Source: a virus. Taken from it: a DNA stretch of 24,953 bases. The stretch is from the IMG/VR virus record IMGVR_UViG_3300009720_000014; one strand, 5' to 3'. The translations under genes and the position numbers were made by a program. Shown piece by piece: positions 1 through 24,953 of the stretch. The notes under the pieces are model-generated. The model was given only the letters and a program-made list of their open reading frames with translations, was not told the DNA's origin and made no database searches. Position 1 is the stretch's first letter; each line of letters begins with the position of its first letter.

Positions 1-46
1 AAAGTAAAAAAGTTTCGGTTTCCCAAAATAAAATTTATTCATTATA

Positions 47-700
47 ATGGCATTTAATGAATCATATAAAAGATGGCATACTCCTAAAAGAAATAATTTC
101 AATGAAGACGGAACCCTGAAAAAAGGGGAAAGCTATCAGGGTTACTATAAAATAACTAATAGGGACAAATATGTAGGAAACCCGGATCTTATTATTTTTC
201 GTAGTTCCTGGGAATTTTCTTTTTGTAAATGGTGTGATTTTTCTCCTTCTATTGTTAGATGGGGATCTGAACCTGTAAGAATACCATATTATGATAAGGT
301 TTCTAAATTAGCTAAATGTAAAGAATTGGGAATTGATCCGAATAATCCTAAAAATTGGGTTACTAAATTTTATACAACTGATTTTTGGATCCAGGTAAAG
401 AAAGCGGATGGATCCATTGAAAAATGGTTTGTAGAAATTAAGCCTGGAGGAAAATTACATAAACCTGTTCCGCCAGATAGAAATGCTCCTTTGGCTCAGA
501 TAAAAAGATATAATAGATTGGTGAGAGAATATCTCGTAAATGAAGAAAAATTCAAAGCTATTGAAGAATGGGCAAATAAAAATGGAACAAAATTTTACAT
601 TTTTACCGAGGCTGAACTATTGCATTTTGGAATTATAGGGGGTAGATTTGATATTAAAAAGGAAGATTTAATCTATGCTTCATCCGCGGGACGAAAATAA
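47..700 (+). CDS. gp4: T4 gp4-like head completion nuclease (TnsA-type PD-(D/E)xK endonuclease)
   Basis: Motifs FRSSWEFSFCKWCD.SP.IVRWGSEPVRIPY, YTTDFWIQVK and WFVEIKP, and the C-terminal KFKAIEEWANKNGTKFYIFTEAEL, match the T4 gp4 family pattern; neighbours are gp2-like and portal genes. Confidence 0.85.
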   Translation: MAFNESYKRWHTPKRNNFNEDGTLKKGESYQGYYKITNRDKYVGNPDLIIFRSSWEFSFCKWCDFSPSIVRWGSEPVRIPYYDKVSKLAKCKELGIDPNNPKNWVTKFYTTDFWIQVKKADGSIEKWFVEIKPGGKLHKPVPPDRNAPLAQIKRYNRLVREYLVNEEKFKAIEEWANKNGTKFYIFTEAELLHFGIIGGRFDIKKEDLIYASSAGRK

Positions 701-1349
701 GGTCTTAAAAAATGTTAATAATATTGACGAACAAGCTTATTTTACCTTGTTCGAAAAATATATTATTATGAATCTTAAAGGCGAGAAAAAATTAATAGAA
801 ATAGATTCCACCGACCAGGAATCTGTTATTGCTACACGAAATGGAGGCTATCCAGTTCCGGGATTTATTTATACCTTTATCTACAGAGGACCAGATGCTA
901 TTGTTCAGTTAAAATCTGGTCAAGTAAAATATACAGATTTAGTTCCTCTTGTATTTTGCATGAATATCGATAGAGGAAGTTTTACAGGGATAAATTTAAA
1001 TACCCTTCCCCCAGATGCAAGATTATCTTTCCTAGGGTCATTTTACGATACATTCTATGATTTTTTCAAAAATGTAGAGAATCTTACAGAAAATAACAAA
1101 GAAGCTTTTAATAAAAGATTTATCTCTCTTATTAAATCAGGGGGAGGACAATCTCTTTTAAAAGTTTTCAATAGGGAAAATGGAGCAAATTATAATTTTG
1201 GTTACAGAAAATATTTAATCGAAAAAGTCGATAGATTTAGAATGGTTGAATACAGCGAATGGAAATTTATTCCATTCTACGAACCTAAAGATGCTTTTAG
1301 AAAACTCAACCAAGCAGATTTATATAAATTATATGATAGATCAAGATAA
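675..1349 (+). CDS. gp2: T4 gp2-like DNA end protector protein
   Basis: PGFIYTFIY...YTDLVPLVF...FTGINLNTLPPDARLSFL resembles the gp2 family signature (YD.FPLV...F.GINLHYLP...R); lies between the gp4-like and portal genes. Confidence 0.7.
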   Translation: MLHPRDENKVLKNVNNIDEQAYFTLFEKYIIMNLKGEKKLIEIDSTDQESVIATRNGGYPVPGFIYTFIYRGPDAIVQLKSGQVKYTDLVPLVFCMNIDRGSFTGINLNTLPPDARLSFLGSFYDTFYDFFKNVENLTENNKEAFNKRFISLIKSGGGQSLLKVFNRENGANYNFGYRKYLIEKVDRFRMVEYSEWKFIPFYEPKDAFRKLNQADLYKLYDRSR

Positions 1350-1354
1350 ATAGA
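1345..1354 (+). promoter_or_regulatory. RATAWATARA motif (candidate late promoter) upstream of the portal gene
   Basis: GATAAATAGA, 16 nt before ATG 1371. Confidence 0.45.
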
Positions 1355-1370
1355 TAAAATACTTTAGTAC

Positions 1371-3203
1371 ATGGCCGGTTTTACGATGAGGTCTTTGGAC
1401 GGAAGACGTCTAGGATTTGTCAAAAATATTCAAAAAAATATACGAAATCTTTCCTCCCTTGGAATGAGATGGGATGAGAAAGTTATTAAGCAATCAAAGT
1501 CTATAGGTATTGCCGAAAGCCAGCTTGATTCCATGTATGGTTTATATTACCAAGGGAATTATGCAGGAACAGACTACGGTCAAAAAGAATTTATTGCTTA
1601 TTTTGACAAGGAGTATCCCACAAGAAGAGATTTTCTTCGAAAATTTGCAATGAATGGAGAAATAGAAAACATTCTTGAAATTATCGCAGATGAATCGGTT
1701 ATCTATGATGATAACAATTATTTTGCATATCCTAATACTGCTAATCTAAAGGGGGTTCTAAAACAAGATAAAGCTAAAGAAATCGTTGATGATTTAAATG
1801 AAGCTTTCAGAAAAATTTATTATGCTTTTAAATTTAACCAATCTCATGATGCTTGGCATTATTTTAAAAAATTCTTAATTGACGGATTTCTTTCCTTCGA
1901 AATTATTTATGATGGCGAGGGAGATAATGATGCTAAAAATATTATCGCTCTCAAAGAAGTAGATCCAATATCTCTAGAACCAGAAGTTCGTATTGGAGAA
2001 GACGGTCACGAATATCGTGTCTGGATCCAGTATCGAGGGGATTCAAGAAAGCAAAGGGAATTACTTGATGGTAACTTAATTTACATATCTTGGGCAAGGG
2101 GAAACTTCATTTCCAGATTATCATACGTTGAAAGATTAGTTCGTTCATTTAATATGATGAGAACCCTTGAAAATTCACGTATTATTTGGAACGTTTGGAA
2201 TGCCCAAATGAGGGTTAAAATATTAGTTCCTATAGGAACTCAGTCGGATGCTAAAGCTCGTACGAGACTTTCTGAATTGAGGGGTATGTATAAAGAGGAA
2301 CTTAATATAGACGATCATTCCGGGGAAGTAACTTATAATGGAAGCCCGCAATTTAATTTTGCAAAAACTTTTGTTGTTCCAACAAGAGATGGACAGCAAA
2401 CCGAAATTGATGGGTTTCAACCTCAAGGATATAACTTAGGAGATACAGATGCTCTAAGATATTTCTTGCAGAGGTTCCTTATAGAAACTAAGGTTCCTTC
2501 ATCTCGTTTTTCCAATGACCCAACTCAGGGGCCTCAAGGACAGTGGGGAGCTGGTGCAGAAGGTATTGCTAGGGAGGAATTAAGATTTAGTAACTTTATC
2601 ACCAGAATTCGTTCTATTTTTCAGGAGATCTTATTAAAACCCCTATGGATCCAGTTTATTTTACAGCATCCCGAATTTAGGGATGATGAAATTCTCAAAG
2701 CATCTATTGGTCTTGAATTCATCGAAGAAAACTTCTTTAAGATGATGAAGGAAAGAGATATTGCGGAAAAAGGTGCCAATACAGTTAATGCTTTGATGGG
2801 TATTAAAGAACCTACCGTTAATCCAGACGGAAGTCCTGGCGAGAAAAATTTCTTTGACCCAAAATTCCTTGTTGAAAAATATATGGAATTCTCCGAAGCA
2901 GATATGAAATTGAATGCTAAGTATAAGAAAGAACGAGATGAAGAAATTAAGAAACTTGCTCGTGCTTATGCAAGAATAGCTGCTGCAAGTGGAGGAGGAG
3001 CTGCTGGAGCAGGTGGCGGCGGTGGCGAAGCTGGAGGATTATTTGGAGGCGGTGGCGAAGCTGGAGGAGGATTATTTGGCGGCGGCGGTGAACTCGGAGG
3101 GGGTGAACTTGGTGGTGGAGGCGAACTTGGAGGAGGTGAACTCGGGGGAGGCGAAGCTGGAGCTGAAACCCCCGAAGCTGGAGGAGAAGAATTAGGGTTA
3201 TAA
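1371..3203 (+). CDS. gp20: T4 gp20-like portal protein with Gly-rich C-terminal tail
   Basis: EIENILEIIADE, FKKFLIDGFLSFEII, I.ALKEVDP, LSYVERLVRSFN.MRTLENSRIIW, ELRGMYK, TFVVPTRDGQQTEID, YF..R....TKVPSSRF and REELRFSNFITRIRSIF follow the gp20 portal pattern. Confidence 0.92.
   Translation: MAGFTMRSLDGRRLGFVKNIQKNIRNLSSLGMRWDEKVIKQSKSIGIAESQLDSMYGLYYQGNYAGTDYGQKEFIAYFDKEYPTRRDFLRKFAMNGEIENILEIIADESVIYDDNNYFAYPNTANLKGVLKQDKAKEIVDDLNEAFRKIYYAFKFNQSHDAWHYFKKFLIDGFLSFEIIYDGEGDNDAKNIIALKEVDPISLEPEVRIGEDGHEYRVWIQYRGDSRKQRELLDGNLIYISWARGNFISRLSYVERLVRSFNMMRTLENSRIIWNVWNAQMRVKILVPIGTQSDAKARTRLSELRGMYKEELNIDDHSGEVTYNGSPQFNFAKTFVVPTRDGQQTEIDGFQPQGYNLGDTDALRYFLQRFLIETKVPSSRFSNDPTQGPQGQWGAGAEGIAREELRFSNFITRIRSIFQEILLKPLWIQFILQHPEFRDDEILKASIGLEFIEENFFKMMKERDIAEKGANTVNALMGIKEPTVNPDGSPGEKNFFDPKFLVEKYMEFSEADMKLNAKYKKERDEEIKKLARAYARIAAASGGGAAGAGGGGGEAGGLFGGGGEAGGGLFGGGGELGGGELGGGGELGGGELGGGEAGAETPEAGGEELGL
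2979..3200 (+). repeat. Gly-rich GGG(G)E[A/L] low-complexity repeat at the portal C-terminus
   Basis: About 74 aa with seven GGG(G)E[A/L] units, two followed by GG(G)LF; locally GC-rich. Confidence 0.9.
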
Positions 3204-3221
3204 TTTTTAATATCATTAACT

Positions 3222-3335
3222 ATGGAAACATTTTTGGAACTTGGAAGAACCCTATGGCCTATTTGGGCTATACTTCTATTATGTGTGGGCATTTTAATTG
3301 CTACAAGGGATAAAAAACCTAAAAATAAAAAATAA
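3222..3335 (+). CDS. small single-pass membrane protein (37 aa, below the ORF-track cutoff)
   Basis: METFLELGRTLWPIWAILLLCVGILIATRDKKPKNKK*: one hydrophobic segment and a basic tail; ATG preceded by ATTAACT as at 4607; fills the gap between the portal gene and 3342. Confidence 0.65.
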   Translation: METFLELGRTLWPIWAILLLCVGILIATRDKKPKNKK

Positions 3336-3341
3336 AAAACT

Positions 3342-3635
3342 ATGAAAGAATTTTTCAAAAAACTTTGGGAAAAAATTAAAGCTTTTGCTCTTAAAATATG
3401 GGGAAAAGTTAAAGCATGGGCTGTTCTAACAGCATGGCCTTGGTTAAAAAAAGAATGGATGCAGATTATAAACCTTCTTGTTCTTTTTATTGTCTATGGA
3501 AATACCGATTCTCTTCCAGGAGTTCAGACTGTAGCTGGATTATGGATATTCATACTCCTTGTATATTATATCTTCTGGAAATTCTTTGGAGCAGAAAAAG
3601 CTTTTAAGAAAAAACCTAAAACCCCAGCAAAATAA
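3342..3635 (+). CDS. membrane protein (two TM segments, basic termini; holin-like topology possible)
   Basis: Amphipathic N-terminus, two hydrophobic segments and a Lys-rich tail; followed by a terminator. The holin role is speculative. Confidence 0.7.
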   Translation: MKEFFKKLWEKIKAFALKIWGKVKAWAVLTAWPWLKKEWMQIINLLVLFIVYGNTDSLPGVQTVAGLWIFILLVYYIFWKFFGAEKAFKKKPKTPAK

Positions 3636-3642
3636 TTAAATT

Positions 3643-3680
3643 AAATTCCCGAATAGATAAACTATACGGGAATTTTTGTT
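3643..3680 (+). terminator. intrinsic terminator
   Basis: AAATTCCCG (3643-3651) pairs with CGGGAATTT (3667-3675), with an inner ATAG/CTAT pair, followed by TTTGTT. Confidence 0.75.
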
Positions 3681-3681
3681 T

Positions 3682-3762
3682 ATGATAGTACGTGAAAGCA
3701 TAAATTTTGAAAGGGATATTGATCCTAATAAATCCATGGAAATTGGGGTCCAAATATTTTAG
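3682..3762 (+). CDS. 26-aa micro-ORF consisting almost entirely of the FERG motif
   Basis: MIVRESINFERDIDPNKSMEIGVQIF*(TAG); matches the motif repeated in 3769-4494 and 5923-8415; in frame with 3769. Confidence 0.6.
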   Translation: MIVRESINFERDIDPNKSMEIGVQIF

Positions 3763-3768
3763 AATAGT

Positions 3769-4494
3769 ATGAGAGCACAATTTGTAAGGGGCCAGAATCC
3801 CAAAAAAACAATGGGTATCGGATTATTAGCTCAAAAGGAAAGACTAATAAAAATGCTACCAGAAATTGTGGGAAATACCATGGCATTACACAAACAAGAT
3901 ATAAATGCTTTAAAAAAGTCTATAAGAAATAAAAAAACTATAGTTTCTTTTAATAATGGAAAATTAAAAGTAATTAATCCAGATCTTTCAATATTTTTCT
4001 TTACCAGTTTAAAAAGTTATCTAAATTTTTGGGCTACGGACCAAGTTCAAAATTATAGAAAAACACCAGATGGCGCCGAATATGATTTAATTACAAATGA
4101 ATCTCAAAATTTTGAGAGAGGATTAGATCCTAGGCAAGCTATGGAAATAGGTCTAAAAACATGGGATAAAATTTCTCCTGGATATATTCTTAAACCCAAA
4201 AAAGAGGTTTATGTTAGTAATAAGGGAAATTTTGCAGCAGAATATGGCAGTGCTGATACTATATGGCAAGATATGTATATTTTAATTCTTTTAGTACAAA
4301 AAATATGGGATAAAGAATTACACAAAGAAATAATTTACACAAATTATACAAAATGCTGGACATTGCCCGAAGCTATTGAAAAAAGTAAAGGGGATCTAGA
4401 TAAACTTGGTGCTAGAAGAATGTTCGGAACCCAAAAGCAATTTGAAAATAGATTTGAAATTATTCAGAGAAAAGATGAAAGCAAAAATAGTTAA
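3769..4494 (+). CDS. hypothetical protein with two FERG-type motifs (N-terminal and internal)
   Basis: Starts MRAQFVRGQNPKKTMGIG; internal NESQNFERGLDPRQAMEIG at 4093-4152. Confidence 0.85.
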   Translation: MRAQFVRGQNPKKTMGIGLLAQKERLIKMLPEIVGNTMALHKQDINALKKSIRNKKTIVSFNNGKLKVINPDLSIFFFTSLKSYLNFWATDQVQNYRKTPDGAEYDLITNESQNFERGLDPRQAMEIGLKTWDKISPGYILKPKKEVYVSNKGNFAAEYGSADTIWQDMYILILLVQKIWDKELHKEIIYTNYTKCWTLPEAIEKSKGDLDKLGARRMFGTQKQFENRFEIIQRKDESKNS

Positions 4495-4530
4495 AAACAA
4501 TTGGAAGTTCTTCAGAAAATAAAAGAAGCT

Positions 4531-4587
4531 TTAACAGAACTTTAACGGCATTTTAGGTATATAATCTTTTTCTTTTTCGTATATTTG
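4531..4587 (+). promoter_or_regulatory. candidate Bacteroidota-type promoter (TAnnTTTG) with upstream TTAAC-N6-TTAAC direct repeat
   Basis: TATATTTG at 4580-4587 fits the Bacteroidetes -7 consensus TAnnTTTG; TTAAC at 4531 and 4542; ATG at 4607. Confidence 0.55.
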
Positions 4588-4606
4588 TCTTCTAAAACTA
4601 TTAACT

Positions 4607-4869
4607 ATGCTACTACTTGCTGAAATTATTCTTACCATTTTTGCCTGGAGAAAAGGTTATAAATGGCTATCTCTTCTTCCTGTTGGTGTAGGACTTATAA
4701 CAGGATTTATACTTGGAGCAGGAATTGCAGCATCCGGGGGGATGTTGTTACTGCAAGAGGTCTTTCCATATTCATTGATCTTTTAGTAATAGTTGCCCTT
4801 GTCGGCATGCTTCTTGCTAAAAAACAGACGAAAGACCTGGAAAAAACAGATTTGACTGAAAATAAATAA
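4607..4869 (+). pseudogene. membrane protein gene split by a frameshift at a G6 run (87 aa if G7)
   Basis: The frame from ATG 4607 (MLLLAEIILTIFAWRKGYKWLSLLPVGVGLITGFILGAGIAASGG) stops at 4786. The hydrophobic continuation DVVTARGLSIFIDLLVIVALVGMLLAKK... lies in the -1 frame right after G6 (4736-4741). Confidence 0.65.
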
Positions 4870-4870
4870 A
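4861..4870 (+). promoter_or_regulatory. RATAWATARA motif (candidate late promoter) directly upstream of the tmRNA acceptor piece
   Basis: AATAAATAAA; the same consensus recurs upstream of eight protein genes in this window. Confidence 0.45.
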
Positions 4871-4871
4871 A

Positions 4872-4942
4872 TACTGAGAACTGCTGAAAAGCTAGTTATA
4901 GAGTAGGTATGTAAGACGCGGGTTCGAATCCCGCCACCTCCA
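4872..4942 (+). ncRNA. ssrA: two-piece tmRNA, acceptor piece (T-arm plus 3' acceptor strand)
   Basis: T-stem GCGGG 4918-4922 / CCCGC 4930-4934, loop TTCGAAT, acceptor strand CACCTCC 4935-4941, discriminator A4942; full CCA not encoded (followed by CAG). The 5' boundary is estimated. Confidence 0.88.
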
Positions 4943-5128
4943 CAGTCGACGGGCCAGAAATGGAAAAACACGTCACTACTTTAGTTTCCGATTTTCAACT
5001 CTAAAAATCGGTGGTGGAATCCTGACCTCCGTCCAGTTTCTGGAATTACCGGTCAGCCCCGTTCTCTACCTTTGGTAGGGAACCTTCAAAGGCTTTGGTG
5101 ATTGAGCCCGCTAATCAATCATCTTTAT
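4943..5128 (+). other. structured intervening sequence of the permuted tmRNA (186 nt, ~46% GC)
   Basis: Lies between the 3' acceptor end and the 5' GGGGGTG end; contains at least four hairpins and a 14-codon ORF (4960-5004). Confidence 0.75.
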
Positions 5129-5275
5129 GGGGGTGACTTGGCTTTGATTGCATATTGAGGGCAATGATGAACGTCTCAGAACGCGAATAAACGGCGCAAA
5201 TGTTTATGAAATGAAAATGGCTGCTTAAGAAGCACCCATTTACAGGAGACTTGCCGGCAGCCTAAGTGCCGGCTT
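5129..5275 (+). ncRNA. ssrA: two-piece tmRNA, coding piece (5' acceptor strand plus tag reading frame GANVYEMKMAA*)
   Basis: GGGGGTG 5129-5135 pairs with CACCTCC and gives the G3.U70 Ala determinant. TTGCATAT 5148-5155 pairs with GTATGTAA 4907-4914. Resume context ATAAAC|GGC; tag 5193-5228 ends in AA*; the TAA overlaps a short hairpin (TGCTT/AAGCA). The 3' boundary is estimated. Confidence 0.88.
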
Positions 5276-5279
5276 TTTT
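5253..5279 (+). terminator. intrinsic terminator ending the tmRNA transcript
   Basis: GCCGGCA (5253-5259) / TGCCGGC (5267-5273) stem followed by T6. Confidence 0.85.
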
Positions 5280-5284
5280 CATTA

Positions 5285-5294
5285 GATAAATAAA
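5285..5294 (+). promoter_or_regulatory. RATAWATARA motif (candidate late promoter)
   Basis: GATAAATAAA, 11 nt before ATG 5306, just after the tmRNA terminator. Confidence 0.45.
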
Positions 5295-5305
5295 GAAAAA
5301 GTCTA

Positions 5306-5545
5306 ATGAAAAAAATTATAAAAATTCTTCAAAGATGGTTTGAGCATTATGGGCTAATAAAAATCGTTGCGGCCTTTTTAATTCTCATAATTTGTATCGT
5401 TATTGATCAAAAATTCCGTCCAATTAAATTGGTAGAATATATTGGTATAGCTGCTGCAATTTATCTTTTAATAACGGTAGTTACCTTTACTATTGCAGGA
5501 ATTGTTAATAGTATTAAGGATTTTATAAATAGAAAGAAAGAATGA
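5306..5545 (+). CDS. small membrane protein (two TM segments)
   Basis: Two hydrophobic segments; ATGA overlap with the next gene. Confidence 0.75.
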   Translation: MKKIIKILQRWFEHYGLIKIVAAFLILIICIVIDQKFRPIKLVEYIGIAAAIYLLITVVTFTIAGIVNSIKDFINRKKE

Positions 5546-5919
5546 TAGCTATTATTCTTCTTCTTTTAGCGGGGATCCTTAATGCATGCATGGATACTCT
5601 TAAAACCCATTATTCTAAATCTATTTTTTCAAAATGGAAAAACCAGAACTGGGTAAATCCTGCTTTATCGTGGACTAATAAATGGAAATCTGAATCCAAA
5701 TTAGGAGATTTAATAATGTCAACAATTCTTGTTTGGATTACTGATTTGTGGCATCTTTGCAAACATCTTATGTTAATCTGTTTAATGTTAACGGTTATAT
5801 TTTATCATCCTATTGTTAACTGGTGGATAGATTTTATTATTTTATTTTGCTCCTTTACCATTCCTTTTGAAATTTTTTATAGCAAGATATTATTACTTAG
5901 AATAAATAAAGAAAACTAA
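5542..5919 (+). CDS. membrane protein, Trp-rich
   Basis: Hydrophobic N-terminus, Trp-rich middle (W.N..W.NP..SW.NKW) and further TM segments; coupled start/stop with 5306-5545. Confidence 0.75.
   Translation: MIAIILLLLAGILNACMDTLKTHYSKSIFSKWKNQNWVNPALSWTNKWKSESKLGDLIMSTILVWITDLWHLCKHLMLICLMLTVIFYHPIVNWWIDFIILFCSFTIPFEIFYSKILLLRINKEN
5901..5910 (+). promoter_or_regulatory. RATAWATARA motif (candidate late promoter)
   Basis: AATAAATAAA, 12 nt before the TTG start at 5923. Confidence 0.4.
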
Positions 5920-5922
5920 ACA

Positions 5923-8415
5923 TTGAAAGCCAGATTTATATCCGAAGAATACGGAGATCTAAAAAATAAGAATCAGATAATTCAACAAATTTTATCTGAA
6001 GTCCATGAAGATTCTAGGGAGGAAGTCCTTAGAATGATAATGGAATTATCCAAGGATGAATTTGATGAGTGGGCAGCAAGTCTAGGATATAATAAAATAG
6101 GAAAATACTGGACCATGGCAGATGTCTATGGAGTCGACGAAGCCCAAAATTTTGAAAGGGGGATAGAACCTGCTAAATCTATGAATGTGGGTATGTCCAA
6201 AAGAATTTCAGAATTAATTGAAAATCTTTTAAAATACGAACAAATAGAAAAATCTGATAGGATTCTAGAAATTAGATTTTATCCAGATATAGTTAGCTTT
6301 GGATGTGATAGCGATGATTGGGATGAAAAAGAGGCAATAATTTATATAAGAGATCTTATAAAACAATTTGGCTTAGATCCATTTATAATTCTTTCCCCTG
6401 TAAAAGTTTTTCGTCCAATGGGGGTTATTGACTTTTTATTTGATCTAACAGAATTGGGAAAAAAAGTTTCTCCTATAAAAAGATTTTATATATTAAGCGG
6501 GGGAGAAGTTGAGTCTCAAAATAATGATCATACTTCCTTTCAAGCTTTATTTGGAGCAAAAAAATTGGAAGAAGCCTATCATTTTCAAAGGGGAAGAGAT
6601 CCAAAGAGATCTATTCAAATAGGACAACACTGGAATAAAACTAAATCCCAATTATCCGCAGAAATTGTTAAAAGAGTTGAAGATGAGTGTAAAAGCCTTG
6701 TAAAAGCAGTTAGTGATTTGGCTATTGCTAAAGGATATTCTTCATCATCTGATTATGTTTTTACAGCTTATCCCCCAGAAGGAGGAACAAAAGTTGATGA
6801 TGAAATAGAGGAAGCTATAAAACTTGTAGAAGATAAAGTTTCTGAGATAATGGAAGAATATCCTTTTGATACTTCTAAAGATGATCTAGCTTTAAATGAA
6901 CTTGTAAATTTCATGGTTGTTGGAGAGCCCCCATACGGAACTTTAAGAACTGAAATAGAAGCAGTTCTTGATAATAGTTTAAAAGAATCCAGGTTTGAAA
7001 GAGGTATCGATCCAAAAGAATCCATGAATATCGGGCAAAAAGGAATGAAACAGAGATTATTAGATATGCGTTATCCTGCCCTAAAAAATGCTTCATTATG
7101 GAAAAGAGATTGGGAGGATCTAGATACTTTATTTAATATTCCAGGAGTTAAGGTTCATTTTGTTGGGGATAAGGTAGAAGTAATAATGCCTCAATCAGTT
7201 CCCTTACATTTAAAATCCGCTCTTTTTCAATTACCTATTATGATTAATTTTGAAAAAGAAAAAATAAAGAAATTTGTTACAACTCAGGATGCAGCAGGTA
7301 ATACTTATGAAACTTTCAAAATATTAGAATCTGTTAATTTTGAAAGGGGATCAGATCCAAAAGAAATGATGGATATAGGAAGGGATAGAAGCGATGCCCC
7401 CGATGAACAAATATTTTTAAGAATGCATGAAGAGGCTTCTAAATCTCCTAATTTTCAACATGTTTCCGAGATAGATTGGAAAAATAAGGAGCCAATGTTT
7501 ACTATTAAATCCAAAAAAATAATTACAGTAAAAAGAACTTTTAGGGATTATGAAAATGAATTCAGGGAAGGATATGTAAATGAGCCAGAGCTATTTACAA
7601 TTTATTTAACTAAGGACCAAGGGATTACCATGTTTAATGATTTAACAGATGATGAATATGAGGATCTTACATTTAAAGAATTTCTTAGTATTACTAATTG
7701 CCGTAGTATAAAAGAATCAATAAATTTTGAGCGAGGAATTGATCCTAAAGATTCTATGAATATAGGAATTCCCGGTATTAGAGCTATGTCTAAAATGAAA
7801 CCTGGCATTATATATCGTACAGAGGACAAGCGATGGTATTATTATTTCTTCTTTAAAAATCCCCAGGATAATGAAGTTTATTATAGTTTTTCTTCAAGCC
7901 GAGAAAAAATTCATGCATATAGATTTCTAAGTAAACATAAACCAAATGATTTTCCTTTGGATTTAATACCAACAGGAAAACATTTTGATAAGTATTTGCC
8001 AAAGGTAACATTTGTAGATGAGTCCTTAAATTTTGAACGAGGAAAAGATGTTAAAAAATCTATGGATATAGGATTAGAACATAAATATGGCCGAATGTAT
8101 AATTTGTTCACTATTTGCCATAACTTATCTTTGAATTCCGATAGTTTTGAATGGGTATCCGATATTGTATGGAATCCAAATGATGCTGATAATCCTTATT
8201 TTAATATTGATTCTTTCTATTATTACACAGATGAAGATGAGAATAATATTACGGAAAAATTTGTTGTTAGACTATTTCCTAATTATCTAGAAGTTTATAA
8301 TGTAATTACAGAAGAGGAAGAAGAAGTAAGATCTGTTCGAAAATTCATAGAGATTACTTCTGCTTATGAGGAAGATACTGCTAGGGAATTAGGGGAATAC
8401 CTAAAGGATTTTTAA
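5923..8415 (+). CDS. 830-aa modular protein with six FERG motifs (candidate protease-processed polyprotein / internal head protein)
   Basis: Motif copies at 6133-6192, 6565-6624, 6979-7035, 7321-7380, 7708-7767 and 8014-8073, each preceded by [ILV]-x-E|[SA]; N-terminus MKARFISE. The confidence applies to the CDS; the function is inferred. Confidence 0.85.
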   Translation: MKARFISEEYGDLKNKNQIIQQILSEVHEDSREEVLRMIMELSKDEFDEWAASLGYNKIGKYWTMADVYGVDEAQNFERGIEPAKSMNVGMSKRISELIENLLKYEQIEKSDRILEIRFYPDIVSFGCDSDDWDEKEAIIYIRDLIKQFGLDPFIILSPVKVFRPMGVIDFLFDLTELGKKVSPIKRFYILSGGEVESQNNDHTSFQALFGAKKLEEAYHFQRGRDPKRSIQIGQHWNKTKSQLSAEIVKRVEDECKSLVKAVSDLAIAKGYSSSSDYVFTAYPPEGGTKVDDEIEEAIKLVEDKVSEIMEEYPFDTSKDDLALNELVNFMVVGEPPYGTLRTEIEAVLDNSLKESRFERGIDPKESMNIGQKGMKQRLLDMRYPALKNASLWKRDWEDLDTLFNIPGVKVHFVGDKVEVIMPQSVPLHLKSALFQLPIMINFEKEKIKKFVTTQDAAGNTYETFKILESVNFERGSDPKEMMDIGRDRSDAPDEQIFLRMHEEASKSPNFQHVSEIDWKNKEPMFTIKSKKIITVKRTFRDYENEFREGYVNEPELFTIYLTKDQGITMFNDLTDDEYEDLTFKEFLSITNCRSIKESINFERGIDPKDSMNIGIPGIRAMSKMKPGIIYRTEDKRWYYYFFFKNPQDNEVYYSFSSSREKIHAYRFLSKHKPNDFPLDLIPTGKHFDKYLPKVTFVDESLNFERGKDVKKSMDIGLEHKYGRMYNLFTICHNLSLNSDSFEWVSDIVWNPNDADNPYFNIDSFYYYTDEDENNITEKFVVRLFPNYLEVYNVITEEEEEVRSVRKFIEITSAYEEDTARELGEYLKDF

Positions 8416-8434
8416 AATAAATATCGAAACTTTA

Positions 8435-8444
8435 GATATATAAA
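8435..8444 (+). promoter_or_regulatory. RATAWATARA motif (candidate late promoter)
   Basis: GATATATAAA, 15 nt before ATG 8460. Confidence 0.5.
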
Positions 8445-8459
8445 ATAAAACTACATTAT

Positions 8460-9239
8460 ATGAAAGCTGGATCTTTTAACCTAAATGACTATCTACAGCG
8501 TCTTCACGAAGAAAAGGAAGCTACTTCCAAAGTTCCTGATGAAGGAATTATTATCCCTGAAGAAAACAAGAAGTCTTTTTCGTGGCTAAAAAAAGAATAC
8601 CAAAAAGGTAGGACCGAAGTTAAAGTCGAAATGAAATTGGGTGGTGCAAAATTTGAACCTGGGTATGAACTTCAAACTAACCTAAAAAGTGTTAAAGATT
8701 TTAAACCCGGAATGTTTGGTGATGTTAAAACTTCTGATACCGAAGGCAGTAAAAAGAAAGAAGAAGGACAGAAAGAAGAAGGAAAAGGCGGCGAAAAACC
8801 TGCTAAACAAGCTCCTAAAAAAAGTAATGGAGTAGCGGTTAAGGCTGTCGAAACTGAGGAAAAAGACGAAGAAAAGCCAGCTGACAAAAAGGAAGAAAAG
8901 AAAAAAGTAAATGAAGGATTTCAGGTTATAAAACCAGGAGAAGAAAATCTTGAGCCAGAAGCTTCAGTTTACTTAAGAAATCTTCCGATGACAAGGAAAC
9001 CAGCGGATATTGACGATCTTTATTATGCTAAGAAAATCAAAGTTGATCCTCAACTTGAAGCTATTTTAGATGTTCTTCCAGTAGTAGAATTTGATACTTA
9101 TGAAGATCTTTTAGGAAATTATACCGAGGAAATTCCAAGAACATTTTTCATTGCAAATGTTCTCGAAGAAGATGGAGTTAGTTTCCTTGTTGACCCAAGT
9201 GGATTTGAATATGCAAGATATATTGCAGAATTAATATAA
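8460..9239 (+). CDS. hypothetical protein with a charged low-complexity linker
   Basis: Long ORF with a K/E-rich centre; the C-terminal domain begins after V-N-E|G and ends FLVDPSGFEYARYIAELI. Confidence 0.8.
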   Translation: MKAGSFNLNDYLQRLHEEKEATSKVPDEGIIIPEENKKSFSWLKKEYQKGRTEVKVEMKLGGAKFEPGYELQTNLKSVKDFKPGMFGDVKTSDTEGSKKKEEGQKEEGKGGEKPAKQAPKKSNGVAVKAVETEEKDEEKPADKKEEKKKVNEGFQVIKPGEENLEPEASVYLRNLPMTRKPADIDDLYYAKKIKVDPQLEAILDVLPVVEFDTYEDLLGNYTEEIPRTFFIANVLEEDGVSFLVDPSGFEYARYIAELI

Positions 9240-9243
9240 AAAG

Positions 9244-9585
9244 ATGATAAACGACAAAGCTCTAGCCAACAGATTGAATGCCGTGAAAGGAGGAAAAGAT
9301 ATACCAAAATCAAAAGGTGAGGAAAATCCTCTTCAGGGTAAAGTGCCTGTGAATGAAACCCCGGAAGAACAAATTTTTGAATTAGGGGAAATTCCTTCTA
9401 TGCGTTCTATGATTTTATCTTCTGTTCTTAATTTAGGCGAGGTTGCTCTTATGTCGTTTTTCTATGGCTTTGGCCTTCAAACACTTCTCGAAAAAGATTG
9501 GAATATACTAGGAATATTGGGTGTAGGTCTTATTCTAAACCAGTTAATCTCTCTAATTTCTAGTTTAAAACTTTTCCGCCAATAA
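9244..9585 (+). CDS. hypothetical membrane protein
   Basis: Hydrophilic N-terminal half and two hydrophobic C-terminal segments; tightly packed between its neighbours. Confidence 0.75.
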   Translation: MINDKALANRLNAVKGGKDIPKSKGEENPLQGKVPVNETPEEQIFELGEIPSMRSMILSSVLNLGEVALMSFFYGFGLQTLLEKDWNILGILGVGLILNQLISLISSLKLFRQ

Positions 9586-9610
9586 GATCTATAATCTTTA
9601 AAACACACAA

Positions 9611-11023
9611 ATGTCTTATACAAGTAGTCTTCCTTATAAGGTGAAAGACATTTCTTTATCTGACTTTGGTCGCAAGGAGATCGAGATAGCAGAGAAAGAA
9701 ATGCCTGGATTAATGTCAATACGAAAAAAATACTCAAACTTAAAACCTCTTAAAGGAGCTCGTATTACTGGCTCCCTTCACATGACTATTCAAACAGCTG
9801 TTTTAATTGAAACATTAGTTGAATTAGGAGCTGAAGTAAGATGGGCCAGCTGCAATATATTTTCAACACAAGATCATGCCGCTGCTGCAATTGCCGCAAA
9901 AGGTATTCCGGTGTTTGCATGGAAAGGGGAAACATTAGAAGAATATTGGTGGTGCACTGCTCAAGCTCTTTGCTTCCCTAATGGCGAAGGACCCAATCTT
10001 ATAGTTGATGATGGCGGAGACGCTACTCTTATGATTCATAAAGGAGTTCAATTTGAATTTGATAAAGGTAGAAAAGTTCTTTCCGGGATGTCTCATGAAG
10101 AACGAGCTCTTTATGAAATGCTTGATGAAATCTATAAAAAAGATACATATTTCTGGTATAATTTATCTAGATTTGTTAAGGGGGTATCTGAAGAAACTAC
10201 CACTGGAGTTCATAGACTTTATCAGATGCTTGAAAAAGGAGAATTGCTTTTTCCTGCAATAAATGTCAATGACTCCGTAACTAAATCAAAATTTGATAAT
10301 CTTTACGGATGCCGAGAATCTCTCGCTGATGGAATAAAAAGAGCTACAGATGTAATGATTGCTGGAAAAGTAGTTGTTGTTTGCGGATATGGTGATGTTG
10401 GAAAAGGATGTGCAAAATCTATGAGAGCTTATGGAGCCAGGGTTATAGTTACTGAAATAGATCCTATCTGCGCTCTTCAAGCAGCTATGGAAGGTTTTGA
10501 AGTTAAAACCATCGAGGATTCTTTAGGAGAGGGAAACATCTACGTAACTACGACAGGAAATAAAGATGTTATTACTTTGGAGCATATGAAAGCCATGAAG
10601 GATCAATCAATTGTATGCAACATCGGGCATTTTGATAATGAAATCCAAGTGGATCGTCTTAATGCAGATCCTAATATTAAAAAAATCAATATTAAACCCC
10701 AAGTTGATAAGTATATTACATCTGAAGTTAAAGAAATTTTTCTTCTTGCGGAAGGACGTTTAGTTAATCTCGGGTGTGCTACAGGCCATCCATCATTTGT
10801 AATGAGTAATTCTTTTACCAATCAAACTTTAGCTCAAATTGAACTTTGGACTAAAAAATATAAAGTGGGGGTTTATCGTCTTCCAAAAGAATTGGACGAG
10901 GAGGTTGCAAGACTTCATTTGGAGCAAATTGGTGTAAAATTGACCAAATTATCTGAAGAACAAGCTGATTATATTGGAGTTCCTATAGAAGGACCATATA
11001 AACCGGATCATTATAGATATTAA
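9611..11023 (+). CDS. ahcY: adenosylhomocysteinase (S-adenosyl-L-homocysteine hydrolase)
   Basis: Canonical motifs [77 protein letters not shown] (NAD binding), GHFDNE and [21 protein letters not shown] are all present. Confidence 0.98.
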
Positions 11024-11112
11024 TTAAAACTTTTAGAATATAATGACATAAAAACACTATTAACGAATGGAGAAATCCAATTTATAGATCGATATAAGGA
11101 AAAATTTAAACA

Positions 11113-11832
11113 ATGGGAAAACTCATATCAGCAGAAGGCCTTGATGGTTCGGGAAAATCTACCCAATGCAATTTAATAAAAAAATATTTCGATAATCGTA
11201 AACTTTCCCATTCTTTTTTTCATTTCCCAATGTATGGGGATAATCAATTTAGTGATGTAATTGCTAAATTTCTTCGAGGAGAATTCGGAGGAATAAACGA
11301 AGTTTCCCCTTACTTTGTTGCAAATCTTTATGCAATGGATCGATATATGTTTCTCCCAACTCTTCAAATGGCATTGGACACAATGGACGTAGTCCTTTTG
11401 GATAGATATGTTTTTTCTAATTTAGCTTATCAGGGTGCAAAATATCCCAATGGATCTATTGCAAGTGATCAAGTAAAAAAATGGATCATGGACTTTGAAT
11501 TTGATTTTCTAAAACTTCCTTATCCTGATCTTAATATATTTTTTGATGTTCCTACCGAAATTACAGGGAAAAGATTAGAGGATCAAAGAGGGGATGATAA
11601 AGAATATTTACAGGGAAGGCAAAAAGATATTCATGAAGAAGATATGGAATTCCAAGAAAGGGTAAGGCAAAATTATCTTGGGGTTATGAGTACTTCTCCT
11701 AATTGCAAAATTGTTCCATGCACCTTACTTGTAGGAGATAAGAATTTTGTAATACCTGCAGATAAATTATTTGATGCTCATGTAAAACCCGTTTTAGATC
11801 ATGTTTTATTTGGGGACCAAAATTATGAGTAA
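11113..11832 (+). CDS. tmk: thymidylate (dTMP) kinase
   Basis: P-loop EGLDGSGKSTQ, LDRYVFSNLAYQ, PDL.IF.DVP and lid region DIHEED.EFQERVRQNY. Confidence 0.93.
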   Translation: MGKLISAEGLDGSGKSTQCNLIKKYFDNRKLSHSFFHFPMYGDNQFSDVIAKFLRGEFGGINEVSPYFVANLYAMDRYMFLPTLQMALDTMDVVLLDRYVFSNLAYQGAKYPNGSIASDQVKKWIMDFEFDFLKLPYPDLNIFFDVPTEITGKRLEDQRGDDKEYLQGRQKDIHEEDMEFQERVRQNYLGVMSTSPNCKIVPCTLLVGDKNFVIPADKLFDAHVKPVLDHVLFGDQNYE

Positions 11833-12055
11833 TATCAAATCACATATAAATGAAGTTGTTGTAAAAAAACTTCAAAAACAAAAAGCAGGATATACTCTTT
11901 TATTAACCCTTGCAGAAAAAAATGATGACTGGCTTATTAATGTTTATAAGTATAGAACAAAGTCTGGAGAAATCACTCATGAATGTATGATTCTAAAGCC
12001 AGAAATTGAAAGCTATTTGGGATATTATTTTAAAGAAGGATATATTGAAGTTTAA
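11825..12055 (+). CDS. hypothetical protein
   Basis: ORF from the track (11801); ATG 11825 (MSNIKSHINE...) overlaps the tmk stop and is the more likely start. Confidence 0.65.
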   Translation: MSNIKSHINEVVVKKLQKQKAGYTLLLTLAEKNDDWLINVYKYRTKSGEITHECMILKPEIESYLGYYFKEGYIEV

Positions 12056-12107
12056 CACAGGCTTAACTTTTTTTAGAAAAATTAACGCATTTCATACTGT
12101 ATATTTA
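12052..12107 (+). promoter_or_regulatory. second TTAAC-N6-TTAAC...GTATATTT(A) promoter-like element
   Basis: TTAAC at 12052 and 12063 and TATATTTA at 12100-12107; spacing is within 1 nt of the 4531-4587 element. Confidence 0.45.
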
Positions 12108-12118
12108 AGATAACAATT

Positions 12119-12128
12119 GATATATAAA
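12119..12128 (+). promoter_or_regulatory. RATAWATARA motif (candidate late promoter)
   Basis: GATATATAAA, 27 nt before ATG 12156. Confidence 0.45.
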
Positions 12129-12155
12129 AATAAATTATAAACCTTAACTCAAATT

Positions 12156-12458
12156 ATGGAAAATCAGAATCAGCCAGTTCAGCCTCAGCCAAAAGTTGAT
12201 GCAACACAGAAAGTCGAAACAAATGCTTACGTTCCTACTTATCGTTTGAAGCCCGAATTCAAACAGGCCGTTCTCAAGGCTATTGGACAGTATCCTTTTA
12301 ACCAGATTGCTGGAATTATGAATGCTATTCAGGTAGACGTGGTAGACCACAATACCTTTCAGCAGATCGTAAACGTATTGGGAAATTTCCCTTACCAGCA
12401 GGTTGCAGGAATACTCCAGAACGTTAACTCATACGTTGAACAGATAGTTGAGGATTAA
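12156..12458 (+). CDS. Gln-rich small protein with an internal duplication
   Basis: IGQYPFNQIAGIM / LGNFPYQQVAGIL repeat; noticeably more C/G-ending codons than its neighbours. Confidence 0.8.
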   Translation: MENQNQPVQPQPKVDATQKVETNAYVPTYRLKPEFKQAVLKAIGQYPFNQIAGIMNAIQVDVVDHNTFQQIVNVLGNFPYQQVAGILQNVNSYVEQIVED

Positions 12459-12507
12459 TTAAAATCCTCAACTTTAAATTTTTTTAATATAAAATAGTTG
12501 TGTTTTT

Positions 12508-13143
12508 ATGCATAGGGAAAACATTTCAATTCAAAATCTCGCTATAGATTTTTTGGAACAAAAAGACAATAGAACATTTTCATCATTAATTAAAAGATTA
12601 AAACCAGGATTAGTTTCTTTTGTCTATGGTTTTGTTCAGGATACAGATCTCTCCAGAGAAATTGTATCGAAAACTTTTATTGCGGTATGGGAAAAAATTG
12701 ACCAATATAATAAAGACTATAATTTTAGTACTTGGGTTTATGCCATTGCTAAAAACGAAGCTCTTGGTCAATTACGCCTAAAAAGTAAAACTTTATCCAG
12801 GGATAAACTTTCGGAAAACCATTCAAAACTTCTCAAAGTTTATACTCCTTTAACTTCCATTAATATAGAAGTTATCGGACCTACTGGGGAAAAGTTAACT
12901 TCAGAGCTCTATGAAAAAGTTCTCGAGGAAATTGAAAGCCTTGAAGAACCTTACAGGACAGTAATTTTCGAAAGAGAGATAAATAATAAAAGACTCCAAG
13001 ATATTGCTGTTGATCTTGATTGGAATCTTAATACTGTTAAGACCCGTTTGAGAAAAGCAAGAAAGGATGTTGCTGATCGTCTTAGAGAAAAACATCCCGG
13101 ACTTATTGAAGCTTATTATGATGAAAGCGAAGCAGAATTCTAA
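12508..13143 (+). CDS. ECF-type (sigma-70 family) RNA polymerase sigma factor
   Basis: Region 2 (D....IVSKTFIAVW..I..YN...NFSTWVYAIAKN) and region 4 HTH (LEEPYRTVIFEREINNKRLQDIAVDLDWNLNTVKTRLRKAR). Confidence 0.9.
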   Translation: MHRENISIQNLAIDFLEQKDNRTFSSLIKRLKPGLVSFVYGFVQDTDLSREIVSKTFIAVWEKIDQYNKDYNFSTWVYAIAKNEALGQLRLKSKTLSRDKLSENHSKLLKVYTPLTSINIEVIGPTGEKLTSELYEKVLEEIESLEEPYRTVIFEREINNKRLQDIAVDLDWNLNTVKTRLRKARKDVADRLREKHPGLIEAYYDESEAEF

Positions 13144-13639
13144 AAGATTTGTTAAACCCAAAACTCCCCTTTGGAAAAAAATTCCAATTATAGGAGTAAT
13201 TCGGGACATTTCTAATTATAGATCCTGGATTAGAACTATAAGACTGGAAGCTGAAAATCCAAATTCAAAGTTCAATGCTTTTAATTTGAATTTTAATTTC
13301 TTCTATGTTCTTTATGTTCCTGTTTCTTTATCCGAAGAAAATCTTAATTTACCCGAACATGTTAAGAGACTTCGTCTAATGGAAGCCTTATCTCCTATTC
13401 ATCAATACTTGGATATGGATCTTGGATTTGCTGGATCTATAGTTCCTGAATTTAATCAATTTTATGATGAAGAAGGAAATCCAACCTTGACTTATGGAAT
13501 TATCTATCGATTTGCTTTCGATACTCTTTCTCTTAAATGGGTAATTACCCGCTCTATTTTTACAGGTCTTGCAATTTGGGCTCTTGTAAAATGGCCTATT
13601 ATTAATTGGGCTATTGAGGGTATTAAAGGGCTCTTCTAA
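13118..13639 (+). CDS. hypothetical protein with a C-terminal TM segment
   Basis: ORF from the track (13067); ATG 13118/13121 overlaps the end of the sigma gene and is the more likely start; hydrophobic C-terminus. Confidence 0.7.
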   Translation: MMKAKQNSKRFVKPKTPLWKKIPIIGVIRDISNYRSWIRTIRLEAENPNSKFNAFNLNFNFFYVLYVPVSLSEENLNLPEHVKRLRLMEALSPIHQYLDMDLGFAGSIVPEFNQFYDEEGNPTLTYGIIYRFAFDTLSLKWVITRSIFTGLAIWALVKWPIINWAIEGIKGLF

Positions 13640-13695
13640 AATGTTCCAGGAACGCGTAGGAAGCTCGCTGCTTAATTATAATCTCGTTCTCATAT

Positions 13696-13744
13696 AAACC
13701 ATTATTCAAGAGGATCACCCCCTCAGATCTTCTTAAAATGGTTT
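13696..13744. other. long interrupted hairpin in the intergenic region
   Basis: AAACCATT/AATGGTTT outer stem and AAGAGGATC/GATCTTCTT inner stem closing the loop ACCCCCTCA. Confidence 0.55.
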
Positions 13745-13750
13745 AAAAAC

Positions 13751-13783
13751 AAAAAATCCTCCTAATTAGGGGGATTTTTTTTT
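13751..13783. terminator. bidirectional intrinsic terminator between the convergent blocks
   Basis: Near-perfect palindrome AAAAAATCCTCCTAA|TTAGGGGGATTTTTT with T-tracts on both strands; overlaps the stop of 13766-14098. Confidence 0.8.
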
Positions 13784-14098
13784 GCCAAATTTTATACCTT
13801 TTACAGGTCGTATAAAAACTGTTTCTTCAATATCTGGATTATCCTCCACATCTATTCCTAAGCGATCCATCATAGGTTTATACCTTGGCCAAGTTCTGAC
13901 AAATTCTATAAATCCATCTTTTTCATCGGAATTAAAAAATCCATCTTCATAAACATTTACAAATCCCAGATATTGAGGATCATTTGGATCCATTTGATAA
14001 TCGTTAGCAATGGATTCTAAAAACTTTTCTACCTTAGCATCAGTTCCAATTCCCATAGCTTTTTTAGGATTCTGCCCTCTTATGAATCTAGCTCTCAT
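13766..14098 (-). CDS. hypothetical protein with an N-terminal FERG-type motif
   Basis: Starts MRARFIRGQNPKKAMGIG, 15/18 identical to the start of 3769-4494; ATGA overlap with the upstream gene. Confidence 0.8.
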   Translation of the reverse strand: MRARFIRGQNPKKAMGIGTDAKVEKFLESIANDYQMDPNDPQYLGFVNVYEDGFFNSDEKDGFIEFVRTWPRYKPMMDRLGIDVEDNPDIEETVFIRPVKGIKFGKKKSP

Positions 14099-15870
14099 GA
14101 ATTTTTCAAAGCTGTATTTTCATCAGATAACTTTTTATTTTCTTCCTGAAGAGCAGCTATCTGAGTATTAAGAGAGGTTACATCAAATAAACTCTGATAT
14201 TGAGTAACAACCTGATTAAAATCTTTAAAAGAATAATATACACCTTCGTAGAAAGTATACTGAGTTCCGTCAGGGTTTTTAACTACTATTGAATAAGCAT
14301 TATTTGTTTGTGCTAATAATTTTTGAGCTTGGGATTCAAGTATCTTAAATTCCAATTGACCCAAAGTTGTATTCATATTAGATGAGAAAGTTGGACTTAT
14401 CTCTATTTTTGACTGATCATCGAGAACGAATACTAAGGCATAGTTATAAGCTCCTGAAAGATCTACATTTTGAGCTTGATTTCCACTATCAGTATCGATT
14501 TTATCAAAATTAAATAAGTATACCCCATCACTTTGTCTTATAAACAATGGCCCAGTTCCTTGAGGAAGAACTTCATTATTCATATTAAGCATTACTTGGG
14601 TTGTATCATAAAATACTTTAACAAATTTAGTTCTTTGTGCTCCACCGCTAAGAACACTAGGGCTAGATTCCCCTTCCACCCTATTAAATATCTTATATGG
14701 AATAAAATTATCCACATTCAATCTAGTAAAATATAATCCATATTTTTTAGGATCTGTTGATGCAAAAGAAGCTTTTCTAATGATCTGGGTTCCGTCCATC
14801 CTGTTCATTAATCTACAAACATAATCAATCGTGTAAGAAGAAGCAATATCAGCATTCTTTATTACAGGCCTGAAATAGTTTGGATTCATGAAGTTATCTT
14901 CCTGGGTAAATACATATTTCTGTGTTAAAAGAGATGTTCCTGGAGGAATATGTTCGTAGACATAAAGTTCATGCATAAGAACCCATTTATTAGCTCCAGC
15001 TCCATATTCATCAGCAAAATCCTCATAATTATCATTTGGATTATTGGAAGTATAAAGACGGATCTTTCCGCTTTCAATTTCTCCCATATATTCTCCAATG
15101 ATAAGGTCTGCCCATGTTGCATAAAATTCAATGAAATCTCCTCCAGTTGATTCAGCAATTAGGCAATTGAAATTATCTGCTGGGCTTTCTACAGGTAATT
15201 GTAAAGAAATTGCCTCGGAGATAATATACGTATCGACATCCATATCTGGAATTGTACTATACGTAATATAAACATCCGAAAGAGCCTGAATACTTAAATT
15301 CTGACCTAAAGTTGTAACTATATCTCCCCCTAATTCTTGAACAGAAGGAACTTTAAATTCTACATATTTGTCATAAAATCTATTTCCAAGAAGTAAAGTA
15401 TTTGGGCTAAATTTCAAAACATCTGTTCCCAATACTTGTCTTGCCCATGTAAAGTTAGCAAGATCGACAAAATTTCCAGAAGTATCTAATGCTCTTATCT
15501 GAAGAAGAAACCCAGTAACATCCTCAAAATTATATCCAGAGACAATATGAACTCTGATTGTGTCAAATGGATATGAAAGTGTTCCAGTAATAGCTGCAGA
15601 ACTATCAAAATATCCCCAATATCCTGAAGTATCCGGAGATGAAAAATACCAAGTAGATCTATTTGGACTTGTTGGAACTGAATTGAGATTTAAAGTATTA
15701 TTAGTAATCCCTTGTGCCCCTGTATTAAAATACTGAACACTTCCCGAATCATTCAAAGCTTTTACAGATCCTACCGATCCAAAGGTCAATTCATCTCCGC
15801 TCTTATTAAATTCATATTCTAATAAGAGGAAGTCATTTAACTGGACATATTTATTAATGTTTGTAGCCAT
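14095..15870 (-). CDS. putative virion structural protein, beta-rich with a C-terminal coiled coil
   Basis: 591-aa ORF in the structural block; ends with the heptad-like LNTQIAALQEENKKLSDENTALKNS. No family recognised. Confidence 0.75.
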   Translation of the reverse strand: MATNINKYVQLNDFLLLEYEFNKSGDELTFGSVGSVKALNDSGSVQYFNTGAQGITNNTLNLNSVPTSPNRSTWYFSSPDTSGYWGYFDSSAAITGTLSYPFDTIRVHIVSGYNFEDVTGFLLQIRALDTSGNFVDLANFTWARQVLGTDVLKFSPNTLLLGNRFYDKYVEFKVPSVQELGGDIVTTLGQNLSIQALSDVYITYSTIPDMDVDTYIISEAISLQLPVESPADNFNCLIAESTGGDFIEFYATWADLIIGEYMGEIESGKIRLYTSNNPNDNYEDFADEYGAGANKWVLMHELYVYEHIPPGTSLLTQKYVFTQEDNFMNPNYFRPVIKNADIASSYTIDYVCRLMNRMDGTQIIRKASFASTDPKKYGLYFTRLNVDNFIPYKIFNRVEGESSPSVLSGGAQRTKFVKVFYDTTQVMLNMNNEVLPQGTGPLFIRQSDGVYLFNFDKIDTDSGNQAQNVDLSGAYNYALVFVLDDQSKIEISPTFSSNMNTTLGQLEFKILESQAQKLLAQTNNAYSIVVKNPDGTQYTFYEGVYYSFKDFNQVVTQYQSLFDVTSLNTQIAALQEENKKLSDENTALKNS

Positions 15871-15882
15871 TCAGTTTTTTAT

Positions 15883-15892
15883 TCTATATATT
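15883..15892 (-). promoter_or_regulatory. RATAWATARA motif (candidate late promoter)
   Basis: AATATATAGA on the - strand, 12 nt before ATG 15870. Confidence 0.45.
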
Positions 15893-15916
15893 CCATTACT
15901 AGGTCCCCCCGTTATC

Positions 15917-16768
15917 CTACCAAGAAAAGATGGTATATCCGAAAGACGGGCCAACAACTATTACTGGTTTTCCTTGCAAAAAATCATAAGTAGGCATTAT
16001 TCCAAGATTAACACTAAATCCTGTAAACCAATGAGAGCGTTTTGGAACATCAAGTAATACTCCTTCCATATTCGTAACATTAAATCCTGGATATTTACTA
16101 TTTGCAAAAACTCTTAATTTGCCCTTCTCCCATTTTTGGCCCCAAACTAATTCAATTTGAGTAACCCTTGAAAGCATTCTTGTCCCTTCATGATTAACCG
16201 TTATTAGATTCCAATCCATTTGCTGATTTAAAACACCGGGGGTTAATTTATAAAATCTATCAGTGGTTAAGCCTATTCTAGTTTCTCCTTTAAAAATATC
16301 ATAATTAGTTGAATCATAAGTATATGCTAAAGTCCAAGGAACTAAATAAGTTGTGTCGTTTAATTTAATGGGCTCCTCTAATACTGTTCTTAGAGAATCA
16401 ATATATTTGTTGAGATCCGTTGTATCTTGTCTCAAAAGTATAATAATCCTGTTTAAAGAAATAACCTTTCCCTTTTGCTTTTCAACCTCTGTAGCAAGAT
16501 CCTTATTAAGCTTTTTTAGTGTTTCAAGATCAGCAACAAATCCATCTATGGAATATTGTAACTCTCCTGTTTTTAGTCTTTCTTTTTTCAAAGTATCTAC
16601 TAAAGCTGAATTGTTTTGGTTTGCATTATTGATTTCTTCTTTGAGATCTCTAATGCTTGAGCACATCTGAGCAATCCAGATTACAAGGATTAATGCAATC
16701 GCATATCCCAATAATTTAGAATTTAAGAATGACCAAATAGCTTTTAAAATTTTAGTTATTGCTGCCAT
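15917..16768 (-). CDS. membrane-anchored coiled-coil protein with a C-terminal beta-hairpin (spanin-like candidate)
   Basis: N-terminal TM segment (LLGYAIALILVIWIAQMC), coiled coils, and C-terminal amphipathic strands ending GPSFGYTIFSW. Confidence 0.6.
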   Translation of the reverse strand: MAAITKILKAIWSFLNSKLLGYAIALILVIWIAQMCSSIRDLKEEINNANQNNSALVDTLKKERLKTGELQYSIDGFVADLETLKKLNKDLATEVEKQKGKVISLNRIIILLRQDTTDLNKYIDSLRTVLEEPIKLNDTTYLVPWTLAYTYDSTNYDIFKGETRIGLTTDRFYKLTPGVLNQQMDWNLITVNHEGTRMLSRVTQIELVWGQKWEKGKLRVFANSKYPGFNVTNMEGVLLDVPKRSHWFTGFSVNLGIMPTYDFLQGKPVIVVGPSFGYTIFSW

Positions 16769-16776
16769 ATTTTATT

Positions 16777-18642
16777 TTAAGTAATTGATGCAAAAGTATT
16801 AACAGATTCATAGGTATTCTGGAGATAAACAGAAGGACCAGACTTATATTTAAAGTTAAAGTTGCTAGCTTGTAATTCACTTTCTACATGATAAGGCATT
16901 CCAGGATCACTATAGAATTGTATTTCACTAATATTTCTAATTAATAATGGTAAGCTTCCTGTGCTAACATTTGTAAGATTTATTGTCCAATAAGATGCAT
17001 CGTAAGTTGCATTTGGAGCAAAATATCCAAAGCTCTTAGAGTAAAGAACTAGACCTCCTTTTGTGGAAATAGTTATATTAGATGAAACGTATAAACTTTC
17101 CATATTGGAATTATTATTCCAAACCCGCAATGCAAGATCGACAGAAGCATCTGTATATGTTCCAACTGGGAGATTATTTATCCATAGAGATGCGTCTTGT
17201 CTTTCATAGCTATACCAGGAATAAGTATTATCATATAAATATCCAAGGGATATATCTACCCATGCGGTTACTAATGACCCTGGTTTATAGATGGAAACAT
17301 CTTTATAAGCTCCGCTATAAGGACTTACTCTCATAATGAAAGTTTTATTTATACCGCTGTTTACAGAAACGTCAAACCAGATAGATCCATCTAATCCTCC
17401 GGTACTTGCAGATCTAATATTATAGATTAAATTACTTGGATTTGGGATCATTGAATATGACCAAGGAACATTAGAATCAATATTAAATCCAACGCTTGCT
17501 TCATATCCTGTAGAAGAGCTTTGATATGTTGCAGGTGATACAGTTATTGAAGCTCCTGTGATACTTTGAACATCAGAATTTCTTGTCCATCCATTTTTAT
17601 TTACAGAAATATAATAGCTATAAACATTAGGAATAGTTAATCCTGCAAGCCTAATACTTCCTGAAGCATCAATATTATGAAAAATAAGAGGACGCATTAA
17701 GGAAGAATCGAATCTTATAAGCTGCCCGTTATATGGATTTCCATTTGTATAGACATATAGAGTTCCTGTAACATCAGGATCATTTGTAAAATCTCTTAAA
17801 TTCCATCTAATCGACGCGTCACCCGAGGTTCCATAAATTCCAACAAAAGATGAAGGATTTGGATTAAAATTATCATCAAATAAGCAATTTGCAGCTATTT
17901 CATAGTTTGTTAGAACTGTGCCATCTGGAGATGATGGGGTAACGGAATTATTGGGGCTTTTTGTTTGAACAAGAGAAGAAACATCAAAGATTAAATTCAC
18001 ATCTCTTAACCCCCCTACACTATCAAGATTACCAATTCTAAATGCGTTATTACTTGGATCATTAACGATAGCTAAAGCCTTTTCATCATCAGAAATAGCT
18101 GTTTGCCCAGAAGTATAAACCGTAAATGGAATATAATTTCCAAATTGAATATTACTATATTCTATCCTGGCAAAATTTTTAGGTTCTATACCATAGATAT
18201 TTGAAGGAACTTGGGAATAATTTATCCCTCCGGACATTGTATAAACGTTGTCTATGATATATTTTGGCGAAGTGTTACTATTGAAATATCTTGCATAGTT
18301 TTGATCAGAACTTATTCCAAGGGGAACAAAAAATCCTCCCATGTTTAAACTGGCGAATTTATATTCATAAGTATCTGTTTCCGCATTTATTTCGTATGCT
18401 TTTCCTTCGCTATCGAAAAATAGATCCCCGGTAACATAAACTCTTCCCCCTGGTAATGAAACTGGAGGGTTTACAGACCATAATGCAAAATCATTAGCAA
18501 TTCGAGAATTTATTAATGTTGTATCACTAACGGGATCAAAGTCTGTAAAATACATCGCAAGACCTTGGGATCCAACAGATCCATCATTACCTTTGGTTCC
18601 AAATCCGGGTCTTCCGGGTGCATATTTAAACTTTTCGCTCAT
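16777..18642 (-). CDS. putative tail fibre/adhesin-like protein, paralogue 1 (collagen-like start, BACON-like domain)
   Basis: G-X-Y run GTK-GND-GSV-GSQ-GLA; N-terminal ~370 aa alignable with 18666-20582; FNIDSNVPW...GGLDGSIWFDVSVN BACON-like segment at about 17280-17550. Confidence 0.7.
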   Translation of the reverse strand: MSEKFKYAPGRPGFGTKGNDGSVGSQGLAMYFTDFDPVSDTTLINSRIANDFALWSVNPPVSLPGGRVYVTGDLFFDSEGKAYEINAETDTYEYKFASLNMGGFFVPLGISSDQNYARYFNSNTSPKYIIDNVYTMSGGINYSQVPSNIYGIEPKNFARIEYSNIQFGNYIPFTVYTSGQTAISDDEKALAIVNDPSNNAFRIGNLDSVGGLRDVNLIFDVSSLVQTKSPNNSVTPSSPDGTVLTNYEIAANCLFDDNFNPNPSSFVGIYGTSGDASIRWNLRDFTNDPDVTGTLYVYTNGNPYNGQLIRFDSSLMRPLIFHNIDASGSIRLAGLTIPNVYSYYISVNKNGWTRNSDVQSITGASITVSPATYQSSSTGYEASVGFNIDSNVPWSYSMIPNPSNLIYNIRSASTGGLDGSIWFDVSVNSGINKTFIMRVSPYSGAYKDVSIYKPGSLVTAWVDISLGYLYDNTYSWYSYERQDASLWINNLPVGTYTDASVDLALRVWNNNSNMESLYVSSNITISTKGGLVLYSKSFGYFAPNATYDASYWTINLTNVSTGSLPLLIRNISEIQFYSDPGMPYHVESELQASNFNFKYKSGPSVYLQNTYESVNTFASIT

Positions 18643-18650
18643 ATCGTTTC

Positions 18651-18660
18651 TTTATATATT
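18651..18660 (-). promoter_or_regulatory. RATAWATARA motif (candidate late promoter)
   Basis: AATATATAAA on the - strand, 8 nt before ATG 18642. Confidence 0.5.
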
Positions 18661-18665
18661 TTCAA

Positions 18666-20582
18666 TTATACAAAAGGTGGCATAGCAGGAACACTTGAAG
18701 CAGCAGATTCTGTGATATTACATGCTGTAATAGGTTTCTTAGCATACCAATATTTGTTTGTTCCGACACTAAATACACCTCCTCCGGGACTTGGAGAAGT
18801 TTTTGTTACTGATGTAATTTCAGCCCAAACCTGGCTAAATTCATAGTCCCCACTATTATCATATTCGCATTCAAGCTGTGTCCAATCTACCCTCCATTTA
18901 TTTTGAGTAGATGCAGTAATTCCTGTAGCATTATATGATGTTGATGTCGAAGCATCAATAGTTTCGTTTCTAGCAGTTCTTGATAAAGTTGCTGTAGCTC
19001 TTGTTATCCCGTTTTCTGTTAAATTAATAGTAGCCCTTACCGTTCTTGACCCGAGAGCATAATCCCTTTGAACTCTAACCCAAGCATAAACTTTTAATCC
19101 AACGGTAACTGTTTGATTTGTTAATGCAGGGCTAAATACAAGGCTACCATCATTATTAAAATAAACTGTATAAGCTGTTTGCCCCGTTTGAGTAACTAGT
19201 ATCGATGGATCTGGATTAGCTTCTGAGAAAACATAAACTACAGCGGATCGGGTATTTATAGTATCATTATATCCTAAGCTAACTTCAAAAGTTCCTAAAC
19301 CTGGCCCTGAAGAACTATTCTGAAGTAAACTAACCCAAGTCTGAGGGGGAATGACTGATGAATTCCACCCGGTAGGAGAGTTTGTTGAAATATCCACAGG
19401 ATATTTATAAGTTAGACCAGATGAAAACCACCCAGAAGCATCTGCTGAAAGAGTTTTGCTAGATGGATCCAAAATAGTCATAATAGGAGGAGAATCTGTT
19501 GTAGTAATCTGTCTAATTGTAGAGGATCTTTCCCATCCATCTTTTGAAATAACCATTTGATATTCATAAGTCTTTGCAGATGGACAATTAGAAATTTGTA
19601 CGTATCCAGTTTGTTCAACATCAAAAAAAGACATTGGAACTGCAATATTTCCGGTGGATGCGTTCATATAAAAAACACTTGAATCTCTTCTTCGATTAAA
19701 ATGAAGAACCCCTTTTATAGAAGGATCATTACAAAAATCTAAAAGATTCCAATAAATGTTTATTTGAGAATTTAAGGGAGATGTAGCATAAAAGGAAATG
19801 GGTTCTCTTTGAAAATTCGGATCAAATAATAAAGGAGTGTTCTTTTGTTTATTAGTTAATATTGTTCCCTCAGGGGAATTTAAAATAATATCTGAATTAG
19901 GAAAAGTTATAGAACTAACATCCAATATGAGATTAGTGTTTCTCATTCCATCAAAAGAACCGATGTTTCCTAATCTCCAAAGTTTCTGTTCTTCATCATA
20001 AACTAAAGCTAAACTTTTATGATCATCGGATCCAACATTTGCTGCTAAAGAGTAGACAGTAAAAGCATTATAAGACCCGTCTTTAATATCCGAATATTCA
20101 AATCTAGCAAAATTCTTTGATTCTATTCCATAAAGATATTTTGGGGGATCCGTATAATTAGAGCTCCCATATTGAGAATTAGTATTATCGATTAAAATAT
20201 TAGGGGATCCATCAAGAATATTATGAAATCTCTGAAATCCTGTATCTGATATGACATTCCATTTTGATTGGAAAAATTGGCTCTTATTTAAAGCCCCGGG
20301 AGCCCTATCATATTCATCAATATCTGCATTTATTTCATAAATAAATCCTCTGGAATCAACAAAGAGATCTCCATTTTGATATTTCCTCCCGCCAGGGAGT
20401 TTTGTCCCAGCCGGTGCAGAAGACCACAAAACTTCATCATTAGCAATAGCGCTTTCAATATTTAAAATGTTTGCTATTGGATCGTAATCCGTAAAGTAAA
20501 GAGCAAGACCGTCAATTCCTGCTGAGCCATCTTGTCCCTTTGCCCCGTATCCTAATATACCTGGTGAATATTGAAAATTCAT
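18666..20582 (-). CDS. putative tail fibre/adhesin-like protein, paralogue 2 (collagen-like start, BACON domain)
   Basis: G-X-Y run GAK-GQD-GSA-GID-GLA; STNSPTGW...WVSL...SGPGLGTFEVSLGYN...RSAVVYV...ILVTQTG at about 19180-19470 fits the BACON pattern. Confidence 0.75.
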   Translation of the reverse strand: MNFQYSPGILGYGAKGQDGSAGIDGLALYFTDYDPIANILNIESAIANDEVLWSSAPAGTKLPGGRKYQNGDLFVDSRGFIYEINADIDEYDRAPGALNKSQFFQSKWNVISDTGFQRFHNILDGSPNILIDNTNSQYGSSNYTDPPKYLYGIESKNFARFEYSDIKDGSYNAFTVYSLAANVGSDDHKSLALVYDEEQKLWRLGNIGSFDGMRNTNLILDVSSITFPNSDIILNSPEGTILTNKQKNTPLLFDPNFQREPISFYATSPLNSQINIYWNLLDFCNDPSIKGVLHFNRRRDSSVFYMNASTGNIAVPMSFFDVEQTGYVQISNCPSAKTYEYQMVISKDGWERSSTIRQITTTDSPPIMTILDPSSKTLSADASGWFSSGLTYKYPVDISTNSPTGWNSSVIPPQTWVSLLQNSSSGPGLGTFEVSLGYNDTINTRSAVVYVFSEANPDPSILVTQTGQTAYTVYFNNDGSLVFSPALTNQTVTVGLKVYAWVRVQRDYALGSRTVRATINLTENGITRATATLSRTARNETIDASTSTSYNATGITASTQNKWRVDWTQLECEYDNSGDYEFSQVWAEITSVTKTSPSPGGGVFSVGTNKYWYAKKPITACNITESAASSVPAMPPFV

Positions 20583-20594
20583 TTAAGAAATTTA

Positions 20595-20604
20595 TTTATA
20601 TATT
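20595..20604 (-). promoter_or_regulatory. RATAWATARA motif (candidate late promoter)
   Basis: AATATATAAA on the - strand, 12 nt before ATG 20582. Confidence 0.5.
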
Positions 20605-20605
20605 T

Positions 20606-23600
20606 TTACTTTTCCGTTAGTGTAAAGTTTACAAAATATGTGTAATTTCCTGTTTTTGGAACTACTATTTTATAAAGATATTCATCGTTCTGGTAAATTA
20701 CTTGACCGTTAAAATTTTGCTTCTCAAAAGTTAAAAAGCTGGAATCATAGTTATATGCAATCGATTGACTTTCAAATGGTTTGTAAAAGAATCCAACTGT
20801 TATTTTTTGAGTACTTATATTATAATAGGTTAGAATTGTGTTATTAATATAAGAATCGATAACACTATCTGCATTTGATAATCCAGCCCAGTTACCAAGG
20901 AACTCTATATTAGACTTAAATAAATTACGAACTGCCCTTGTTAAATTAAATAATAATGTTATTTCTGCAGCATTTTCGTAAGACACCTGGGCCGTAGTAA
21001 TATCCCAGTTTCCGAGAGTAATTTGATCCGGAAGTTTAGGAAGTTTCGATCCAAAAAATGCAGGTAATTCTTCTGTGGATTCATATCCATCCACCGGAAT
21101 ATTGTCCTTGATATAATAATCAGAGTCCCAAAGAGCTTTAAATACATTGAAATCCTCAATGAAATTTATAGCATTCCCAGAACTAACATCTTGAGAAGTT
21201 ACCGAAGAAACTACTTCATGATACCATAATTGAGGAATATTATTATATTTTCTCAAGTTAGTATTACTGAAAACAAAGTCCCTATCAACCGTATTAATTA
21301 ATTCAACTTCCTCATCTGCTTGGAAATCAAGAATAGAATTAAATTTTGGTTTGAACCATCCATTATAAGTATAAATCCCCCTATATGTTCTTGGTGGATT
21401 AATAGTAATTCTAAAAGGATTGGAAAGCCCGAAATCTTCACTTGTGTAAACCTCATCCCCCCTGATAACTGAATACATTACATAATTATACGTAGGGGAA
21501 AGGAAGTATTGTAAGGATTGATATTTTGTTGTGTTATTTGTATACCAGTTTCTGTTATTTCCATAATTGTATCCATAGTTAATAACATGGTCCCCAAAAG
21601 TATTTGGGTCAGGGAGATAAGTGTATTCTACTCTTTGCAAGAAAGTGTTAAATTCCCTACTATCTGTATTAAATACTCCAAGAACCGAAATGGTATTATT
21701 TCCAAAAGCATTCCATTCAGAATTAAATCCATTTTGATTAAGATTTAACTGAGCATAAGGTCTTGCTAAAGTATTTGAATAGAATGTAGATGTTCCATAA
21801 AAATTATGTAATGTTTTCTGAATGGTAGAGTTATTTACATAGAAAGGAGTTTTAACAAAAGAATATACTGAAGCATCAACCCCTCCAGAGATAAATCCCC
21901 CATTAGAAGCATCCATAATAGATTTACCCGGGAGATAAGTAGAATACCTAACATTATAATTAAGCTCGTCATTCCCTTGATACCAAACCATTAAAATAGT
22001 TTTAGTATTTTCATTTATTATTACATCAATAGGTCTTTTATGATCCCTATTTCTTGAGGGGGTAGAAATAAATGAAAATCTATATCTATCATAGTTTTTA
22101 ATGTCAAATACGTTTTTAGCAATATTTTCAACTTGAATAGAAAGATTTAAACCAAGAAAAATTACATCAATGGTATTTTTGTATCCATTATAATAAACAA
22201 TAGAAGATCTTGTTTTTGTTCCTTCAACATTATAATTTGAATATAGAAGTTTTGAAAAATAATCAACATAAGGATATTTAAACATCAGTTCTCTGAATGT
22301 AAAATATTCCCCATTATCATCTAATACATCATTTATATCATAGAAAACATAATCTTGCCAAGCTCTTCCGCAAGGGGTTAAATACTTGTAAACAGGATAA
22401 GAGATTTCCTGGTTAAAGCTATCTGCTGTTGGAATAAAATTTGTACTTGCATCAAGAGCAGAAGCATCGAGTAATAATCTAAAAGGATTGTCTCGACAAT
22501 CTGTTCCCAAACCTACCCATTTTGCAACAGAAGGGATAGTAAGACCGTATTTTAATAGAGAGCTTGAATCATAATAATCTCCAAGATTCTCTTCATTAAA
22601 TCCTGGTTTGTATCCTGTATAATTATAAGATCCATCTACTACTGCATAGGTTAAACGAGTATTTGTAGCAGCAATAAAATATAAACTTGTATCAAATGTA
22701 TTAAATCTTGTTCCTGTTGAGTAAGGATATGTAAAAATTCCTTGCTTATATGATCCAGTTCCAGATGCAACCACATAAGATCCGGGTATGGAAAGATTAT
22801 AGTCCAATGATGCATCAATGCAAATATACCATGTGCTTATATCATTTTCCCTGTTGTAAATATATTCGCTCTGGAATCCTATGCAAGAATCATAAACAGT
22901 ATAATCCACATCTTTTACAGGATTTATTCCCATAAGAGATAGATTTAAAGGATAAATGCTATAGGCATTAAATATCCCTTTGATGGTTTGTATTTCTTTT
23001 TCGGACATTATTAAAATTTTGTCCGATAAACTAAGGGGATCTTTTACATATTGATAAGAGTTATTGGACACATCAAAATCCAAAATTCTTCTATACCATC
23101 CATCAGTTCCCTGATATAAAGTGGGCTGTTCAAATTTGTCAACTATATTTTGAGAAGCATCAAAGCTATAAAGATTATTAATACCTCTATTAATAAGATT
23201 TACAATAATGGTTTGGCGATCTCCATAAAGTTCAAAATCTATTGGGCCAAAATATGCACTTGCTTCAATAACTCCAAAATCATCCATTGTCGGAATAAAT
23301 CTTCCAAAGAAAGCAATATCTTCAGGCGATGCCGCAGTATTAAATCCTGAAGATGGATCTGAAAAATCATTTAAGGTTGGAGCGGCAATTCTTTGAAACT
23401 GCCATTCGTCAGAATTTGCGGAATCCTCTATAATAAGGGAAACCCAATTATCACCCCTAACCCCTGCACGGAATTCTGTTCCTTCATAGCTGCTAAATAG
23501 ATCAAAAGCTGATTCTATTTGTTGTATTTGATAGGAAATATCTCCGTTTATATCAAAAAAAGTTCTGAAAACCGTTGGGTATCCGGGGTTTTCTGAAATA

Positions 23601-24953
23601 GTACAATATCTTTCGCATGGGAATTGAGTCGTATCAACGCTATAAATTTCCCATATTTTATTTTGAGTAAGATTAATAAGTCTTAAATGTTCTCCTTGTT
23701 CAAGAGTATTATTTAATGTTAATGTAATGAATTGGTTAATATTTTGTTTTTGAACATTCGCACTAAATAAATTTTTATCAGGTTTGCTTACATATTGGTT
23801 CCAAACACTTCCATTAATTTCGTTAATATTAGAGATCCTTTTTAATTGAATTTCATCATTAATAACAAATATTCTATTAGAAAAACTTGATGCTATGTTT
23901 CCGCTTGAATCAAATAAAGAAGAATTAAAGAAAACACTACTATCTCTTCCATCCAACGAAAGTATTTCTATAGGACCACTAGAGCTATCCGAATAATAAG
24001 CTATTGTGTAAAGTATATTTTCTGTAAGATAAAATCCGAAATAACGATGCATCGAATAAAGGCTAACGTCGTTATCACTAAAGACATATTGCAAATTTAT
24101 GAGGTTTGGACATAATAAATTATTCCTTTCAAATCCTTCCGACATAAAAGCGTTAAGATCCGTAAAATTAGATGCCTTCTGATTGAAAAAATAAGGTGTT
24201 TCAGATCTTCCTGTAACAACTCCTTTATCAACGGCTATTCCATACCATGTATTTGGATCTGATTCAGCTATTGCAATATCCGGGTCGGTTAGAGAAAGAA
24301 ATATAGGGGCTTGAAATTTAGTAACATCTGCCATGTGAGTAGCAAGATATTTTCCTAAAGGTGCTTCTGGTCTTAAACTCCAACTTCTTATTAAGGATCC
24401 TTGCTCAAGATATTTAAATGCTAAATTTTCAAGAGAAGAAGCATCGTAACTTTCCTGATTGAAAACGCCGGGCATTCTAAATAATGCAAAATAATCTGGC
24501 AACTTGGAATTTATCCATAGTGGAGCGAGCATTCCATTGTCCTCGTTATAGAGTTCGTCCCTAAGTAATCGAGCTCCATAATTATAGGTAACATTATATT
24601 GATCCTTTAATTCAGTTTTTGGAGTTGCTATTTCAAGAGTATTATCAACATCTACACGATATAGTTCTCCCCTTGGCATTGAGGAAAAGACATTTCTAAT
24701 ATCCCCAGAAAGAACACTATTTGCAGAAACCTTTTGCTTACGGTATAATTTGTTTGAGAGTGTGTCGGAAACTTTAAAGGTATCCATATAAATGTTATTA
24801 CTTATATCGATATTCAAAACAATATTTCCCGTAAATTTAGGATTAGTTCGAATAAGCATATAAGATGCTTCGTCATCTATAAGTAAATCCTCGTTATTAT
24901 ATTCATTTACTGCAGCAGGCTCTACGATAAAAGGCCTATTTTTTATTGATACA
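20606..24953 (-). CDS. very large putative virion structural protein (baseplate/tail region), 5'-partial
   Basis: The frame stays open beyond the track start (24859) to the window edge (...VSIKNRPFIVEPAAVNEYNNEDLLIDDEASYMLIRTNPK...), so the true start lies outside the window; rich in N/S/Y/F and beta-type sequence. Confidence 0.8.
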   Translation of the reverse strand, partial: VSIKNRPFIVEPAAVNEYNNEDLLIDDEASYMLIRTNPKFTGNIVLNIDISNNIYMDTFKVSDTLSNKLYRKQKVSANSVLSGDIRNVFSSMPRGELYRVDVDNTLEIATPKTELKDQYNVTYNYGARLLRDELYNEDNGMLAPLWINSKLPDYFALFRMPGVFNQESYDASSLENLAFKYLEQGSLIRSWSLRPEAPLGKYLATHMADVTKFQAPIFLSLTDPDIAIAESDPNTWYGIAVDKGVVTGRSETPYFFNQKASNFTDLNAFMSEGFERNNLLCPNLINLQYVFSDNDVSLYSMHRYFGFYLTENILYTIAYYSDSSSGPIEILSLDGRDSSVFFNSSLFDSSGNIASSFSNRIFVINDEIQLKRISNINEINGSVWNQYVSKPDKNLFSANVQKQNINQFITLTLNNTLEQGEHLRLINLTQNKIWEIYSVDTTQFPCERYCTISENPGYPTVFRTFFDINGDISYQIQQIESAFDLFSSYEGTEFRAGVRGDNWVSLIIEDSANSDEWQFQRIAAPTLNDFSDPSSGFNTAASPEDIAFFGRFIPTMDDFGVIEASAYFGPIDFELYGDRQTIIVNLINRGINNLYSFDASQNIVDKFEQPTLYQGTDGWYRRILDFDVSNNSYQYVKDPLSLSDKILIMSEKEIQTIKGIFNAYSIYPLNLSLMGINPVKDVDYTVYDSCIGFQSEYIYNRENDISTWYICIDASLDYNLSIPGSYVVASGTGSYKQGIFTYPYSTGTRFNTFDTSLYFIAATNTRLTYAVVDGSYNYTGYKPGFNEENLGDYYDSSSLLKYGLTIPSVAKWVGLGTDCRDNPFRLLLDASALDASTNFIPTADSFNQEISYPVYKYLTPCGRAWQDYVFYDINDVLDDNGEYFTFRELMFKYPYVDYFSKLLYSNYNVEGTKTRSSIVYYNGYKNTIDVIFLGLNLSIQVENIAKNVFDIKNYDRYRFSFISTPSRNRDHKRPIDVIINENTKTILMVWYQGNDELNYNVRYSTYLPGKSIMDASNGGFISGGVDASVYSFVKTPFYVNNSTIQKTLHNFYGTSTFYSNTLARPYAQLNLNQNGFNSEWNAFGNNTISVLGVFNTDSREFNTFLQRVEYTYLPDPNTFGDHVINYGYNYGNNRNWYTNNTTKYQSLQYFLSPTYNYVMYSVIRGDEVYTSEDFGLSNPFRITINPPRTYRGIYTYNGWFKPKFNSILDFQADEEVELINTVDRDFVFSNTNLRKYNNIPQLWYHEVVSSVTSQDVSSGNAINFIEDFNVFKALWDSDYYIKDNIPVDGYESTEELPAFFGSKLPKLPDQITLGNWDITTAQVSYENAAEITLLFNLTRAVRNLFKSNIEFLGNWAGLSNADSVIDSYINNTILTYYNISTQKITVGFFYKPFESQSIAYNYDSSFLTFEKQNFNGQVIYQNDEYLYKIVVPKTGNYTYFVNFTLTEK

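What the first reader, a model, noticed from the sequence alone, without database searches (positions are those of the whole stretch)
4872..5279. Circularly permuted (two-piece) tmRNA gene in a phage, stripped of downstream pseudoknots
Seen: the tmRNA 3' end (T-arm GCGGG-TTCGAAT-CCCGC, CACCTCC-A4942) lies upstream of its 5' end (GGGGGTG at 5129). The two strands form a 7-bp acceptor stem with the G3.U70 alanine determinant. A second cross-piece helix (TTGCATAT 5148-5155 / GTATGTAA 4907-4914) and a possible third (TCTCAG 5174-5179 / CTGAGA 4874-4879) support the pairing. After the resume context ATAAAC|G comes the tag GANVYEMKMAA* (5193-5228), and a terminator follows within ~25 nt, leaving no room for pk2-4. 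Established: two-piece tmRNAs are classically described from alphaproteobacteria, some cyanobacteria and betaproteobacteria, and jakobid mitochondria; the phage tmRNAs I know are one-piece. Inference: this may be an independent permutation in a phage of Bacteroidota. It would supply its own trans-translation RNA with a non-host-like tag that still ends in AA, possibly to keep ribosome rescue running when host tmRNA/tRNAs are cut by defence systems. I cannot verify novelty.
Basis: partly seen in the sequence, partly recalled or inferred. Interest (0 to 1): 0.85.

Follow-up and report, generated by a model that had tools for sequence, protein, structure and literature searches.

The report
Two-piece tmRNA gene of a megaphage
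A giant phage related to the Lak megaphages carries a ribosome-rescue RNA (tmRNA) gene whose two halves are in swapped order, and it belongs to a previously undescribed phage family of such genes that most likely arose separately from the known bacterial two-piece tmRNAs.

Summary
ARAGORN calls a permuted tmRNA (tag GANVYEMKMAA*), and Rfam tmRNA_permuted scores 57.1 bits against a cut-off of 47.

The window comes from a huge phage whose portal is 41% identical to Lak and LR756500. I found about 35 permuted relatives in viral and metagenome contigs. Six contigs, counting the window, show portal followed by permuted tmRNA. None of the five other contigs holds a standard tmRNA.

Related megaphages (Lak A1/B1/C1, LR756500, LR756504, L173) carry one-piece tmRNAs, three with kindred tag ends (..EMRMAA, ..FRMAA). 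The tRNA-like domain, resume context and tag start (GENxY) resemble class Bacteroidia, not Alphaproteobacteria. The alpha, beta and cyano models all fail their cut-offs. An independent permutation inside the megaphage lineage is therefore the best reading (about 0.7).

- **Caveats:** three relatives have an alpha-like T-loop, and the portal tree does not resolve Lak.
two-piece phage tmRNAs are already published (PMC9004378), but those are alpha-type and marine.
- **Structure:** no pseudoknot was detected; a helix-plus-hairpin junction sits where PK1 would be.

The scan has noted this family before on other DNA. Function is inferred, not shown.

The parts
4874..4879 (+). Helix 3, 5' strand (CUGAGA), at or near the 5' end of the acceptor piece. 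It pairs with 5174-5179.
   Evidence: About ten compensatory variants in relatives (UUGAGA/UCUCAA, UUGGGA/UUCCAA, UUAGGA/UCCUAA, UAAAGG/CCUUUA, UAAGAG/CUCUUA, UUAAAAC/GUUUUAA and others). Cognate vs non-cognate duplex energy gives p=1e-8.
4883..4892 (+). Acceptor-piece hairpin (GCU-GAAA-AGC) that branches between helix 3 and P2b.
   Evidence: A hairpin occurs at this place in all 20 aligned relatives. Stems differ and loops are mostly GNRA-like.
4895..4899 (+). P2b strand (GUUAU), predicted to pair with 5164-5168.
   Evidence: Predicted by RNAalifold with a few compensatory changes. The sequence is too conserved for the cognate test, which gave p=0.53. Tentative.
4906..4914 (+). P2a, 3'-side strand. 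It pairs with 5148-5156.
   Evidence: 9 bp. All six pairs of its core run (4906-4911 with 5151-5156) vary on both sides. Cognate test p=2.5e-6.
4918..4934 (+). T-arm (5-bp stem with loop UUCGAAU).
   Evidence: ARAGORN and Rfam. No non-canonical cells in 20 sequences, with covariation.
4935..4942 (+). Acceptor-stem 3' strand (CACCUCC) and discriminator A4942. Only C74 of the CCA end is encoded.
   Evidence: The base after A is C in all members; CCA is complete in only one or two distant ones.
4943..5128 (+). Intervening sequence (186 nt), absent from the mature RNA under the two-piece model. It is modular and hairpin-rich.
   Evidence: IVS length ranges from 16 to 186 nt among relatives, so it is dispensable for tmRNA function. 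MFE is -57 kcal/mol.
5097..5123 (+). Conserved hairpin at the 3' end of the IVS, 5 nt before the mature 5' end. Its loop may pair with GGCU at 5091-5094 to form a pseudoknot.
   Evidence: Eight compensatory stem variants. Pseudoknot support is weak, p=0.03.
5129..5135 (+). Acceptor-stem 5' strand (GGGGGUG). This is the expected RNase P site.
5136..5147 (+). D-loop analogue (ACUUGGCUUUGA).
   Evidence: UGG(Y)UUUGA is shared with class Bacteroidia tmRNAs.
5148..5156 (+). P2a, 5'-side strand.
5164..5168 (+). P2b strand (AUGAU).
   Evidence: Tentative.
5174..5179 (+). Helix 3, 3' strand (UCUCAG), 13 nt before the resume codon.
5193..5228 (+). Tag reading frame GGC..GCU (GANVYEMKMAA) plus the stop UAA.
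   Evidence: ARAGORN. The frame is kept in all relatives, and indels come in threes.
5212..5244 (+). P5-like hairpin with the stop codon in its loop.
   Evidence: About 13 bp in the RNAalifold consensus, with some covariation.
5253..5279 (+). Intrinsic terminator, which marks the 3' end of the coding piece.
   Evidence: Terminator scan. The stem covaries.

Best explanation
This is a working ssrA gene of a Lak-related megaphage, in circularly permuted form.

**Proposed mechanism (inferred from what is established for two-piece tmRNAs, PMC3985003).** One precursor is transcribed through 4874-5279. Host tRNA-processing enzymes cut it: RNase P at G5129, then 3' trimming after A4942 followed by CCA addition. 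This releases a roughly 70-nt acceptor piece and a roughly 150-nt coding piece.

Three intermolecular helices hold the two pieces together. They are the acceptor stem, P2a (perhaps extended by P2b), and a third helix just upstream of the resume codon. The third helix and a hairpin on the acceptor piece form a junction where PK1 normally sits. No pseudoknot is present.

Host AlaRS would charge the RNA through G3.U70 and A73. With host SmpB it would enter stalled ribosomes and add A-GANVYEMKMAA to the nascent chain.

**Origin.** The gene descends from the one-piece, Bacteroidia-type tmRNA carried by related megaphages. It was permuted within that phage lineage, independently of the alpha-, beta- and cyanobacterial permutations.

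**Shown vs inferred.** Shown here: the gene order, the covarying helices, the conserved frame and the affinities. Inferred: the processing, charging and tagging, and the direction of evolution.
For: **Identity.** ARAGORN calls tmRNA*, and RF04321 scores 57.1 bits against a cut-off of 47.

**Selection for function.**
- G3.U70 and discriminator A are kept in 20 of 20 aligned relatives.
- Compensatory changes occur in the acceptor stem, T-arm, P2a, helix 3, the P5 hairpin and the terminator.
- The tag frame is kept, with indels in multiples of three.

**Not an artefact.** About 35 permuted copies occur on independent contigs.

**Phage context.**
- The window has a T4-type portal, 41% identical to Lak and LR756500.
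- Five other contigs show portal followed by permuted tmRNA, with portals 54-88% identical to the window's. They hold no standard tmRNA above cut-off, and this includes a 316-kb contig that is 78% complete.

**Independent origin.**
- Lak-A1, B1 and C1, LR756500 and LR756504 all have one-piece tmRNAs.
- Their tags end like the family's: GNNAEMRMAA, DNFVEMRMAA (read from L173) and Lak DDEIDFRMAA.
- The alpha, beta and cyano models all miss their cut-offs on the family. The nearest relative scores nothing, 24.8 and 19 against cut-offs of 50, 84 and 70.
- True alphaproteobacterial genes score 89-166 bits on RF04321, against 48-66 for the family.
- Profile scoring of the tRNA-like domain gives the window 28 and 37 bits for the two Bacteroidota profiles, against 3.5 for alpha.
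- A weight matrix of the resume context gives the family 6-20 bits for Bacteroidia, against -20 to +2 for alpha.
- The signatures UUUGAC-AGCG, GUUUGGAC and the tag start GENxY are shared with class Bacteroidia.
Against: - No expression, processing, charging or tagging data exist.
- Three relatives (L019, L021, L177) have T-loops GGCAGAA, GGCGGAA and GGCAGUA. This loop type is in all 25 sampled alphaproteobacterial two-piece genes and in none of the 55 Bacteroidota genes.
- L021 scores 49.8 bits on the alpha model, whose cut-off is 50.
- The portal tree leaves Lak unresolved among the family contigs, so the direction one-piece to permuted rests on parsimony and is not shown by a resolved tree.
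- The tRNA-like domain scores no better on class Bacteroidia than on other Bacteroidota.
- No promoter was found just upstream of 4874.
- No SmpB gene was found in the 78%-complete relative, so dependence on host SmpB is assumed.
Confidence: 0.7

Rival explanations
1. The gene is a functional two-piece tmRNA, but it is not an independent permutation. It descends from the alphaproteobacterial two-piece lineage, for example through marine phages. Its tag and tRNA-like domain later converged on, or recombined with, Bacteroidia-type sequences.
For: - The alpha-type T-loop GGCRG(U/A)A and a matching D-loop change occur in L019, L021 and L177.
- L021 scores 49.8 bits on RF01849, just under the cut-off of 50.
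- Both groups have a GNRA-type hairpin followed by CUA/UAU near the 5' end of the acceptor piece.
- L019 and L020 differ almost only inside the tRNA-like domain, so modules are exchanged between phages.
- Alpha-type two-piece genes are known in phages (PMC9004378).
Against: - The window and most relatives have the canonical UUCGAAU T-loop.
- The alpha model finds nothing in the 95%-identical relative, L028 or L020.
- The resume context and tag score -20 to +2 bits on the alpha matrix even in L019 and L177, against +6 to +20 on the Bacteroidia matrix.
- The family lacks the alpha tag start ANDN, the alpha D-loop AYAGGAUCGAC, and PK1 and PK2.
- In alpha genes the 5' hairpin precedes all pairing strands. 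Here helix 3 lies 5' of the hairpin.
- Related megaphages carry one-piece genes with the same tag end.
Confidence: 0.2
2. The RNA is made but does not tag proteins. It would act as a decoy or regulator that titrates SmpB, AlaRS or stalled ribosomes, like the tRNA-like-domain-only RNA of mycobacteriophage DS6A. Its purpose would be to blunt host trans-translation or to sense host state.
For: - DS6A-type RNAs inhibit tmRNA (cited in PMC4131195 and PMC11915505).
- No pseudoknots were detected.
- No phage SmpB was found in the relatives.
- The tag end EM[KR]MAA was not found on any bacterial tmRNA except one alphaproteobacterial MAG, among the genomes of 185,579 species scanned.
Against: - The tag frame, resume context, stop-in-hairpin arrangement and ..MAA end are all conserved, and indels come in threes. 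This is unexpected for a decoy.
- PK1 can be replaced by a hairpin without loss of tagging (Tanner 2006, as cited in PMC3968760).
Confidence: 0.07
3. It is not a gene at all. It could be two fragments of ordinary tmRNA genes, an attachment-site remnant, or an assembly artefact.
For: Phage attachment sites often carry 3' ends of ssrA (PMC4383910).
Against: - The same order of parts occurs on about 35 contigs from many samples, with covarying cross-piece helices.
- No second tmRNA half is present in the window.
- No standard tmRNA occurs in the five family contigs.
Confidence: 0.03

Closest known systems
Alphaproteobacterial two-piece tmRNA (Rfam RF01849; Caulobacter type, Keiler et al. 2000)
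   Same: - Permuted gene order: acceptor piece, intervening sequence, coding piece.
- The acceptor stem and a long interrupted P2 are formed between two RNAs.
- The number of pseudoknots is reduced.
- There is a GNRA-type hairpin near the 5' end of the acceptor piece.
- The T-loop type matches in three relatives, but not in the window.
   Different: - The alpha model fails on the family, with no hit on the 95%-identical relative.
- The T-loop is canonical in the window.
- The D-loop and P2 are Bacteroidia-like.
- The tag is GxNxY..EMKMAA, not ANDN...
- PK1 and PK2 are absent.
- An extra helix 3 lies 5' of the hairpin.
- CCA is not encoded, whereas it is encoded in the sampled alpha genes.
One-piece tmRNAs of related megaphages (Lak-A1/B1/C1, LR756500, LR756504; Rfam RF00023)
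   Same: - The phages belong to the same group, with T4-type portals 31-41% identical.
- In Lak the gene also lies next to the portal gene.
- The tag ends are related (..EMRMAA, ..FRMAA).
- The resume context AAUAAAU|G is similar.
   Different: - Those genes are in standard order and have PK1-4.
- They reach 47-95 bits on RF00023, where the window reaches 27.4.
- Lak also encodes SmpB.
Class Bacteroidia one-piece tmRNA (tags GE[SN]NYALAA)
   Same: - The 5' motif UGGUUUUGAC-AGCG and the 3' motif GUUUGGAC are shared; some relatives have them exactly.
- The resume context uaaac|GGCGAAAAU is shared.
- The tag start GENxY is shared.
- CCA is mostly not encoded.
   Different: - Those genes are one-piece, with four pseudoknots.
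- Their tag ends in A[LM]AA, not EMKMAA.
Two-piece tmRNAs of marine phages (Melnitz, pelagimyophages; PMC9004378)
   Same: A phage-borne, ARAGORN-detectable permuted ssrA gene with a structured element inside the gene.
   Different: - Melnitz's ssrA is placed in the alphaproteobacterial lineage by phylogeny, and 50 of the 53 two-piece phage tmRNAs came from marine or aquatic samples.
- No member of the present family was found by blastn in 50,697 deposited phage records.

Membership tests
tmRNA (ssrA) | tRNA-like domain with a 7-bp acceptor stem and a T-arm | tested here: met
   ARAGORN and Rfam. Both stems covary, with no non-canonical cells in 20 sequences.
tmRNA (ssrA) | Alanine identity elements G3.U70 and discriminator A73 | tested here: met
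   G5131 pairs with U4939, and A4942 is the discriminator. G.U is kept in 20 of 20 relatives.
tmRNA (ssrA) | Tag reading frame without a start codon, ending in hydrophobic ..AA plus a stop | tested here: met
   GANVYEMKMAA* at 5193-5228. The frame is conserved, with indels in threes.
tmRNA (ssrA) | Pseudoknot PK1 upstream of the tag (typical, not universal) | tested here: not met
   No covarying pseudoknot helix was found in an all-against-all column scan of 20 sequences. Helix 3 plus a hairpin occupy the position.
tmRNA (ssrA) | Alanylation, SmpB binding and tagging activity | not testable with these tools
   This needs biochemistry or genetics. No SmpB gene was found in the 78%-complete relative, whereas Lak-A1 has one.
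Permuted (two-piece) tmRNA, Rfam RF04321 | The 3' tRNA-like half lies upstream of the 5' half in one gene, and the score reaches the gathering threshold | tested here: met
   57.1 bits against 47. Relatives score 48-66 bits.
Permuted (two-piece) tmRNA, Rfam RF04321 | The mature RNA consists of two pieces | not testable with these tools
   No transcript data are available. Indirect support: IVS length varies from 16 to 186 nt while the flanks are conserved.
alpha_tmRNA, RF01849 | Score at or above 50 bits; T-loop GGCRGUA; tag starting ANDN | tested here: not met
   There is no hit on the 95%-identical relative G001, and L021 scores 49.8. The window's T-loop is UUCGAAU and its tag starts GANVY.
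beta_tmRNA, RF01850 | Score at or above 84 bits | tested here: not met
   24.8-36.6 bits on relatives.
cyano_tmRNA, RF01851 | Score at or above 70 bits | tested here: not met
   19-45.7 bits on relatives.
Standard tmRNA, RF00023 | Score at or above 47 bits with the parts in standard order | tested here: not met
   27.4 bits, and only the 3' tRNA-like half matches.

The most novel reading that the evidence does not exclude
A further independent origin of two-piece tmRNA, the first inferred to have happened inside a virus lineage (Lak-related megaphages of Bacteroidota). It produced a pseudoknot-free minimal tagging tmRNA in which an intermolecular helix plus a hairpin replace PK1. Its tRNA-like-domain modules are shuffled between phages, possibly by the Seg-like homing endonucleases that flank the gene. 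Some members then convergently acquired the alpha-type T-loop.
Probability: 0.5. Interest if true: 0.7.

Novelty: new variant of a known kind. Interest (0 to 1): 0.6.

Why it matters
Gene permutation of tmRNA has been counted as three bacterial events plus the mitochondrial one. A further event inside a phage lineage would show that the one-piece to two-piece change is easy and recurrent. It would also supply a natural comparison, because sister phages carry one-piece and two-piece genes with related tags.

The family is also a natural minimal design. It has a tagging-competent layout, about 220 nt of mature RNA and no detectable pseudoknot. That bears on what the pseudoknot ring is needed for.

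Finally, current subtyping of permuted tmRNAs into alpha, beta and cyano cannot place these genes. Some "permuted" calls in Bacteroidota bins (Table S2 of PMC11915505) may in fact be megaphage contigs.

Tried and rejected
1. Pairing between the terminator loop AGCC(U)AAGU and the D-loop ACUUGGCU gives 8 bp in the window but has no comparative support. Cognate pairs average -3.7 and non-cognate pairs -3.2 kcal/mol, p=0.18. Rejected.
2. A single-sequence cofold of the two pieces recovers the acceptor stem, T-arm, P5 and terminator, but not P2a or helix 3. The binding gain is within shuffles: -12.5 against -9.3 +/- 3.6.
3. The cognate test is uninformative for P2b (p=0.53), so P2b stays tentative.
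4. No promoter was found. The sigma-70 scan found nothing. The Bacteroidota motifs TTTG..TAnnTTTG and TAnnTTTG occur at chance level, and none lies just upstream of 4874. TACCTTTG at 5067-5074, inside the IVS, is noted but not significant.
5. Known ribozymes or riboswitches in the IVS: nothing near threshold. The best hit is wcaG at 19.8 bits against a cut-off of 42.
6. blastn of the gene against 50,697 phage records found only generic T-arm hits to mycobacteriophage tmRNAs.
7. The genome-collection scan with the tag-end pattern produced 66 hits, but only one was a tmRNA. That one is a genuine alpha two-piece gene with tag ANDNRAPEMKMAA, a chance match of the pattern.
8. The portal tree does not resolve whether Lak is sister to the family or nested among it.
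9. The window's own assembly is not held, so SmpB, tRNAs and a second tmRNA could not be sought in its own genome.
10. Locus L244 comes from an unpublished genome (G045).

Full report
**What is there.** Read on the + strand, the region holds these parts in order:
- a T-arm at 4918-4934;
- the 3' acceptor strand CACCUCC at 4935-4941, with discriminator A4942;
- 186 nt of intervening sequence;
- the 5' acceptor strand GGGGGUG at 5129-5135;
- a D-loop analogue;
- a tag frame at 5193-5228 (GANVYEMKMAA, then a stop);
- a hairpin that holds the stop codon;
- an intrinsic terminator, with its stem at 5253-5273 and a T-run to 5279.

ARAGORN reports one gene in the whole window, a permuted tmRNA with exactly this tag. 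Rfam's tmRNA_permuted model (RF04321) matches 4883-5265 at 57.1 bits against a gathering score of 47. The standard tmRNA model reaches only 27.4 bits, on the 3' half alone.

**The phage.** The window encodes a T4-type portal (PF07230, 194.6 bits). Its best matches among deposited phages are the 462-kb uncultured phage LR756500 and the roughly 540-kb Prevotella Lak megaphages, at 41% identity. Next come the 630-735-kb phages described by Al-Shayeb et al.. The window's own assembly is not held. The nearest record, an 11.9-kb IMG/VR fragment, has the same permuted gene at 95% identity.

**A family, not a singleton.** I searched three collections for the DNA encoding the tag end EM[KR]MAA* and then checked every hit.
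- In IMG/VR, 19 of 21 hits are permuted tmRNAs, with tags such as GENVYEMKMAA, GEQFNEMKMAA, GENSYEMKMAA and GAQFEMKMAA. Of the other two, one is a one-piece tmRNA (L031) and one is a chance hit at the end of a coding sequence.
- The metagenome scan added more members, with tags DKTVYEMKMAA, DNTVYEMKMAA, DENIYEMKMAA and GKNVYEMKMAA.
- A search for an acceptor stem plus a T-arm places the 3' half upstream of the 5' half in about 35 copies, which carry 23 different tRNA-like domains. The intervening sequence ranges from 16 to 186 nt.
- Five longer contigs (66-316 kb; CheckV completeness 16-78%) encode portals 54-88% identical to the window's. In each, the permuted gene lies 0.3-2.8 kb downstream of the portal gene, as in the window.
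- None of the five holds a standard tmRNA above cut-off.

This rules out an assembly artefact or a chance juxtaposition of fragments.

**Structure.** I aligned acceptor pieces and coding pieces of 20 relatives separately and folded them jointly.
- The acceptor stem keeps G3.U70 in 20 of 20 sequences, while positions 4-7 covary.
- The T-arm has no non-canonical cell.
- P2a (4906-4914 with 5148-5156) has compensatory changes at nearly every pair.
- Cognate pieces pair far better than non-cognate ones for helix 3, P2a and the acceptor stem. These p-values ignore relatedness.
- A short P2b (4895-4899 with 5164-5168) is predicted but too conserved to test.
- A hairpin with a mostly GNRA-type loop (4883-4892) branches between helix 3 and P2b.
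- The last tag codons and the stop lie in a hairpin of about 13 bp (5212-5244).
- An all-against-all column scan found no further covarying helix, so no pseudoknot is detectable.

Published two-piece tmRNAs typically keep PK1 and PK2 (PMC3985003). Here the helix 3 plus hairpin junction takes the place of PK1. That is compatible with the report that a stable hairpin can replace PK1 (cited in PMC3968760).

**Where it came from.** Two-piece phage tmRNAs are not new. Buchholz et al. counted 53 among 133 unique phage tmRNAs, nearly all marine or aquatic, and placed the ssrA of phage Melnitz in the alphaproteobacterial lineage (PMC9004378). The question is whether this family belongs to one of the known lineages.

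*Evidence against membership in a known lineage:*
- The alpha, beta and cyano models all miss their cut-offs.
- Sixty sampled alphaproteobacterial genes score 89-166 bits on RF04321, against 48-66 for the family.

*Evidence for descent from megaphage and Bacteroidia one-piece genes:*
- Lak-A1, B1 and C1, LR756500 and LR756504 all carry standard one-piece tmRNAs.
- LR756500 encodes GNNAEMRMAA, a further one-piece metagenome gene (L173) encodes DNFVEMRMAA, and Lak encodes DDEIDFRMAA.
- In 29 class-Bacteroidia genes, the 5' motif GGUUUUGAC-AGCG, the 3' motif GUUUGGAC, the resume context uaaac|GGCGAAAAU and tags GE[SN]NYALAA recur. The family shares them in part or in full.
- Profile scoring of the tRNA-like domain gives the window 28 and 37 bits for the two Bacteroidota profiles, against 3.5 for alpha.
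- A weight matrix of the resume context gives the family +6 to +20 bits for Bacteroidia, against -20 to +2 for alpha.
- The tag end EM[KR]MAA was found on no bacterial tmRNA in one genome each of 185,579 species, apart from one genuine alpha gene that matched the pattern by chance.

So the tag is host-like at its start and megaphage-specific at its end.

**What does not fit.**
- Three relatives (L019, L021, L177) have T-loops GGCAGAA, GGCGGAA and GGCAGUA, with a changed D-loop. This loop type is in all 25 sampled alpha genes and in none of the 55 Bacteroidota genes.
- L021 reaches 49.8 bits on the alpha model.
- L019 and L020 have almost identical flanks but about 20 differences inside the tRNA-like domain. 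That pattern points to module exchange rather than gradual change.
- Whether the alpha-like loop is convergent or imported is unresolved.
- The portal tree leaves Lak in a polytomy with the family contigs.

I therefore put the independent origin at about 0.7 and an alpha contribution at about 0.2.

**How it most likely works.** By analogy with established two-piece tmRNAs, a single precursor is cut by RNase P at G5129. It is trimmed after A4942, and CCA is then added, because only C74 is encoded. Most Bacteroidia genes I read also lack an encoded CCA.
- The 16-nt intervening sequences in some relatives leave no room for a second promoter.
- No promoter was found next to 4874, so the precursor may begin further upstream, within or before the small ORF that ends at 4869.
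- No SmpB gene was found in the 78%-complete relative, whereas Lak-A1 has one. Host SmpB is assumed.

None of these steps is shown by data.

**Side observations.**
- In many relatives a Seg-like GIY-YIG/NUMOD3 gene starts 20 nt after the terminator. It is truncated in the nearest relative and absent from the window, which explains the roughly 820-bp indel.
- The long intervening sequences end in a covarying hairpin 5 nt before the mature 5' end, possibly a pseudoknot.

**Verdict.** This is a real, selectively maintained, circularly permuted tmRNA gene of a Lak-related megaphage. Standard tools can annotate it, and it is a member of the known kind "two-piece tmRNA". It belongs, however, to a family that fits none of the described lineages and most likely represents a separate permutation event within phages. 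Earlier first-stage notes of this scan recorded the same family on other DNA.

Noticed in passing
L022:2344-2844 (- strand); L029:8111-8353 (- strand); absent after window 5279: In many relatives a Seg-like GIY-YIG/NUMOD3 homing-endonuclease ORF starts 20 nt after the tmRNA terminator. It is cut down to 80 aa in the nearest relative and missing from the window, which accounts for a roughly 820-bp indel.
   Followed up: partly
window 5091-5123 (inside the IVS): A hairpin (5097-5105 with 5115-5123) lies 5 nt upstream of the mature 5' end and has eight compensatory variants in relatives. The start of its loop can pair with GGCU at 5091-5094 to form an H-type pseudoknot, with weak statistics (p=0.03). 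The 45-nt IVS type (L019, L021, L156) has a different compact pseudoknot-like element followed by a U-run. No Rfam family matches.
   Followed up: partly
L019, L021, L177 (relatives): These three have an alpha-type T-loop (GGCAGAA, GGCGGAA, GGCAGUA) with a changed D-loop, in otherwise Bacteroidia-like tRNA-like domains. L019 and L020 differ almost only within that domain, which suggests that modules are exchanged between phages.
   Followed up: partly
window 9611-11023 (+): A full-length S-adenosyl-L-homocysteine hydrolase gene (PF05221, 502 bits) lies a few kb from the portal gene of a megaphage.
   Followed up: no
L021:1399-2139 (- strand); also upstream of the tmRNA in L020 and L039: A 246-aa ORF ends at the very start of the acceptor piece. 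Its conserved C-terminal coding stretch (..IIKIGKRY) survives as a non-coding remnant in L019 and L032. It has no Pfam match, and its sequence pattern looks endonuclease-like to the eye only.
   Followed up: partly
window 4900-4906 and 5156-5163: A strongly conserved purine-rich internal loop (AGAGUAG opposite UGAGGGCA) lies between P2a and P2b. Its role is unknown.
   Followed up: no
L005, L006, L007 (Lak portal genes): tblastn matches to the Lak portal genes contain 7-10 in-frame stops under table 11, as expected for their alternative genetic code. The portals of the permuted-tmRNA family have none.
   Followed up: no
L030:3941-3999: A 59-nt tRNA-like element (RF00005, 33 bits) sits directly upstream of the acceptor piece of a distant permuted family member.
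   Followed up: no

Follow-up and report, generated by a model that had tools for sequence, protein, structure and literature searches.

The open reading frame (ORF) at 5923–8415 of the window – the whole stretch of 24,953 nucleotides analysed here – is one member of a large, unannotated family, and the evidence supports its reading as a chain of independent modules. Six of these modules are headed by a copy of a motif of about 20 residues, found throughout a clade of uncultured Lak-related megaphages as a portable tag and normally placed at the N-terminus of single-domain genes. Whether the chain is a seven-module polyprotein, cut at its tag sites by an S77 prohead protease and loaded into the capsid, we regard as an evenly balanced question. 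The parts of the ORF are as follows.

5923..8415, plus strand: multi-module ORF of 830 aa with a TTG start (from translation), comprising a leader, an untagged module 0 and six tagged modules
5923..5946, plus strand: leader MKARFISE (ending I-S-E; from the sequence), one of the clade leaders M-[RK]-A-[KR]-F-[VI]-x-E
5947..6132, plus strand: module 0 (residues 9–70), lacking a FERG tag; a low-confidence model shows it as helical
6133..6192, plus strand: tag copy 1 (VDE, then AQNFERGIEPAKSMNVG)
6193..6564, plus strand: module 1 body; homologous modules in the local set, n=17
6565..6624, plus strand: tag copy 2 (LEE, then AYHFQRGRDPKRSIQIG)
6625..6978, plus strand: module 2 body; homologous modules, n=22, two of them in the syntenic G004 protein
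6979..7035, plus strand: tag copy 3 (LKE, then SRFERGIDPKESMNIG), with a spacer one residue shorter (E-S-R-F)
7036..7320, plus strand: module 3 body; homologues in close orthologues only
7321..7380, plus strand: tag copy 4 (ILE, then SVNFERGSDPKEMMDIG); model pLDDT ~50
7381..7707, plus strand: module 4 body, paralogue of module 6; predicted with confidence (pLDDT >90) as an alpha+beta sandwich
7708..7767, plus strand: tag copy 5 (IKE, then SINFERGIDPKDSMNIG); model pLDDT 54–59
7768..8013, plus strand: module 5 body; with tag 5, the 102-aa unit of residues 598–699
8014..8073, plus strand: tag copy 6 (VDE, then SLNFERGKDVKKSMDIG)
8074..8412, plus strand: module 6 body, paralogue of module 4

On translation, the six copies follow the pattern [LIV]-x-E-[SA]-x-N-F-E/Q-R-G-x-D-P-K-x-S-M-x-I-G and place F-E/Q-R-G at residues 77, 221, 358, 473, 602 and 704. 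The tripeptides before the tags – VDE, LEE, LKE, ILE, IKE and VDE – start at 6133, 6565, 6979, 7321, 7708 and 8014, and their Glu residues are numbers 73, 217, 355, 469, 598 and 700; putative cuts after these would give pieces of 73, 144, 138, 114, 129, 102 and 130 aa. An earlier sequence-only reading had named the same six copies, tripeptides and piece lengths, and translation of 5923–8415 reproduces them exactly. A profile built from the window's copies scores each tag copy of a near-identical relative at 52–62 bits (E 1e-15 to 1e-18), and the six-copy motif is far beyond chance. Since [ILV]-x-E occurs 25 times in the 830-aa protein, the tripeptide alone cannot confer specificity.

The modular character of the protein shows in its relatives, where orthologues above 90% identity can differ by precisely one unit. 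Metagenomes contain both an 830-aa protein 99% identical to the ORF and 730-aa orthologues from which exactly residues 598–699 – tag 5 and module 5 – are missing. One relative, P0025, has an additional 110-aa unit inserted within tag 3, and another, P0026, shares with the syntenic G004 protein the same module families in a different order. In an AlphaFold2 model of residues 460–622, the domain body of unit 4 is predicted with pLDDT >90 and both flanking tags with about 50, despite the tags being the best-conserved columns of the alignment. Given this pairing of a confident body with low-pLDDT tags, the tag looks like a peptide-level linear motif in a flexible linker, outside any single continuous fold. 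The full-length model, built from close orthologues alone, has a pLDDT of 35.6 and is uninformative.

Neither the ORF nor its neighbouring ORFs have a Pfam or PHROG match, tblastn with the ORF as query gave no hit among 50,697 phage records, and a related-locus search with the whole 830-aa protein recovered near-identical contigs only. Nothing informative for ORF or tag came from the ESM Atlas or from searching PDB sequences with the tag profile, and full-text searches for the motif strings, like a literature search on megaphage cargo, found no relevant description. The module 4 model has no match in PDB or BFVD by Foldseek (E <= 0.001); VIA-align places it among frataxin/CyaY-like alpha+beta sandwiches at a Z of about 8, which is typical of orphan models, so we assign it no function.

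A 30-column tag profile identifies 896 representative proteins with as many as 12 copies each, and the pattern is essentially phage-only: IMG/VR has 72 stretches with it, and 596 Gb of cellular genomes gave a single real instance. The tag nearly always heads a unit of ~117 aa (the median spacing). Most tagged genes consist of a single unit, and the same module families are found both as stand-alone tagged genes and inside chains, in variable order. Module bodies fall into 253 sequence clusters; among 123 tagged relatives, Pfam recognises only ankyrin, GNAT and one 2H/Acb1-like domain. These domains would be the sole pointers to an anti-defence or host-takeover role for the cargo, as the sequence-only reading had proposed, and that role is unsupported.

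Related phage fragments of 66–137 kb carry 8–34 tag copies each; one of them, G002, has 21 tagged ORFs in 133 kb, and the tagged share in relatives is about 10% of ORFs. Such a share would amount to very many distinct proteins for one capsid, an observation that counts against packaging. The tagged genes are scattered across the relatives' genomes and are not confined to head gene clusters. The genomes of Lak-A1 and LR756500.1 contain no tag copies, and the system is thus not a general Lak feature.

Three more tag copies lie in the window outside the ORF, two in one gene and one in another; these genes sit by the portal gene and at the end of a minus-strand run of large, unannotated ORFs, to which the gene at 13766–14098 belongs.

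1371..3203, plus strand: T4-type portal gene (context; Pfam Portal_T4)
3769..4494, plus strand: two-module gene adjoining the portal gene; the tag at its N-terminus is a variant (MRAQFVRGQNPKKTMGIG), the internal one canonical (NE, then SQNFERGLDPRQAMEIG; F at 4111)
13766..14098, minus strand: single-module gene headed at the N-terminus by a tag variant (MRARFIRGQNPKKAMGIG), with its start overlapping the stop of the gene before it

The portal is 41% identical to a Lak megaphage portal and 81–84% identical to those of G004 and G006. The internal tag of the gene at 3769–4494 lies at about residue 115; a homologue search with this gene found 4 proteins only, too few for fold prediction.

The upstream end of the tag fits a putative cut site. 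Internal copies number 483 in a set of 156 representative proteins; among them, L, I, V or M occupies −6 in 84% (and A in 11 copies), Glu occupies −4 in 97.5% and Ser −3 in 79%, with no conservation upstream of −6. When copies were detected by their downstream half only, which makes the count independent of the upstream half, [LIVMF]-x-E occupied −6 to −4 in 373 of 428 internal copies, against a background of 2.9% per position; the sequence-only reading had named loss of such a tripeptide in homologues as evidence against it, and most copies keep it. Glu at −4 is present in 450/461 internal copies vs 128/161 N-terminal ones (Fisher p = 1.7e-12), that is, it is near-obligatory internally and dispensable at true N-termini, as predicted for a cut site, which is needed only where something lies upstream. 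The N-terminal forms without [LIV]-x-E are MNFERG and MRAxFIRG. In multi-module proteins, 104 of 119 N-terminal copies keep [LIV]-x-E behind a leader of 5–8 residues, which fits a cut and also an epitope. At N-termini, 0–8 residues precede the conserved FERG...IG block, with MIVKE and MRAKFVxE as clade leaders. Genes that begin with the leader M-[RK]-A-[KR]-F-[VI]-x-E include many with a tag and some without one, and the specific likeness once seen between MKARFISE and the T4 capsid-targeting sequence does not hold: MKARFISE belongs to this clade-specific leader.

Judging from domain matches, a T4-type prohead protease is encoded in at least one tagged member of the clade, G002. This fragment has a gene that joins a Peptidase_S77 domain (55.5 bits, exceeding the cut-off) to a scaffold-like region and lies directly upstream of one for a gp23-type capsid protein; the latter carries L-N-E/A-E-M-G-G (the slash marks the putative cut) near residue 50, and L/I-x-E is conserved at the same place in the capsid proteins of Lak-A1, LR756500 and PTm1. 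In G004, the closest large relative, the Peptidase_S77 match is weak (18 bits). Cleavage after Glu is shared by T4 gp21 and all the giant-phage prohead proteases (PMC9026906, PMC5694885).

In the mechanism that we propose, the 830-aa ORF would be a fusion of seven small, independently folding domains, joined in flexible linkers by the 20-residue linear motif [LIV]-x-E-S-[VLI]-[ND]-F-E-R-G-x-D-P-K-x-[SA]-[ML]-x-I-G. Motif residues 1–3 would serve as a T4-type (Peptidase_S77) prohead-protease site, cut after Glu, and FERG...IG would stay on the new N-terminus, either as a docking or addressing handle or as an extended protease recognition element; the polyprotein would enter the prohead and give rise to seven pieces, six of them with the handle. 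What endures of the capsid-packaged, matured polyprotein originally suggested is the independent modules, the predicted flexibility of the tag, its fit to the [L/I]-x-E site and the S77 domain of a tagged relative; cleavage, the protease responsible, capsid loading and delivery by ejection into the host are what we infer. More tentatively, and with the balance tilting towards doubt, the clade as a whole may load on the order of a hundred swappable domains, encoded singly or in polyproteins, through a retained 14-residue handle exposed by the prohead protease, and deliver them with its DNA. Self-cleavage at E-S or D-P was set aside, as the motif is predicted to be unstructured and has no bond-straining fold.

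The proposed processing has a serious, if unlikely, competitor in an uncut string of beads, where the tag would act as a short linear motif by which the proteins dock onto one shared partner (for example a chaperone, a host factor, or a hub or scaffold of the phage outside the head), the multi-module proteins would be multivalent assemblies and [LIV]-x-E-S-[VLI] would form part of a binding strand. Conservation over 20 residues, far beyond the known needs of T4-type proteases, speaks for it, as do the predicted flexibility of the tag, which resembles a short linear motif, the dispersal over the genome of tagged genes making up ~10% of ORFs, and the survival of [LIV]-x-E at most N-terminal copies of long proteins. 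A fixed epitope does not predict, however, that [LIV]-x-E should be dispensable at real N-termini and near-obligatory internally, and the free variation in module order and number means that no defined multivalent architecture is conserved. We consider it improbable that the chain is instead a cytoplasmic polyprotein, cut by another protease (dedicated phage or host) that reads the whole 20-residue tag, with the co-expression of many small proteins as its purpose and the capsid not involved. On the primed side, the long conserved segment does resemble the extended sites of specific processing proteases, and tagged genes are also found outside head gene clusters; yet no candidate protease was found beside them, the domains recognised in the 123 tagged proteins do not include one, single-module genes with a natural N-terminal tag need no tag for processing, and of the window's tagged genes, some adjoin the portal gene and one lies where the minus-strand unannotated run ends.

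Two simpler explanations appear highly improbable. The ORF might encode an ordinary tandem-repeat protein, with the copies as integral repeats within a single continuous fold, as their regular spacing and the paralogy of modules 4 and 6 would suggest; however, the module bodies belong to mostly unrelated clusters, ankyrin and others among them, units are gained, lost and permuted, and in the model the tag does not pack onto the domain, an outcome that agrees with the sequence-only reading. The other, a DNA-level repeat – a recombination or regulatory site translated by chance – has a comparably slight chance of being right. The unit-precise insertions and deletions do suggest recombination between copies, which may take place as a consequence of the repeats; but the six copies differ synonymously (GAA/GAG, AGG/AGA/CGA, GGG/GGA/GGT) while the peptide stays, and the peptide is kept between proteins only about 25% identical elsewhere. 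Selection thus acts on the peptide rather than the DNA, as had been argued from the codons.

Among the closest described systems are the T4 internal proteins, which bear a 10-residue N-terminal targeting peptide removed by gp21 (PMC9026906, PMC5694885). In IPI, IPII, IPIII and Alt, as here, a short conserved N-terminal peptide is found on otherwise unrelated, fast-evolving small proteins and contains [L/I]-x-E, cut after Glu by gp21 in T4 and putatively so here; N-terminal peptides with this ending are present as MKARFISE and the other clade leaders, with [LIVMF]-x-E as the internal equivalent. The tagged phage lineage also has a T4-type portal and, in the relative G002, an S77 protease domain and a gp23-type capsid protein, and the proposed purpose would be the same – variable proteins packaged for delivery. 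There is, however, no sequence similarity to the T4 targeting peptide or to the internal proteins (Pfam, PHROG and tblastn against the 50,697 phage records), the tag also occurs internally, up to 12 times, in polyproteins, and there are dozens of tagged genes per genome vs a handful in T4. A further difference is that the T4 peptide lies upstream of the cut and is discarded, whereas the 14 conserved residues here come after the putative cut and would stay on the product.

Another comparison is with the polyvalent proteins that Iyer, Burroughs, Anand, de Souza and Aravind (2017) described from phages and conjugative elements: they are defined by a recurrent set of enzymatic domains, often with an embedded metallopeptidase, and packaging, sometimes with proteolytic processing, is predicted for them (PMC5512222). 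They resemble the present protein in combining disparate domains (two to 15) in a mosaic polypeptide; it has seven modules, and module bodies fall into many unrelated clusters and take other orders in relatives. By contrast, Pfam finds neither the characteristic domains nor an embedded peptidase in the 830-aa protein or the 123 tagged relatives, no uniform inter-domain tag has been reported for polyvalent proteins, and the modules here are ~100–145 aa long with mostly orphan folds. Giant phages pack about 50 different head proteins, many cut after Glu; in phiKZ, 201phi2-1 and SPN3US (gp175, gp245), head proteins are processed at S/A-x-E, and paralogous ejection proteins have identical N-terminal propeptides carrying the cut sites (PMC5694885). 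The small P3 residue (S/A/G) of these sites differs from the predominant L/I/V/M at the putative P3 (−6) of the tag; moreover, phiKZ-type phages remove long propeptides and have no FERG-like retained motif, whereas the chain here would split into domain-sized products. RNA-virus polyproteins also yield several products (putative here) from one ORF through a recognition sequence repeated in flexible linkers, though this is an analogy only, as the genome type differs and the proteases are unrelated; the present family consists mostly of single-gene members, with fusion as an option.

If the tag is a cut-and-address signal, it would provide a sequence rule for predicting the packaged or injected proteins of uncultured megaphages, with a predicted cargo set of about a tenth of megaphage genes, almost all orphans. 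Phage capsid cargo could then be organised as freely shuffled cassettes and polyproteins, in a genome-wide plug-and-play addressing without a described counterpart in scale or logic – in logic because the tag would be kept, not discarded. Foreign proteins have been loaded into capsids by means of the T4 targeting sequence, and the tag would be a compact, portable peptide for doing so with large ones. Should it dock proteins elsewhere, it would still define a large network of interactions in want of an explanation, and either way the 20-residue profile classifies about 900 otherwise unannotated protein clusters. A side observation on the cut site itself is that hydrophobic residues at −6, −2 and 0 plus the Glu could equally make up a beta-strand binding epitope, which counts against it.

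Translation of the window's polyprotein frame (leader MKARFISE, an untagged module 0 and six tagged modules) places F-E/Q-R-G at residues 77, 221, 358, 473, 602 and 704, and all six copies of this FERG tag – a peptide of about 20 residues – continue x-[DE]-[PV]-x-x-[SM]-[MI]-x-[IV]-G. For copies 1-6 the preceding residues are VDE|A, LEE|A, LKE|S, ILE|S, IKE|S and VDE|S; the coordinates at which the sequence-only reading had placed the copies and their x-x-E sites are exact, and the synonymous codon variation it reported between them was seen on direct inspection. A repeat at the DNA level is contradicted by the data. Three more copies lie in two other genes of the window, where translation table 11 gives long uninterrupted ORFs:

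3769-4494, + strand: gene with two tag copies, the N-terminal one a variant (MRAQFVRGQNPKK...), the internal one canonical
4853-5319, + strand: tmRNA (ARAGORN, flagged 'tmRNA*'; tag peptide GANVYEMKMAA), between portal-side genes and polyprotein
5923-8415, + strand: polyprotein ORF, TTG start, 830 aa
8460-9239, + strand: 259-aa protein directly 3' of the polyprotein, with a long Lys/Glu-rich low-complexity centre
9611-11023, + strand: full-length S-adenosylhomocysteine hydrolase (Pfam E 6e-151), close to head genes
12508-13143, + strand: ECF-type sigma factor, close to head genes
13766-14098, - strand: gene with one tag copy, an N-terminal variant (MRARFIRGQNPKK...)

The 8460-9239 protein has no family match, its sole hit being a weak PHROG of unknown function. 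Further window genes encode a thymidylate kinase, a TnsA-like nuclease and a gp2-like DNA end protector. The portal of this uncultured phage is of T4 type (Pfam Portal_T4, E 3e-57). It shares 41% identity with portals of Prevotella Lak megaphages and with that of another uncultured phage, of 462 kb; its counterparts on the IMG/VR fragments G004 and G006 are closer, at 84% and 81%, respectively. In G001, an 11.9-kb IMG/VR fragment near-identical to the window, the orthologue of gene 3769-4494 (G001:C1:9430-9969, - strand) has one in-frame TAG inside the matched stretch, and an additional tag copy occurs there in a 33-aa frame. Stop-codon recoding is known in Lak phages; this TAG could be such a case, a broken gene or a gene boundary.

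The repeated peptide is established as a portable N-terminal tag of a large phage-specific family. A word-indexed search retrieved distant multi-module proteins in which this peptide separates segments that are unrelated. A tag profile (A1) built from the seven internal window copies was scored against 1.84 billion representatives: 896 proteins matched at E <= 1e-3, 58 of them also at E <= 1e-30, and the richest, of 1,511 aa, carries 12 tags. The back-translated pattern matched 72 IMG/VR stretches, in many cases many per contig. Cellular genomes (596 Gb, bacterial and archaeal) gave it just two matches, one of them real and located in an archaeal MAG, on a contig of 2.9 kb. Five IMG/VR fragments (66-137 kb) hold 8-34 copies each, and a profile scan found none in the complete Lak-A1 megaphage genome or in LR756500.1; the tag is therefore restricted to one sub-clade among the Lak-related phages. 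A literature search found no published description of it.

Residues by tag position (483 internal copies, 156 representative proteins; F of FERG is position 0)
-6: L/I/V/M in 84%
-4: E in 97.5%
-3: S in 79%, next A, N, G
-2: V/L/I in 75%
-1: mostly N or D
0 onwards: F-E-R-G-x-D-P-K-x-[AS]-[ML]-x-I-G

Upstream of -6 these copies show no conservation, and hydrophilic residues prevail. Among 428 copies detected through the downstream half alone, 418 have E at -4 and 373 carry [LIVMF]-x-E, for which the background is 2.9% per position; the [ILV]xE said to precede each copy is thus largely kept in homologues.

The units between tags behave as interchangeable parts. Some 850 module bodies (tag removed) fall into 253 clusters, and module families are common to stand-alone tagged genes and chains of up to nine. 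Within the polyprotein, modules 4 and 6 are paralogues, and modules 1, 2 and 5 have relatives in other proteins; 730-aa orthologues (>90% identical) lack exactly residues 598-699, one tag-to-tag unit. The related protein P0025 carries an additional 110-aa unit within tag 3, the window copy whose spacer is one residue short, and another, P0026, together with a syntenic G004 protein, has the polyprotein's module families in a different order. The ORF is thereby established as a fusion of independent domains, and the motif is not, as it might have been, an integral repeat of one continuous fold, a reading that the data contradict.

A full-length model of the polyprotein was unusable (pLDDT 35.6). 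A second, covering residues 460-622 (tag 4, module 4 body and tag 5; about 15 informative alignment rows), reached pLDDT 92-97 over construct residues 41-130, which form a helix, long beta-hairpins and a terminal helix. Both flanking tags scored low beside this confident body (about 50 and 54-59), with at most a one-turn helix at P-K-x-x, despite being the best-conserved columns; the tag therefore behaves, in the model, as a linear motif in a flexible linker. Structure prediction, proposed along with the sequence-only reading, thus sets the tags outside the confident fold of module 4. Fold searches gave that module no confident relative: Foldseek had nothing at E <= 0.001, and VIA-align gave frataxin-like sandwiches at a Z of about 8, inside the range expected for orphan models.

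We consider it established that the tag is exposed and read in trans. Its first three residues ([LIV]-x-E) would be read as a site by the prohead protease, and the remainder would stay on the product as a handle for capsid loading or for recognition; from the sequences, we give this proposal about an even chance. One of its chief weaknesses is that so many genes carry the tag, about 10% of ORFs. The main rival, an uncut docking motif, seems to us rather unlikely. As a mere part of a binding epitope, [LIV]-x-E would be needed at every tag occurrence, whereas as a cut or hinge element it would be needed only where something precedes the tag; in pooled copies, E stands at -4 in 450/461 internal vs 128/161 N-terminal tags (Fisher p = 1.7e-12). 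The sole internal exception among phage ORFs is window copy 3, in which L-K-E is kept and the spacer shortened.

An ORF scan of G002, G003, G004 (related IMG/VR fragments) and the window put 46 of 77 copies within 21 residues of an ORF start, the others following every ~100-160 residues; in representative proteins the median tag-to-tag spacing is 117 aa. Among distinct frames in the fetched viral stretches, 131 have one copy and 44 have two to nine. N-terminal forms comprise MNFERG, MRAxFIRG, MIVKE|S-x-NFERG and MRAKFVxE|x-x-NFERG; the MRAKFVxE-type leader, to whose class MKARFISE belongs, is found as well at the start of some genes that lack a FERG block.

A link to a prohead protease comes from the relative G002, which has 34 tag copies and encodes a Peptidase_S77 domain (55.5 bits vs a cut-off of 27). 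Another protease processing the polyprotein, with no capsid link, is the next rival and looks improbable.

G002 ~60.7-63.3 kb (L100 1456-3369, L104 3-1157): 849-aa frame starting with the Peptidase_S77 domain, the remainder long, charged and scaffold-like

A protease-scaffold fusion is likewise annotated in Tenacibaculum phage PTm1. Directly downstream in G002 lies a gp23-type capsid gene, whose product reads ...H-A-L-N-E|A-E-M-G-G... near residue 50; mature T4 gp23 begins A-E-I-G-G, after L-T-E. At the aligned place, the Lak-A1, LR756500 and PTm1 capsid proteins retain an L/I-x-E, and PAU has L-N-D. Published work describes a 65-residue gp23 propeptide and cleavage after Glu (PMC5694885), removal of the T4 10-residue targeting sequence by gp21, and S/A-x-E as the phiKZ cleavage motif (PMC9026906). 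Elsewhere in G002, a 152-aa single-module tagged ORF has a weak Pfam Gp23 match (27671-27814 of G002:C1, + strand; positions 13-61, E 0.001, 14.7 bits), which may be chance. A stand-alone 152-aa protein of G004 (L101 1429-1887, - strand) weakly matches Peptidase_S77 (18 bits); it is flanked by RecA-like and DnaB-like genes, outside any head gene cluster.

Among known systems, the internal proteins of T4, which bear a capsid targeting sequence, and the polyvalent proteins described by Iyer et al. 2017 (PMC5512222) come closest. Unlike in these, the FERG tag would be kept rather than discarded, it is repeated inside polyproteins, and far more genes carry it; the domains characteristic of polyvalent proteins are also absent from FERG proteins. 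In 76 representative tagged proteins the only Pfam hits are to ankyrin repeats and GNAT; in 47 phage tagged ORFs they are to ankyrin and to one 2H-phosphoesterase/Acb1-like domain, upstream of the tag:

L092 5547-6446 (G003), + strand: 300-aa protein, 2H-phosphoesterase domain (Pfam 2_5_RNA_ligase2), then FERG tag, then 85-aa module

With two H-x-T-x motifs and a weak hit to the anti-CBASS protein Acb1, this enzyme, fused here to a tagged unit, is a candidate cyclic-nucleotide phosphodiesterase.
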